A stretch of 64,000 nt of DNA, from positions 38,066,973-38,130,972 of the forward strand of contig NC_090389.1 in the NCBI RefSeq assembly GCF_036365525.1, read 5' to 3'. Below, one piece after another: positions 1 through 64,000 of the stretch (positions within the stretch are counted from its first letter, which is position 1; every line of letters begins with the position of its first letter). The DNA is from Heterodontus francisci. Taxonomy: Eukaryota. The notes under the pieces were generated by a model. That model was given only the letters and a program-made list of their open reading frames with translations, did no database searches and had not been told where the DNA came from. Made by a program: the position numbers and the translations under genes.

Positions 1-3
1 AAG

Positions 4-700
4 ATGGATACCAAATTTCCCAACATGAACTGGAAGGCCATGGATATCCTGTTTAAGTTCCAACTTGTCAAACAGACAATGCAGTTATGCTTCACAGACC
101 GAGTAATTGCAGAACCAGAAAAACAGGCTGTGGAAATACTAATAGATGTTGGAAATGCAGGATTACACAGAATCAATACATCTGGCTTATTTGAAGAGGA
201 CTAGAAAGACCCCACAAAGATATGGAAAGTGCTAGAAGATCAGCTCTGATTACAAGCGTATTTTAGAATTCACCGCCTGGAATTGATGTCCTACAGGCAA
301 CAGCCACAGGAATAATTTGACCAGTTCATCAGTAGATGCTAAAGTCAGGGCAACTTCTCAGAAACTGAGCTGTCGGACCGAATAATAGAGCTGGTGATTG
401 TATTGACCGACACCCATTGAAGCATTTCAGAAAGACTTCTTGGGGAAAAAGAAAGGTCACAGCATTGATGTAGTGCTGGAAAATGGCAAGAAATATGAAG
501 CCATAGCTGGACAACACCTGCAAGCAGTAGGTGGAGCCAACAATGTCAGCACCATAACCAGGTCGAAAAGAGCAAGCAAGCTGTGTGGTAAGCGTAGTCT
601 GTCCCACTCACGCGAACTTGTATTGCATTTCTTGACCAGTGCAAGGCGTGTGGTGCAAAAGGACACTGGGCCCGCCTATGCAGGAAATCTGACTCCAACG
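4..700 (+). pseudogene. gag: Gypsy-type gag (decayed; stops and frameshifts)
   Basis: ATG at 4; Gag-like segments (RLELMSYRQQPQE*FDQFISRC); canonical CX2CX4HX4C knuckle CKACGAKGHWARLC at 640-681, preceded by a degenerate first knuckle (CGKRSLSH). Confidence 0.85.
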
Positions 701-929
701 CATGGCCAGAAGCCACTGCAGGATACAGACAAACAGAAGACAGGCACAGCAACAGGGCAACAGCAGCAAGGAAAGTGTCAGAGACCTGTGTAAACGCAAG
801 CCAATACATGAAGTCCACAGTGAAACAGACCTGAGTAAAGACTCAGCGAGTCAGAAGACGAACAGGCTTTCCACATTGTGCACCTGACACATCACGTTGA
901 TGAAGTTAAACAACTGGAATATTGCGCCA

Positions 930-1260
930 CAATGAACATCATGTGCCCAAAGAAAGCTGGCAAACATACACTCAGGGTCAAGATTGACACCGGCGCTGGT
1001 GCAAATATCCTACCAGTCTGAATGCTCAAAGATATGTACCGGAGTTGTTGGAAATCAATGATACAACCGACAACTGCCAAGTTATCGGCATATAATGAGT
1101 CACCTATCCCTTGCAGTGGCACACTGTCCATGCAATGCAGACATCGCAAGTTGGCATGGAAACCACAAACCTTCTATCTAGTAGACACGAGCGGACCAGC
1201 AGTGGCAGGACTACCAGCATGTAAGGACCTCAACATCATAACTATCCACGAGAGCATTGG
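930..1260 (+). pseudogene. Retropepsin-type aspartic protease of the LTR element
   Basis: Frame of 971 reads LRVKIDTGAGANILPV*MLKD...KLSAYNESPIPCSG...FYLVDTSGPAVAGLPACKDLNII; DTG active site and C-terminal motif typical of Gypsy protease; TGA at 1019 consistent with CpG decay. Confidence 0.9.
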
Positions 1261-1297
1261 TAAGGGGAAATCTCCACAGACCGGAACCCACTTGCAG

Positions 1298-1503
1298 ACT
1301 CTGGCCAGCATCAAATGGTAGACCCTGGAAACCCAGCAACAGCACAAGTATGCCGCGCCTTCACTTCTGCTCTCGAGAGAACCGCCAGCAACACAAAGAG
1401 CCAGAATGGACAGATACCTCTATGAAACCAAGTACTCTTCCCCTAACAAGTCCTCGACCCTGAGTCCCAGGCCTTCAGACGCGCAGGATGAGGAGAGGCA
1501 AAG
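1298..1503 (+). pseudogene. myc: Captured Myc-family sequence, part 1 (Myc box IV, NLS-like segment, acidic stretch before the basic region)
   Basis: Reads LASIKW*TLETQQQHKYAAPSLLLSREPPATQRARMD...STLSPRPSDAQDEERQ; compare c-Myc LVLKRCHVSTHQHNYAAPP...PAAKRVKLD...SPRSSDTEENVKR and N-Myc QQHNYAAPS...LSPRNSDSEDSERR. Confidence 0.9.
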
Positions 1504-3188
1504 TCATAGAGTTATACAGCACAGAAACAGACCCTTCGGCCCATCATGACTGTGCCAGCCATCAAGCACCTAACTATTCTAATCCCATTTTCCAGCACTT
1601 GGCCTGTAGCCTTGTATGCTATGGCATTTCAAGTGCTCATCTAAATACTTCTTAAATGTTGCGAGGGTTCCTGCCTCTACCACCTCTTCAGGCAGTGCGT
1701 TCCAGATTCCAACCACCCTCTGGGTGATAAAAGTTTTCCTCAAATCCCCTCTAAACCTCCTGCACCTTACCTTAAATCTATGCCCCCTGGTTATTGACTA
1801 CACTGCGAAGGGAAAAAGTTTCTTCCTATCTAAAATTATCAATGCCCCTCATAATTTTGTATACCTCAATCATATCTCCCCTCAGCTTTCTCTGCTTTAA
1901 GGAAAACAGCCCTAGCCTTTTCAGTCTCTCTTCATAGCTGAAATGCTCCAGACCAGGGAACATCCTGGTGAATCTCCTCTGCACCCTCGCCAGTGCAATC
2001 ACATCCTTCCTATAGTGTGGTGCCGAGAACTGTACACAGTACTCCAGCTGTGACCTAACTAGCGTTTTATACAGCTCCATCATAACCTCCCTGCTCTTAT
2101 ATTCTATGCCTTGGCTAATAAAGGCAAGTATCCCATATGCTTTCCTAACCACCTTATCTTCCTGTGCTGCTGCCTTCAGTGATCTATGAGCAAGTACACC
2201 AAGGTCTCTCTGACCCTCTGTACTTCCTAGAGTCCTACCATCCATTGTATATTCCCTAGCCTTGTTAGTCCTCCCAAAATGCATCACCTTACATTTCTCG
2301 GGATTAAATTTCATTTGCAACAGCTCCGCCCATCTTACCAGCCCATCTATATCGTCCTGTAATTTAAGGCTTTCCTCTTCATTATTTACGACACCACCAA
2401 TTTTCGTGTCATCTGTGAACTTACTGATTATATCTCCTATATTCACGTCTAAATCATTAATGTCCACTACAAACAGCAAGAGTCCCAGCACTGATCTCTG
2501 CGGTACACCACTGGTCACAGGCTTCCACTTGTAAAAGCAACCCTTGACTATTACCCGCTGCCTTCTGCCACGAAGCCAATTTTGGATCCAATTTGCCAAA
2601 TTGCCCTGGATCCCATGGACTCTTACCTTCCTAACGAATCTCCCATGTGGGACCTTATCAAAAGCCTTACTAAAATCCATATAGACTACATCAACTGCTT
2701 TACCCTCATCTACACATTTTGTCACCGCCTCAAAAAATTCAATCAAGTTAGTCAGACACGATCTCCCCTGACAAAGCCATGCTGACTATCCCTGATTAAT
2801 CCCTGCCTCTCCAAGTGGCGATTAATCCTGTCCCGCAGAATTTTTTCCAATAGTTTCCCAACCACTGATGTTAGACTCACTGCCTGTAAATACCTGGTTT
2901 ATCCCTGCTACCCTTCTTAAATAATGGTACCACATTCGCTGTCCTCCAGTCCTCTGGTACCTCTCCTGTGGCCAGAGAGGATTTGAAAATTTGGGTCAGA
3001 GCCCCTGCCTCCTCCCTTGCCTCACATAACAGCCTGGGATACATCTCATCTGGGTCTGTGGATTTATCCACTTTTAAGCCCGCTAAAACAGCTAATACTT
3101 CCTCCCTTTCAATGCTAATATGTTCAAGTATATCACAATCCCCCTCCCTGATCTCTACACCTACGTCGTCCTTATCCATAGTGAACAC
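1504..3188 (-). mobile_element. CR1 LINE, 5'-truncated (RT region + 3' tail), inserted into the myc sequence
   Basis: ORFs 1826-2746 (DFSKAFDKVPH, SGVPQRSVLG, KFTDD) and 2877-3236 (ANVVPLFKKG); short-repeat tail next to 1504. Confidence 0.95.
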
Positions 3189-3440
3189 AGAACACGCAAT
3201 GTCCTGAAGAGGCAGAGGAAGAATGAGTTGAAGCATTGTCTATTGGCTCTTCAAGATGAGGTGCTGGAACCTTCCAAGAATGTTTGGGGCTCAAAAGTGG
3301 TCCTTTTGAGAAAAGCAACAGAGTATGCTAGCAGGCTGAAGGCAGAGCAACAGAAACTGAATGGAGAGAGGGAGAAATCTTAGGAAGAACAGCAACAGAT
3401 GAGATGCAAATTCCCCGAGCAAGAGTTGTCAAACCACCGA
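3189..3440 (+). pseudogene. myc: Captured Myc-family sequence, part 2 (bHLH-leucine zipper)
   Basis: RTRNVLKRQRKNELKHCLLALQDEVLEPSKNVWGSKVVLLRKATEYASRLKAEQQKLNGEREK...QQQMRCK aligns without gaps to c-Myc [57 protein letters not shown]; stop/indel near 3381. Confidence 0.95.
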
Positions 3441-3559
3441 GATGATATCTCGACTTTTGAGCCTCTATATTTGTGAATTTTACAATTTCTATCCATGTGT
3501 AAATAATCTTGATGTTATCTATTTTATGTTTTTACTTTTAGCATAAGAGACCTATCTTT

Positions 3560-3573
3560 GGAAAGAAGGGGGA
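3560..3573 (+). other. Polypurine tract (plus-strand primer site)
   Basis: GGAAAGAAGGGGGA immediately 5' of the TG start of the LTR. Confidence 0.8.
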
Positions 3574-3811
3574 TGTTGTATGATTGCCTTAAAGAGTGAG
3601 ATCCCTTTAAGATCTTAGTATGCTAATGAGCTAAGTACCAGGACCTAGTCATGTGACTGCAAGTCAGGGTCACTCTGCAACTGTAACACCTGGAGGCAAG
3701 TTCTGTAAATAGTCAGATTGTACTGTATGTAATAGTTAGCTGTAAGAAACCTGTTTGAGATCTTCAACTAACTGGACTCCACACATCTCATTTATGTTGC
3801 ATCAGACAACA
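3574..3811 (+). mobile_element. 3' LTR (~238 bp)
   Basis: Starts TGTTGTATGAT, ends ATCAGACAACA (10/11 inverted match); probable decayed poly(A) signal near 3744; alternative end at 3828 (TCATTACA). Confidence 0.7.
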
Positions 3812-4469
3812 TAAAAGAACTCATTACATCTTTCTTTTTTTTGGCTGAGTAGTTTTGTGTTTTGAGTTGATAGAGTATCAAGCCACTTATCAGTTAATTT
3901 GTTTTTAAAAATTCTGTTCAACTTAAATAGCCACATTTGTAATTTTGTCCAAATTTAGTGTTAATGTATGAAATGTGCCAAGAAACCTTGAATGAGGTAG
4001 AAAAGATAAATTACTTGATCATCTTTCCACATCTATTTCTAAGTATATATATATATTTTTATCCATGAAAGAAGTTATGCCTTGAACTGATTCTCTTTAT
4101 TCGCGAGCTCCCCACCATCATCTCGTCTATCGGTGTAAGGTTCCAAGAGCCATCTTTAGATGTGAACCTGAGTGATAAACAGGCTATTTTACTGTAGGGG
4201 ATAGTACAGCTGAGCTTCATCCTGTTTTCACCATATATCCTTACATGTCCCAGTTCAGGAGCTTGGTATAATTCAGTCACATGTCATCCTTACGAACTGA
4301 GCCATCAGCAAGAGAGCTCTTCTGTCTCAGATTTTCTTCTCTCCAGTCAGTGGCCACTCTCCACTACTTCACCCAAGTAACCAATTTTCATGTTTTAGTC
4401 TAGACAGTGATTATTGACTAATCTGTCAATTATGGGGCCATCACAGGTAAGTTTGATCCTGACCTCATC

Positions 4470-4473
<4 letters not shown>

Positions 4474-4505
<32 letters not shown>
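4474..4505. repeat. (AC)n microsatellite
   Basis: Perfect dinucleotide run of about 16 units. Confidence 0.95.
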
Positions 4506-4508
<3 letters not shown>

Positions 4509-5354
4509 ACACAATCCAAAAATGCTGGTAATACTCAGCAGGTCACCATTTGTATTATTAGAGAGTCAGGAATGGGAACATGCTGATTTACCCTTACCTA
4601 TCCCTGGGATAGTTGAAATACTTTTACTGCCCCCAAGCTGAAATCAACCAACTCTAGCCCAGCCAGGAAATTAAATCTGTGATCTTCTGATCTGTGAGGC
4701 AATGTTACTAATTACAATGAAAGTGGTTTTGGTCTAGTTTTTGGATTCTTTTTAAAACAAAACTAATCACAGCCATAATCTTGACTCACATTTAACTTAA
4801 TACAATTTGTTCTGTTGCCTGTCAGGCTTGAGAGAGGAGCTAAGCCACATATTTCAAATGTATGTACATAATGTGTCATTGGTTCAGCTTTTTAGTGATA
4901 ACAAGTTACATTTGAATTGGAATGCCAGTTATTAAAATCCATCTAGCCTGCAAAAAGTCAAAGGATAGTTCAATGGCTGGAACTGTTCATTAAGGAAGCT
5001 GGTAGAGGAGAATTAAATCAATTGGAAACGTCACAGAAAGACGTTGCATTCCATGGTGTGTGGGGGGGGGGGGGGGGGGGGGAGAGGTGTTGCTGGAGAA
5101 TCGGAGCAGCAGCAGGCACCATGGAACCTAATGCCGGGATTGCCAGTCCCGATCTTCCCAGCGGTGGGGAAGCTCCGTGGTGGCCCCTCTGCCGCTCTGC
5201 AATGGGACCCAGCTTTCCATATGCTAATTAGATTTTTGCATTAAGTTAAATGTAACCCGCAGTGATCTTACCTTCAGTTCCCGATTTTCAGCACAATGTG
5301 CGGCACTCACAAGCCTTTCCCGTCCAGGCAAAGCTGGCGCCACTGAGGTAAGGA

Positions 5355-5490
5355 AGGGGGTCAACTCTGTCTTATGTTGTATATGGTGGGGGGGAGGGGG
5401 TCAACTTTGCATTATGTTGTGCATAGGGGGAAGGGGTCAACTTTGTTATGTTGTGTATGGGGGGGGAAAGGGGTAAACTCTGTACTCTGA
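5355..5490. repeat. Short tandem array (~37-41 bp unit, ~4 copies) inside a GC-rich probable non-autonomous element (~5050-5720)
   Basis: Repeated GGGGTCAACTTTG...TTATGTTGT...GGGGG units. Confidence 0.7.
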
Positions 5491-6479
5491 CGGGTGGAGG
5501 GGGCATTATGGTGTATTGTTTGCAGGGCTGGCAGCCTTTTAAAAATGGTACCAGCACCTATCCTTCAACAGGTGACACTGTGAATGGCGTCGCCGAGGCC
5601 GCCCCACCATGTGATTGGCGGGGGCGGCCACCATGCATATGCAAAGTGCACGCCAGGCACAAGATCGCCACGGTGTGGTGGCTACCATTTTCTGCACCTT
5701 ATCCAGCCCAAGGTTACTAGCAAGCTTCTGCCATTAGAAAAGATTATAAGAAATTAAAAGAACTTGTATAAAAAAAGTTCTGTGAAAGAGTTTATAGATT
5801 GCTCACTATAGAGATAGAAATGCTGGGCTGGATTTTATGGGGCCACTTAGAACGTCTTCAGAAGTGGAGGGGGCTTTAAAATCTGAATGAAACATGTTGA
5901 ACCGGAAGTCTGGCATCTTTACATTGTTTCTGGATATAACTGATGGTGGTAAACATGGAGGACGCACCTTGCACAATGATGTGGCAGGGAGCAATTAAGG
6001 TATTTAAAAGGCCAATTAAATGGAATTTTACAGTGTATTTCTGATTTTACTAATGCCGCATGGGAACCACAGGACTTCAGAGCCTCGCCTGGTTAAAGGA
6101 GGCGGCAAGGGAGCGAGAGATCATTGCTGTTGCTCTCAGCCAGCCATTGAGAGAGTTAGCGTGCCATGCCAGGAAGGGTGGGGCACAGAGAGCATTGCCA
6201 AATGACTATAGAGTGGGGGAAAATTGCTAGCATTGCAGGGGCATTTGTTCCACAGGACCGATTCAGGAAAAGAAGATGATCATCTGGATAGAAGGCGTAG
6301 GACTAGGAGGGGTCCACCTGCCATGGGCCTCATCCACCCAGGCTTCAGGGCCTCCATTGAGGAAGAGGAGTAGCTGAGAGGGAGGGAGGTCCAGGCACCA
6401 GCGTGGGCACTTCAGCAAATTCAGGACCAGCAAGATGGTCAGCCTCAGGGTGGGCATGCCAGAGAAGGGTGCAGAGGGG

Positions 6480-7370
6480 TACATCAACAGTCTGCTGAAG
6501 AGGCTATCCCAAGGACACAGTCTACTACCCGAGGCTCAACTATCACCAGATGTCCGAGCGGCAGTGTTAGCAAAGACTGCAACTCTCCAGGGAGACCGTG
6601 ACTGATCTCTGCACCATGAGGCTGGGTGAGCTGAGACCCATGGGTGTTGCTGGACACCCAATGTCAGTGGAACTGAAGATCACCGTGGTTGTCAACTACT
6701 ATGCCTCCAGCTCTTTCCACTGGGGACATGTGTATGATCTCCCAGTCTTCAGCCCATCAGTGCATTAAGGCGATGACCAATGCCCTGTTCAAGAGGGATG
6801 GTGACTATGTGTGCTACACCACACCGATCCAGACACTCAGGTGGAGAGGATGATTGGGTTGAGGGCCATTGCTGTGTTTTCCCAAGGGCAAGGTGTCATG
6901 GACTGCACACATTTGGCCATCAAGGCTTCCATGTACCAGCCAGCAGCCTTAATCAACAGAAAGGGTTTCCACTCGCTCAATGTTCAACTGGTCTGCGACC
7001 ACCGAAAGTGGATCCTTCAGGTGTGTGCATGGTTCCTGGGAAGCAACCACAATGCCTACATACTTCAGCAGTCCCAGGTGCCATAGCTTCTCCGATCTCT
7101 TGCGTGCCTTCACGGATGGATACCGGGAGACAAGGCATACCTGCTGAAGACATGGCTGCTCACACCTATGATGAAACCATGCACAGATAGTGACGAGAGG
7201 TACAACACCTGCTATGGGTCAACCCGTGCGACCATTGAGTGGACCATAGGTCTACTGAAGATGTGGTTCAGGTGTCTTGATCGATCTGATGGAGCCTTTC
7301 AGTATTCCTCAGCGAAAGTCTCTCATATCGTGCTGGTCTGATGTGCTCTGCACAACCTGGCACTGTAAAG
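6480..7370 (+). pseudogene. Harbinger DDE transposase (HARBI1-like), disrupted
   Basis: GVMDCTHLAI, NRKGFHSLNVQLVCD, GSNHNAYIL, GDKAYLLKTWLLTP, RATIEWTIGLLKMWFRCLD, CALHNLA motifs; stops and frameshifts. Confidence 0.92.
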
Positions 7371-7849
7371 GGGGGAGATGTTGCACAATGAGGACATCAT
7401 CGGTCATGATGCCTCCTCCAATGAGGATGTGGAGAAGGTTGCTGTCCAGGTGATGCAAGGTGAGAGACCCCAGGGACCACAGGCAACATGCAAAGAGATA
7501 TGTGCAAGGGAGGTTCAGAACATGCTAATACACAGACATTTCCTTTTACCCTTATGATCTGCAGAAAGATTCCAATAAAGCCTTATCTTTATGTAGCCCT
7601 GCTGTCACCTCCTTCATATTGCACTCTATCACCCAGAAGCACAGTGGCAAGTCTTAGGAGCTGACCAAATGTGGCTTAGTCTATTGCTTTCAGCCCATTG
7701 AGGGAGTCAGGTTGTAGATGAGGTCCTGCAGGGCAGCACGAAATAGAAGGAGAAGCAACATCAGTGTGTTAGCCCTTTTATTACATGGCACAACAAATGC
7801 GATGGTTAACATCTACATTTCTATTCACCCGTGAACCCCAACTGCAGCT

Positions 7850-9650
7850 AGGTGCTCTTCCTAACTCTTTTACAAGTGCTCCTACAAGGTGCTGCCCCTG
7901 TGCCTAAAGCAGTGGTGGAGGCAGGCTGCTGATTGTGCTGTCCCATGGTTTGGGATGACCTTGACCATTGTCCTCTGGCTGCCTGAGGTCTGGAGGGTCC
8001 GGACATGCTTAAGGGCTCCTGCACATGTGCAGGACCCTCCTCTGCTATTGCAGCTATGTGAGGCGTTGGTGTATCTGACAGAGCAGATGAAGGGCCTGCC
8101 TACTCAGGAGTGCCCTGAGAGGAGCCCCCATTTGCAGAAGGCAGCGGCTCCTCCTCCCTTGCAAGTCACACTTGTACCTCCCTGATGACCTGACAAGGAC
8201 GAGGACCTGGTGGGGACTCCAGGTGCCTTGACACCCTCTTGCTTTGCCACTGCTGCATAGAGCTCATGGACAAAGCGATGGCATGCAGGTCTGCGCGCAT
8301 CTCCGGAATCCACTGAGTGGTCTGCTGGATCAGGCCCTCCATGAAGGTGGCCAATCTTTCCATGGAGAAAGCCATGTGTGCACACACCAGAAACATAGCA
8401 GCACTCATGACCTGGATGGACCCCTCCATCATCCATGCATGGTTGCGCATAGCCTCTGGAAGCTCCCCCAGATGTTCCTGCACACCTCTCTGCAGCTCCA
8501 GCGGTTACTGTTTGCTGATGACTCTACGTCATCAGCCTTTGGCTCTGCATCAGCCTGGCCTCCCACACTCCTGCAACTATCAAAGGTCTCAGCTGTCACA
8601 GCCTCCATTAGCTGCTTGGGCACATCTGTGCTGTGCTCACCAGGTTGTGAGTCCAATTCTAAGCATGAACAAATAAATACCTCCCAATGTGAGTATATCT
8701 GCTTTGGTGAAGGGTGCAGGAATGATGTGATGGTGCGTCCTCTGAGGATCCTTCGTCCTCCTCAGAGGCGGCTGGCTGGTCCCTGGTCTCTCCAGCTCTT
8801 GGCACTTCAGCATGACCCTGACCTGCATGAGAGAACCGATACATTGAAGGGTTAAGAGCTTTCAGTTTCCACATCCCAACTATCCCTGTTGTGGAGCTCT
8901 ATGTGTCCAGTGGTGGACACATGAGCATTATGCCTCACGTGTGTCAGATGCACCCTTGAGCCCCTCCACTTGTTCACTCACCCTCTTGGGTGGGCACTCC
9001 TGTTGTGCCATCAGCAATCATATGGCCGCCCTGATGCCCTGCCATTTCCAAGGCTGCCGCCTCCATGCAGATACACCACCGCTCCACTGGCCTTTGCCCT
9101 TTCCTTACTGTTGTGTGCTGTCTTCTCCAGCAAGGACAAGAAAGAACACTGTTAGCTTCCCCACAGAGACAAGCACAATGCCTATGCTGGTGGCAGCCCA
9201 GAGGTCCATGATGGGGGCAAGTGAATGCCTCCTGCATGAAGCCAATCTTGAAGGACATTGTGAGGGTCAGGGATGACAGGTGGGTGCCTCTCACCAAGAC
9301 GCAGTCATTCCTCTGACAGGATATGCTACGTCCTGACTCCTTTGCCATCTACTATGGGGTCATTCTTTCTCCACCAAACACACCCTTTTGCGTTGCCACA
9401 TACAAGGCCCAAAGGGAAAAGAGGTATGCAATACCTTGGCAGACCAAAGGAGGTCATTTGCCTGCTTGTGGCACTGTATCCAGGTTCTCTGGGTGACCCA
9501 ATGGCTGCTGGCTTCTTCTGCAATCCAGGATTGTTTGGTCAGGTGGGGCCCTCTCCTTGTCCTCTCCCTGGGGAAGAGGATTTCCTGCCTTGCCCTTGCA
9601 ACCTGCGGAGAACCTGCAGGGAAGCATCGCTGAACCATGGGGCCATATGG
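7850..9650 (-). pseudogene. Harbinger Myb/SANT-like accessory protein (spliced, decayed)
   Basis: APWFSDASLQV...RQEILFP...QSWIAEEASSHWVTQRTWIQCHKQANDL at ~9430-9650, followed by acidic/coiled segments downstream; exon bounds approximate. Confidence 0.75.
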
Positions 9651-11019
9651 GGTCCTTCCTCTGCCCTTCGGCCTGCAGCCTTCTGTTCAGCTCCTTGGCA
9701 GCAGTTAGGCAGAGGCTCTTTCAGAGCGGGGTAAGTGAATGCAGGGCTGGCAGCCCTTTAAATATAGTGCCAGAACCTGCCTCAGTGTCACCTAAAACTG
9801 CATTGCCTCCCGACTGTCCAGTCCAATTAGATGGCCCCTGCATCTCCACTGAGTTAATTGTCCGGCCACTGTCAGATCGCGTGCAGCCGGTTGCTGAACA
9901 CCAAGTGGAGGTGGCACCCACTTCTGATGCCGCTGCCGGGACCTGTGGCCTTGCCGCAAAATCCAGCCTGTCCTTTTTTTTCATTTGAGAAGGAGCTAAT
10001 AGAATGTTAATAATTATGTTAAACTCAATTTATAGCAAAGTCTGAAGTTGGGATTCTTTATTGCTTCCTGAAAACAGGAGACAGATCTATTGAGGCATAA
10101 AGTAATTTCAGTAGCTAAATAATCAATAGAAAGGTTGTTCTGTTTGTTGTCCTGTACACGTTACTAAAAGCTCAACTTGATATGAAAGCTAAAGGAAATG
10201 TTCTCAAAGGGGTAAGGAATTGTAAGAGTGATATAGAGTATGGAAACAGAGAAATCTAGAGTACAATAGACTTCAGAATAAAAGTTATGTGCTGCTTTTG
10301 CAAACTGAGCCATCAGGGAAGCTTCCAAATTGATTTTCAACAAAACTGAAGAACAACCACTTCACACTTCCACAAAACTAATTTAACATATTATGGTTTT
10401 CAAATCAGGGCAGTTTAGATTCAGAACACTTTTCCTTGTATTGAGGCTATGACATTGCACGACTCTAATCATTTTTTAAAGAATAACAGTCAAATATGTG
10501 AATTATGCACACATATGTCAATCACTTGTATTTGATGTGAATGGTCAGGGTTTTGGGCCCATGCCTGTGATGATTTTTACCTTTGAATGCAGTCATGTGA
10601 ATTTCTCATGAGACCAGGAATTCCTGTCTATTTTATGTAGCAGCTGGAATCAATTACAGCAGCCAGACTCAGATAGTAGTAACGCTAGGGAGAGAGAAGA
10701 GATGTAGTCCTTTAGGAGAGTGGGAGAGAGGGAGAAAACCTGGATCAGTACTTTGCGGAGAGAAGCCAGGAATAGTATTCTGATGGGGAGGAGGTGGGCG
10801 TGGTGCTTTGGGGATAAAGAGGAAAGAAGGCAAGATTGACATTTTGTTGGATGGGGAAGCAGGAATGAGGGGAAATTAGAGTATCAGCATGATGGTGAAG
10901 GATAGAGGCAGTTTGAATCAAGTTAGATGAGTGTCAATTTGAATTGAGGATAGAGAGGAAGAATGATTGTCATTAGACTTAAGAACAAGATCTAGAAAGA
11001 CTAAGGAGGGCTGAACTGT

Positions 11020-11345
11020 CAGAGGTGTTTTCTTTTGGATGAGTTTGTTAAATCAAGGCAGTCTCTGCCCTCTCAGGCAGATGTTAAAGAACCCATGCCA
11101 CTATCTTGGAGAGGAAAGAGAAGCTCAGGAGTTCTCCCCAATGTTCTGACCAATATTTATCCCTCAACTAACATGAAAAAAAATCTGATATCGCATTGCT
11201 GTTTGTGGGACCTTTCTGTGCATAAGTTGACTATCAAGCTTTCTGTTTTACAACAGTGACTATAATTCAAAAGTACTTCATTGGCGGTAAAGTGCTTTGG
11301 GACTCCCTGAGGTTGTGAAAGGTGCTATATGAATGCAGGTCGGTC
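11020..11345 (+). mobile_element. Deu-domain SINE (SacSINE1/AmnSINE-like) remnant
   Basis: CCAATATTTATCCCTCAAC...ATTGCTGTTTGTGGGA...ACAACAGTGACT...AAAGTGCTTTGGGAC...GTTGTGAAAGGTGCTATA; second copy at ~54430. Confidence 0.7.
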
Positions 11346-11982
11346 TTCTTTACTTTCTGTAGTGATATTGGTAGATTGGCGGTGGTGGAAGAGTGCCAGT
11401 ATGAACTTGGAGAGTTAGAGGAGGACACTGTGTCTCTGCTAATTGGGTGGAGGCTTGGAGAGGAAACAATGCTTGGCTAAGTGAGTCCAGACAGGGTAGA
11501 GTGCCTCTGTAAATGGAGCAGGGAGGTTCTTGCCGTTGCGAGAATAGTTGTTGTTATTTCAAGGAAGTGATGGTTGGGTGATATGTTGAAAACCCAACTA
11601 TTACTTTGTTTTCCATTTTCTTTAAAAGCCTAGAAATCTATGAGTTGTGAAACAGAAGATTTAAACATTGGCAATAATATGTCATTGTAATAACATTCAA
11701 ATTTCTTTGGGGCAATATATCTCTGTACCTTTAAGAGATGACTAGCAATTTGTTAGGGAGGTGGTGGGGTGGGAGAAGCAGGTTAAGATTTGGAAGGAAC
11801 ATGCACAGCTCTTGTTAGTTTTTATAGGTTGGCTTGTTGGCATTTTATTGCACAAATATCACTGCCTTTACGTTAAATTTTTCTGAAATCTGCATAAGAA
11901 TTCCGTTGGAATATTGCAAACTAAAAATGCCAGAAGAGATTTTTATGCTCCATGAATACAAATATAAATGAAGGATGACTGT

Positions 11983-12210
11983 CATAGAATCACAGAAATA
12001 TACAGCATGGATGGAGGCCTTTTGACCCATCATGTCTGTGCTGGCTGACAAGTAGCCATCCAGTCGAATCCCACTTTCCAGCCCTTGGTCCATAGCCTTG
12101 TAGGCCACGGCTCTTCAAGTACATATCCATGTACTTTTTATATGTTATGAGGGTTTTGGCCTATAGCCCCTTTCAGGCAGTGAATTCCAGATCCCCACCA
12201 TCCTCTGTCA
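11983..12210 (-). mobile_element. CR1 3' tail fragment
   Basis: Similar to the tail at 1504-1720 (CATAGAATCACAGAAATATACAGC...GGCC...CCCATCATG). Confidence 0.75.
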
Positions 12211-14429
12211 ACTAGTGCTTCTAAATATTTTAACTATTATTGTATTAGTATGTAAATCCCTGGGGGAATGTTTTACATCTCAAGTAAGGACCTGGAATTT
12301 AATGGTTGGAAACTGAAGAATCACAGGATAATTAAGTATGACTTTCTTGTTTCCAGGAAGCCTGTATAGTCACCCTAGGCGTGACCCTCATTCCTATTCT
12401 TCAGGAAACAATAAATATGAACCACAATAGGGTTCTTTCAAATACATCTGTAAGGAAATGAGTCTAGTAACTCTGAAGTTTATACCAATTTTGGCAGCAT
12501 TCTGTCAAACACGATTGAGTGTAACACACCCCTGGCTACACAGTGCAAATCAGAGGAAGTTAATGATGCAGCAGGCTCAAGTATTCTTTGCAGTTTGGAT
12601 AGTTGTGTCTTTAAGGTGAAAAGAACAAAAGCTGGTCCTAATACACATAGAATGATACTGTGTGGAATTGAGTGAACGGCAGGAATCGCAAACACCGGGA
12701 TAAAAGGCATAAAGCAGCAATTTACATTCCTACGGTGCTGACTGGAAAGGGTTACCCTTAACTGGAGAAGCTCATTGCTTTGTAGTATACAAAAAATACT
12801 GAGTTAAAGTCTGCTTTTTTTTATTTATACTCTTTGTTTAAATACCAGGCAGGATTGAGAAGTCAATTTAGCTAAACCCTGTGGTGTAGGTTGTGAGCAG
12901 GACATGTTCAAACCCTTTCATTCCCCCTGCCTCAGCACCAATCCCATCCCTTTATTCCACGTCAAATCAGGAGTCTGCTTTGTTATTAAATTCAAGTCCT
13001 TATCCACTTGGCCACCTATTTATCTACAGGGAAGTAATCACTGCTTACATTATAGTTAGATTTGTGTTCTTTTCTTTTTTTTTCAAATGTTCCCTTTTGT
13101 ATTCATTCTATAGATATTAGGCTACCTCCCAGGCATCTTTTAGCTTGGAATGCATTTTCTACTTTTTTCTCCCCCTTCGAGAAGATAACGTTATCCTGCT
13201 ATGTTTTATTTTTGATGCAATTGCAAAGGTGGCAGTTGTGCTGCTGACAGTTATGCTGCAGTGCTGCTCTGCAGTGAGTAATGAGCAGGGGCTGCACAGA
13301 TAAATAACCATAAACCTCTTCACATCACTGATTGCAGCTTGTTTAATCCAATGTGGCTGAGTGAGTTTCACATGAAGGCTGCAGTGCAGGTGTGGCACAC
13401 AGCTGCCAATGGCGATTTCTGATTTTAGTTTGCACACTGTTACTGCTAATAGGGATCAATGCACAAGGCTTTAACTAATTAATCCATTGAGGAGCATTTA
13501 CTGCACTAAGTTTACATAATATATTGCCAGCATTTGCTACAATACTGAAGTTTATATTTGAGAAAAAAAAGCCTGCAGTCTGGCTGGCATTAAACTTGTT
13601 CGGACTGAAGGATGTTTTTAATCACTAAAAAATAGCCACATTTTCGATCATGTACTCTATTGCTTCTTAATTAATATCTATCAGACAAAATGGAGTGGGA
13701 TACAATAGGATACAAGAATGAAGAACAAAGGATGAATGCAGTGAACGTTTCCGTGTTGATGGGGCATTCAGATGCTGTAAGCTTGAGTTATTTGTGGCGG
13801 TGGTCTGATTCTAGACTAAATAACAATCTGTAGGCTGAATATTTCACCATAGAAATGTCTGGTTAGTTCAAGAGCATCTTTCTCATTCATTTCTCATTTG
13901 ATTGTTGCTGGTACTCGTACTAAATCATACAGAAAGTTTTTTGACAGTGAAATTGCTTTTCATAAGTAAATATTTTAGAAATAATTTCCATCATTAACAT
14001 AACCAGCACAATGTTTGCTACACAAAAGCTGTTTTCTTACTTCAGTTCCACTCTGTGATTAACTAGACAATGGGATAATTCATGCTCTGTGTATGAAATG
14101 CTCTTATGCCATGTTTACACTGCACAAGTTTAGTGTCGGTTTAATGCTGAAGCCACTTCACACTGTTGCTAAAAGTGGAGTACAAATTAAGTGTGGAGGC
14201 TAGAGTTACCAACGCTGATGGAACATATTCCTGGAAGTTTTATCACATGACCTCTTGCCTCCAATGCCCCAAACCACACTCTCGCCCATTTCTCAATTGG
14301 ATAATTTTAACTGTCAGTCAAACAGCCTATTCTCCCATGCCCAATAATTTTATAACAATTAAACAAAGTATTAATATTATTTTTTAAAAACATAGTTTTT
14401 TTTATTGGTACTATGCTTTTTTTCCTGGA

Positions 14430-15876
14430 ATACTACAACACTGGAATCTACCCAGCAATGTGGAAAATCGCCCAGGTATGTTCTGTCCACAAAAAGCAGG
14501 ACAAATCCAATCCAGCCAATTACTGCTCCAACAGTCTACTCTCGATCATCAGCAAATGATGGAAGGGGTCATCGACAGTGCTATCAAGAAGCATTTACTC
14601 AGCAATAACCTGCTCACTGGCGCTCAGTTTGGGTTCCGCCAGGGCCACTCAGCTCCAAACCTCATGACAGCCTTGGGTCAAATATTGACAAAAGAGATGA
14701 ACTGAAGAAGAGGTGAGGTGAGAGTGACTGCCTTTGACATCAAGGCAGCATTTGACTCAGTGTGACATCAAGGAGCCCTAGCAAAACTGGAGTCAATGGA
14801 AATCGGGGGGAAAAGTCTCCCCTGTCATATGTAACGCAAAGGAAGATGGTTGTGGTTGTTGGAGGTCAATCATCTCAGTCCCAGGATATCATTGCAGGAG
14901 TTCCACAGGGTAGTGTCCTAGGCCCAACCATTTTCAGCTGCTTCATCAATGATCTTCCGTCCATCATACGGTCAGAAGTGCAGAAGTTCGCTGATAATTA
15001 CACAATGTTCAGCACCATTCACGACTCCTCAGATACTGAAGCAGCCTGTGTCCAGATGCAGCAAGACCTGGACAACTTTCAGGCTTGGGCTGACAAGTGG
15101 CAAGTAACATTCGTGCCTCACAAGTGCCAGGCAATGTCCATCTCAAACAAGAGAGAATCTAGCCATCCCCCCTTGATGTTCAATGGCATAATCATCACTG
15201 AATCCCCCACTATCAACATCCTGCCGGTTACCATTGACCAGAAACTGAACTAGACCAGCCACATAAATGCTGTGGCTACAAGAGCAGGTCAGAGGCTGGG
15301 AATTCTGCGGCGCGTAACTCACCTCCTGTCTCCCCAAAGCCTGTCCACCATCTACAAGGCAAAAGTTAGGAGTGTGATGGAATACTCTCCACTTGTCTGA
15401 ATGGGTGCAGCTCCAACAACACTCAAGAAGTTCGACACCATCCAGGACAAAGCAGCCCACTTGATTGGCATCCCATCCACCACCCTCTTCAACATTCACT
15501 CACTTCACCACTGACACACAGTAGCAGCAGTGTGTACCATATACAAGATGCACTGCAGCAACGCACCAAGGCTCCTTCGACAGCATCTTCTAAACCTGCG
15601 ACTTCGACCATCTAGAAGGAAAAGGGCAGCAGATGCATGGGAATACCACCAACTGCAAGTTTCCCTCCAAGCCACACTATACCGCTGTTCCTTCACTGTC
15701 GCTGTGTCAAACTCCTGGAACTCCCTTCCTAACAGCACTGTAGGTGTACCTACACCACATGGACTGCAGAGGTTCAAGAAGGCAGATTTCCACCACCTTC
15801 TCAAGGGCAATTAGGGATGGGCAATAAATTATGGCCTAGCCAGTGACACCCACATCCCATGAACGAATAAAAAAAA
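14430..15876 (+). mobile_element. 5'-truncated LINE (same family as 31206-34430): RT and 3' tail
   Basis: QFGFRQGHSA, AGVPQGSVLGPTIFSCFINDL, KFADN; tail ...CACATCCCATGAACGAATAAAAAAA. Confidence 0.9.
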
Positions 15877-16123
15877 TCCTTACAGCAGCGTCCTAGAGAT
15901 TAGTCTCCAGGACAATCCTGGAGGATTGACATCCCTTGTCCTGGTTCAAACTAACTCTGAAGTGAAGCAATGTGAGGTTATGACACTGACTCTAACTGAT
16001 TGAAGTGTTAGTGTGAAGTGAAACTGCTTTTCACATATGCTACAGTTACAGTGTATATGCACCCTAAATGTCTCACTCTCTGGACTGAGGAGGAATGACT
16101 CTCTTTTAGGCACCACTCCAGTG

Positions 16124-16542
16124 TAAAGGCCTGCTACCTGACCCGAACCTGACGGGACCCGACGATATGTGTCGGGTTCGGGTCGGGTCGCTCTTCCGGG
16201 TCTGGCCTTCGGGCTTGGGTTGGATCGGGCCAGGTTCGGGTCTGACACACACAGCAAGGTAAGTGTTAAAAGTTAAAAACTTACCTCAGCTGCGACTCTG
16301 GGACGCCAAACAAGGAAACTCCAAGTCTGCGCAGTGAGCGTCTCTATGACGTCATCACACTCATGCTGCAGCTTCCTGAAGATTGGGAGTCAGAAGGTAA
16401 GTAAAGGGAACATTGCGGTGGTCGGGTTGGGGCGGGTCGGGCTGGGGGGCAGATGGAGGGACTCAGGCCGGGTCGGGCTCGGGTCCGATGTGGTTTCGTC
16501 GGGTTCGGGTCGGGTTTTTTTTGTGACTCGAGTAGGCCTTTA
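16124..16542. mobile_element. hAT-type MITE (419 bp)
   Basis: TIRs TAAAGGCCTGCT / AGTAGGCCTTTA (11/12); perfect 8-bp TSD CTCCAGTG at 16116-16123 and 16543-16550; subterminal ACCCGA/TCGGGT repeats. Confidence 0.92.
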
Positions 16543-16689
16543 CTCCAGTGCACACCCAAGCAATAGGACTAAACTAAGTGAATTAGATAAATCAGAAAGA
16601 TTACAGTGTGCAATCAAACAGGCAATCCCTGGATCTGAAGAGGCATCACTGTGATAGTGCTTTGGTGTGAAGAGCCCTTAGATTCAACT

Positions 16690-18900
16690 CTGTAAGTCAT
16701 GGATTTGAACAGACAGCCTATTGATTATCCTAAGCAGCACTGACATTCAAAGATCCAGGCCTATGATTTGAACAGGCAGCTGAGATCGACAAAGGCTGCC
16801 CACTGATTATACCCCATAGCTCAAATACATGAACAAGCAGCCTCTCGCTCGCAACACAAAGTACCAAGGATATTCAAAATCGAAAAATGCTGGAAAAACG
16901 TATACCGTTAATACACTTCAAAAACATAAAGATGCGTTAGATTAATAATCAAAACATGTCTTTCACTTTCAGATGCTGTTTGGCCTGCTCTACATTGGCA
17001 GCATTTTCTGTTTTTATGTCTGAACATACAGGATGACTCCAGCTTTGAGCAATATCACATGGATTCAAAGAGGCAGCCATAAAATCCAAGTGGGTATCCC
17101 TGGGCTTCAAACAGACGGTCAGTGTATTATACTGTGTAGCCCTGACATTTGAATAGACAGCAATGCAATTCAAACAGGGAGGCCTATTGATCTGAGCAAC
17201 AGGCAGCTGGCGATTTGAACAGGCAGCCTGAGGTTTAAACAGGGAATTTATGGATTACACTACACAGCTCTGACATTTAAACAGGCAGCCCGTGGATTCA
17301 AAGAGATAGCCCTGGGATTCCAAAAGGCTACTACTGGATCACACTAAGCAACCTTGAGCAACTCTTGGGATTTATGCATGTATTCCTGTAATTTGAACAG
17401 ACAACCCATGAATTGCATTAGGCAGCTAACAGATTTTAACAGGCAGTCTGGAGATTTGAACATGTCACCTATGAAGTGCATTTATGCAGCACTGGCAATT
17501 GGATAGGTCAGCCTGATATTCAAAGCACCGCCCATTGATTATGCTATAAACCCTTTGGTAACAAGCAGGTAGCCTAAGGGTCACACTAGGCTAATCTAGG
17601 ATTCAAACAGACACTTTCTGGATTACTGAAGATTAGGCTGAGACTTGGCAACATCCCTGGGATTTAAAGTGGTTTCACTGGAATTTGAACAGACAACCAA
17701 TGGATCATACTTCTCAGTCCTCGCTTTGGAACAGGCAGACGCTGGAGTCAGACACAGATGGTCCATGAGGTTTGAACAGCATCAGGGAAATTTTAGGCGT
17801 GACATTTGTAGTCAGAAAGAGAGAGATTGATTGGAAACTGATTTAAAATGATGGAACTGTATTTATTAAAGAGACATAGATTAAAATAGGTCATATTTTA
17901 AACCAAAATGAGTGACAGTTGCCAGATCCAGAACAGACAGCTCTGCAATTGGAATGGACAGCTTACAGATTACACTACATAACACTACTTAGGGATATGA
18001 TCAGACAGTCCTGAGATTCAAATAGAATGGCCTTGGATTTTGATCAGACAGCCTGGAATTTCAAGTGGCCTCCCTGGGATTTGAACAGACAGCCTATGGA
18101 TTAAACAGGAATGTGTTTATTTTTAAGAAGCATAGATAAAAAGTTTTTTAAAGAAAGTGACATTTTTACTTCCATTAAGTTGGTGACTTTTGCTGGGTTA
18201 TGTTTCCCACTGAGTACATCGGCCACGTAATTGTTCTCCAGGTGGGAGTCCAGGCAGTGAGGGCACCTGGTTATTTGAGGGAATCATGGGACCCCAATCA
18301 ACATCCTCACATGTACTTTCCAGCAGTGACCGCTGGACAGAAATCAGGAGCAGGAACCAATTGTAGCACCCTTATCATGATCCCAGTTGAGATCAATTAA
18401 GTGAGCATCTGACCATGATCTTGAAACTTCTTTTTCTTACGTCTCAGTTGGCGCCTTTATCCACTCGGTCATTATTGACTAAAATGCTTTACTATGTTAA
18501 AGGTGCTATTTAAATTCAAGTTGTTGTTGAAAGAGTGAAGGAAGCAGATTCAATTAGTGACTTTCACAAAGGAATTTGGTATCAACTTGAAAAAGAAAGA
18601 AAATGCATAGCCATTGTAATGGGACTAAATAGATAGCTCTTTCAAAGAGCCAGCACAGGCACGGTGGGCTGAATGGCCTCCATCTGCACTGTATGATTCT
18701 AACTTGCAGAAATAACATCACCCAGATCTGGAACAGACACCTTTGGGATTTAAACAGATGGTTTATGATTTTAACACACAGTTCAGGAACTTGAAGAACA
18801 GCCCATGGATTCCACTGTACAGCCCTGGGATTTCAAAGGCTGTACATAAATTACACCCAGGGAGCCCAAGATTTGTACAGGCAGCTGAGAAATTACAATA
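16690..18900. repeat. Highly diverged tandem-like array of a ~20-bp motif (GGATTTGAACAGRCAGCC)
   Basis: Motif variants recur many times (e.g. 16701, 16765, 17212, 17391, 17682, 18077, 18869), interrupted by other fragments. Confidence 0.65.
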
Positions 18901-21055
18901 CTGTCAAGATTTGAATTTGTCACCACTTTTGTGGGATCAGAAGTCAAATGTTCTCGCATTTATATGACAGGATAACCTCAAAGATTCCCAAAGACTCATC
19001 CCTCAAATGGATGACACTATTGTTATTACATTTAGTAGATATATGGGCCCAGATTTTTCTTTCAGCGGCAAAGGAATGACGCTTGCCGTTCAGCGCGATT
19101 TCCTCCAATATGCATCTTTCCAGTGAGGTGTCTTTTATAGGGGATTTGTGGTGTCTGTGAACAGGATAAGCAACAGTGAGACTCTTCAAACAATCAGATT
19201 TCTGTATCCTTGCTGAGACACACAGAGTCCAAACCAAGAAGTTAAAGCAGGAAATATAAATTAGATTTAAGTGATGTATAAGAACATAAGAAGTAGGAGC
19301 AGGTGTAGATCATACACCCCACTGAGCCTGCTCTGGCATTCAATATGATCGTGGCTGATCTTCCACTCCACTTTCCCACCCACTTGCCATATCCCTTAAT
19401 TTCCCGAGAGACCAAACATCTGTCTATTTCAGCCTTAAATATATTTAACGATGGAGCATCCACAATCCTCTGGAGTAGAGAATTCCAAAGATTCACAACC
19501 CTTTGAGTAAAGAAATTTCTCCTCATTTCAGTCCTAAATGATTGTCCTGTTATCCTGAGACTGTGCCCCCATGTTTTAGATTCCCCAGCCAGCAGAAACA
19601 ACCTCTTAGTCTCTACCCTGTCATGCCCCTTCAGAATCTTGTATGTTTCAAAGAAATCACCTCTCATTCTTCTAAACTCCAGAGAATATAGCCCAATTTA
19701 CTCAGTCTCTCATCATAGGACAACCCTCTCATCCCAGGGACCAATCTAGTGAACCTTTGCTGTACAGTATATCCTTCCTTAAATATGGAGACCACAACTG
19801 TGCACAGTATTCCAGGTGTCATCTCACCAAAGCCCTGTACAATTGTAGCGAGACTTTTTTATTCTTGTACTCCAATCCCATTGTAATAAAGGCCAACATG
19901 CCATTTGCCTTCCTAATTGTTTTCTGTACCAGTATTCTAACTTTCTGTCTTCCTTGTACGAACACACCCAAGTCTCTCTGAACATTAACATTTACAACTT
20001 TCATGCCTTTAAAAAAAATTCTGCTCTTCTACTCGTATGACCAAAGTAAATAACTCCACACTTCTCCAAATTATACACCATCTGCCATCTTGCTGCCCAC
20101 TCACTTAACCTGTCTATATCTCTTTGTAGCCTCTTTGCGTCCTCCTCACAGCTTGCATTTTGATCTACCTTTGTATCATACAGCAAATTTAGATACATTA
20201 CTCTGTCTCTTCGCCTAAGTCATTAATATAGATTATAAATAGCTGAGAGCCCAGCACCGATCCTTGCGACACTCCACTAGTCCTGCCAACTTGAAAATGC
20301 CCCATTTATGCCTGCTCTTTGCTTCCTGTCTGTTAACCAATCCTCTATCCATGCTCATATATTAACCCCAACTCCATGAGCCCTTAACTTGCATATTAAC
20401 CTTTTGTGTGGCACATTATCAAATGCCTTCCCGAAATCCAAGTATACTACATCTACTGGTTCCCCTTTATCTACTCTACTAGTTACATCCTCAAAAAACT
20501 CTAATAAATTTGTCAAACATGATTTTCCTTTTGTAAAACCATGTTGACTTTGTTATTGTGCATTGTTAAGACTTCCTTGATAATAGATTCCAGCACTTTC
20601 CCAAAGACTGATGTCAGGCTAACTGGCCTGTAGTTCCCCGTTTTCTCTCTCTCTCCTTTCTTGAATAGCAGTGTTACATTTGCTAACTTCCAATCTGCTG
20701 GGACTGTTCCAGAATCCAGGGAATTTTGGAAAATCGTAGCCAGTGCATCCACTATCTCTGCAGCTATCTCTTTTCGAACCCGAGGATGTAGGCCATCAGG
20801 TCCTGGGAATTTGTTGGATTTTAGTCCCTTAAGTTTCTCCAACACTTTTCTCTATTGATATTTCCTTAATTTCTCTCTCTTTTTGCCCCTAGATTACCTC
20901 TATTTCTGGTAAGCAACTTATGTCTTCTGTTATGAAGACAGACACAAAATAATTGTTCAATGTCTCTGCCATTTCCTCATTCCCAATAATTTCACCTGTC
21001 TCTGCTTGTAAGGGATGAGTGTTTACTTTAGCTACTCTCTTCCTTTTTATATACT

Positions 21056-22030
21056 GTGACAGAAAACACACCTGTCAAATGGAAACATATTAATTTCGGC
21101 ATATGGAACACTATTTGAACATTTACTGGACATTGAACATAACTTGTTTAAAAGGACCACACAGCAGCGGCTGAAAACATGCCTGCACATTTGTATTCTG
21201 AGAGATAGTTGCCTGGAGAAACAATGGGAGTGCTTCCTGATGGGTTTTGTCAATAGTGATGAGCAAAAGACATTGAGAGTCATTGTCCATGTAAGAGCCA
21301 GCACTCTACCCTCCCCCCCCCCACTGAGTGTGTCGAGTAAACTTTGAAGAATCAACTATCCTCGCAGGAAATGCTGTGTCAAACAAAGAGCTGGTCACAT
21401 GACTAACCTGCTGGCCAACCTGGGAATTGATTGAATTGTGCATCACAGTAAGATTTTAGACAGACTGCAATTTTGAAGACCAAAGAGAAGCAAGGTCTCT
21501 CTTTCTCTCTCTTTCTCTCATGCAAAGTTCCAGGGACCCATAGAAGCAATTTAAGCCTCAAGACAGAAGACCCCTGCAGCCTCTGTTACCAGCAAAACAA
21601 GTTTGAAAGTGTGCACTGGGCCCCAACGAGAACTGCAAGACTTAACTCCAATCAAGACCTTTACATCTAAATCAAATCAGTAAATAAATTCCATCTACTT
21701 CTTCAAACCCTCCCCCCTTTAATTCTTTCTCCTCCTCTGTATCTATTTGTGTGTGCGTTTATCACGTATGCATGCTAGTATGGTTGCGTCACATATTTTT
21801 AGTAGTTTTAACTGAGTTAGAGTTTTAAGATTAATAAACTTACACCTTTCTTGTTTAAACCTGAGAAAGCCTATTTGATTGGTTCTTTTACAATTACAAT
21901 TAGAGAGCAGAGAGCAAGGACTCATTGAGGTGAAGATAAAAACACTATTTTAAAAGTTGAACCCTGTTACGGCCAAACCAGGAAAGGGGCGAGAAGGGTG
22001 CCTGAGACCCCTTCCTCACCCGGTCTTATA
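21056..22030 (+). mobile_element. Probable solo LTR nested in CR1
   Basis: Begins TGTGAC, AATAAA at ~21833, ends ...CCGGTCTTATA; interrupts otherwise contiguous CR1 sequence; TSD not resolved. Confidence 0.55.
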
Positions 22031-22279
22031 GAGCTTTGTTTAAGCTCTTACAATCTGTTTTAATATTGCTAGCTAGTTTACTCTTGTATTCTATTTTTTC
22101 CCTTTTTATTACCTTTTTGGTGGCCCTTTGCTGGTTTCTGAAACACTGCCAATCCTCAGACCTGCTACTATTCTTTACAACATTATAAGCTTCTTCTGTT
22201 AATCTAATAATATCCTTAACTTCTTGAGTAAGCCATGAATCGATCTTTTTTGCGGAGTTTTTATTTTCATTGGAATGTA

Positions 22280-22785
22280 CAGGTCCGATATCCAAAATTC
22301 AGCACCCTTGGGACCAAGACCATGCCGGATTCCAGATTTTCCTGGATTTTGGACACTAAACTGTCAAGATTAAGTTTCCCTAATCTTGCCTCTGAGTTCA
22401 TCCCCTTTTATACCTGGGATCATCCTCATTGTGGCTCGCTCCTCCAATGCATGAACATCCCTTTTGTAGTGTGTTACCAGAACTGCACACAGTACTCCAG
22501 TGGAGGTCTGACCAATACATTATACAGCCTCAGCTTAATCTCAACAGATTTATCATGTAGTGTGCTGGCTATGTAATCATTTTAGCTTTAGTCTTGCTTT
22601 AGTTAATCTTCATAAAAATAATGCCACATTTTATTCCTATTATAATAACCATTTCCTCAACAGAACAACATTTTTACATACTCTATGTAAAGTTTAAAAA
22701 TAAGAATTTATCTAAGCAAAATGGGTTTTGACAATTTTCAAAAATGTCCAGTTTTTGGATAGCTTGATTTTGGATATCGGACCTG
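22280..22785. mobile_element. Tc1/mariner-type MITE (506 bp) nested in CR1
   Basis: Perfect 19-bp TIR CAGGTCCGATATCCAAAAT with TA target duplication on both sides. Confidence 0.92.
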
Positions 22786-23643
22786 TATTTTTATTGAACA
22801 TTTTGAATTGTTTTTTCAAATGTCTCCCACTGTTTATTTACTGCATATCTTTTAGTCTACTGAATCAGTCTCAGCCAGCTCTCTCCTCATACCTGTGTAA
22901 TTGGCTTTGTTTAAGTTTAAGATTCTTGTTTGTGATTGGAGCATGTTGCTTTCATACTATGAGATTACTAATTAACCCTGCCTCATGACACAATACTAGA
23001 TCTGAAATAGCTTTATCCCTAGTTTGTTCCACAATGTGTTGCTAGAGGAAACTGTCATGAAAATATTCCACAAACTCATCTTCTAGACCACGCTTGCCAA
23101 TTTAGTTAGTCCAGTTTGCATCAAGATTAAAGTCCCCCATAATTATTATATTGCCTTTGTTATAAGCTCCAATAATTTCTTGTTTAATGCTCTGTCCAAT
23201 GGTATAACTCCTGTTCGGGGGCCAATTAACTACTCCCACCAGCAATTTCTGACTCTTGCTATTTCTAATCTCCACCCATACTGATTCTAATTCATCATCT
23301 TCTGAGCCAAGGTCCTTTCTCAATAATGCCCTATGTTATCCTTTACTATCAGGGCTACTCCTCTTCCTTTGCCATTCCATCTGTCTTTTTGAAATATTGT
23401 GTACCTTGGAATATTTGTTTCTCAACCTTGGTCACCTTATAACCATGTCTCTGTAATTGCAATTAGATCTAAACCATTCATTTCTATTTGTGCCGCTAGT
23501 TCATCTACCTTATTGCAGATGTTCTGCAAATTCAGATAAAGAACCATTAATTTCATTTTTTTTTTACTACTATTCCCTGCATGGACCTTACTCGCTGATG
23601 CACAATTACTGTTAATCTCTCTCTGCACAGAAACTGAAATATA

Positions 23644-24406
23644 GTCCAGCATTTTATGCCCCCACCTGCCCCAGGAGCGGGATAGAGGCAGGGGTTATAA
23701 AATTGAGTGGGAGGTGGGGGGGGAGCTGTTGGGTGGTGCAGTTCCCGTCGCCTACCCATCTCCGCTGCTATTTTAACTAGCCGTGAGGGAGGTGACAAAC
23801 AGCCCACCCACCCCAGGTCAATTGAGGCCCTTAAGTCACCAAGTAATTGGCACCTAAGGGCCTACTCCTGCCGCCATTGGTATTTTACCAGCGGCGGTGG
23901 GCATTTCTCCAGCTGGGGAGGCTGCCTGGTAACACTAGGCAGCATCCTTGTGCACTCGGAGAGGGGAGCCCTCCTGATCATGCACCCTGTTCCCCACAGA
24001 AGGAAGCCACCCCAGTGGCACAAGCCGACCCCGCTGGAGCACCTCTCCCCACTCTCTTGATCTACCCACACCCACCTCGCCAGGGCCCAGACGATTGTTC
24101 CTGGCAAGGCCCAAAACCCTACTTACCTTTTTCAGGGTTGGGATCCCTCTTGCTCCTCATGCTGGGTGCAGTCCCAACAGTGGCCACTGCTCCTAGTGGC
24201 ACTGCTGGGTCTGAAGAACTGCCTTCTGATTGACCAGCAGCTCTTGGAGGTGGGTCTTCCTGCTTCAGAAGGGCAGAAGTCTCAACCAAGGCCAATTAAG
24301 GGCCTGAGCCATGCAAAATCACTGCATGGGTTCCAGGCAGAGGAGGGCTCGGACCTGACTTTTTAGCCAGTGGTTAAGGCCTCCACTGCAATGTAAAACT
24401 CTGGCC
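23644..24406. mobile_element. Harbinger-type MITE
   Basis: Imperfect TIRs GTCCAGCATTTTAT / GTAAAACTCTGGCC; 3-bp TSD ATA; internal similarity to 51678-52209 and 26991-27751. Confidence 0.8.
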
Positions 24407-24989
24407 ATAGATTAGAAAATACAGATGGAATTAAGGGGGAGAGATAAAAGAGAGAGACAGAATAAATTTAAATATAAATTAGTCTTGGAGATTTAAAACT
24501 CTTCTGAGGGAATGGGACTGCACATTTATAATTTTTTCAGGGCCAGAGAGTTTGTTCAGCAGTAGTTATCACTTACCACTCCATTAAAATTCACCTACCC
24601 TTAAATGCACTATCAGTTTTAGTGGGGTTCTAGTGAGCAAATACATCAAGTTCACTTCATTGCAGTCTTTTCAATACTTACTCTATCAACGAGAACTGCA
24701 ACAGTGCACCCTGTGAAGGAGCAGGGTATCTCTGATAGAAACTTCTGGATTTCCACATTTAACTGTGCATGTACATACTCCAGAAGTTGCTGCCAGATTT
24801 CCTCCATTATATCTGTGAGCACTGATAGCCTCACCACTATTCTCATCTCATCTTGAAATATGGTGATTAAAAAGTAAACATACGTGTGCTATAGTAACAT
24901 AGCAGCTTTAACTACAGATTTGTGCATGCTAAGAAACAGCATCACCATTATCAATATTTACCCACTGATAATTTTTTATTAGGTTGCAT

Positions 24990-25298
24990 TTATTTATTTA
25001 GAGATACAGCACTGAAACAGGCCCTTTGGCCCACTGAGTCTGTGCCGACCAACAACCACCCATTTATACTAACCCTACAGTAATCCCATATTCCCTACCA
25101 CCTACCTACACTAGGGGCAATTTACAATGGACAATTTACCTATCACCTGCAAGTCTTTGGCTGTGGGAGGAAACCGGAGCACCCGGCGAAAACCCACGCG
25201 GTCACAGGGAGAACTTGCAAACTCCGCACAGGCAGTACCCAGAATCGAACCCGGGTCCCTGGAGCTGTGAGACTGCGGTGCTAGCCACTGTGCCGCCC
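24990..25298 (-). mobile_element. tRNA-derived V-SINE (HE1-like) with CR1-type tail
   Basis: Minus strand GGGCGGCACAGTGGCTAGCAC...GGGTTCGATTC (A/B boxes), V-domain core (GGTGCTCCGGTTTCCTCCCAC), tail similar to local CR1 3' ends. Confidence 0.88.
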
Positions 25299-26138
25299 AT
25301 TGACGATTATTGAATTTTGCCTGGTTTCCTGGAGGTGCATTTAATAATTTCCATCAATCAGCATACTAATTGTTCAACTCACAGAGTTAGGCACACCCAC
25401 TCCTATGGGGAAAACCTAATATTTTGGTATCTTCCATGCAGTAAAGAAGCAAATATTTGAGTTGACAGATAACATTAAGGGGTAGCTGTGAAGGAGTGTT
25501 AAATTTGTGTCCAACTCGGTTATTGCAGGAGTGATAGAGGAGAGAAGTAACTGTGAGGAGGAAAGAAGCATAAATCTTACATTGCCGTGGATGTCCATGT
25601 ATTGAACTGTCAGACCCGAGTCATTAGAACAGCATTTATAATACCATTCAGTTCATTTCTTATTTGACTACAATGATCCAGTCAGAGATAGGTTTGTGGA
25701 ATCATGTTTAGAATATTGTATCTGATTTGGGCATAGACAGGCAACAAGGATCTATACATACAGGAGGCTCATTAGCTGCTGTTCAGCATTCAACAATTAA
25801 ACTTCCACACAATTCTCTTCATTCTCTTTCATGAAAATGTAACCGTCGGTCATTAAGTTAGTCTAATCAGCCTCCTGCTTTTACATACAATGCTGCCATC
25901 ATTTACAATTGGGTACATTAAATAAAAGAGCTTTCAAATATGGTTAATGGGTCCTTAAAAGGAATGACAGTCATGTTATAATTCAACTGATTTCACTTCT
26001 TTATTGGTTCATTGTAATTTCAGTCAGCATTTAATAATTGACTATTCATAGGTAATATCAATATGCATTATGTGTGGATTTTTGGTGATAACCTGCAGGC
26101 ACATTTTACATAACCTCTGTTTATTTTGGGGCAGTGAA

Positions 26139-27985
26139 GCATAAGAAATAGGAGCAGGAGTAGATCGTACTGTCCCTCAAGCCTGCTCCACCATTCAATG
26201 AGATTATGGTATATCTTCAGCATCAACTCCACTTTCTTGCCCTATCCATATCCCTTGATTCCCTTAGAGTCCAAAAATCTATCAATCTCAGCCTTGAATA
26301 TACTTAACGACTGAGCATCCACAGCCCTCTGGGGCAGAGAATTCCAAAAATTCACAACCCTCCGAATGATTAAATTTTAAGTTAATCTCAGGCCTGATCA
26401 GCCAACACCTTATCTTGAGACTGTGCCCCCAAGTTCTCGATTCCCTAACCGGGGAAACAGTCTCTCTGCATCTACCCTGTCCATCCCTCTTCGAATCTAG
26501 TATGTTTCAATAAGATCAATTCTCAGTCTTCTAAAGTACAGAAAGTATAGGCCCATCTACTCAATCTCTTCTCATAGGACTATCCTATCATCACAAGAAT
26601 TAATCTATTGAATCTTTGTTGCACCACCTCCAAGACAAGTATATCCTTTCTGAGATACAGAGACCAAAACTGCACACAGTATTCCAGGAGTGGTTTCATC
26701 AAAACCCCGCACAATTGCAGCAAGACTTCCTTCCAATTGTACTCTAATCCTCTTGCAATAAAGGCCATTTCCTTTCTTAGTTGCTTGCTGTACATGCTTG
26801 TCAACTTTTGATGATTCATGTACAAACACCCAAAGTCCTCTGAACATCAAAATTTAATATTTCTCACCATTTAATTTTTTTTTCTATTCTTCTTACCAAA
26901 GTGATTAACCTCACATTTCTCCACATTATACTCCATCCGCCACCTTCTTGCCACCCAGTTAACCTCTCTATATCCTTTTGCAGACTCCTTTGCCGCAATT
27001 TAACGATGAGGCGGTGGCCCCGCCCACCAGCTGGAAAGCTGGGGGCGAGCCTGCCTCTGCTGGGCATGCTGCTATTTTGCTGATTGGCTGTAGTCAGGGC
27101 TTCTACCCATCTGAGGCAGCAAGACCCACCTCCAATAACTGCTGGCCAATCAGAGGGCTGGCAGTTCTTCGACCCTAGTAGTGCCACCGGGAGCGGTGGC
27201 CCGTGCTGGGACTGAAGCTGGCCAGGACCAGCAACAATGGAGAAGGCCCCGGAATGGAGGTCAGCGTGTGGGCACTCGCTGGGGACAATCGGCTAGGTCC
27301 CAGTAAGGGAGGAGGAGGGGCGGGGTGGTAATCAGAGTGTAGGGCAGGGAGGCTTGTTTCAGCAGGGATAGCCCATGCTGCTGGGGGGCCCTCCATGTGG
27401 CACAGGGATCCCGATCAGCAAGACCCCCCCCCCAGCCCACAAGGAGGTGGCCATGTATTACTAGACGGCCTCCTCAGCTGCCAAAGTGCCTGATGGTGGT
27501 AAAATTTCAACGGGGAGGGGAAGAGGCCTTCAAGTGGCCATTAATTGGTCATTAAGGGCCTCAATAGGCCTAAGGGTGGGCGGGCCACCTACTCCCTCCC
27601 TCACTGCTGGTAAAATAGCAGCAAGGGGCAAGTAGGCGATAGGCATGGCACGCTCCACCTCCCACCCCCCCCCCCCAACCTCGGCTCCCACCCTATTTTA
27701 TGCCCACCCACCGCCTCCTATCCTGCTTCCGGAGGGGCGTAAAATTCTGTTCTTAATTGCCACTTATCTTTTTATTGCCAGCAAACTTGGATACCTTAAA
27801 CTTGGTCCCTTCATCTAAGTCATTAATATAAATTGTAAATAGCTGAGGCCCCAACACTGATCCTTATGACACCCACATAGCCTGCCAACCTGAACATGAC
27901 CTGTTTATTCCTTCTCTCTGTTTTCTGTCCTTCAACCAATCCTCTATTCATGCTAATATACTACCCCAATTCCATGAGCCCTCAT
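26139..27985 (-). mobile_element. CR1 RT/3' fragment with nested MITE
   Basis: LEYCVQFWS motif in ORF 26580-26825; CR1 tail at 26139. Confidence 0.85.
26991..27751. mobile_element. Harbinger-type MITE (opposite orientation to 23644-24406)
   Basis: Degenerate TIRs TGCCGCAATTTAAC / GTAAAATTCTGT; internal sequence is reverse-complement similar to the 23644 and 51678 copies. Confidence 0.7.
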
Positions 27986-28711
27986 GAGTAATCACCCTGC
28001 TTTAGTTATCAAGTAAAGTCTGCTGACATAGCAACAATCATGCACTTGAAAATCATCCATTTTTGAGAGATGTGACAAGGTACTATATAAATGCAAGCCA
28101 AGCCTGTGAGTGAAACTTCTGCCAACACAGCTTTCAACAGTTCGGAGTGAGTTCCCAGCAGTTTAACCTTGACACAGCTTATGGGTATTTAATGATGCTC
28201 TCCCATAATCTGTTTTAGTTTTCCCAGAAGTGACACTTGCTGAGCTAGGTACCAGCTTTCTTCATGGTCAGGATATTGTAGTGGAGACAGCAGTCTCGAT
28301 ACTGCATATATTTTCTGATAACACTTCACCATTTTCTGAGTACATCTGATCTTTTTAGTTCAGCTCTTTTTAAAACCAGTTAGAATTAATCTGCACCATG
28401 TCACCACAGTAAAGTAGTTAATCGACTTAGGAGTTATCTTCCAGGTGGCAGGTGGAAGGACTCATTCTGTAGATTATAAGCCAGTTTTGAGGGGGAAAAA
28501 GTCTACCTAGAATCCTCCATTGAATCCAGAGCTGAACAGTACAACATTTCCACCAGAACTTCCAACTGGAATTCTATTGTAGTCATTAACAATTATTATG
28601 CCAGCCACTTGATGTAAATGATTCTACTCTGCACAGGCAGTAAACAGCCTGAATTGGTACACATGTCAATCATTTGCTTTACCTATGCTTGTAAAATAGT
28701 TGCCAATTATG

Positions 28712-29240
28712 AGTCATAGGCTCATTTACAGCAAAGAAGGAGGTCATTTGGCCCATCAAGTCCCTGCCGGCTCTCCACGGAGTAATTCAGTCAGTCCCAT
28801 GCTCCAGCTTGATCCCTGTAGCTCTGCAAGTTTATTTCCTTCAAGTGTCCACTCAATTTCCATTTGAAATCATTGATTGTTTCCACTTCCATCCCCCTTG
28901 TGGGCAGTAAGTTCCAGGTCATTACCACTCGCTGTGTAAAAAAGTTCTTCCTCACATTCCCCCTGCATCTCTTGCCCAAAACCTTCAATCTGTGTCCCCT
29001 AGTCCTTGTATCATCAGTTAATGGGAGTAGTTTTCCCTTGTCTAACTCATCTAAGCCTGTAAACTTCTTTCAAATCTCCCCTCAATCTCTAAGGAGAACA
29101 ATTCCAGCTTTTCCAACCTAACCTTGTAACTAAAATCCCCCATCCCTGGTTAATCTCCTCTCAAGGACCCTCACATCCTTCCTAAAGTGTGGTGACCAGA
29201 ACTGGACACAGTACTTCATTTGGGCCTAACTAGAGCTTTA
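28712..29240 (-). mobile_element. CR1 3' fragment
   Basis: RKNFFTQRVVMTWNLLP C-terminal ORF2 motif and tail. Confidence 0.85.
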
Positions 29241-29329
29241 TGAAGTGTATTCTTAGAGAGGAAACTCCAAGCATCCACCATTAAGGGTTGGCATTGTGAT
29301 TGGAGTATTATTATTGCATTGTTTTTATC

Positions 29330-29800
29330 AGATTTATGTTCTATTAAGTACAATTTCAAAGATTGTGGATGATATCAAATTGGGGGGTGTATTTAATGCA
29401 GAGCAGAAGTCAACAAAATACAGGAAGACATTAATAAACTTGCAAAATGGGCATGTAGTTGGCAAATGAGGTTCCATATAGATAAGTTAGAGCTGGTATA
29501 TTTTGGTAGGAAAAATAAGAAGGTCGCATACTCCTCAGAAAATGAGAGTCTAAATGGTGTCGGGAAACAGGAAATTTTGTGTACAGGTCACTCAAAGTAC
29601 TGACAGGTTAGTCCTTTAACAAAAAAACAAACAAAGCATTGGGATTAATTTCCGGAGAGATAGAACTGAAAAACAGAGAAGTTAGTTAAACTTGTATTAA
29701 ACTTTGGTTAGACCACACTTGGAGAAACTTAAACCGCGCTGGTCACTATATTATTAAAAAAAGATGCAGAGGCACTGGAGTAGGTGCAAAAATATTTATT
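29330..29800 (+). mobile_element. Old CR1-like RT fragment
   Basis: Decayed ISKIVDDIKLGG...IQEDINKLAKWACSWQMRF...LVRPHLE. Confidence 0.65.
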
Positions 29801-29819
29801 AAAATGATCTCTGTGATCT

Positions 29820-29962
29820 TAGTTCTGATGAAAGGTCATTAACCTGAAATGTTAACTGTGCTTCTCTCTCCACAGATGCTGCTAGACCTGTTGAGTATTT
29901 CCAGCACTTTCTGTTTTTATTCCAGATTTCCAACATCTGCAGTATTTTGCTTTTATTTTTGC
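29820..29962 (+). mobile_element. Short Penelope-like terminal repeat fragment
   Basis: Same unit as at 37150-37310 and 59166-59403 (CTGATGA...CCTGAAA.GTTAAC...CACAGATGCTGC). Confidence 0.6.
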
Positions 29963-30019
29963 TTCTACTTAATGACAAGCCGCAGAAACTGGATTGATCC
30001 ACTACAGGTCTTCTGTAAT

Positions 30020-33000
30020 ATGTAGGAATCTGTTGATCTCAGTCTTGAACATACTCAACGACTGAACCTCCACAGCCCTCTGGGCAGAGAATTCCAAAGA
30101 ATTACCACCCTCTGAGTGAAGAAATTCCTCCTCATCTCAGTCCTAAATGACCTGCCCTTATTCTGAGACTGTGTCCCCTGGTCCTGGACTCCCCAGCCAG
30201 GGAAAACATCCTTCCTGCATTAACCCTGTCGAGCCTGTAAGAATTTTGTATGTTTGAATGAGATCACCTCTCATTGTTCTAAACTCCAGAGAATAAAGGC
30301 CCAGTCTATTTAATCTTTCCTCATAGGACAATCCCTCCATCCCAAAATTAGTTTGGTGAACTTTTCTTGCACTCGCTGTATGGCAAGTATATCTTTTCTT
30401 CGGTAAGTAGACCGAAACTGCACACAATGCTCCAGGTGCGGTCTCACCAAGGCACTATATAATTGCCGTAAGCCACATTTACTCCTATACTCTAATCCTC
30501 TTGTAATGAAGGCCATCATACCATTTGCCTTCGTAATTGCTTGCTGCACCTGCATGTTAATTTTCAGTGACTCATGAACAAGGACACTCAAATCCCTTAA
30601 AAATTCAACACTTCCCAGCCTCTCACCATTTAGGAAATACTCTGTATTTCTGTTTTTTCTACCAAAGTGGATAACCTCACATTTCTCCACATTGTATTCC
30701 ATCTGCCAAATTTTTGCCTGCTCACTTAGCCTCTCCAAATTCCCCTGAAGTGTCTTTGCATCCTCACAACTCTCACTTCCACCTAGTTTTGTGTCATCTG
30801 CAAACTTGGAAATATTACCTTTAATCCCCACATCCAAATAATTGATATAGATTATGAATAGCTGGGGTCCAAGCACTGACCCTTGCAGTACACCACTAGT
30901 CACAACCTGCCAATCGGAATTTATTTCTACTCTCTGTTTTCTGTCCATTAACCAGTTCTCAATCCATGCCAGTATATTCCCTCCAATCCCATGTGCTCTA
31001 ATTTTGTTTACGAACCACTTGTGTGGAACCTTATCAGAAGCTTTCTGAAAATCTAAGTATACTACATCCACTGGTTCCCCCTTATCTATTCTGCTAGTTA
31101 CATCCTCAAAAAACTCCAATAGGTTTGTTAAACATGATTTCACTTTCATAAATCCAGTTGACTCTACCCAATCCTACCATTATTTTCTAAGCGTCCTGTA
31201 TCACAGGCTTGGGGAGGAAGTGGTGCAGTGGTATTGTCACTTGAGTAATAACCCAAAGACCCAAGGTATTGCTCTGGAGACATGGGTTCGAATCCCACCA
31301 TGGCAGAAGATGGAATTTGAATTCAATTAATAAATCTGGAATTAAAAGCTAGTCTAATGATAGCCATGAATCCATTGTCCATTGTTGTAAAAACCCATCT
31401 GGTTCACGAATGTCCTTTAGGGAAGGAAATCTGCTGTCTTTACCTGGTCTGCCCTTCATGTGACACCAGACCCACAGCAATGTGTTTGACGCTTAATGCC
31501 CTCTGAGATGGCCTAGCAAGCCACTCAGTTTTATCAAACCACTACAAAATCAATAAGGAATGAAACCTGACGGACCACCCGGCATCGACCTACGCACCAG
31601 AAACGACAACGGCAAACCCAGCCCTGTCGACCCAGCAAAGTCCTCCTTATTAACATCTGGGGGCTTGTGCTAAAGTTGGGAGAGCTGTCCCAGCCTGACA
31701 TAGTCAAGCTCATAGAATCATATTTTACAGACAATGTCCCAGACACCGCAATCTCCGTCCCCCGGTATGTCCTGTCCCACCGGCAGGACAGACGCAGCAG
31801 AGGTGGTGGCACAGTGGTATACAGTCGAGAGGGAGTTGCCCTGAGAGTCCTCAACGTGGACTCTGGATCCCATGAATTCTCATGGCATCAGGTCAAACAT
31901 GGACAAGGAAACCTCCTGCTGGTTACCAACTACCACCCCCCCATCAGCTGATGAGTCAGTACTCCTCCATGTTGAACACCACTTGGAGAAAGCACTGAGG
32001 GTGGCAAGGGCACAGAATGTACTCTGGGTGGGGGACTTCAATGTCCATCAACAGGAGTGGCTTGGTAGCACCATTACTGACCGAGCTGGCCGAGTCCTAA
32101 AGGTCATGGTTGCTAGACTAGATCTGCGGCAGGTAGTGAGGGAAACAACAAGAGGGAAAAACATACTTGACCTTGTCCTCACCAATCTGCCTGTCACAGA
32201 TGCATCTGTCCATGAGAGTATTGGGATGAATGACTACCGCACAGTCGTTGCAGAAACAAAGTCCCGTCTGAAAATTGAGGATACCCTCCATTGTGTTGTG
32301 TGGCACTACCACCATGATAAATGGGATGGAATTCAAACAGATCTAGCAATGCAAAACTGAGCATCCATGAGACGCTGTGGGCCATAAGCAGCAGCAGCAG
32401 AATTGTATTCAACTATACTCTTTAATCTCATGGCCTGGCATATCCCCCACTCTATCATTACCATCAAGCCGGGGAACCAACCCTGGTTCAATGAAGAATG
32501 CAGGAGGGCATGCCAGGAGCAGCACCAGGCATACCTCAAAATGAAGTGTCAACCCAGTGAAGCTACAATCCAGGACTACTTGTGTGCCGAACAGCATAAA
32601 CAGCATGCAATAGACAGAGCTAAGCGATCCCATAACCAATGGATCAGATCTAAGCTCTGCAGTCCTGCCACGTTCAGTCATAAATGGTGGTGGACAATTG
32701 AACAACTAACAGGAGGATGTGGCTCCACAATATCCCCATCCTCAATGATGGGGCAGCCCAGCACATGAGTGCAAAAGATAAGGCTGAAGCATTTGCAACA
32801 ATCTTCAGCCAGAAGCGCCGAGTAGATAATCCATCTCGGCCTCATCCTGAAGTCCCCAGCATCACAGATGCCAGTCTTCAGCCAATTTGATTCACTCCGT
32901 GTGATATCAAGAAAGGACAGAAGGCACTGGATACTGCAAAGGCTCTGGGCCCTGAAAATATTCTGGCAATAGTACTGAAGACCTGTGCTCCAGAACTTGC

Positions 33001-35420
33001 TGCACTCCTAGCCAAGTTGTTCCAGTACAGCTACGAAACTGGCATCTACATGGCAATGTGGAAAATTGCCCAGATGTGTCATGTACACAAAAAGCAGGAC
33101 AAATCCACCCCAGCCAATTACCGCCCTATTAGTCTTCTCTCGATCATCAGTGAAGTGATGGAAGGTGTCGTCAGCAGTGCCATCAAGCGGCACTTGCTTA
33201 GCCATAACCTGCTCAGTGATGCTCAGTTTGGGTTCCGCCAGGGCCACTCAGCACCTGACCTCATTACAGCCTTGGTTCAAACATGGACAAAAGAGCTGAA
33301 CTCAAGAAGTGAGGTGAGAATGACTGCCCTTGACATCAAGACAGCATTTGACCGAGTATGGCATCAAGTAGTCTTTGCAAAACCGGAGTCAATGGGAACC
33401 AGAGGAAAACAGTCTCCTGGTTGGACTCATACCTATCACAAAGGAAGATGGTTGTGGTTGTTGGAGGTTAATCATCTGAGCTCCAGGACATCACTGCAGG
33501 AGTTCCTCAGGATGGTGTCCTAGGCCCAACCATCTTCAGCTGCTTCATCAATGACCTTCCTTCAATCATAAGGTCAGAAGTGGGGTTGTTCGCTGATGAT
33601 TGCACAATGTTCAGCACCATTTGTGACTCCTCGGTTACTGAAGCAGTCCATGTAGAAATGCAGTAAGACCTGGACAATTTCCAGGCTTGGGCTGATAACT
33701 GGCAAATAACATTCGCACCACACAAGTGCCAGGCAATGACCATCTCCCCTTGACATCCAATGGCATTACGATCGCTGAATCCCCCACTATCAACATCCTA
33801 GGGGCTACCATTGACCAGAAACTGAACTGGAGTAGCCATATAAATACCATGGCTACAAGAACAGTTCAGAGGCTTTGAATCCTGTGGCGAGTAACTCACC
33901 TCCTGACTCCCCAAAGCCTGTCCACCATCTACAGGGTACAAGTCAGGAGTGTGATGCAATACTCTCCACCTGCCTGGATGGGTGCAGCTCCAACAACACT
34001 CAAGAAACTCGACACCATCCAGGACAAAGCAGTCCACTTGATTGGCACCCTATCCACAAACATTCACTCCCTCCACCATCGATGCACAGTGGGCAACAGT
34101 GTGTATCATCTACAAGATGCACAGCAGCAACACACCAAGGCTCCTCAGACAGAACCTTCCAAACCCGCGACCTCTACCGCCTAGAAGGACAAGGGCAGCA
34201 GTTGCATGGGAACACCACCACCTGCAAGTTTCCCTCCAAGCCACACACCATTCTGACTTGGAACTATATCATCGTTCCTTCACTGTCGCTGGGTCAAAAT
34301 CCTGGAACTCCCTTCCTAGCAGCACTGTAAGTGTACCTACCCACATGGACTGCAACAGTTCAAGAAGGTGGGCAATAAATGCTGGCCTAGCCATCGACGC
34401 CCACTTCCCCCACGAATGAATAAAAAGAAAATCCTTTATTATAGATACTAGCATTTTCCCTGATGTAACTGATGTCAGGCTAACAGGTCTGTAGTTCCCT
34501 GTTTTCTTTCTCCCGCTTTTCTTAAATAGTGCAGTTATATTTTCCACCTTAAAATCTGCAGGAACCATTCCAGAGTTGATAGAACTTTGAAAGATTATCA
34601 TCAACATATCTATGATCTCTACAGCCACCTCTTTCAACACTCTGGGATGTAGATCATCAGGTCCAGTGGATTTATCTCCTTTAAGTCCTATTAATTTCTC
34701 TAGTACTATTTTTTGACTAATATTAATATCTTGCAGTTCCTTGTTTACACTAGTCCCTTGATTCTCCATTATATCTGTTTTTTTCCCGTATTTTCCTCCG
34801 TGAAGACAGATACAAAATATTTATTTACTTTCCCTGCCATTTCCTTATACCCCACTATAAATTCTGCTGACTCTGCTAGTAATGGACCCACATTTGTCTT
34901 TGCTAATCTTTTCCTTTTTACATACCTGTAGAAGGTTTTACAGTCCATTTTTATGTTTCTCGCTAGTTAACTCTCATATTCTATTTTCCCTTCCTTAATC
35001 TTTGCAGAATTCTGAAATGCTCCAAATGCTCTGGCTTACCATTTTTTTGGGCAACTTTATACACCTCTTCCTTTGCTCTCATACAATCCTTGATTTCTTT
35101 TGTTAGCCACAGGTGGAACACTTTCCTTGCTTGGGTTATTGTACATTAAAGGATTGTATTTTTACTGTAAACTATGTATTAGTTCTTTAAATGTTAGCCA
35201 TTGTCTGTCTGCCATCATACCTTTTAAAGGAGTTTCCCAAACCACCCTGGTCAATTTGCCCCTCATACCTTCATAGTTTCCTTTGCTTAAATTTAAGACC
35301 CTAGTTTCTGATTGAACTACATCACTTTCAAACTTAATGTAAAATTCTATCATATTATGGTCACGCTTTCCTAAAGGCTCCTTTACAACAAGATCATTAA
35401 TTAGCCCTTTTTCATTGCAT
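30020..35420 (-). mobile_element. CR1 ORF2 fragment split by the LINE at 31206-34430
   Basis: RT ORF 30310-31149 (KFADD) continues after 34431 (GNYRPVSLTS, GPDDLHPR) to the EN end near 35400. Confidence 0.9.
31206..34430 (+). mobile_element. Full-length ~3.2 kb non-LTR retrotransposon (CR1/L2-group) with tRNA-like head and a single EN-RT ORF, decayed
   Basis: A box TGGTGCAGTGG (31221-31231), B box GGTTCGAATCC (31285-31295); EN (INIWGL, VGDFN, NILDLVLTN), RT (NYRPISLLS, QFGFR, LFADD), tail GAATGAATAAAAAG. Confidence 0.9.
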
Positions 35421-37149
35421 ATAGGAGTATAGGAGCAGCCGGCTGGTGGTTATGTAAGCATTCTCCGAAACTGAACATAATTGATCTTGGGGTTGCACAA
35501 CAGAACCCAAATGCACATGCAGCCTGTCAGAAATCCCTGGCCTGACTAAGGCATAATTGTTGACTTATACCCTCCCCCAACTCAGCAAGTTTGGGGCCAC
35601 AAACTTAAATAAGAGGATTGAAGAAAAGTTTCTTCATCTAGAGACTGTTATTTTCAAAATAATTTCTCAAAATTTCAGAAGTTATTGAAGCAGTTAATTA
35701 CCCCATTACAGAACATTGCAGTGTTGCTGTATTCAATACTTGTACTTGATTAGCATTTGTCATATTCATGTTTCACTTTTCCTTGTATAATAATTATTCA
35801 GAAATATTTCAGTTATTTTGACCTGTAAAGACCTCTGATCTAAACTTCACATTCCACAAATCCAAAGAAAGTGGTATTGCAGTTGGGTAACCATTAGTCC
35901 ACTGGATAAAACAACAACAGGTGTTTGAATAAAATACTGGTTCTAGTTTGTAAAGGCCAATGTCTATTTTGGGAACTGCTATGAAACCATAAAGATAAAC
36001 ATCTGAAAGCCTAAAATCGTTCTTAAGAAAAGGATATCCTAATTAACAGAAACTTTACTTCTGACACCTCTTGTCTAATTCATATTTCACATACACCTGG
36101 CATTAGTTTGTGTGTGTGTGGATATATATATATATAAATATACATGTGACTTGCTTCATGCAGTAATGCTGTGTTGATTAACAACTGTGAAACACAACTT
36201 CCTAGGCTGACGAAAAAAACCTGTTTCTTCTTTCTTGACTGTGATACCAACATAAGATATGAACATACGAATTAGGAGCAGGAGTAGGCCACTCGGCCTT
36301 TCGAGCTTGCTCCGCCATTCAATAAGTTCATTGCTGAACTGATTACTCCACATTTCTACCTACTCCCAATAACGTTCCACCCCCTTGCTTATTAAGAATC
36401 TATCTACCTCTGCCTTAAAAATATTCAAAGACTCTACCTCCACCACCTTTTGAGGAAGAGAATTCCAAAGATTCACGACCCTCTTAGAGAAAAAATTTCT
36501 CCTCATCTCTGTCTTAAATGGACGACCCGTTATTTTTAAACAGTGACCCCTTGTTCCCACAAGGGGAAACATCCTTTCACATCCACCCTGTCAAGACCCC
36601 TCCGGATCTTATATATTTCAATCAAGTCACCCCTTACTCTTCTAAATTCCAGCAGATAAAAGCCTAGCCTGTCCAATTTTTCCTCGTATGACAGCCCGCC
36701 CATTCCAGGTATTAGTCTAGTAAACCTTCTCTCTACCGCCTCCAATGCATTTACATCCTTCTTGAAATAAGGAGACCAATACTGTACACAGTACTCCAGA
36801 TGTGGTCTCACCAATGCCCTATACAGCCGAAGCATAACCTCCCTACTTTTGCAATTCAATTCCCCTTGCAATAAATGATAACATTCTATTAGCTTTCCTA
36901 ATTATTTGCTGTACCTACATACTAACCTTTTGCAATTCATGCACTAGGACACCCAGATCCCTCTGCATCTCAGAACTCTGCAAGCTCTCACCATTTAGAT
37001 AATATGCTTCTTTTTTATTCTTCCTGCTAAAGTGGTCAATTTCACACTTTCCCACATTATACCCCATTTGCCAGGTCTTTCCCACTCACATAACCTATCT
37101 ATATCCCTTTGCAGCCCCCTTATGTCCTCTTAACAAGTTAATTTCCTAC

Positions 37150-37310
37150 CTAAAATAAAAGCAAAATACTGCAGATGCGGAAAGTCTGAAATAAAAACAA
37201 AAAACACTGGAAATACTCAGCAGATCTGGCAGCATCTGTGGAGACAGAAGCAGAGTTAATGTTTCAGGCCAGTGACCTGTTGAGTATTTCCAGCATTTCT
37301 TGTTTTTATT
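37150..37310. mobile_element. Penelope-like inverted repeat fragment nested in CR1
   Basis: AAAACACTGGAAATACTCA...TGAGTATTTCCAGCATTT inverted arms; same family as 59166. Confidence 0.6.
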
Positions 37311-39189
37311 ACTTTCCTACCTATCTTTGTGTCATCAGCAAATGTAGCAACCATACCTTTAGTCCCTTCATCTAAGTCATTTATAAAAATTATAAAATGT
37401 TGAGGCCCCAGCACAGATCCCTGTGGCACACCACTCATTACATCTTGCCAACCAGTAAATGACCCATTTATGTCTACTCTCTGTTTCCTGTTAGCTAGCC
37501 AATCTTCTTTCCATGCCAATATGTTACTGCCTACACCATGGGCTATTATTTTCTGCAATCATCTTTGATGTGGCACCTTATCAAATGCCTTCTGGAAATC
37601 TAAGTACAATAAATCCACCAGTTCCCCTTTATCCACAGAATATGTAACTCCCTTAAAGAGCTCCAAAGATTTTCCTTTCACAAAACCATGCTGACTCTGC
37701 CTGGTTACCTTGAAATTTTCTAAATGACCTGCTCTAACGTCTTTCATAATAGCTTCTAACATTTTACCTCAGACAGATGTTAAGCTAACTGGCCTGTAGT
37801 TTCCTGCTTTCTGTCTCCCTCCCTTTTTGAATAAAGGAGTTACATTGGCTATTTTCCAATCTAAAGGAACCTTCTCCGAATCTAGGGAATTTTGGAAAAC
37901 TAAAACTAATGCATCAACTATCTCACCAGCCACTTCTTTTAACACCCTAGGATGAAGTCCATCGGGATCCGGGGACTTGTCAGCCCACAGATCCAACAAT
38001 TTGTTCAGTAGCCCTTTTCTTGAGTTCCTTCCTCCCTCTATTTCCTGACTTACAGCTAATACTGGGATGTTACTTCTATCCTCAATAGTGAAGACCGATG
38101 CAAAATATCTGTTCAATTCATCTACCATCTCATTATCCATTATTAATTCCCCAGACTCACTTTCTACAGGACCAACGCTCACTTTGTTAACTCTTTTCTT
38201 TTTGAACTATCTATAGAAATTCTTACTATCTGTCTTTATATTTCTTGATAGCTTTCTCTCGTACTCTAATTTTACCTTCCTTATCAATCTTTTAGTCATT
38301 CTTTGCTGTTTTTTATACTCTGTCCAATCTTCTGACCCACCCCCCATCTTTCCGCAATTACAAGCTTTTTCTTTGTGTGATACTATCTTTAACTGTTTTT
38401 GAAATTTTTTTTTATTCATTCATGGAATGTGGGTGTTGCTGGCTAGTTAACCATGGATGGCAGGTCCCACCCTTGGAATTTTTCTTTCTTGTTGAAATGT
38501 ATCTGTTCTGTGTATTCTGAAATATCCCCTTAAATGTCTGCCACTGCATCTCTATTGCACTATCCCTTAACCTGATTTTCCAGTTCACTTTAGCTAGCTC
38601 TGCTTTCATGCCCTCATAATTACCCTTATTTCAGTTTTAAATACTAGTCTTGGACCCACTCTTCTCTCCCTCAAACTGAATGTAAAATTCAATCATATTA
38701 TGATCACTACTAACTAGGGGCGCCTTAACTATGAGATCATTAATTAATCCTATCTCATTGCACAATGCCAGGTCTAGTATAGCCTGCTCTCTGGTTGGCT
38801 CCAGAACGTATTGTTCCAAGAAATTATCTCCAAAACATTCTAAATACTCCTCATCTAGGCTACTTCTGCCCACCTGATTTTTAAAATCCCTGATAATTAT
38901 CACCGTACCTTTCTGACAAGCTGCCATTATTTCTTCCTTTATACCCTGTCCTACAGTGTGGTTAATGTTAGGTGGCCTGTACACCACTCCCACAAGTGAC
39001 CTCTTGCCTTTATGATTTCTCATCTCTACCCAAACTGCTTCTACGTTCTGGTCTCCTGAACACAGCATATCCCTCTCTATTATGCTAATACCATCATTAA
39101 TTAACAGAGCTATCTCCACCTTTTCCTTGCTTCCTGTCCTTCCTAAGTGCCATGTACCCTTCAATATGCAGGTCCCAATCTATGTCATC

Positions 39190-39808
39190 ATAGAGTTATA
39201 GAGTTATACAGCACAGAAACAGGCCCTTCGGCCCACTGTGTCCACACTGGCTGTCAAGCCTATCTATTCTAATTCCAATTTCCAGCACTTGGCCCGTAGC
39301 TTTGTATGTTATGGTGTTTCAAGTGCCCATCTAAATACTTCTTAAATGTTGTGAGGGTTCCTGCCTCTACCACCCCTTCAGGTAGTGCGTTCCAGATTGC
39401 AACCACCCTCTGGGTAAAAATATTTCCTCAAATCCCCTCTAAACCTCATGCCCCTTACCTTAAATCTGGTTATTGACACTGCTGCTAAGGAAAACATTTT
39501 CTTTCTATCAAACCTATCTATGTCCCTCATAATTTTGTATACCTCAATCAGGTCCCCACTCAGCCTTCTCTGGCTCTAAGGAAAACAACCCTAGTCTAGC
39601 CAGTCTCTCTTCATGACTGAAATGCTCCAGTCCAGGCAACATCCTGGTGAATCTTCTCTACACCCTCTCCAGTGCAATCCCATCCTTCCTATCGTGTGGC
39701 GATCAGAATTGTACACAGTACTCCAGCTGTGGCCTAACTAGCATTTTATACAGCTCCACCATAACCTCCCTGCTTTTATATTCTATACCTCGGCTAATAA
39801 AGGCAGTT
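39190..39808 (-). mobile_element. Younger CR1 3' fragment nested in the EN domain of the older CR1
   Basis: Closely similar to 1504-2125; tail CATAGAGTTATAGAGTTATA. Confidence 0.88.
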
Positions 39809-39965
39809 GTCCTGCAGCCATGTCTCTGTAATGGCTATCAGATCGTACTTATTTATTTCTATTTGCGCTCTCAGTTCATCTGTTTTGTTTCGAATGCTAT
39901 GTGCATTCAGATACAGAGCCTTTAGTTTTGTCCTTTTATTATTTTTGTAACCTCTAGCCTTATCT

Positions 39966-40445
39966 ACCTTACTGATCCAGCGGTGCTTGAGATGGCTTGG
40001 CCATGTGAGCCGTGTGGAAGATGGCAGGATCCCCAAGGACACATTGTACAGCAAGCTCGTCACTGGTATCAGACCCACCGGCCGTCCATATCTCCACTTT
40101 AAAGATGTCTGCAAACGCGACATAAAGTCCTGTGACATTGATCACAAGTCGTGGGAGTCAGTTGTCAGTGATCGCCAGAGCTGGTGGACAGCCATAAAGG
40201 CGGGGCTAAAGAGTGGCAAGTCGAAGAGACTTAGCAGTTAGCAGGAAAAAAGACAGAAGCACAAGGTGAGAGCCAACTGTGTAACAGCCCCGACAACCAA
40301 TTTTATCTGCAGCACCTGTGGAAGAGTCTGTCACTCTAGAATTGGCCTTTATAGCCACTCCAGGCGCTGCTTCACAAACCACTGACCACCTCCAGGCGCT
40401 TACCCATTGTCTCTCGATACAAAGAGGCCAAAGAAGAAGAAGAAG
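39966..40445 (+). mobile_element. RTE-clade LINE 3' fragment
   Basis: RWLGHVSRVEDGRIPKDTLYSKL...RPTGRP...FKDVCKRD; C-terminal CSTCGRVCHSRIGLYSH; (GAA)n tail; 10-bp TSD AGCCTTATCT (39956-39965, 40446-40455). Confidence 0.92.
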
Positions 40446-40696
40446 AGCCTTATCTGTTAATTTACTCTTAGATTTGTGGGCTTTGTCCCTTTCTGTCACA
40501 GTCTGTTTATCATTTCCCATATTAATACTTTTCTCTCTTGCCTTGTCTCTACTCCTTGATTTACCATAGCTTCCCAGATTTGATCCCTTGCCCCCACTAT
40601 TCAGTTTAAAACCCTCTCCACTTCCCTAATTATGTGGCTTGCTAGAACACCGGCCCCAGCATGGTTCAGGTGCAGACCATCCTAACGGTACTGCCA

Positions 40697-41557
40697 CTAC
40701 TTTCCCCAGTACTGGTGCCAGTGCCCCACAAACAGGAACCCACCTCTACCACACCAGTCTTTAAGCCATGCATTAATTTCTCTAATCTGATTTGCCCTAT
40801 GCCAATTTGTATGTGGCTCAGGTAATAATCCAGAGATTATTACCTTTGAGGATCTGCTTCTTAATTTGGTGCCTAGTTCCTCATACTGACTGTGCAGAAC
40901 CTCTTTCCTTGTCCTGCCTATATCGTTGGTACCTACATGGACCACGACAACTGGAATCTCCCCCTCCCACTGTAAGTTTCTCTCCAGCCCTGAGCAGATG
41001 TCCCGAACCCTGGCACCGGGCAGGCAACACAGCCATCTGGACTCTCGCTCTTTGCTGCAGAGAGCAGTGTCTATCCCCTTATCTATACTGTCCGTTACTA
41101 CCAATACATTCCTTTTTTCTCCCTCCACTTGAATGGCTTCTTGTACCATGGTGCCATGGTCAGTTTGTTCATGCACCCCCCAGCCCCCACTCTGATCCAA
41201 ACAAGCTGAAAGAACCTCAAACCTGTTGGACAATCGCAAAGGCTGAGGCTCCTGCACTCCTGCCCTCTGGGTGCCCTTACCTGCCTCAGCTGCAGCCATA
41301 CTCTCCTGTCCCTGACCATGGACCAAATCAGGAGACCCTATCCTAAGGGGTGTGAGTGCCTCCTGGTACAAAATGTCCAGGTAACTTTCCCCCTCGCTGA
41401 TGTGTCGCAGTGTCTGCAGTTCGGCCTCTAGTTCTATGACGCTGAGCCAAAGCTCTTCGAGCCACAAACACTTACTGTAGACGTGTTTGCTCTGGATCAC
41501 ACTGGCATCCAGGAGCTCCCATATGCTATAGCCATGACACATCACCGGTCCTGCCAT
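40697..41557 (-). CDS. CR1 ORF1 protein (zinc-finger/leucine-zipper + SGNH esterase-like domain), truncated/decayed
   Basis: 286-aa ORF: SKCLWLEEL...IELEAELQTL zipper, LSNRFEVL, VVTDSI (GDS block), CCLPGARV, VVVHVGTNDIG, VIISGLLP. Confidence 0.85.
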   Translation of the reverse strand: MAGPVMCHGYSIWELLDASVIQSKHVYSKCLWLEELWLSVIELEAELQTLRHISEGESYLDILYQEALTPLRIGSPDLVHGQGQESMAAAEAGKGTQRAGVQEPQPLRLSNRFEVLSACLDQSGGWGVHEQTDHGTMVQEAIQVEGEKRNVLVVTDSIDKGIDTALCSKERESRWLCCLPGARVRDICSGLERNLQWEGEIPVVVVHVGTNDIGRTRKEVLHSQYEELGTKLRSRSSKVIISGLLPEPHTNWHRANQIREINAWLKDWCGRGGFLFVGHWHQYWGK

Positions 41558-41886
41558 CCTTAATATGTTTTAATTAACTACTTAATTATTTTATTCAATT
41601 ATTTATTTTATTTTCCTTTCTTATATATTTTATTAAACTTACCACTAGTTCCTTTACTATTTTAAACGTTAGGATTAGAATGGACCTTAATCACATACCA
41701 GATATTCACCAAACAGGTAGCTTCTTCCCAAACCAATCACCTACCAGCTTGCCTGTGATGTTTGATGCTATGTTTGATTTAAATTAAATTAAATTAAAAG
41801 CTTAGCTGTATACTCACCCCGGCGGCCCTCTGTTTCCCTGCTCTCACTGTTGATTGTGACGTCACTCCGATGTCACTTTTCGATTT

Positions 41887-44800
41887 TTCCCTGCTCCACT
41901 CCTGCTGCTCCTGCTGTGCTCCTCTCTCTCTCTCCACTCCTGCCGTGCTCCTCTCTCTCTCTTTCCGCTCCCGCCATGTTCCTCTCTCTCTCTCCACTCC
42001 TGCCGTGCTCCTCTCTCTCTCTTTCCGCTCCCGCCATGCTCCTCTCTCTCTCCGCTCCCGCCATGCTCCTCTCTCTCTCCGCTCCCGCCGTGCTCCTCTC
42101 TCTCTCCACTCCTGCCGTGCTCCTCTCTCTCTCTCCACTCCCGCCATGTTCCTCTCTCTCTCTCCGCTCACGCCGTGCTCCTCTCTCCCTCTTTCCGCTC
42201 CCGCCATGCTCCTCTCTCTCTCTCCGCTCCCGCCATGCTCCTCTCTCTCTCTCCGCTCCTGCCGTGCTCTTCTCTCTCTCTCCGCTCCTGCCGTGCTCCT
42301 CTCTCTCTCTCCGCTCCTGCCATACTCCTCTCTCTCTCCGCTCCTACCGTGCTCCTCTCTCTCTCTCCACTCCCGCCATGTTCCTCTCTCTCTCTCCGCT
42401 CCTGCCGTGCTCCCCTCTCTCTCTCCGCTCCTGCCGTGCTCCCCTCTCTCTCTCTCCGCTCCTGCCGTGCTCCCCTCTCTCTCTCCGCTCCTGCCGTGCT
42501 CCCCTCTCTCTCTCTCCGCTCCTACCGTGCTCCTCTCTCTCTCTCCACTCCCGCCATGTTCCTCTCTCTCTCTCCGCTCCCGCCGTGTTCCCCTCTCTCT
42601 CTCCGCTCCCGCCCTGCTCCTCTCTCTCTCTCTCTGCTCCCGCCCTGCTCCTCTCTCTCTCTCTGCTCCCGCCCTGTTCCTCTCTCTCTCTCTGCTCCCG
42701 CCCTGCTCCTCTCTCTCTCTCTGCTCACGCCGTGTTCCTCTCTCTCTCCGCTCCCGCCATGTTCCTCTCTCTCTCTGCTCCCGCCCTGCTCCTCTCTCTC
42801 TCTCCGCTCCCGCCGTGTTCCTCTCTCTCTCTCCGCTCCCGCCATGTTCCTCTCTCTCTCTCCGCTCCCGCCATGTTCCTCTCTCTCTCTCCGCCCCTGC
42901 CGTGCTCCTCTCTCTCTCTCTCCACTCCCGCCATGCTCCTCTCTCTCTCTCCGCTCCCGCCATGCTCCTCTCTCTCTCTCCGCTCCTGCCGTGCTCCTCT
43001 CTCTCTCTCCACTCCCTCCATACTCCTCTCTCTCTCTCCGCTCCCGCCATGTTCCTCTCTCTCTCTCCGCTCCCGCCGTGTTCCTCTCTCTCTCTCCGCT
43101 CCTGCCGTGCTCCTCTCTCTCTCTCCACTCCCGCCATGCTCCTCTCTCTCTCTCCACTCCCGCCATGCTCCTCTCTCTCTCTCCACTCCCGCCATGCTCC
43201 TCTCTCTCTCTCCACTCCCGCCATACTCCTCTCTCTCTCTCCGCTCCCGCCATGTTCCTCTCTCTCTCTCCGCTCCCGCCATGTTCCTCTCTCTCTCTCC
43301 GCTCCTGCTGTGCTCCTCTCTCTCTCTCCGCTCCCGCCGTGCTCCTCTCTCTCTCTCCGCTCCCGCCGTGCTCCTCTCTCTCCGCTCCCGCCGTGCTCCT
43401 CTCTCTCCGCTCCCGCCGTGCTCCTCTCTCTCCGCTCCCGCCGTGCTCCTCTCTCTCTCTCTGCTCCCGCCATGCTCCTCTCTCTCTCTCCGCTCCCGCC
43501 ATGCTCCTCTCTCTCTCTCCGCTCCCGCCATTCTTCTCTCTCTCTCTCCGCTCCTTCCGTGCTCCCCTCTCTCTCTCCACTCCCGCCATGCTGCTCTCTC
43601 CACTCCCGCCATGCTCCTCTCTCTCTCTCCGCTCCCGCCATGTTCCTCTCTCTCTCTCCGCTCCCGCCATGTTCCCCTCTCTCTCTCCGCTCCCACCGTG
43701 TTCCCCTCTCTCTCTCCGCTCCCACCGTGTTCCCCTCTCTCTCTCCGCTCCCGCCCTGCTCCTCTCTCTCTCTGCTCCCGCCCTGCTCCTCTCTCTCTCT
43801 GCTCCCGCCCTGCTCCTCTCTCTCTCTCTCTGCTCCCGCCCTGCTCCTCTCTCTCTCTCTGCTCCCGCCCTGTTCCTCTCTCTCTCTCTGCTGCCGCCCT
43901 GCTCCTCTCTCTCTCTCTGCTCCCGCCCTGCTCCTCTCTCTCTCTCTGCTCACGCCGTGTTCCTCTCTCTCTCTCTCCGCTCCCGCCATGTTCCTCTCTC
44001 TCTCTCCGCTCCCGCCATGTTCCTCTCTCTCTCTCTGCTCCCGCCCTGCTCCTCTCTCTCTCTCCGCTCCCGCCATGTTCCTCTCTCTCTCTCCGCTCCC
44101 GCCATGTCCCTCTCTCTCTCTCCGCTCCCGCCATGTCCCTCTCTCTCTCTCCGCTCCCGCCATGTTCCTCTCTCTCTCTCCGCTCCCGCCATGCTTCTCT
44201 CTCTCTCTCTGCTCCCGCCGTGCTCCTCTCTCTCTCTCCACTCCCGCCATGTTCCTCTCTCTCTCTCTGCTCCCGCCGTGCTCCACTCTCTCTTTCCGCT
44301 CCCGCCATGCTCCTCTCTCTCTGCTCCTGCCCTGCTCCTCTCTCTCTCTCCGCTCCTGCCGTGTTCCTCTCTCTCTCTCTGCTGCCGCCCTGCTCCTCTC
44401 TCTCTCTCCGCTCCTGCCGTGCTCCTCTCTCTCCGCTCCTGCCCTGCTCCTCTCTCTCTCTCCGCTGCCGCCATGTTCCTCTCTCTCTCTCTGCTCCCGC
44501 CCTGCTCCTCTCTCTCTCTCCGCTCCCGCCATGTTCCTCTCTCTCTCTCCGCTCCCGCCATGTTCCTCTCTCTCTCTCCGCTCCCGCCATGTTCCTCTCT
44601 CTCTCTCCGCTCCCGCCATGCTTCTCTCTCTCTCTCTGCTCCCGCCGTGCTCCTCTCTCTCTCTCCACTCCCGCCATGTTCCTCTCTCTCTCTCTGCTCC
44701 CGCCGTGCTCCACTCTCTCTTTCCGCTCCCGCCATGCTCCTCTCTCTCTTTCCGCTCCCGCCATGCTCCTCTCTCTCTGCTCCTGCCCTGCTCCTCTCTC

Positions 44801-45500
44801 TCTCTCCGCTCCTGCCGTGCTCCTCTCTCTCCGCTCCCGCCGTGCTCCTCTCTCTCCGCTCCCGCCGTGCTCCTCTCTCTCCGCTCCCGCCGTGCTCCTC
44901 TCTCTCCGCTCCCGCCGTGCTCCTCTCTCTCCGCTCCCGCCGTGCTCCTCTCTCTCTCTCCGCTCCCGCCGTGCTCCTCTCTCTCTCTCCGCTCCCGCCG
45001 TGCTCCTCTCTCTCTCTCCGCTCCCGCCATGCTTCTCTCTCTCTCTCCGCTCCTTCCGTGCTCCCCTCTCTCTCTCCACTCCCGCCATGCTCCTCTCTCC
45101 GCTCCCGCCATGTTCCTCTCTCTCTCTCCGCTCCCGCCGTGTTCCCCTCTCTCTCTCCGCTCCCGCCGTGTTCCCCTCTCTCTCTCTGCTCCCGCCCTGC
45201 TCCTCTCTCTCTCTGCTCCCGCCCTGCTCCTCTCTCTCTCTCTGCTCCCGCCCTGCTCCTCTCTCTCTCTCTCTGCTCCCGCCCTGCTCCTCTCTCTCTC
45301 TCTGCTCCCGCCCTGTTCCTCTCTCTCTCTCTGCTCCCGCCCTGCTCCTCTCTCTCTCTCTGCTCCCGCCCTGCTCCTCTCTCTCTCTCCGCTCCTCCTG
45401 TGCTCCTCAATTTCTCGCTCTGTCTCTGTCTCCAGTCTCTGACTCTGTGCTTTTGCCGCACTTTTTTATCCTCCACTCCTGCCGTGCTCCTCTCTCTCTC
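41887..45500. repeat. Minisatellite, ~25-33 bp unit CCGCTCCCGCCATGCTC(CT)n, >100 copies
   Basis: Directly visible tandem array; explains the >1000-aa low-complexity ORFs on both strands. Confidence 0.98.
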
Positions 45501-48359
45501 TCGCTCTGTCTCCGGTCTCTGACTGTAGGCTTTTGATGCGCTTTTTAAATACAGAGCAGATACAGAGTAACTTACAAAGGGCTAGCTCAAGTTCTACATG
45601 ATTTATAGATGTGTAAACAGTCTAGACTAGACTCAGTTTCTCCCATTGTCCTGTTAAAAAGTACATAATCAAATGAAGTGGGTTCCTTTTGCATGTTGTA
45701 CACTGAAACACAGCACGATTTCCTTTAACCCTTAAAATGCCAGTCATGAAATTGGTTGAGCCTTTTGGCAGTGGACTACAAAGATTTCGAAGTGGGGGTC
45801 CCTGGGAAACCTATGGATGGAGTGTGGGTTTCAGGTCCCGCTGAGGGACTTTGACTGAATGCTAAACAAATCACCAAGCAGTGCTTTAATAAGTGACTAT
45901 CAGTGAGATATTAAACTGAAATTCTGATGGAGGATATGCACCCATTGCTTTTGTGGCAAATGGAGCTAACTCCAGGTGTTCTAACAACTATTTTCTCTGT
46001 CCTTCCCAAAATAAAACTGAAATAAATCATCTGTTAGTCTCATTTGACACATTTTGGTATTGGTAGTACACATTGTGTATCTTTTCTTAATTAAATCCTC
46101 ATTTCAGACCTGTTATTAAGAGCTGGTGGAACTCTCTCCAAGTGTTCAATCCATTCTCATAAATTCTAATATTCTGGGCTTATTACTATTACAGATGTTC
46201 TCTTTCTGCAGGTCAATGGTTTAGTCCACTGTTACCAAGGATACAGGTCATTATCTATGAAACCAGCACTGGCACCAGGGCCATCTCAAGCTGCTTTTGT
46301 GTGGAAATGATTTCACAACATCAAAACATTAAAATGGGGATTTATGAGGCCCTTGTGCTCACTCCACCTTACTGGCATATGAAATTTCCAAAGCTTCTAC
46401 ACTGACAGTTTCCTTATGGAGCTCAACATGCAGCATCTTAAGCAAACCTTTTATTGAGACGTTGATAGAGATTCTGAAAGACATGGATATGTTTCAGGAA
46501 ATACCTTTTTGAACATGTTTTTTCTCCTCTCCAGGGCAGTGTACTTACCAAGTATAACATTGGGGGATTTGGAGGTTGGGGAGGCTGATGGATGGGATGA
46601 TTGGTGATGGTGGATAGAGTTGGGGGAAGCAGAAAATAATTGTTTCTCTAAAAATGTTTTAAATTGAAATTTTTGATTTTATTGCAGAACAGAATCTGTA
46701 AGCACAACTTTTAAGAACTAAGACTATACATGGACTGAAACTCCAGGCTTTGTGTACTTGTGCTGAACTGAATCACGCTCACTATGTAGGCACATACGTC
46801 ACCAGAGTTGATAATACTGTTGATAATATATGATCCAGTTGCTTCCATCTGGGGAATTATTTTAAAGCTTTGCTTACATTGTTATTAAATAAGTGTTCAA
46901 AATCAAATCCTTCTGTATTTCCTGCAAAGACCTTTTTATCATGTTTCTTAATGAATGTACTCGTCAATGAAATAATGGCCAAGTAACCTCAGATATAAAG
47001 AAGAAAGCCAGTGCTAAAAGCAATGGGCTTCTACTTCTGTCATTACCAGAGGAACATCCTTGGTTGTGATTAGTAATAAAGGGAATTGCAAGATGTGCTC
47101 ATTAATATCTCTAGATGAAAGTCTGTGTCCTCTGAACCATTTATACTTTCAGCCTCACAGGGATTATACAAAGGTCACGGCAGATTGACCCAAGATGAAT
47201 GTAACTCTCCCCAGGGTTTGCACTGAGGACTTTGTGCCCCAGGAGATATTAACTTAGTGGGCCCAGCCCATGCTGACATTGCTCTTTGGTTGATTCTGTG
47301 GTAGATTCACATCAGGGCTGATGTGAATTTTCCACTTTGTGGCTTTAATCTGCACCAAGGTCAGAAGCTTTTACTCCAATGTGCGATCAGAGTAAACTGC
47401 ATGACATTTATTTTTGAGCCTTCGAAGTGAAACAACAATAAATTTACCATTGTATAAATTTTTACAGCACAGGCACCTGTGGCCCAAGACATGCACTATG
47501 ATAGAGGAAATGACAGGTAGCTACCCTTTGCTATATGTACACGTCTCAACAATGCAGTGGATTAGCATAATTCAAAGGTGATGCTGGTGGAATTTACTGA
47601 AACTTCAAGGTTTATGGCATCACAAAGAGATTTTATCAGCAGCAGTAACAAGACTGTAAGTAAACTGTTTTCAGAAATCTTTGTGTCTGGAATTTTATTA
47701 CTGGTATTAATTGACAAATACAGTCATTGTTAATGATGTAGTAATGAAATGTGTAAGACCACTCACAAGTTATATTTCTTATATTATTGATATCAAAGGA
47801 CGTCACAGCTGAAAGTTTTGAGTTGGAATAACAGTCCTAATATTCAGTGTCTGGTCTTCAGGATGTTTTTGCCAGTTTTAGCTGAGCTACAGCTGGATAA
47901 TTGATACTTCTTAGCAGGCTGTGCTGTAAAGAGAGTTTAGCCATCTTCCATTCGGACTGTGTATTTGAATTTCCCTGCAGAAAGGGATCGATTTTAAATG
48001 GCTGACTGCCAGAGTGTGCTGGCCATGCAACCGGCCATTCTGAGGGCAAAGAGGTCGCTGCGATTTTGAGCCCTAAAAGGCGAATAGGATGCCAAACGGG
48101 TGTCCTGATGCAGCTTGGTGCTCTTTGGCCTTAGGAATGTTGTCTGGCTGGGATAGAGGGGTGGGGAAGGGGGTGATTGGGGAAGGATGCATACTGAGGC
48201 GAAGTGAGGCCAGCCTGGGCAATAACCTGCTGGAGTGGATTGGCTGCCCATTGTCGAACCACTCAATTTTCATTCCATTGACAACATTGGGATGGAAACC
48301 AGACGGATTCTAAAACCTGTGATCCTCTCCTCAGGTTATCTCCCAGGCTTCAAAGTTGA

Positions 48360-48703
48360 AAATGACACTCAATGAAGAAAGGAGACAGTGAAGTTGGAGA
48401 TTCTAAAACTAGGGGGCATAGTCTAAAAATTAGGACCAGACCGTTCAGGAGAGATGTTAGGAAGCACTCCTTCACGCAAAGGGTGGTAGAGGTTTGGAAC
48501 TCTCTCCCATAAACAGCAGTTGAAGCTAGAACAGTTGTTAATTTTAAATCTGAGATAGATAGATTTTTGTTAAGCAAAGATATTAAGGGATATGGGCCAA
48601 AGGCAGGTATATGGAGTTAGGCCGCGGATCAGCCATGATCTCATTGTATGGCGGGACAGGCTCGAGGGGCTGAATGGCCTACTCCTGTTCCGGTCTTCCT
48701 ATG
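48360..48703 (+). mobile_element. CR1 3' end
   Basis: TRGHSLKIRTRPFRRDVRKHSFTQRVVEVWNSLP and GGGCTGAATGGCCTACTCCTG tail. Confidence 0.88.
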
Positions 48704-49229
48704 TTGCTAAGAAAAGAGGCTGGAAAAGGAGAAAGAAGAAGCTACACAGCCTATGTTTTGAACTACATATAATAAATTAAAACCTGCTCCAAAAGTGCAT
48801 CGGAGTCTGTAGAATTTAGTATTTATTGCACTTGGATCTCATGCAGTTACTTATTTAGGTAGTAGTTTCTTTTTAAAACCACTTAGCCTGTTCTGACATA
48901 GAAACTGAAGAAAAGATAAAGAACCCTGAAATGGCGTCCATTTTAAAATAATTATAGAAATCTGTCCTCAGTGTAATTATAGCATGATGTACATCTTAAA
49001 AGCTGGAATGCACACTCAGAAATGTAAAGTTGCTCGTGTAAAAAAAGAAAATACTGCCACTGCTATTTACATTTGTATGGAGCAATTGTGTAAGCTGGCT
49101 TTATGATATGTTGCACAGATATTGATTCTATTCATATTGAGTCTGCACTAAAGCATGTTTACTGTGGATCTTGCTTGGGTCTCTTGCAATTTCCCAGTTT
49201 TATAATAAATTTTGATGGTACCATTTACC

Positions 49230-49560
49230 AGTGTGTACTGAATACAAATGAAGTGCCAAGTACTCCACCTTGAGTACAGCATTTAATTTTGATCACCGAG
49301 GACACATGGAAACATTCAAGCCTTGAAAGCAATTCAGAGCAGAGCCCTAAGACTACTCCCTTGAGTCAAGGGCCTGAGTTAGGAGGAAAAGCTGGTAAAA
49401 CTTTGGATTTTCAGGCTTGAAAGATGGCGACTGAAAGGTGAGCTCATAGAGCTGTAAAATATCACAAATGTTGAAGGAGAGATTGATCTGAAAAGTGACT
49501 TCAAACTAAATCCTTGTATCAGGACGGGTTGAAACAAGCGAAAGGCAAATTTAGGAGTGA
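49230..49560 (+). mobile_element. Ancient CR1-like RT C-terminal fragment
   Basis: Decayed HLEYSI*F*SP...ALKAIQSRALRLLP...LS*EEKLVKLWIFRLERWRLKGELIELYKI. Confidence 0.6.
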
Positions 49561-50419
49561 TGTCTATCAAAACTTGGATAGCCAGGTGGAGCCTAGTCTT
49601 TACTCACAGGCTTTTATTTACTGAGACACATATTACATACCATGCACCTCCAACTAAGAAAAAAGCCCTCTTTTAGCTTGTTCCAATATATATATGAGAC
49701 CCCAATTAATACCTATCACCTGAATACAATTAACACCCCAATGATAGACAATTAACGACGTCAAGAAGTTAAGTGATCAGCATTTGAAATGGACTTTTCG
49801 GTGGGGGTAAAGAAGGCAAAAAACATTCAAGTGACAGAAGGAGCTTTGAATTGAAGGGACTGTGCAGGGTCTTTCAGGGTGCCTGGCCTTGCTCAGCTGC
49901 ATCAGTTTTGTGAGTGGACACATAATGTAATAGTGATCTTGAACTAACGGTTTGCAGGGAACATTGAATAACTTTAGCAAATGTTCTTTTAAGTACGCTT
50001 AGCAGCATTCTAAAGGTCGTTGTTAGGTTATTTTTATAAATGTGCACTGGTCCAGCAATCATATTAAAAGAATGCTATATCGAATATTTCTACTGTGTCC
50101 TTATCTGCCATTGAATTCATGCATACAAATGAGAATTTAATATAATGTAAGTAGGAAATATTACATCAAAAGATATTTTTCTCTATCTGAGACAGCAAGT
50201 ACTTTCATACAAACTTAATTTAATTGAGACACATTTCAGAGAAAAATTTTCCTGGGAGGTATTCCCTTATCAGATAGACAGAATATTTTATGGTTTGATG
50301 TGTTACTCACAATGTCACTCATAAAAACACCTGGTGCCTGCTGCTCATCCAGTGACTAATAATCAATTAATGACTGCCCTTTATGAGGGAGGGAAGAAAG
50401 TTGGGTACTCAAATCTGTT

Positions 50420-52400
50420 GCTGGAGATCGGGGCGAGTACTAAATTGGACAACCTCACAAAAACGGGCGCGGAGATCGCAATGAGCAATTAACCCGTCCC
50501 CATTGCTTCCGAAGCAGGTAGAACACCACTTCATGCTGCATGTTAATTTGCATGATGGCGTACAGTCAGTGTTAAACACACTGTTGAGTGGCTCCACACC
50601 TCAGTGAGCTCCAAAGTTTGTGCGAGGCCAGCACCACTTAAAGCTAAACTGCACTCCTTAAAACCAGCCTGCACCTCTTAAAGTGGAGGTGCATTCTGTC
50701 TGCAGCAGGTGCTGGTATTGTTTGTTGACAGGAGTCTGAGCAGGAAGTGTCAATTATGGCACAACAGGGGGGAGTGCGGGCTTCAAAGTTCTCTGACACT
50801 ACTCTGGATGTCTTGGTACAGGGCGTGGAGAGCAGGAGATCTGTTCACAAAGCGCCAGGAGGCACTTCAGACAAACTTTACGAAGGAGGTGGCATCAGAT
50901 AGCTATGGTAGTTAAGTCCTGAGGACCTGGATTCAGTGCCACAAAAAAAGTTCAATGACCTCACGCGAGTAGTCAAGACGAGTGAATGATCTTCAAATGC
51001 CATATCCCACCAACTGCACCACTAACCTCAGCAACTGCTCAATGCACCACAACCCCATCACTCACCTACCAACATTCATAGCTTCACATCACCCTCACAT
51101 ACATAGCACTGCTCAAGCTTCACTACCATATCTCACATCTTGCATACACTGCCAGCTATTCAACCATGACAGCCACATCACCCAAACACATTACACCACT
51201 CAACGACACACTACACTCTCTCTTGCGGGGCAAGGTAGCACATAACTGGAGGCAGTAGGAACTCTTCGATGGAGCACAAACGTGGCTGTGTGTTCTTACC
51301 CTGATGGGGTTACATTGCTTAACATGATTGGAGTGGTCATCGCTGAGGCCACGACCAGTGATGAGGCTGAAAACAAAGACGATGATGGTAGGCTCTTATC
51401 TAATACACCTTCTCACATCCCACTTCCCAATCATCCCACAATCTTCTCTGATTTACAAGCTGCAGATGGTGTAAGCATGGACCTTTTGCATTCCCCCCCC
51501 CCCTCCTCCACCCCATCCACCTGACTGCAACCCTAACCCTTGTGCCTTTCCTCTTTCAGATACCCAAGAATTGCAACCTGGTCAGGCAGTGGTGGAACAG
51601 TAAGAGGCAGAAGGGCAGGAAGACAGTGATGTAGAAGAAACACTTGCATCACAGCCACCAGCTCAGATACTGACACTGGCCGGAATTTTACGCTGCCCCA
51701 GCAGGTGTGCCAGGGACGTGAAAGGCCGCCCAGCTATAGCTGCTGGCCTTTTCGCACCCCGGGGTGGGAACCTGGTAATTGGGCACAGGGTGCCCGATTG
51801 AGGGCCGCCCCCGCCTCCCAACCCAACCCCGGGATCCAAGACGCCCCCCTCCCCCCAAACGACCACCCTAGCCTCACCAGGGCATGACTGATTTCCCTGG
51901 TGAGGCAACCCAAACTTACCTTCAGTCCCGGTTCCTTGGTATCCACCTTGGTCGGCTGGGTTGCAGTCCCAGCAGTGGCCACCGCACCCGGTGGTGCTGC
52001 TGAGACTAAGAGCTGCCGGCCCGCTGATTGGCCGGCAGCTCACTGAGGCGGGCCCTCCTCCCTCAAGTGGGTGGAAGTCCCGCCTCGGGCCAATTAAAGC
52101 CTGGGGATCCGTAAAATATGGGATGGATCCCCAGGCTGGGCGGAATTGGGTCCTCACTGACATTTACGCCAGAGTCCGGCTCCCATCCGCCCACTGTAAA
52201 ATTCCGGCCACTGTGTAATTTAGAGGATAGCATAGCGGCTGCTGCTGCACACCTGGAAATTCCCTTGACTTGGTGCCAGATTTAGACTGTTGTCAGGAAA
52301 GGGGAAGTCTGCACCAGAGAGAGCGCTTAATCTTTGAGGGCAGCTTGCTTCACGGTCAATGGCGAATGCCCTTGCTTTGCTGTTGGCCTTGAAATCTGGG
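50420..52400 (+). mobile_element. Harbinger-derived fragment carrying a Myb/SANT-like ORF remnant
   Basis: 50756-50980 reads SKFSDTTLDVLVQGVESRR...TWIQCHKKFNDLTRVVK across frameshifts; boundaries approximate. Confidence 0.65.
51678..52209. mobile_element. Harbinger-type MITE (532 bp)
   Basis: Perfect 14-bp TIR GGCCGGAATTTTAC and 3-bp TSD ACT. Confidence 0.92.
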
Positions 52401-53189
52401 CCATTAGTTCATATTTTAGGAGAACAGTGGCTGTGCGTTCAGTCTTTGTTTTGTAGGTCTGCAATTTCCCAATGTAACAAGGGAGCTAGAATTTTAATAA
52501 TGTAAATGCAGGGAATTGGCTGGATCTTTGAGTCTGCAGCCGGGAATTACAGCCATTGGGCTCTGACTTAGAGGAATATAAAAGCAGATTATGTGTGTAT
52601 TACCATACAATATTGCCTTAAGTTACTTTAGTACTATATAGTTCAGGGCACGAGACACAGACTTAAGTGCACAAATCTCCACACTTACATACACAAGTGG
52701 AGCTGGTCTGTGTATAGACGCATACCAGAATCCCAATGAACCTGCATGTAGACTCTTGTGCATATGTGAAGAAATGATGTCATGACGTCTGTAATCTCCA
52801 AGGATTTCTGTCATGATTTCAGGCTACAGGTGCACTGAATCCAAGTCAGTGCAATTAGTGGCCAGTCTCAGGAGTCAGGAAAGCTGGGAATGCCGAGCAG
52901 GACTTTTGCATCAGGAGCTGGCTGCACCAACATAATATAAATCGCCTCACATTCTCGCACAATATTTGGACAATTACAATATTTCCTTCATCAGATGTAG
53001 ATTTTGTATAAACTGATTTTATTTGAAATTCAAGTTCAGTGACTGGTTTTCAGATGAAAATCCAAATCATTGTGAGCATTTCTAATATAAATATATTATC
53101 AATATAAAACAGATGGTTCTTGATTATATATATTATAGATTCATATCTGATTTTCATGTTCAGGGTAGTGAGAGCAACCACTAATTCTT

Positions 53190-53830
53190 ATTCATTCATT
53201 TTCAGGATGTGGACAGTGTTGTCAAGGCCAGTATTTACTGCCATCCTTAGTTGCCCTTGAGAAGGTCATGATGGGCCTTCTTCCTGAACCGTTGTAGTCA
53301 ATAAGCTGAAGGTACTCCCACAGGGCTGTTAGATAGGGATGTCCAAATTTTGACCCAGTGATGATGAAGGAACAGTAATAAATGTCCAAGCCAGGATGCT
53401 CTGTGACTTGGAGGGCAACTTTGGAGGTGGAGATTTTCCCATGCACCTGCTATCCCTGTCTTTCTTGGTAGTGGAAGCCATGGGTTTGGGAGGTGCTGTC
53501 AAAAAAGCCTTGGCAAGTTGCTGCTGTGCAATTATAGATAGTGCACACTGCAACCATGGTAGAGGGAGTGGATGTTTATGGCAGTGGACAGGATGCTGAT
53601 CAAGTGGACTGTTTTTTTCTGAATGGTGTCAAGCTTCTTAAGTATTGTTGCACCTGTACCAAATGGAGAAGATTCCCTGACTTGTGCCTTGTAGGTGGTA
53701 GAGAGACTTTGAGGAATCAGGTACTCTCCAGCCTGTAACCTGCTCAAGTAGCCATGGCATTTTTGTAGCTGGTCTTGTCATGTTTCTGGTGAATGGTAAC
53801 CCCAGGAGCTTGATGGTGGTGATATTTGAA
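53190..53830 (-). mobile_element. 3' fragment of the tRNA-headed LINE family
   Basis: SLSTTYKAQVR, LKKLDTIQKK and a tail matching 33900-34430. Confidence 0.8.
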
Positions 53831-54429
53831 TGCTGTGCCAGTTTTATATGAGCATACAACCCAACAGAATAACTGGTGCAGTGGATCAAGGGGAAGTGTA
53901 AGAGCTTCCAGCTCAAGCCAATAAAACCTTTTTTTTTTAAAGACCATGTTATAGAAGAAGTTATAACAGAATTCTGTCAAAGAAGTAAGTTCCTCTTTGT
54001 AAAATAGTAAGTTGGATTACTGCCAGGTCATAACAAATTTAAAAAAAAATAATGCCAGGGTCTCACCTGCAGAGATTAAGGCACATTATTAGAGAAATGT
54101 AACTGACAGCAGACATGCAGTCCTTCCTCTGTTGCTGCACTCCTAAGTATAAGAAAAATTCAAAGTATAGAGAATCAACATTATCGGAGAGGCACAAAAA
54201 TGTGTGCCTACAAATCTGTGCCTCTGTGCAACTGAAGTCAGGAACCAGTCCCAAATAGCTGTACTCCTCTACAATCAGGACTCTGTACCATGAAATGGAG
54301 CTCAGCAGGCATGTGGAACCATGAACTATGGACAAATTTAAACACTGCTCCTGAGTTTGGAGCAAAGCCAAACTCCTTTGACCACCAGAACAATTTTGTG
54401 TTCTCTGCATGTATCTGCATATTAGAGAT

Positions 54430-54690
54430 GTGGAGCTCTCCCTGGTGTCCTGGCCAATATTTATCCCTCAACCAACATCACTAAAACAGATTATCTGGTT
54501 GTTATCGCATTGCTGTTTGTGGGAACTTGCTGTGTGCAAATCGGCTGCTGTCTTTCCTATATTACAACAGTGATTACACATCAAACATATTTAGTTGATA
54601 GTAAAGTGCTTTGGGACACTCTGAAGTTGTGAAAAGTGCTAATTAAAGTGCTTTGGGACACTCTGAAGTTGTGAAAAGTGTGTTAATTAA
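54430..54690 (+). mobile_element. Deu-domain SINE remnant with a 42-bp tandem duplication of its tail
   Basis: CCAATATTTATCCCTCAACC...ATTGCTGTTTGTGGGAAC; TAAAGTGCTTTGGGACACTCTGAAGTTGTGAAAAGTG occurs twice (54602, 54644). Confidence 0.7.
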
Positions 54691-55229
54691 ATAAAATATT
54701 ATTTCATCATAAGTTACGTACAGTAGTGTTTACTTTTCCTCTGCTTTTCTCCGCTTAATTCTTTACTGTGAAGGCTGCAACTCAAATATTGGGTCACTAT
54801 TTGAAGGTGAATTTCCAGTACTTATAAAAATGTCCATTTGTCATGTGTGAACCTCGGTTCTGAGTGTCTGGGTCAGCAGGGTATTTGACAGGAAGGGATA
54901 GAAGACATCACATCTGAACCCTATCATTGTGCGACAACCATACACGTTCATTTCCAGCAGAAGCCATTGAAACATGGGCAGGAGTAGGGGCCTTACTACT
55001 TTTTCCCCTCCCCAGTTTGGAGATGCTGAGGCCAGTTGTGGCGCCTCCACTTTTCCCTGGGTGAAGATTACTAAATCATTACAGAACAGGCATTGAACAC
55101 GGCATTTTCCTAGTCAGGTAACACAAAGTGTATTTTTTCTCTCCAAACAACGGTGTTGAAGGGGTTCTACCGAACAACGAAATTTTAGAAACAATTTCTC
55201 AAATTGAAATGTGAAGTTAGATCTGGCTG

Positions 55230-55416
55230 ATAGAATCATACAGCACAGAATGAGGCCATTTGGCCCATGTGCCTGTGTCAGCTCTTTGAAAGTGTTATCC
55301 AATTAGTCCCACTCAATTGCTCTTTCCGCAGAGCCAAGCAATTGTTTTCCTTTTTAAATATATATCCACTTCCCTCTTAAGGTTACTATTGGATCCACAT
55401 CCACCACCCTTTCAGG
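55230..55416 (-). mobile_element. CR1 3' tail fragment
   Basis: ATAGAATCATACAGCACAGAA...GGCCATTTGGCCCAT. Confidence 0.7.
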
Positions 55417-58400
55417 AAAATATTTAATTCTGGCTGCATCTGCTACGCAGTATTTCCAAAGCAATCAAAAAATTGGACGACTAGGGCCAAGCACTTTATC
55501 TATATTGAGATGTCTAAGTGACCACAAGTATCTACAAATTAGCATAGCTGTCACTTTTAGCATACCTGTTTTGATTTTTTAACTCTGCTGCCGTAGACTA
55601 GTCATTTTGGGGCTGACTTTAAAAAACCCCACAGCATTGCAGCATTGTCAAGGTGGGAAGGAAAAGGTGAAACCTGAGTTCATTTGGCCGAGGTCCTGCG
55701 GCATTGGGTATCACTGGAACAATAAACCATGAGGTGTTTCTGTATAAACCCACAGAGAAGCTTTAGAAATTCCAATATTCTCAGTGGGATTTTACAGCAA
55801 TTGGGCTGCTTTAGATTAGAATGAGTTAAGAGGCTTTAATTAGATAAATGCTGGTAAATCCCCAGCTACTCTTGTAATCTGTGCTGTCCTGGCCAGGCTA
55901 CTTTATATACTGTTCAAGTCATTTAATAGCTTTCCCTTGAGGCTCTTACCTATTTTTCAGCTTGTCTGCTTTCTGCTACATTTAAGAGACGTGCGAGTGA
56001 AGAAGGAAACCATATACCATTCATTGCCTGTTAATGCACTGATTTTTTGGTTTAGAGGGTATTGTATCTTCTTGTACAAGTTGCTGCCATCACTTATCTC
56101 TCTTCCCAAGGCTGTATGTCTCCTGTGTCAAAGACAGCAAGGCACCAGCCACTTCTATGCCATCAGTGCTGCTTTTGACAAGAAGAGCACACAATTAACC
56201 TCATGCAGGCTTCCCATCGAATTTCATGCCATCTTATGGAAAGACATGGGGCTTCTCTTGACATCTCCTTGCAGTAACATCAGAACCCAGTGGAACGGTA
56301 CATGAAACCTGACATTTGCCTCCATCCCATGCCATGCATCCACCCCATAATTCACTGCATCTTAATACTCCATCCCAGTTTACTGTCGCAATTTGAGCAT
56401 ATCTGTTACATAACTGGTTAAGTCATCCATGTCCAGATCTTTCTTGACCACATCAAGTGCTATCACTTTTTATTTGTTCATGGGATTTGGGCATATCGAA
56501 GGCAGTCACTCTCACCTCACCTCTGGAATTCAGCTGTTTTGTCCAGTTTGGTCCAAGGCCGTACTGAGGTCGGGAGCCAAGGGGTCCTTGCGGAACCTAA
56601 ACTTAGCAGGAGTGAGCTGGTTATTGTGAGTAAGAGCCACTTGACAGGACTATAAATGACAGCTTCCATCACTTTTCTGAAGATTGAGGGCAGACTGATG
56701 GGGTGGTAATTGGCCAGATTGGATTTGTCCCGCATTTTGTAGACAGGAATACCTGGGCAATTTTCCACTACACTGGGTAGATGTCAGTGTTGTAGTTATA
56801 CTGGAACAGCTTGGCTAGGGGCATGGCTAGTTCTGGACTACAGGTCTTTAGCACTACAGCCAGGATGTTGTCAGGGCCAATAGCCTTTGCTGTATATAGT
56901 ACACTCAGCCGTTTGTTGATATCACATAGAGTGAATTGAATTTGCTAATGATTGGCTTCTGTATTGGGGGGAGCTCAGGTCAGACCAACTTGGATCATCC
57001 ACTCGGCATTTTTGGGTGAGGATGGGTGCAAACGCTTCAGCATTGCCTTTTGAACTCATGTTCTGGGCTCTGCTATCATTGAGGATGGGTGAGTTCATAG
57101 AGCCTCCTCCTCCTCCTGTTGGTTGTTTAACCGCCCACCACCATTCATGACTAGATGTGGCAGGACTACAGAGCTTTGATTTGATCTGTTAATTATGAGA
57201 TCTCTTAGCTCTGTCTATAAGATGCTGCATCTGTTGTTTAGCATGTGCGCAGTCCAGTGTTGTAGCTTCACCAGATTGGCACCTTATTTTTATGTATGTC
57301 TCATGTTGCACCTGATATGTTCTTCTGCATTCCTCATTGAACCAGGGTTGGCCTCCTGATTTGATGGTAATGGTAGTGCAAGGGATAGATTTATAGAAGA
57401 GATTCATAGAAGGAGGCCATTCAGCCTATTGAGTTTTTGCCAGCTCTCTGCAAGAGCAATTTAGATATGCCCGGTTTAGAGATTACAGATTGTGGTTGAA
57501 CACAATTCTACTGTTGCTGATGGCTACAGCACCTCATGGATGCCCAGTCTTGAGCTGCTAGATCTATCATATTTAGCACAGTGGTAGTGCCACACAACAT
57601 GATGGAGGGTATCCTCAATATGAAGATGGGTCTTTGTCTCCACAAGGACTATGCGGTGGTCACTCCTACCAATGCTTTCATGATGAGATGCATCTACGAC
57701 AGGTATGTTGATGAGGATAAGGTGTAGGTTTTCCCCTCATGTTGATTCTCTCACCACCTGCTGCAGCTATGTCCTTCAGGGCTCAGACAAAAGTCGTGTT
57801 GCTGAGCCACTCTTGGTGATGAACATTGAAGTCCCCCACCCAGAGTACATTCTGTGCCCTTGCTATCCTCAGTGCTTTTTCCAAGTGATGTTCAACATGG
57901 AGGAGTACTGATTCATCAGCTAAGGGAGGGTGGCAGGTGGTAATCAGCGGGAGGTTTCCTTGTCTATGTTAGACCTAATACCATGAGACTTCATGGGGTC
58001 CAGAATCAATGTTGAGGACTTCCAGGGCCACTCCCTATCAACTGTATACCCCTTTGCAGCTACCTTTGATGGGTCTGACCTGCCAGTGGGACAGAACATA
58101 CTCAGGGATGGTAATGGAGGAATCTGGGGCTTTGGCTGTAAGGGATGATTCAGTGAGTCAGGCTGTTGCTTGACTAGTCTGTGGGACAGCTCTCCCAGTT
58201 TTGGCACAGGTCCTCTGATAGTGAGGAGGACTTTGCAGGGTCGATGGGCAGGATGTGCCTTTGTCGTATCCAGAGCCTAGGACGATGCTGGGTGATCCAT
58301 CAGTTTTATTCTTATTAAATGTTTTTGTAGTGGTTTGATATAATTGAATAGCTTGTTAGGCCATTTCTGAGGGCAGTTCAGAGTCAGCCACATTGCTATG

Positions 58401-58441
58401 GGTCTGGAAACACCGAGGCATACCTGGCAAGTTTGGTAAAG

Positions 58442-58997
58442 AAGTGATTCTCAAATGTTGTTGGTTGAAGACCCATTATCAAATGGATTAGTAAGCATGG
58501 ACTCCCCCCAACTAAATTATAATACTTATAATATGAAAGTGGTGCATGTGAAGAGTGTTTTAATAATGCTTTTAAGAATATAGGTAATAGGTAAAAACTT
58601 GGTTATCAGTGAGATGGATGTGCTTACTTCTCACTGCAGGGTCTGTCTATCTTGGCAAGCACTTGGAGAAAGCATTAGGTGAGCAGGAGCACTGGGGATG
58701 CATGGCATGAAGAATGCAGGAGCACAGAGAAAGCACTAGAGGAGCAGAGGGAGGACAGCAGCACGCTAAGACAGCAGGGGCATGGGGAGAGCAGGGCACT
58801 GAGAAAGCAAGAACCCAGAGAGAGCAGGAGCATGGCAAGGGAATCAGAACAAGCCTCAGGCCACAGCTCATTCTTGACTATGGCACCGTGGACGCGGGAG
58901 GTAGGGGGGGAGGGGATCAGCCACCTGTAGGATCAGCCCTGCGTCACAGGCCCCTGGAAGGTCTCAGCAGACATGGACCTCAGTGTGAGAGCAATTG
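58442..58997. mobile_element. Possible hAT/Charlie-like MITE
   Basis: Degenerate termini AAGTGATTCTCAAA / TGTGAGAGCAATTG; interrupts the LINE 5' UTR; TSD not clean. Confidence 0.4.
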
Positions 58998-59165
58998 CCC
59001 TAAAGGATGTCAGTGAACCAGGTGAGTTTTTAACAACCATCTGGTAGTTTCATAGTCACCGTGACTGTTACTAGTTTTTTAATTCCATATTTATTTTTTA
59101 CTGCATTTAAATTCCCAGCTGCTATGGTTGGATTTCTGGATCATTAGTGCAGGCCTCTTGGTTAT

Positions 59166-59403
59166 TGAAATAAAAACAGAAAGTGCTGGAAATACTCAGC
59201 AGGTCTGGCAGCATCTGTGGAGAGAGAAGCAGAGTTAACGTTTCAGTTCTGTGACCTTTCATCCAGTTCTGATGAAGGGTCACTGACCTGAAACGTTAAC
59301 TGTACTTCTCTCTCCACAGATGCTGCCAGACCTGCTGAGTATTTCCAGCACTTTCTGTTTTTATTTCAGATTTCCAGCATCTGCAGTAGTTTGCTTTTAT
59401 TTT
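59166..59403. mobile_element. Penelope-like palindromic element (~100-bp inverted arms) with hammerhead-like core
   Basis: Arms 59166-59264 and 59269-59368 are near-perfect reverse complements; CTGATGA-hairpin-GAAAC at 59269-59294. Confidence 0.7.
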
Positions 59404-59479
59404 CCTCTTGGTTACTAGTCTGGTAACATAACCACTATCCTGCTGTTCCGCACTCTGCACAGTCTCTCACTGCACCAGA

Positions 59480-59757
59480 TCATCCTGGAGAGCAAAGATA
59501 ACCTCCTTTTAGCCCTTTATTGCCCACCATGCCTGCAGCTGCTTTGGCCTCACTTTCTGGTCTTCCTTCTGTAAACCTCTCCGTCATTCCTCCTTTAAGG
59601 CTTTCCTTAAAACCCTCTCTTTTGTTGAAGCCTTTGGGCACCACTTCTAACATCTCCTCCGTTGGCTTGGCATCCATTTTATTCTGATTATGACTCTTTG
59701 AAGTGCCTTGGGATATCTTTCTAGGTTAAAGGCACTTTATGAGTACACGTTGTTGTC
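59480..59757 (+). mobile_element. L2-type LINE 3' end remnant
   Basis: CCTTTAAGGCTTTCCTTAAAACC...AAGCCTTTGG...GAAGTGCCTTGGGA...GTTAAAGGCAC...TTGTTGT tail. Confidence 0.6.
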
Positions 59758-60889
59758 ATTAAATTAAGAGTGCAAGAGGACTGCTGGGAATCTTAATTTC
59801 ATTGGTGTCCCGTGGTTCAGCCAACAGAATCACAGGGTGAGGGAGAAGAAAAGCAATTTTTTCCCTGATGTGGACCCCTGCTGGTTGAGAACTGAGGCAA
59901 TTCACCTCCAATATTGAGGTGGATTCTAATGTCAGCTACCGCTGTGAGTTAAACATGCAGCCATAGGATGTGAACCAACAGCTTTGTTGCATTACCAGGC
60001 TGTCTAATAGTTTAAAAGTCTTTTGAGCAATAACTCTTGGTGGGAAGTAAATGAATATGGAGTGGGGACTATGTTTGCAGACTTTGAGCTGAGCAATGGA
60101 ATGAAACCTGACCCATAGGCACGCAATGTAAGTCAACACGAGGAGATGGAAGTGATTTTAAAGGCATAACAGAGTGAACTTTTAGTATAATGACTGCAGG
60201 CTGTTCGAAGTAATCTGTTTCTAATTATTGTAAATTGTTACTATATTCTTTAAAACAGCTGTGGTTCCCTTTTTCATTGTTAATCAGTTAGGGGGAGAAA
60301 AAAACATTTCAAGCGTATGCCATTTCAAATCTTCTATGGTTCCGATAAGGTAAACAACTGTTTTAAAGAGATGAAATGGCTAATGTGATAACTAGTCTCA
60401 TTTACAAACTGTGACACCAGCAACATCTCAGGTGCTTCCTTCAAAATATTGGTTTCGTTCTTACTGTTCTCCCATGTCTCCTCTCCTCCTGAATGTGCTT
60501 GTAAGCCTTTGGTGTCACGGGAAGTGGCAGATCCAGCATCTTATGAAAGTGAATGTTCCTTGGGCTGAATTTTACCGGCCCCTCAACGCCATGGTAAAAT
60601 TTTGCGGGGAGAGGCCTGCCTCATCCTGCAGAGTCGAGAAGGTCCTGCTGCAAATTACCGGCGGCAGGGGGACCTTGATGCGGACCCCCTGCCGCATGGC
60701 GGCGGCACCCCAATTAGAATATGTTAAACGGTACTTACCTCTGCAGATTTTGCAGCCCGCTGCCTCTGCATGGACACTTCCCGATTTTACTTTGAACAGG
60801 CAGCCATCACGTGCCGCCCCATTCATGATTAGAAAAGCCGGCGGGTCATTGGAGGCAGAATACTTTGCAACAGAAGGTCAGTTCCATTT

Positions 60890-61060
60890 TCAGGGGTCCC
60901 ACTCTGCATACTGGAAGGGAGGAGGAAAGGGGGGATTACAGGAGTCTCACTCTGCATACTGGAAGGGAGGAGGGAGGGGGGAATCACAGGGGTCTCACTC
61001 TGCATACTGGAAAGGAGGAGGGGGGATTACAGGGGTCGAAGCTCTGCATTCTTAAAGGCA
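60890..61060. repeat. ~42-45 bp tandem repeat, ~4 copies
   Basis: Repeated CACTCTGCATACTGGAAGGGAGGAGG...GGGGATTACAGGGGTC. Confidence 0.85.
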
Positions 61061-61659
61061 GGAGGGAGGGGGTCTGGGATTACTGGAGGGAACTCTCTGA
61101 AGGCATGAAGGGAGGTACTCTGTGTACCGTCCCTCCGTAAACAGTGTACGCTCTGTGTTTGTTTGTGTGTGTGAAGGAGCAATGGCACTCTCGTCACCCT
61201 GTGTGTGGGGAGGGTGCCAGAAAGGGCAGGAGCATTAAGGTTATATGGATGGTGGGGGCAATCGATTCAGCTGGTAGGATCTTGATGTAGTCATGCTGTC
61301 CCACTCTGAGTGTTGGCCAAGATGGGCAATGCCATGGCACACCACATAGTTGATCCATGAAAGCATATGATGTACCCATCAACACCAATCCATGCCCTGT
61401 TAGGAACCTTCGAAAATGTGCAGGGTTCAACTTGATTTATCACATGGATATAGGTATGGCTAATCCTACATTGTGTGATCCTCTGCTCCTGAGGATCTGT
61501 ATGCACCAGAGGCAAAATCAACAGACAGGTGTGATCCATGTAGAGGCTCCCAGTGGCGAGCAGCAACCCCCAAGGGGAGCCCGCCATTACGATTGCCGTG
61601 CATCTACAGGCCCACATGACATGCCACCGGATGTCAGAGCACCAGAGCCATGTTTTAAA

Positions 61660-61890
61660 AATTCATTCATGGGATATGGGCGACGCTGGCCAGGCCAGCA
61701 TTTATTACCCATCCCTAATTGCCCTTGAGAAGGTGGTGGTGAGCTGCCTTCTTGAACCGCTGCAATCCATTTGGGGTAGGTATACCCACAGTGCTGTTAG
61801 GAAGGGAGTTCCAGGATTTTGACCCAGCGACAGTGAAGGAACGGCGATATAGTTCCAAGTCAGGATGGTGTGTGACTTGGAGGGGAACCT
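61660..61890 (-). mobile_element. 3' tail of the tRNA-headed LINE family nested in the Harbinger
   Basis: Reverse complement matches 34220-34420 and 15650-15870. Confidence 0.85.
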
Positions 61891-64000
61891 GCAGTCAGAG
61901 GCAATTGCACATATAGAGAGGGTGGTGACTCGTCTCTGTGCCCTGATCAAGGATGATCTGCAGCCCATGGGCTTCGGTGGACATCCTATGCCTTTGGTCC
62001 TCATAGTGGCAGCGGTTCTCAGGCTTGATGCCTCTGCAGCTTTTCAGGGGCCCATCAGAAACCTTTGAGGGGTCACACAGTCAGCAGTGCACCGCTGCAT
62101 CAGGGAGGTCACCGAAGCCCTGCACCAGAGGGCCAGTGAGGATGTCCGCTTCAGGACGGACTCTCACAGCCAGGCCTAGAGGGCCATTGATTTCAGCACC
62201 ATTGCCGGAGAACCATAGATTGTAATGTTCATAGACTGCACTCATGTGGCTATCAGGCCTTCCGGCAGGCTACCACCTGTCACCATTAAAGGAATCCTCT
62301 CAATCTAGGTGAAGCTGGTATGCGATCAATGCTGATGCTTGCTGCAAATCTGTGACTGCTTCACCAGCAGCTGCTATGACACCTGGGACCTGCGCCAGTC
62401 CCCAGTCCCAACTGCCGCCGTTGTTCACTGAACTGGCTCAGATGGAGAGGTGGCTTCTTGGAGATAAGGGCTATCCTTTGCAGACATGGCTCCCGAAACC
62501 AGTGAGAGACCCCACCACTGCTGCAAAGGAGAGATAAAATACCAGCCACTGAGCTACAAGAGCCACCATTGAGCAGGAGATCAGCATGCTGAAAGAGCAC
62601 CTCCAATGCCTGGATGGATAGGGTGATGCCCTGTACTACGGGCCAAAAAGGCCAGCTCCTTTCTTTGCTGCTCTGCACAACTACGCACCCAATAGGAGCC
62701 AAGCCTGGCACGATGAGGAGAGACATCAACAGGATTCCTCCTCAGACTATGAGGACGCTGAGGACCCAACAACATGAAAGATGCATGGGAGGGCAGATGG
62801 CATCCTGGCCGTGCACGCAGGGCTAGCAGTGAGTTAGGGATGTACGGCAGTGGCTTATCAGCCAAAGGCCGTCTGTTCCATAGGAACCAACATGAGCTCT
62901 GCAAGCCACACATCACCCTCGCTCACTTGCTGTACAGCTGTCCACATCTGCAGCATCCCTGTGTAAGCCATTAGAAGCATCAGCTGACTGAGCCAATGTC
63001 CAGGTTATTGCATACGTTGGCTCTCCTGAAGGGCCAATGGTGCAAAGGGATGTGACATTGGTGCTACATGCTGGCACACATTGTTCACACAGAGAAAAGG
63101 ACACACATGTTGGTGAGGAACATTTAGCGAAAGACATATTTACATTGCTGTGACACTGCTTTCCCACTTGTGTCAGTGTGTTCTCTATAAATGGAGAGGT
63201 TGCCCCTTCTTGGTGCAACCTCTGTGTTAGCAGCCTGACTGGAGGAAGGCTGCTGATCTGATTGCCCTTTGGCTGTGGATGACTTTTGTGCTCATAATCT
63301 GTGCACACGAGGCCAAGCGGGCCCCGGCTGGCTGGAGGAGTGCTCGTTCATCCCCTTCCAGCATTGGACCCTTTGACGGCGGATGGCCCCACGGCTATTC
63401 ACCTCCTCTGCCATCTCCAGTCAGACTGCCTTGTTCAGGCGGGTGGGCCTCTTCTTAGCGTCGCTGGTGAAAAGGACCTCCCACCTTGCCTGCACAGCCT
63501 GGAGGAGAGTGAGCAGGGAGACACCGCTGAACTGTGGGGCCACCCTAGAGCACCCCTCTGCCATCCTTGGCTTTTGGTGTGGTCCTTTAAACGCAAAGGT
63601 GATTTCACCGTGTAACTGCTCTAACCTCTGGCTGCAAGGTTTGTCTTGCACATGTTTAAAAACCAACGCAGGACTAGTGAGGAATTCTGTGCTGCTGTCA
63701 TGGTTTTTCAACTATTACACATTGACACATGTTCACGAACACTTTGCTTCTGCAACATCTGATCATATTTCTTGGTATAATATTTCTAGTTGGCAATGCA
63801 GCTAGAATATGAACATATTTTCCTGTTTTTTTAACAAAGATCGTATAACTGCAGTTACATTTATTTTCACATTGCAGTTAGCAGAGAAATGAATAGAGTC
63901 CAAATGCTTATTAATCTGCGACTTTTCACAGTCAGATGATTAGATGCTCATGGTAGGTAATTATTCTTCAATTACGGTTTTATTTCTGTTGTGTATTTGC

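What the first reader, a model, noticed from the sequence alone, without database searches (positions are those of the whole stretch)
4..3811. LTR retrotransposon that has transduced the Myc proto-oncogene (v-myc-like architecture)
Seen: gag (CCHC knuckle 640-681), protease (DTGA ~986), then Myc box IV (QQQHKYAAPS), an NLS-like PATQRARMD, SPRPSDAQDEE, a complete bHLH-ZIP, a PPT and an LTR. Known: oncogene capture at the expense of replicative genes defines acutely transforming retroviruses such as avian MC29 (gag-myc); I know of no equivalent in a Ty3/Gypsy element. Inference: this is a germline-fixed, myc-transducing Gypsy-like family in a probable cartilaginous fish.
Basis: partly seen in the sequence, partly recalled or inferred. 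Interest (0 to 1): 0.96.

Follow-up and report, generated by a model that had tools for sequence, protein, structure and literature searches.

The report
Shark retrotransposon carrying a Myc fragment
A jumping gene in a horn-shark-like genome swallowed the back two-thirds of a Myc-family growth gene, spread it to hundreds, probably thousands, of places and then decayed; the cargo lacks the parts that make Myc an oncogene.

Summary
Window 1-3828 is one decayed copy of a large, non-autonomous Ty3/Gypsy-type family: LTR-PBS-gag-protease-myc-pol tail-PPT-LTR, about 3.1 kb, with 5-bp target duplications; a LINE later split this copy's myc. The 5' LTR lies 1 kb upstream of the window. The donor is the host's single mych gene, not c-myc. 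Long copies cross its exon junction without the 1.7-kb intron, so spliced mRNA was captured, at microhomologies, in place of RT/RNase H/integrase core. The myc DNA draws 2,772 first-look candidates in the genome (a pol-bearing sister: 2,093), and the family is in three coded organisms. LTR pairs differ by about 10%. The v-myc reading fails in function: the transactivation domain was never captured, 21 of 23 copies lack the E-box-reading glutamate, and shared variants show purifying selection on gag-pro (p=3e-5) but not on myc (p=0.57), though the frame stayed open. Best reading: LTR-mediated mRNA capture, a known mechanism, amplified far beyond the cases I read (1-9 copies), the Myc part a passenger. 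No description found in ten literature searches.

The parts
1..837 (+). gag remnant (stops and a frameshift; CCHC knuckle 637-687). 5' LTR, PBS and leader lie upstream of the window (G000:C19 about 38065994-38066972)
   Evidence: tblastn of Gag-Pol relatives over window 10-771 and 410-1276
838..1251 (+). aspartic protease region (catalytic motif from 986; one in-frame stop)
   Evidence: 84.5% DNA identity to pol-bearing sister L044
1252..1503 (+). captured mych exon-3 segment, first part (Myc box IV region), fused in frame to protease; short junction class B
1504..3188 (-). 5'-truncated CR1-type LINE inserted later into this copy only
3189..3412 (+). captured mych bHLH-leucine zipper, lacking the last 8 host codons; base-reading His and Glu positions changed; stop at 3381
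3413..3559 (+). remnant of the pol C-terminal tail (in another frame than myc) and 3' untranslated region
   Evidence: (0 of 100 shuffles reach the score against Gag-Pol C-termini)
3560..3573 (+). polypurine tract
3574..3828 (+). 3' LTR, TG...CA, K2P 0.109 from its 5' LTR
3829..3833 (+). right copy of the 5-bp target-site duplication (4 of 5 match the left copy)

Best explanation
A Ty3/Gypsy-type LTR retrotransposon co-packaged a spliced mych mRNA in the germline of a horn-shark ancestor. Reverse transcriptase switched template at a short microhomology just before the RT domain, copied the 3' two-thirds of the mych coding region, and switched back into the integrase tail. The product (LTRs, PBS, gag, protease, Myc segment, PPT) kept all cis signals and its own Gag-protease, borrowed RT and integrase in trans from the pol-bearing parent family, and was amplified to hundreds and probably a few thousand copies, shedding sequence by further microhomology deletions. 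The Myc part rode as a passenger in an open frame: no transactivation domain from the start, and E-box reading lost early in the lineage that dominates my sample. All copies seen have since decayed. Shown: structure, donor, spliced capture, junction microhomology, multi-copy spread, decay. Inferred: template switching, trans-mobilisation, passenger status.
For: Structure: 9 of 19 other copies have both full LTRs, 3 a partial 5' LTR, 14 gag, 19 the myc pieces side by side; TSD perfect in 4 of 9 readable elements and 4 of 5 in another 4; no RT DNA in 20 of 20 regions. Donor: P0007 (labelled mych) matches this genome at 100% in two exons 1,704 nt apart; element proteins fall in the mych clade 100/100. 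Spliced: L035, L045, L046 read across the exon junction, L030 and L047 lack the intron too. Junctions: four classes, each with microhomology and in frame. Parent: L044/L048 shares LTR, leader, gag, protease at 76-88% and goes on into RT. Selection: nonsynonymous/synonymous ratio of shared versus private variants 0.80 vs 2.28 in gag+pro (p=3e-5), 2.0 vs 2.45 in myc (p=0.57). Mechanism matches PMC5131818 section 9.
Against: Some signs of constraint on the myc part: three junction classes picked by DNA alone are all in frame (1/27 by chance); 0 shared against 24 private frameshifts in myc versus 10 and 8 in the LTR (p=3e-5; 4e-4 after dropping three common events); copy-to-copy dN/dS 0.54 by a method that transition bias lowers and 0-fold/4-fold ratio 0.70, interval 0.53-1.05. 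The two changes at base-reading residues are more than random placement predicts (p about 0.0015 if both counted, 0.057 if only Glu; post hoc). Only 23 copies were read, picked by similarity, not at random. The one pol-bearing sister read lacks RNase H and integrase, so a fully autonomous helper was not seen. Gag-pro variants were scored against one diverged sister copy, myc against the host gene, so the two tests are not strictly alike.
Confidence: 0.7

Rival explanations
1. The Myc segment was functional cargo. Released from or attached to Gag-protease, a Myc without transactivation domain and later without E-box reading would bind Max and act as a dominant-negative (Omomyc- or Id-like), or would supply a nuclear signal and dimerising zipper to the particle, and this helped the family outgrow its parent.
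For: Frame kept at all four 5' junctions and free of shared frameshifts; earliest-form copies L046, L047 keep His and Glu, later forms lose Glu and then His while much of the HLH-zipper stays; myc-bearing candidates (2,772) are no fewer than RT-bearing ones (2,093).
Against: No deficit of shared amino-acid changes in myc; successive deletions removed Myc box IIIb and more, and those forms dominate the sample (14 of 20 are the short class B); an open frame can be kept for translation or RNA stability alone (inference); the low host-to-element dN/dS of 0.33 includes the host gene's own synonymous change.
Confidence: 0.22
2. It is an endogenised, once infectious, acutely transforming retrovirus like avian MC29 (gag-myc).
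For: Same outline: gag-oncogene fusion at the cost of pol.
Against: Sister RT is nearest caulimovirus and Ty3 RT (E 5e-11, 4e-9) before foamy virus RT (1e-5); nearest gag-pro relatives are single-frame Gag-Pol of sea urchin, bivalve and ribbon worm; pol tail runs straight into PPT and LTR, no env; Myc boxes I/II absent.
Confidence: 0.03
3. A LINE-made processed mych pseudogene landed in a dead LTR element, or the join is an assembly artefact.
For: The genome is rich in LINEs; one sits inside this copy.
Against: Same chimera at many dispersed places with different TSDs; both myc ends lie inside the coding region with no poly(A) and no 3' UTR; contigs of other runs bridge the junctions.
Confidence: 0.01

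Closest known systems
LTR-mediated retroposition (Tan et al. 2016, PMC5131818; abstract and sections 6, 9 read), including maize Bs1
   Same: Partial, intron-less mRNA between LTR-element sequences, microhomology at both switch points, in-frame sense fusion, secondary retroposition as a non-autonomous element.
   Different: Bs1 has one to five copies per Zea species and the animal cases there are few; here hundreds to thousands of copies, nested deletion subfamilies, a Myc-family cargo, a shark.
Crocodilian ERVs CrocERV29 (KIT ligand) and CrocERV31 (nectin3) (PMC4299795; passages read)
   Same: Germline-fixed vertebrate LTR elements that captured a spliced growth-related host mRNA and multiplied.
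   Different: Those are retroviruses, 9 and 6 copies, whole ORFs under purifying selection; this is Gypsy-type, the cargo is a fragment and shows no amino-acid selection.
Avian MC29 / MH2 and feline myc-transducing retroviruses (structure recalled; v-myc mentioned in passages of PMC7226237 and PMC13297096)
   Same: gag-myc fusion at the cost of replication genes; dependence on a helper.
   Different: Exogenous, somatic, c-myc with transactivation domain and intact basic region (recalled). Here mych, no Myc boxes I/II, base-reading residues changed, no env, germline.
Mag/SURL-like Ty3/Gypsy elements of marine invertebrates (clade name recalled, not tested); proteins P0016 Lytechinus, P0035 Solemya, P0032 Lineus
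   Same: Single gag-pol frame, double Cys-His knuckle, PR-RT-RNase H-IN order, same C-terminal motif.
   Different: RT, RNase H and integrase core replaced by Myc.

Membership tests
Ty3/Gypsy LTR retrotransposon | Two direct LTRs with TG...CA ends, PBS, PPT, short TSD | tested here: met
   PBS starts TGG right after the 5' LTR in most copies (decayed in the window's copy); its tRNA-Leu identity is recalled, not tested
Ty3/Gypsy LTR retrotransposon | pol order PR-RT-RNase H-IN | tested here: inconclusive
   Met in the nearest full-length relatives and consistent with the integrase-tail remnant at the 3' end; the one sister read in this genome has PR-RT only
Ty3/Gypsy LTR retrotransposon | RT groups with Metaviridae | tested here: inconclusive
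   Nearest solved RTs are caulimovirus and Ty3, then foamy virus; no labelled RT tree; no BEL/Pao or Copia Pfam families in 22 proteins scanned
LTR-mediated retrocopy (Tan et al. 2016) | Intron-less partial mRNA inside LTR-element sequence | tested here: met
LTR-mediated retrocopy (Tan et al. 2016) | Microhomology at switch points, no poly(A) or TSD round the cargo | tested here: met
   5' junctions; ends inside the coding region; the parent's sequence at the 3' switch point was not available
LTR-mediated retrocopy (Tan et al. 2016) | Transcribed from the LTR | tested here: inconclusive
   Runs only guessed to be RNA hold contigs of the family
Acutely transforming myc retrovirus | Retroviridae backbone with env in the helper | tested here: not met
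Acutely transforming myc retrovirus | Myc with transactivation domain and intact E-box-binding basic region | tested here: not met
   N-terminal search finds only the host gene and one paralogue; Glu kept in 2 of 23 copies
Acutely transforming myc retrovirus | Transforms cells | not testable with these tools
   -
mych (Myc paralogue) origin of the cargo | Nests in the mych clade, nearest the host's own gene | tested here: met
   mych clade 100/100, host plus element 82/94; unresolved in a smaller tree, alternative p-AU 0.044, element follows the host at 9 of 14 host-specific columns

The most novel reading that the evidence does not exclude
The family spread because of its cargo: it made a Gag-protease-Myc polyprotein whose Myc part, stripped of transactivation and then of E-box reading, acted on the host's Myc/Max network in the germline, or gave the particle a nuclear-import and dimerising module. 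That would be a transposon that turned a captured proto-oncogene into a tool, in hundreds to thousands of germline copies.
Probability: 0.2. Interest if true: 0.93.

Novelty: new variant of a known kind. Interest (0 to 1): 0.8.

Why it matters
It is a germline fossil record of oncogene-style transduction by a non-retroviral LTR element, with the intermediates preserved: the longest form with an intact DNA-binding region, then loss of the base-reading residues, then nested deletions. That makes it testable on hundreds of copies whether a captured proto-oncogene is selected for, neutral or disarmed as an element spreads. It may be among the most amplified host-gene captures by an LTR element in a vertebrate (my comparison rests on two papers). 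In practice, these copies are mis-annotated: RefSeq models labelled 'N-myc-like' or 'myc-like' and one SLC2A10 model in H. francisci are element copies, which would fake a Myc family expansion in shark cancer-genomics work.

Tried and rejected
Ten literature searches listed no paper on this element; the library lacks most subscription papers, and Repbase, Dfam and GyDB could not be searched, so a deposited consensus may exist. No supplements were read; those of PMC5131818 list retrocopies and could bear on the copy-number comparison. Three look-ups in this scan's earlier findings were empty. No RNA holder listed on record; depth is not used as expression evidence. A longer-protein search with the gag model found 2 hits and no myc fusion outside H. 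francisci labels (weak by the tool's own note). The host-to-element dN/dS of 0.33 was set aside as evidence of selection because the host branch contributes the synonymous change. The P value printed (0.0007) was set up wrongly; one search has the corrected values. The pedigree rate of 7e-10 per generation (PMC10587355, passages) gives about 7e7 generations for 10% LTR divergence (my arithmetic), which I do not turn into years. Folding and complex prediction were not run: a Myc-Max pair would pass by likeness to solved structures.

Full report
Observation. The window opens inside a decayed gag frame with a Cys-His knuckle at 637-687, followed by a protease region with its catalytic motif at 986. 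From 1252 the same frame continues in Myc-like sequence, is cut at 1504-3188 by an antisense LINE (RVT_1 E 5e-16), and resumes with a bHLH-zipper whose best solved relative is human Myc (E 3e-13; Max 0.057). A polypurine tract (3560-3573) and an LTR (3574-3828, TG...CA) follow. The matching 5' LTR lies 978-725 nt upstream of the window, K2P 0.109 from the 3' LTR, with a 4-of-5 target duplication.

Host and donor. The window is in a 6.0-Gb genome. A protein labelled 'myelocytomatosis oncogene homolog [Heterodontus francisci]' (P0007, mych) matches this genome at 100% in two coding exons on C16, 1,704 nt apart. The window's myc pieces are 89% and 86% identical to its last exon. In a 27-protein tree, six gene models made on element copies fall in the mych clade (100/100), next to the host gene (82/94). 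In a 16-protein tree without c-Myc outgroups that grouping is unresolved; holding the five galeomorph host genes together is weakly rejected (p-AU 0.044), and the element follows the host at 9 of 14 host-specific columns, other sharks at 3. Capture therefore most likely fell on the Heterodontus lineage. Zebrafish mych mRNA is maternal (PMC2323570, passages), which would put the donor RNA in the germline; this is inference for sharks.

A family. The bHLH-PPT-LTR DNA gave 40 of 40 scored matches at 85-87% (the window's own 100%) on many contigs, from 6,571 candidates; the bHLH alone 2,772 candidates, the tail after it 2,600, a long-form protein 172 matches from 131 scored. Candidates are not copy numbers. 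I read the 20 best with about 8 kb upstream: of the 19 others, 9 have both full LTRs, 3 a partial 5' LTR, 7 none in range; 14 have gag; all 19 have the two myc pieces side by side; 6 of the 10 two-LTR elements are 3.0-3.3 kb; none of the 20 holds RT DNA. Target duplications of 5 bp are perfect in 4 of 9 readable elements, 4 of 5 in four, absent in one. Ten LTR pairs differ by K2P 0.071-0.138, mean 0.103. Three coded organisms hold the protease-myc stretch; laid on copy L035, four runs from the three cover gag, protease, myc and LTR, three bridge a long-form 5' junction with at least 31 letters a side, and a contig of organism C spans the myc-to-tail junction. Organism A may be the source of the assembly.

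Parent. A sea-urchin Gag-Pol finds many gag-protease-RT copies in the genome (87 matches). One, L044/L048, shares LTR, leader, gag and protease with the myc family at 76-88%; its RT is nearest caulimovirus and Ty3 RT; its RT DNA draws 2,093 candidates. It lacks RNase H and integrase itself. The nearest full-length relatives are single-frame Gag-PR-RT-RNase H-IN proteins, the named ones from sea urchin, bivalve and ribbon worm.

How the capture happened. The longest copies (L045-L047) leave the parent just before the RT domain and enter mych at about codon 131, across a roughly 12-nt imperfect microhomology, in frame. They and L030, L035 lack the host intron; L035, L045 and L046 read exactly across the exon junction. 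The host match ends 25 nt before the host stop; in L046 and L047 the frame runs on into sequence like the integrase tail (0 and 24 of 100 shuffles reach the scores of L047 and L046), and the window keeps only the last pol codons, in another frame (0 of 100). Shorter 5' junctions are deletions at further microhomologies: class A (2 of 20; 8 of 9 nt), B (14 of 20, the window; 2-3 nt), C (2 of 20; 6 nt); two copies are truncated. All tested are in frame. This is the double template switch of Tan et al. 2016 (PMC5131818, section 9) followed by repeated retrotransposition.

What the cargo can do. The N-terminal 121 residues of mych, with Myc boxes I and II by my recall of the motifs, match only the host gene and one paralogue (2 matches from 21 candidates, all scored), so the transactivation domain (PMC7226237, passages) was not captured. 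His359, Glu363 and Arg367 read the E-box in human Myc (PMC10437117, passage). His and Glu are present in 18 of 18 host proteins whose motif was printed (three MYCN/L-Myc rows and one element model were not). Glu is kept in 2 of 23 element copies, the two longest at both ends; among the 20 first copies His is kept in 2 of 19. The derived forms group apart from the longest ones with 86% support. Selection: private variants give the neutral yardstick (nonsynonymous/synonymous 2.3-2.5). Variants shared by three or more copies give 0.80 in gag+pro (p=3e-5; without CpG sites 0.77, p=8e-4) but 2.0 in myc (p=0.57; 2.75, p=1). The 0-fold/4-fold ratio is 0.57 (0.41-0.77) for protease, 0.75 (0.60-0.96) for gag, 0.70 (0.53-1.05) for myc. 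Against a pure passenger: no frameshift in myc is shared between copies (0 shared, 24 private; LTR 10 and 8), and junctions stay in frame. My reading is that replicating lineages needed Gag-protease and an open frame to the end, not Myc's residues. Every one of the 20 copies is about 9-13% from the host gene and 13 of 20 carry stops in the myc part.

Verdict. Real, and a striking instance of a known mechanism. It works like a helper-dependent transducing retrovirus at the level of genome structure, but it fails the membership tests for a transforming myc virus, and it passes those for an LTR-mediated retrocopy turned non-autonomous family. What is new, as far as ten searches of an incomplete library show, is the cargo (a Myc paralogue), the host (a shark), the scale (the cases read have 1-9 copies: PMC5131818, PMC4299795) and the preserved series in which the DNA-reading residues were lost. 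Limits: 23 copies read, chosen by similarity; no complete helper seen; expression not shown; no absolute date; TE databases not searched.

Noticed in passing
RefSeq-labelled proteins P0006, P0008, P0010, P0011, P0185, P0186, P0009: Gene models named myc-like or N-myc-like, and one SLC2A10 model with gag and Myc bHLH at its N-terminus, are predictions on element copies (protease or gag residues run into the Myc part in those read).
   Followed up: partly
L044 and L048 (G000:C23 about 40187560-40191100, minus): The pol-bearing sister copy is itself deleted: RT runs into the 3' UTR and LTR without RNase H or integrase. RT-only derivatives may be another large subfamily (2,093 candidates for its RT DNA).
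   Followed up: partly
L033, L034, L040: A short duplication of the LTR end plus the first PBS bases follows the LTR, in L033 and L040 also at the 3' LTR, as expected from a strand-transfer error inherited by a sublineage.
   Followed up: no
L035:7604-8035, run X7: One contig of depth about 500 joins protease to myc at a junction not among the four classes; the run is only guessed to be RNA.
   Followed up: no
L042 (G000:C5:179848609-179851962): A second two-exon Myc paralogue, 41-53% identical to mych; not identified further.
   Followed up: no
window about 5900-9990: GC-richer stretch with ORF pieces that look like a PIF/Harbinger transposase (6805-7341); recalled resemblance, not tested.
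   Followed up: no
window 41917-45395: Tandem array of a 29-nt pyrimidine-rich unit, about 122 copies, open in several frames.
   Followed up: no
window 59166-59368: 98-nt inverted repeat, 95% complementary, 7 nt between arms; related to a repeat at 29827 and 37152; probably two SINE/LINE ends head to head.
   Followed up: no
window 11990-40000: Many further decayed LINE copies; no ORF of 130 aa or more outside repeats looked to me like a host exon (not scanned against Pfam).
   Followed up: partly

Follow-up and report, generated by a model that had tools for sequence, protein, structure and literature searches.

A host mych fragment fused in frame to the protease of a non-autonomous Ty3/Gypsy-type element in the horn shark genome

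How a retroelement protease came to be joined, in a single reading frame, to part of a Myc protein is the question raised by the beginning of a 64,000-nucleotide stretch of Heterodontus francisci DNA (the window). We found in the window a single, decayed copy of a non-autonomous Ty3/Gypsy-type element of ~3.1 kb, with the order LTR-gag-protease-myc-LTR. Its 5′ LTR lies ~980 bases upstream of the window (L041:5995 onward), and gag occupies positions 4..895 of the forward strand, with a start codon at 4, a CCHC knuckle at ~640-681 and an N-terminus that matches the Gag-Pol relative P0022; in the window copy, gag is also frameshifted. On the same strand follow a complete retropepsin-type protease (896..1251), with the catalytic DTG at 986-994 and a point stop at 1019, and the first part of a captured mych exon 3 (1252..1503, host residues from ~201), which is in frame with the protease, contains a point stop at 1319 and is 88% identical over 252 nt to the host mych gene on C16. 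The Myc basic region is interrupted by a 5′-truncated LINE on the reverse strand (1504..3190; RVT_1, E 1e-15), which is private to this copy and missing at that place from sister copies. Behind it the captured sequence resumes on the forward strand with the bHLH-leucine zipper (3191..3412, up to host residue ~358; E 3e-13 to solved c-Myc), in which the positions of the base-contact His (3195) and Glu (3207) are substituted and a stop at 3381 is again private (0/26 scorable sister copies). A pol-derived tail between the myc part and the polypurine tract (3413..3559), the polypurine tract itself (PPT; 3560..3573, recognised by its sequence) and the 3′ LTR (TG...CA; 3574..3828, 90% identical to the 5′ LTR), all on the forward strand, complete the element; directly behind it lies a target duplication of 5 bases, one of them mismatched. 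Paired TG...CA LTRs, a primer site and a PPT are present, six LTR pairs being 81-90% identical; LTR start to LTR start measures 2.8-2.9 kb in five of six uninterrupted copies, and a 5-base target-site duplication can be recognised by eye in three of eight elements. Elsewhere in the window we noted related LINE fragments (~19400-20800, 26200-27900, 30000-31200, 36400-38000 and 39250-39800), the one near 39259-39812 being ~88-90% identical to the LINE inside the myc part; a pyrimidine-rich tandem array of ~122 copies of a 29-base unit (41917-45395), with long spurious open frames on both strands; and a near-perfect inverted repeat built from a dispersed repeat, with 98-base arms 7 bases apart (59166-59368).

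The preliminary description had held that the protease and myc codons share one frame broken only by the point stops at 1019 and 1319, and our analysis bears this out, with the DTG at 986 in that same frame. The 1319 stop sits where that description placed it and maps to index 116 of the host exon 3, whereas the start of the myc part has to be moved from 1322 to 1252, where homology to the host gene begins, putting the junction at 1251/1252. The shared frame is more than a 1-in-3 accident of the window copy, as the sister copies have it too: the spacing from DTG to YAAP is in frame in 22/29, and the short junction spacing is 36 bases in all 29 of the best-matching sister copies. Across these 29, only one column carries a stop in most copies in the protease-Myc frame, as against eight and nine in the other two frames. 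The 1319 stop is nearly private, occurring in 2/135 scorable copies of all classes, and no amplified class has a frameshift at its junction. The 1019 stop behaves differently: the four myc classes have it in 17/38, 5/12, 8/31 and 8/36 copies, and it is present in 11/22 of the copies that still bear reverse transcriptase (RT). Because the ancestors of the RT-bearing copies read through this position, it is probably a site of recurrent decay after insertion, and its presence in all classes and in the RT-bearing copies rules it out as an ancestral end of the frame. Three columns of the myc part show recurrent stops of the same kind (54/132, 41/128 and 37/126 copies), two of them independent of the 1019 stop (Fisher p 0.69 and 0.67) and one associated with it (p 0.01). 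The in-frame protease-Myc fusion is thus confirmed as real and family-wide. As for the proposed ancestral Gag-Pro-Myc polyprotein with Myc in the place of RT, a single open gag-protease-myc frame in active elements and the replacement of RT by Myc both hold, and the frames suggest that it was translated; release of a free Myc protein by the protease, and its packaging in particles, would be conjecture.

The donor was host mych, not c-Myc. A Myc_N search of the genome gave, among the 119 of 1,624 candidates that were scored, three host genes with a second exon; MYC-like, MYCN-like and mych genes lie at C5:179.85 Mb, C3:66.19 Mb and C16:100.02 Mb. A separate MYCL was not seen among those 119 of 1,624 candidates, which does not prove its absence. 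The element is 86-93% identical in DNA to the C16 gene and ~65-72% identical to the C5 and C3 genes over comparable stretches (a comparison of identities, not a tree), and this far lower identity rules out c-Myc or N-Myc as the source. The C16 gene, in which two coding exons are open, bears the name myelocytomatosis oncogene homolog, mych, the fourth Myc paralogue. With mych exon 3 as the query, longer copies were found that run straight from the 3′ end of exon 2 into exon 3, the intron being absent, so the captured source was a spliced mRNA. In the longest class the first host residue is ~121, and none of 39 scored copies has an exon 2 match further up. In host Mych, motifs resembling boxes I and II stand at residues 43 and 100, ahead of the first residue captured in any class, and all classes lack Myc boxes I and II. 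These boxes have a role in activation (PMC6337544). In zebrafish, mych is reported to be switched on just after the mid-blastula transition and not to be maternal (PMC3958507); that mych and the element were co-expressed in the early shark embryo is a guess.

What the Myc part replaced can be read from an RT-bearing parent, which was reached with a Gag-Pol relative as the query. Of 30 fetched loci, 22 share the gag and protease of the element at ~76-82% identity, and many share the LTR too. A search for the parent through the top integrase matches was abandoned (0/30 loci fitted). Gypsy-type integrase zinc fingers are very abundant genome-wide, with 34,123 first-look candidates. Pfam identified RT, RNase H and the integrase zinc finger and core in one parent copy (L119), in the Gypsy order PR-RT-RH-IN. 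This Ty3/Gypsy pol order stands in frame with gag in L119 and in the relatives P0022 and P0036, and the modal gag-to-protease spacings are in frame as well; the model and fold alignment of the protease show the retropepsin fold expected of Ty3/Gypsy elements. The family may, at a guess, belong to the Mag clade. In the longest class, the ~2.1 kb that myc replaces start shortly ahead of RT and end past the integrase core, and myc rejoins the frame of the integrase C-terminus, 27/33 copies lying on one diagonal and 22/34 reading into integrase residues. No env was found in the two parent 3′ ends scanned, where the integrase end runs to the PPT and LTR. An E-box-like palindrome at 3648-3657 in the LTR is also present in the RT-bearing parent; the hexamer is moreover non-canonical, and we set it aside as a Myc feedback site. 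The 5′ LTR-to-gag stretch (L041:5995-7101 compared with L042-L052) falls into two groups, ~81-84% and ~69% identical to the window element, pointing to putative recombination with different parent subfamilies.

At the junction itself, the predicted structure of the protease is informative. Pfam gave no match on the gag-protease-myc5′ stretch of the window, protease included, and a sequence search of solved structures with that stretch returned only matches at E 0.9, to Ddi1. The model of 896-1276 has a pLDDT of 92, and its residues 4-119 align with complete retroviral proteases, best with that of EIAV (Z 11.5, rmsd 3.0, 100 residues aligned) and with a Z of 9.8 to residues 5-99 of the HIV-1 enzyme. 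Residue 119 of the model is the codon at the junction, and the window class is therefore the largest deletion that leaves the protease whole. Since the predicted structural end of the protease fold coincides exactly with the junction of this class, the downstream half of any cleavage site there would be Myc-derived.

The 121 distinct myc-bearing loci show four recurring junction classes, with modal spacings of 273 bases in V1 (12/31 measurable), 144 in V2 (25/38), 165 in V3 (10/17) and 36 in the window class (29/29), all of which are multiples of three; two of the loci are unclassed, one of them out of frame. A sample collected with the bHLH region only placed 27/29 loci in the same four classes (11 window type, 9 V1, 6 V2, 1 V3), the remainder being one new singleton junction, in frame, and one that is unmeasurable; all of these locus samples are biased towards copies near the query. 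On the 3′ side, tail deletions of 231 and 321 bases are in frame, and one of 394, dominant in the later classes, breaks the frame at a point past the zipper. Short runs of bases are shared at the junctions (V1 median 6.5, max 9; V2 5; V3 3; window class 2, max 4). The null expectation for junction frame is not one third, because pol and mych share microhomologies that preserve the frame in 38-50% of cases: shared k-mers, real junction sites included, are in frame in 59/157 (k=4), 18/44 (k=5), 6/12 (k=6) and 4/4 (k=7). On this basis the chance that all four classes are in frame is 0.02-0.06, rising to at most ~0.14 when the in-frame state of the two long-homology junctions is assumed beforehand, and 7/8 junctions in frame give p 0.003-0.035. 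Of 147 private indels, only 35 are in frame, and recurrent indels lie for the most part in base runs and occur across the classes, from which it would follow that no frameshifted lineage was amplified; a search among the recurrent indels found no amplified frameshifted sub-lineage. An amplified myc-free deletion class was likewise not seen among 37 myc-free loci. We regard these frame statistics as suggestive, not conclusive, of selection on the frame.

The first-look searches of the 6.0-Gb genome, in which the window lies on contig C19, returned 5,512 candidates when protease and myc were sought together, 2,885 and 2,475 with myc by itself, 948 with exon 2 and 2,286 with RT; these are candidates rather than copy numbers, 40 having been scored per search, and they suggest that about half of the family carries myc. 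Close fusion-type proteins occur only under H. francisci names among the matches listed (7/54 in one search and 1 in another). Contigs from two runs (two studies) of a second organism bridge a window-type junction, with at least three records in X10 and at least one in X5, which would place the window class before that split; among the pieces listed for X8 and X9, none satisfied the 31-base bridging rule. NCBI lists seven element copies (P0159-P0165) as host proteins of myc-like or N-myc-like type, and with at least seven copies annotated as host myc genes, counts of the Myc family in the horn shark will be misled. Another annotated protein, P0001 (TRIM-like, 1,346 residues, with RING, B-box and PRY-SPRY), contains a stretch 64% identical to the element and is probably a gene model that absorbed an element copy.

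The preliminary description had also pointed to dN/dS of the myc part, and here two levels have to be kept apart. Within classes, the ratios of 0-fold to 4-fold divergence are 0.92, 0.96, 1.16 and 0.94 (136 copies, CpG sites excluded), and the copies have decayed neutrally, by ~6-7% each. Between classes net divergence is ~0-3%, and the class-level differing columns comprise 9 replacement changes (361 sites) and 5 silent ones (107 sites), for a dN/dS of ~0.53 that does not differ significantly from 1 (p=0.33); a net dN/dS taken between host gene and family is confounded, since the host gene has itself drifted. One residue is conspicuous. The Glu of the basic region is kept in only 10/35, 3/40, 0/15 and 1/34 copies by class against a background retention of ~0.82, so that it is missing from 110/124 copies and kept in 14/124, and 93/124 carry the residue of the window copy (Lys). 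Its loss is an inherited change. The first base of this codon differs in 88% of copies and its neighbours in 3% and 10%, which rules out dinucleotide hypermutation as the cause. The His four residues before it is kept in 25/32, 12/43, 8/15 and 13/37 copies by class. Mych of the host and of four other sharks keeps both residues, and all seven of the NCBI-annotated element copies are without the Glu. Hits on two of the three base-contact codons, given 6-10 lineage changes, have a post hoc p of 0.004-0.011. Markers cut across the junction classes, which suggests recombination, and ten V1 copies that keep the Glu lack any other common marker; their standing as an older branch is unproven. In human MYC the E-box is read by this pair of residues, and a protein mutated at both can still bind Max but does not activate and, when over-expressed, acts as a dominant negative (10.1101/2020.05.04.076190). 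A product without Myc boxes I and II, and in 110/124 copies without the Glu, would not act as an ordinary Myc. Active elements probably made a fusion of Gag, protease and truncated Mych that was DNA-blind or dominant-negative, and not an oncogene.

Our preferred account of these observations begins with a Ty3/Gypsy-type retrotransposon that would have co-packaged spliced host mych mRNA, its RT then jumping twice from one template to the other where the two had a short sequence in common. In the longest class, mych residues ~121-358 take the place of RT, RNase H and the integrase core, in frame at both ends; the switching is what we propose as the mechanism. The derivative keeps the LTRs, primer site, PPT, gag and protease, and RT and integrase would have been supplied in trans by the parent. 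Further deletions would have produced the four amplified junction classes, with the window class trimmed to the exact end of the protease, and active elements would have translated one Gag-protease-truncated-Mych polyprotein. Its Myc part would have been mainly a translated passenger, in a frame that stayed open to near the 3′ LTR; the E-box-reading residue may have been lost early because a Myc that binds DNA without activating is harmful, and since then all examined copies have decayed neutrally. We give this account, in which the Myc part is disarmed and carried in a frame kept open, a probability of about 0.5. A class-level dN/dS that is not significantly below 1 is what would be expected of a passenger. 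The evidence that the frame was kept open is modest, four classes out of four having an in-frame chance of ~0.02-0.14. A selected function would fit equally well with the retention of the bHLH-zipper through every deletion and with the hits on both base-contact residues.

One such function, which we consider possible though on balance unlikely, is that of a Myc antagonist: the truncated Mych, free or fused, would pair with Max, be blind to the E-box and damp host Myc in the germline or early embryo, to the advantage of the element. The whole bHLH-zipper is kept in every class while sequence upstream of it is deleted, the sole out-of-frame amplified junction lies behind the zipper, the Glu has been lost almost to fixation with the His following in later classes, and the Myc-bearing candidates equal or exceed the RT-bearing ones. 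In its favour, too, is the human MYC His/Glu double mutant, which retains Max binding and acts as a dominant negative when over-expressed (10.1101/2020.05.04.076190). Against this reading stand the insignificant dN/dS on the 14 class-level changes, several other class-wide changes at residues conserved in 4/4 outgroups, zipper included, and the presence of the E-box-like LTR hexamer in the RT-bearing parent. Rather doubtful, in our view, is the idea that selection never saw the Myc part, the in-frame joins being favoured by microhomology, the Glu change a founder accident and the spread due to shortness and the kept Gag and protease. The microhomologies are indeed biased in frame, the original 3′ junction joins near-identical codon runs of zipper and integrase, net divergence between classes is so low that the path was too short for many breaks, and LTR-mediated retrocopies are reported to arise likewise in many animals (PMC5131818). 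Yet the V3 and window-class junctions are in frame despite shared runs of only 2-4 bases, private indels mostly break the frame, and two of three base-contact codons were hit among the ~6-10 lineage changes. Finally, the element might have gained a growth-promoting Myc, as a germline counterpart of v-myc. Fusion to Gag and helper dependence resemble the avian gag-myc viruses, and 10/35 copies of the oldest class retain the Glu. Hydra Myc3 is reported to lack all Myc boxes and to have a C-terminus with transforming potential (PMC10177328). This explanation is largely refuted and we hold it to be very improbable, given that boxes I and II precede the earliest captured residue in host Mych with none of the scored copies reaching further up exon 2, that E-box recognition is lost in most copies, and that the two parent 3′ ends scanned have no env.

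The element resembles known forms of gene capture, from each of which it also departs. Like the LTR-mediated retrocopies described in PMC5131818, which also cites maize Bs1 and HERV-K/FAM8A1, it has spliced host mRNA in place of internal ORFs, shows a short stretch in common at each switch point, retains both LTRs and went through further rounds of amplification as a non-autonomous element; those events, as described there, yielded one to few insertions each, in contrast to the thousands of candidates in the shark, and the nested in-frame junction classes, the fusion of the Myc cargo to protease and the inherited loss of DNA recognition go beyond the cases given there. The crocodilian CrocERV29 (KIT ligand) and CrocERV31 (nectin3) are likewise LTR elements of a vertebrate germline; each took up a host mRNA, in one case a cancer-linked one, and went on to multiply (PMC4299795). 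They differ in being endogenous retroviruses with 9 and 6 reported copies, in having cargo under purifying selection, and in carrying it between pol and env or in place of env, whereas the shark cargo replaces RT-RH-IN and is fused to gag-protease. Naturally changed base-contact residues in a putatively Max-binding bHLH-zipper, such as the Lys at the Glu position of the window copy, recall the engineered Ala of human MYC H359A/E363A (10.1101/2020.05.04.076190). The shark element shares with the avian viruses a Myc in frame behind gag, and lacks the activation domain, the E-box reading in most copies and, in the parent ends scanned, an env-bearing helper. In avian gag-myc retroviruses such as MC29, a Myc cDNA stands in frame behind gag, replaces pol and requires a helper; these viruses are infectious and somatic, and carry c-myc with its activation domain and E-box reading, unlike the germline, env-less shark element with its mych without boxes I and II. 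Omomyc-type dominant negatives are engineered Max-binding bHLH-zippers with changed base contacts or a missing activation domain. No published description of the shark Myc element was found in the literature searched; supplements, subscription papers, Dfam or Repbase could hold one. The available text of PMC13320880 makes no mention of horn shark, Heterodontus or MYC, and that of PMC13297096 gives no description of the element.

Oncogene capture by infectious retroviruses was known already, as was LTR-mediated gene capture in mostly low-copy cases. The shark element adds a fossil record, in thousands of candidates, of how a Gypsy-type element without env captured a Myc-family gene in the germline of a vertebrate, and the order of events after capture can be read from it: first the full in-frame replacement, next the loss of the Glu that reads the E-box, and after that a nested series of deletions reaching the end of the protease. 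If the less probable antagonist reading were true, the family would represent a natural dominant-negative Myc within a Gag-protease polyprotein that modulates host Myc, and an RT-less derivative as numerous as its helper. The record makes it testable whether growth genes captured by such elements are kept, disarmed or turned into antagonists.

What the first reader, a model, noticed from the sequence alone, without database searches (positions are those of the whole stretch)
3189..3230. All three E-box-reading residues of the captured Myc basic region are changed
Seen: RTRNVLKRQRKN versus c-Myc [12 protein letters not shown], i.e. H359>R, E363>K, R367>K, each reachable by one transition, while helix and zipper hydrophobics are largely kept. 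Known: His/Glu/Arg at these positions specify CACGTG binding. The N-terminal transactivation boxes MBI/MBII are also absent. Inference: the product could have been a Max-sequestering dominant negative or a non-specific nucleic-acid binder rather than an oncoprotein; it may also be post-insertion decay.
Basis: partly seen in the sequence, partly recalled or inferred. Interest (0 to 1): 0.7.

Follow-up and report, generated by a model that had tools for sequence, protein, structure and literature searches.

The report
Shark retrotransposon carrying a defused Myc
A jumping gene in a shark genome once picked up the DNA-binding half of a Myc-family gene and spread to thousands of copies, most of which lost two of the three residues that read DNA, while the third change flagged here is just decay of this one copy.

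Summary
The three changes are real at 3189-3230, but only two are family traits. The stretch lies in a decayed copy of a roughly 3.3 kb non-autonomous LTR retrotransposon with about 3,000 copies (inferred). Spliced mRNA of mych, a fish-retained Myc paralogue (not c-Myc), replaced most of pol, in frame behind gag and protease. MBI and MBII were absent from every copy classed. Glu>Lys is family-wide (634 versus 42 exact motif hits) and came first. His>Arg came later and fits the two younger structural classes once CpG decay is allowed for. Arg>Lys is at background (8 of 100). A 1.7 kb LINE splits this copy at the basic region, so it encodes nothing. All three 5' junction types keep the frame, suggesting translation in active masters. 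Yet the Myc part shows no purifying selection (9 nonsynonymous to 1 synonymous), so a useful Max-sequestering inhibitor is unsupported. Two of only 10 lineage changes hit the three DNA-reading residues (p about 0.01, post hoc). Best reading: a dispensable passenger whose E-box reading was selected away (0.5); neutral hitchhiking is close (0.33). No description of the family was found in seven literature searches.

The parts
1..850 (+). gag remnant of the LTR element, broken by stops and frameshifts; CCHC knuckle at about 637-687. The element begins about 980 bases upstream of the window (5' LTR at L031:5022 onward)
   Evidence: Pfam zf-CCHC E 0.005 and zf-CCHC_2 E 0.0005, both below the curated cut-off; LTR pair
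851..1251 (+). aspartic-protease region (DTGA motif at 986-997), in frame with the captured Mych part; stop at 1019
   Evidence: translation; only weak, sub-threshold Pfam aspartyl-protease hits in 3 of 8 other copies; third-position excess of lineage variants
1252..1503 (+). captured mych exon-3 sequence, first part (QQHxYAAP box, NLS-like stretch, serine-rich linker); stop at 1319
   Evidence: 88% identity to the host mych gene over 252 nt; weak Myc_N hit
1504..3188 (-). later LINE insertion splitting the Mych frame at the first codon of the basic region
   Evidence: RVT_1 E 4.6e-16; the flanks meet at adjacent host positions. 'CR1-like' is a recalled label
3189..3230 (+). basic region: His>Arg at 3195-3197 (later family trait), Glu>Lys at 3207-3209 (early family trait), Arg>Lys at 3219-3221 (background decay)
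3231..3412 (+). helix-loop-helix and truncated leucine zipper of mych; stop at 3381 in this copy
   Evidence: 85.7% identity to the host gene over 3189-3412; Pfam HLH
3413..3573 (+). 3' remnant of the parent element (pol-tail-like RVVKPP motif, a recalled label) and polypurine tract next to the LTR
3574..3828 (+). 3' LTR, 255 bp, TG...CA, followed by a 5-bp target-site duplication with one mismatch
   Evidence: K2P distance 0.12 to the 5' LTR

Best explanation
Shown: a Gypsy-like LTR element replaced its RT-to-integrase region with spliced mych mRNA (about residues 115-359, no transactivation boxes), in one frame with gag and protease. It then amplified to thousands of copies through nested deletions (classes A1, A2, B, C). 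Glu>Lys arose almost at once, His>Arg later; Arg>Lys is decay of single copies. Inferred: active masters were mobilised by a helper and translated the Mych piece as a dispensable tail of the Gag-protease polyprotein. A transactivation-less Myc bHLH-Zip that still reads E-boxes would block the Myc/Max network in germline or early embryo. Masters that lost E-box reading were therefore less costly and took over. The changes are a defusing of a passenger, not the birth of a useful inhibitor.
For: Precise exon 2-exon 3 junction and LTR anatomy. In-frame 5' junctions in 7 of 11, 13 of 16 and 47 of 49 scorable copies of three junction types (1/27 by chance), and an in-frame original 3' junction in 11 of 15 A1 copies. 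Glu kept in 15 class-A copies against 37 with AAG, but in only 2 B+C copies against 107 with AAG/AGG (p 7e-7), the latter at the A>G background. Only 10 family-level residue changes in 157 codons, 2 of them at the three DNA-reading residues (p 0.011) and 5 at conserved sites (p 0.085). A sub-lineage changed the same codon again, Lys>Arg, in 18 of 109 copies. Passages of 10.1101/2020.05.04.076190: H359/E363 make the base-specific contacts, and the double mutant fails to recognise the E-box and is dominant-negative only when over-expressed. Passages of 10.64898/2026.04.01.715400: Max E32K cannot tell specific from non-specific DNA.
Against: The enrichment test is post hoc and rests on 10 events; 9 nonsynonymous to 1 synonymous does not differ from neutral (p 0.47). 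Translation is inferred from frames only. The third-position signal in gag and protease may have come from helper lineages by recombination, since the Myc part diverged much less than the LTR or third positions elsewhere. Whole-span knuckle-to-protease frames are noisy (24 same frame, 28 and 14 shifted, of 66), and only block-wise modes give one frame (56 of 70 and 57 of 74). The later 3' deletion does not keep the tail frame. Glu>Lys mutants of other bHLH proteins are themselves dominant-negative, so the change need not lower the cost. Glu and Lys copies within class A do not differ in lineage markers (p 0.12), so the order is soft.
Confidence: 0.5

Rival explanations
1. Neutral hitchhiking: the Mych piece was inert cargo (frames kept by chance or for RNA stability), and Glu>Lys and His>Arg are ordinary transitions that happened to fall in master copies.
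For: No purifying selection on the Myc part: third-position share 6 of 19 against 21 of 29 in the protease, Fisher p 0.008; 9:1 nonsynonymous to synonymous is compatible with neutrality. Both changes are single transitions and G>A is the commoner background change. Most of the captured exon-2 part was later deleted.
Against: The only two family-level changes in the 14-codon basic region both fall on the three DNA-reading residues (p 0.033 given two hits; p 0.011 overall). His>Arg creates a CpG, against the usual mutational direction. Four of five junctions keep the frame (p 0.045).
Confidence: 0.33
2. Co-opted function: the tail helped the element, as a Max-sequestering inhibitor, or as a basic nucleic-acid-binding or nuclear-import module in the particle; the changes to Lys and Arg improved it.
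For: The bHLH-Zip and NLS-like stretch survived three rounds of in-frame deletion while the acidic upstream part was lost. All family-level changes at these residues add or keep positive charge. Only 1 family-level change in the 39 HLH codons. The Myc part changed slowly at all codon positions (11 of 437 columns against 25 of 213 in the LTR).
Against: No third-position excess in the Myc part; conserved HLH-zipper sites are not better kept than variable ones (0.78 versus 0.82); one conserved zipper site changed and the zipper end was lost.
Confidence: 0.14
3. All three changes are private post-insertion decay of this copy.
For: This copy is dead (LINE insertion, three stops in the frame), and Arg>Lys is at background.
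Against: Glu is absent from 29 of the 29 nearest copies and 92 of 100 position-ordered copies; His codons in class C match CGC plus CpG decay (CAC/CAT 14 versus TGC/TGT 18).
Confidence: 0.01

Closest known systems
LTR-mediated retrocopies (PMC5131818, passages seen; it cites maize Bs1 and HERV-K/FAM8A1)
   Same: Partial spliced mRNA replaces the internal ORFs between two LTRs, often in frame, and the chimera can retrotranspose again.
   Different: Those passages describe single or few-copy chimeras; here one capture amplified to about 3,000 copies with nested subfamilies, and the cargo is a Myc-family DNA-binding domain.
Avian myelocytomatosis virus MC29 gag-myc (PMC13431497, passages seen)
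   Same: Replication-defective, helper-dependent retroelement with cellular myc-family sequence fused in frame behind gag.
   Different: A germline-fixed LTR retrotransposon with no env seen; donor is mych; MBI/MBII were not captured and E-box reading was lost, so it cannot be a transforming v-myc.
Myc-HEA (H359A/E363A) and Max E32K mutants (10.1101/2020.05.04.076190; 10.64898/2026.04.01.715400; passages seen)
   Same: The same two base-reading positions are altered; loss of E-box discrimination with dimerisation kept is the expected effect.
   Different: Engineered or tumour variants of full-length proteins; here a natural, transactivation-less, polyprotein-fused fragment with His>Arg instead of His>Ala.
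Id proteins and Omomyc (recalled, no call)
   Same: HLH or bHLH-Zip modules that inhibit by dimerising without activating.
   Different: Id genes are conserved host genes; this fragment shows no purifying selection and no evidence of protein.
Host mych (myelocytomatosis oncogene homolog; PMC11457510 and PMC3958507, passages seen)
   Same: Direct donor; 86.8% mean identity of 100 copies to the host gene over exon 3.
   Different: The host gene has its intron, MBI/MBII and intact His/Glu/Arg.

Membership tests
Myc family (mych-derived) | bHLH-Zip homologous to Myc and placed with mych | tested here: met
   copies form a 96/88 clade sister to this genome's mych (99/98) inside shark mych (25 of 27 intended rows, two dropped by the motif filter)
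Myc family (functional transcription factor) | MBI and MBII transactivation boxes | tested here: not met
   capture starts near residue 115, after both boxes
Myc family (functional transcription factor) | His/Glu/Arg E-box-reading residues | tested here: not met
   all three present in 3 of 100 copies
LTR-mediated retrocopy | host sequence between two LTRs, replacing internal ORFs | tested here: met
LTR-mediated retrocopy | intron lost (mRNA template) | tested here: met
   exon 2 end joined to exon 3 start in classes A and B
LTR-mediated retrocopy | microsimilarity at the template-switch points | not testable with these tools
   the parent element was not found: 20 of 20 fetched hits to the A1-only 3' stretch carried Myc
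Ty3/Gypsy LTR retrotransposon | TG...CA LTRs, short target-site duplication, primer-binding motif, polypurine tract | tested here: met
   5-bp duplication with 0-1 mismatch in 16 of 25 full copies; shared TGG-initial 9-mer after the 5' LTR in 22 copies. These mark an LTR element, not Gypsy specifically
Ty3/Gypsy LTR retrotransposon | gag knuckle and aspartic protease | tested here: inconclusive
   only sub-threshold Pfam hits; DTG motif in 36 of 100 copies
Ty3/Gypsy LTR retrotransposon | RT-RNase H-integrase order and RT phylogeny | not testable with these tools
   these domains are replaced by mych; no relative found for the protease-Mych frame (weak search)
Acutely transforming gag-myc retrovirus | gag-fused cellular myc sequence in a defective genome | tested here: met
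Acutely transforming gag-myc retrovirus | intact transactivation and DNA binding, transforming ability | tested here: not met
   boxes absent and Glu lost; transformation itself not testable
Dominant-negative HLH inhibitor (Id-like) | dimerisation surface kept by purifying selection | tested here: not met
   low power (10 lineage changes)
Dominant-negative HLH inhibitor (Id-like) | expressed protein that binds Max | not tested
   no complex prediction run; no copy of 100 has an open frame through protease and Myc part, 9 of 100 through the Myc part alone

The most novel reading that the evidence does not exclude
This is a germline fossil of a gag-myc-type capture by a non-retroviral LTR retrotransposon. 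Its polyprotein released a Myc-family bHLH-Zip that interfered with the host Myc/Max network, and selection on the masters rewrote the DNA-reading residues step by step (Glu>Lys, His>Arg, then Lys>Arg). That turned it into a sequence-blind, basic, nuclear module that the element kept through three in-frame deletions because it aided its own spread.
Probability: 0.2. Interest if true: 0.85.

Novelty: new variant of a known kind. Interest (0 to 1): 0.6.

Why it matters
Myc capture is known from somatic avian retroviruses. A germline retrotransposon family that carried a Myc-family domain to thousands of copies was not found in the literature searches made here. Its nested subfamilies record what happens to a captured proto-oncogene fragment over time, which makes it possible to test whether host fitness forces such cargo to be disarmed before an element can amplify. 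Practically, the copies contaminate annotation: at least seven are listed as myc-like proteins and one is spliced into a glucose-transporter gene model.

Tried and rejected
Donor first taken to be MYCL; rejected for mych by database labels and the tree. Private decay of all three residues: rejected. Mutational hot spot for Glu>Lys: background G>A is 5.7%. An apparent excess of synonymous differences against the host gene (10:10, p 0.04) was rejected as evidence of selection on the element, because it includes host-lineage changes; the polarised count is 9:1. Frequent stops at five host codons (four CGN, one CAA) read as decay, not a shared break. Search for the autonomous parent: none among 20 fetched of the 21 hits not already known to carry Myc, of 40 listed; protein search found nothing. 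The DNA tree of 178 copies is poorly resolved and was used only loosely. The p value used 9 changes by mistake; redid it with 10. Expression: no RNA holder listed; contigs of runs only guessed to be RNA cover the element, which is no evidence of transcription. No complex prediction: a Myc-Max pair would pass by likeness to solved structures. No earlier scan notes. Literature searches without a description of this family: (listings only; subscription journals, repeat databases and supplements not seen, and a repeat library may hold the family unnamed).

Full report
Observation. Window 3189-3230 reads RTRNVLKRQRKNEL. It aligns without gaps to human c-Myc bHLH-Zip chains (4 distinct PDB sequences matched, best E 1.5e-12) and meets Pfam HLH. 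The three codons are CGC, AAG and AAG, each one transition from the host donor's CAC, GAG and AGG. Passages of 10.1101/2020.05.04.076190 give H359 and E363 as the base-contacting residues and group R367 with the backbone contacts; that R367 also reads the central CG is recalled.

Anatomy. The stretch lies in an LTR element: 5' LTR about 980 bases upstream of the window, gag with a CCHC knuckle, a DTG protease region, Myc-family sequence from 1252, a LINE on the minus strand at 1504-3188, the rest of the bHLH-Zip to 3412, a short tail, a polypurine tract and a 255-bp 3' LTR. Of 25 full copies, 16 have a 5-bp target-site duplication with at most one mismatch; most are 3.0-3.5 kb. The knuckle and protease rest on motifs and sub-threshold Pfam hits, so 'Gypsy-like' is an inference. 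The LINE sits at the first codon of the basic region and the frame holds three stops: this copy encodes nothing.

Family size. A DNA search gave 3401 first-look candidates, 40 scored, the others at 86-89% identity to the window. Exact motifs match 613 places and 634 plus 43 places. At 7-9% decay per site that implies about 2,700-4,100 copies (inference).

Donor. A Myc_N search scored 119 of 1624 candidates and showed three intron-containing host genes. The copies match the one on contig C16 at 86.8% mean identity (100 of 100). The matching database protein is labelled myelocytomatosis oncogene homolog, Heterodontus francisci. In a protein tree the window and five annotated copies form a 96/88 clade, sister to this genome's mych (99/98) and nested in shark mych (25 rows, two intended rows dropped by a motif filter). 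At 11 sites where this genome's Mych differs from at least four other sharks, the copies side with it at 7. The capture thus falls on this lineage's own branch. Copy-derived proteins appeared only under that species among the 120 listed of 1244 hits, which depends on annotation. Contigs of two other coded organisms hold the family; some of organism B bridge the protease-Mych junction and some of organism C bridge the Mych end and tail. mych is treated as fish-specific in PMC11457510 and is expressed after the mid-blastula transition with anti-apoptotic activity in zebrafish (PMC3958507; passages).

History. The 100 first copies by position fall into nested classes: A (13) carries host sequence from about residue 115, with exon 2 joined precisely to exon 3, so the template was spliced mRNA; B (23) starts 37 nt later; C (49, the window's class) starts inside exon 3; 15 were unclassed. 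A splits into A1 (longer 3' end) and A2. None reaches MBI or MBII. Lineage markers rise from A1 to C (0.1, 0.25, 0.5, 0.85; markers defined by A against B+C, so partly circular). LTR pairs differ by K2P 0.128 in B (10 copies), 0.123 in C (16) and 0.123 in the window; only one A1 pair was measurable, at 0.27. No rate was available to convert this to years.

The three residues. In the 29 nearest copies none has Glu, 2 have His and 27 keep Arg (biased to the window). In the 100 position-ordered copies the Glu codon reads AAG 79, AGG 11, GAG 8, other 2; the His codon CGC 33, CAC 31, TGC 17, other 19; the Arg codon is Arg in 85 and AAG in 8; all three are intact in 3. Genome-wide the Lys motif outnumbers the Glu motif 634 to 42, the host gene set aside. 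Across 189 non-redundant loci of mixed origin, Glu is kept in 10 of 35 A1, 5 of 24 A2, 1 of 39 B and 1 of 76 C; the B+C cases match the 2.1% A>G background. So Glu>Lys arose in class A, before much else had changed (Glu and Lys copies of class A do not differ in markers, p 0.12). CpG sites here decay about equally to TG and CA, so His codons in class C fit CGC plus decay (14 versus 18), class B fits loosely (16 versus 9, p 0.23), and class A is mostly true His (43 versus 4). Arg>Lys is at background (9 of 115, p 0.31). A sub-lineage changed the Glu position again, to Arg (18 of 109). The motif used to sample copies excludes any subfamily with other changes in the basic region.

Was it translated? 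The 5' junction is in frame with the protease in 7 of 11, 13 of 16 and 47 of 49 scorable copies of A, B and C, 1/27 by chance. The original 3' junction is in frame with the tail in 11 of 15 A1 copies, but the later deletion is not (2 of 74 in C). Block-wise modes put knuckle and protease in one frame (56 of 70, 57 of 74), while whole-span counts are noisy. Gag and protease show a third-position excess (21 of 29, p 2e-5). Against this, the Myc part differs between A and C at 11 of 437 columns, against 25 of 213 in the LTR and 25 of 211 third positions in gag and protease. The simplest reading is that flanking parts were exchanged with helper lineages, so their signal may not belong to this element. 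Translation is likely (about 0.7), not shown.

Was the Myc part useful? No sign of it: third-position share 6 of 19; 9 nonsynonymous to 1 synonymous change between A and C, against a neutral 2.8:1 (p 0.47); conserved HLH-zipper sites kept no better than variable ones (0.78 versus 0.82). Power is low.

Was DNA reading selected away? Class C differs from the host by 10 element-lineage residue changes in 157 codons: 2 basic, 1 HLH, 2 zipper, 5 upstream. Two or more hits on the three residues has p 0.011; both basic-region hits landing there has p 0.033; 5 of 10 at conserved sites has p 0.085. These are post hoc. Myc H359A/E363A keeps Max and non-specific DNA binding, loses E-box recognition and is dominant-negative only on over-expression; the same paper notes dominant-negative effects of the equivalent Glu mutants in other bHLH proteins. 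[quoted passage not shown] The inference is that an activation-less fragment still reading E-boxes would block Myc targets, so masters without that ability spread more easily. I put this at 0.5, neutral hitchhiking at 0.33 and a co-opted function at 0.14.

Comparison and novelty. It works like an LTR-mediated retrocopy (PMC5131818, passages) and meets the features that could be tested. It resembles MC29 gag-myc (PMC13431497, passages) in layout but fails membership: no transactivation boxes, no E-box Glu, no env seen. It is not shown to be an Id-like inhibitor. Seven searches found no description of the family (listings only; supplements, repeat databases and subscription journals not seen). 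Verdict: observation confirmed, interpretation partly supported, a new variant of a known kind, interest 0.6.

Noticed in passing
   Followed up: no
P0002, P0004-P0006, P0013, P0014, P0024: Copies of the element are annotated as N-myc-like or myc-like proteins, inflating the apparent Myc family of this species.
   Followed up: partly
G000, Myc_N search: Only three host Myc genes surfaced (myc, mycn, mych); no MYCL among 119 scored of 1624 candidates. It may simply have been crowded out.
   Followed up: no
Myc part of the copies: It diverged four to five times less between classes A and C than the LTR or third codon positions of gag and protease; recombination with helpers is assumed, an RNA-level constraint is not excluded.
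   Followed up: partly
window 6805-7338 +: Broken DDE_Tnp_4 transposase (Harbinger-like, recalled label), E 3e-9 and 2e-10, with decayed frames on the opposite strand at about 8100-9700 that gave no Pfam hit.
   Followed up: partly
window 41917-45395: Strongly strand-skewed 29-bp minisatellite, about 122 copies, 89% matches.
   Followed up: no
window 14756-15250 +: Another LINE reverse-transcriptase fragment.
   Followed up: no
L157, L191: Copies of the family inserted into other copies of the family (nested insertions).
   Followed up: no
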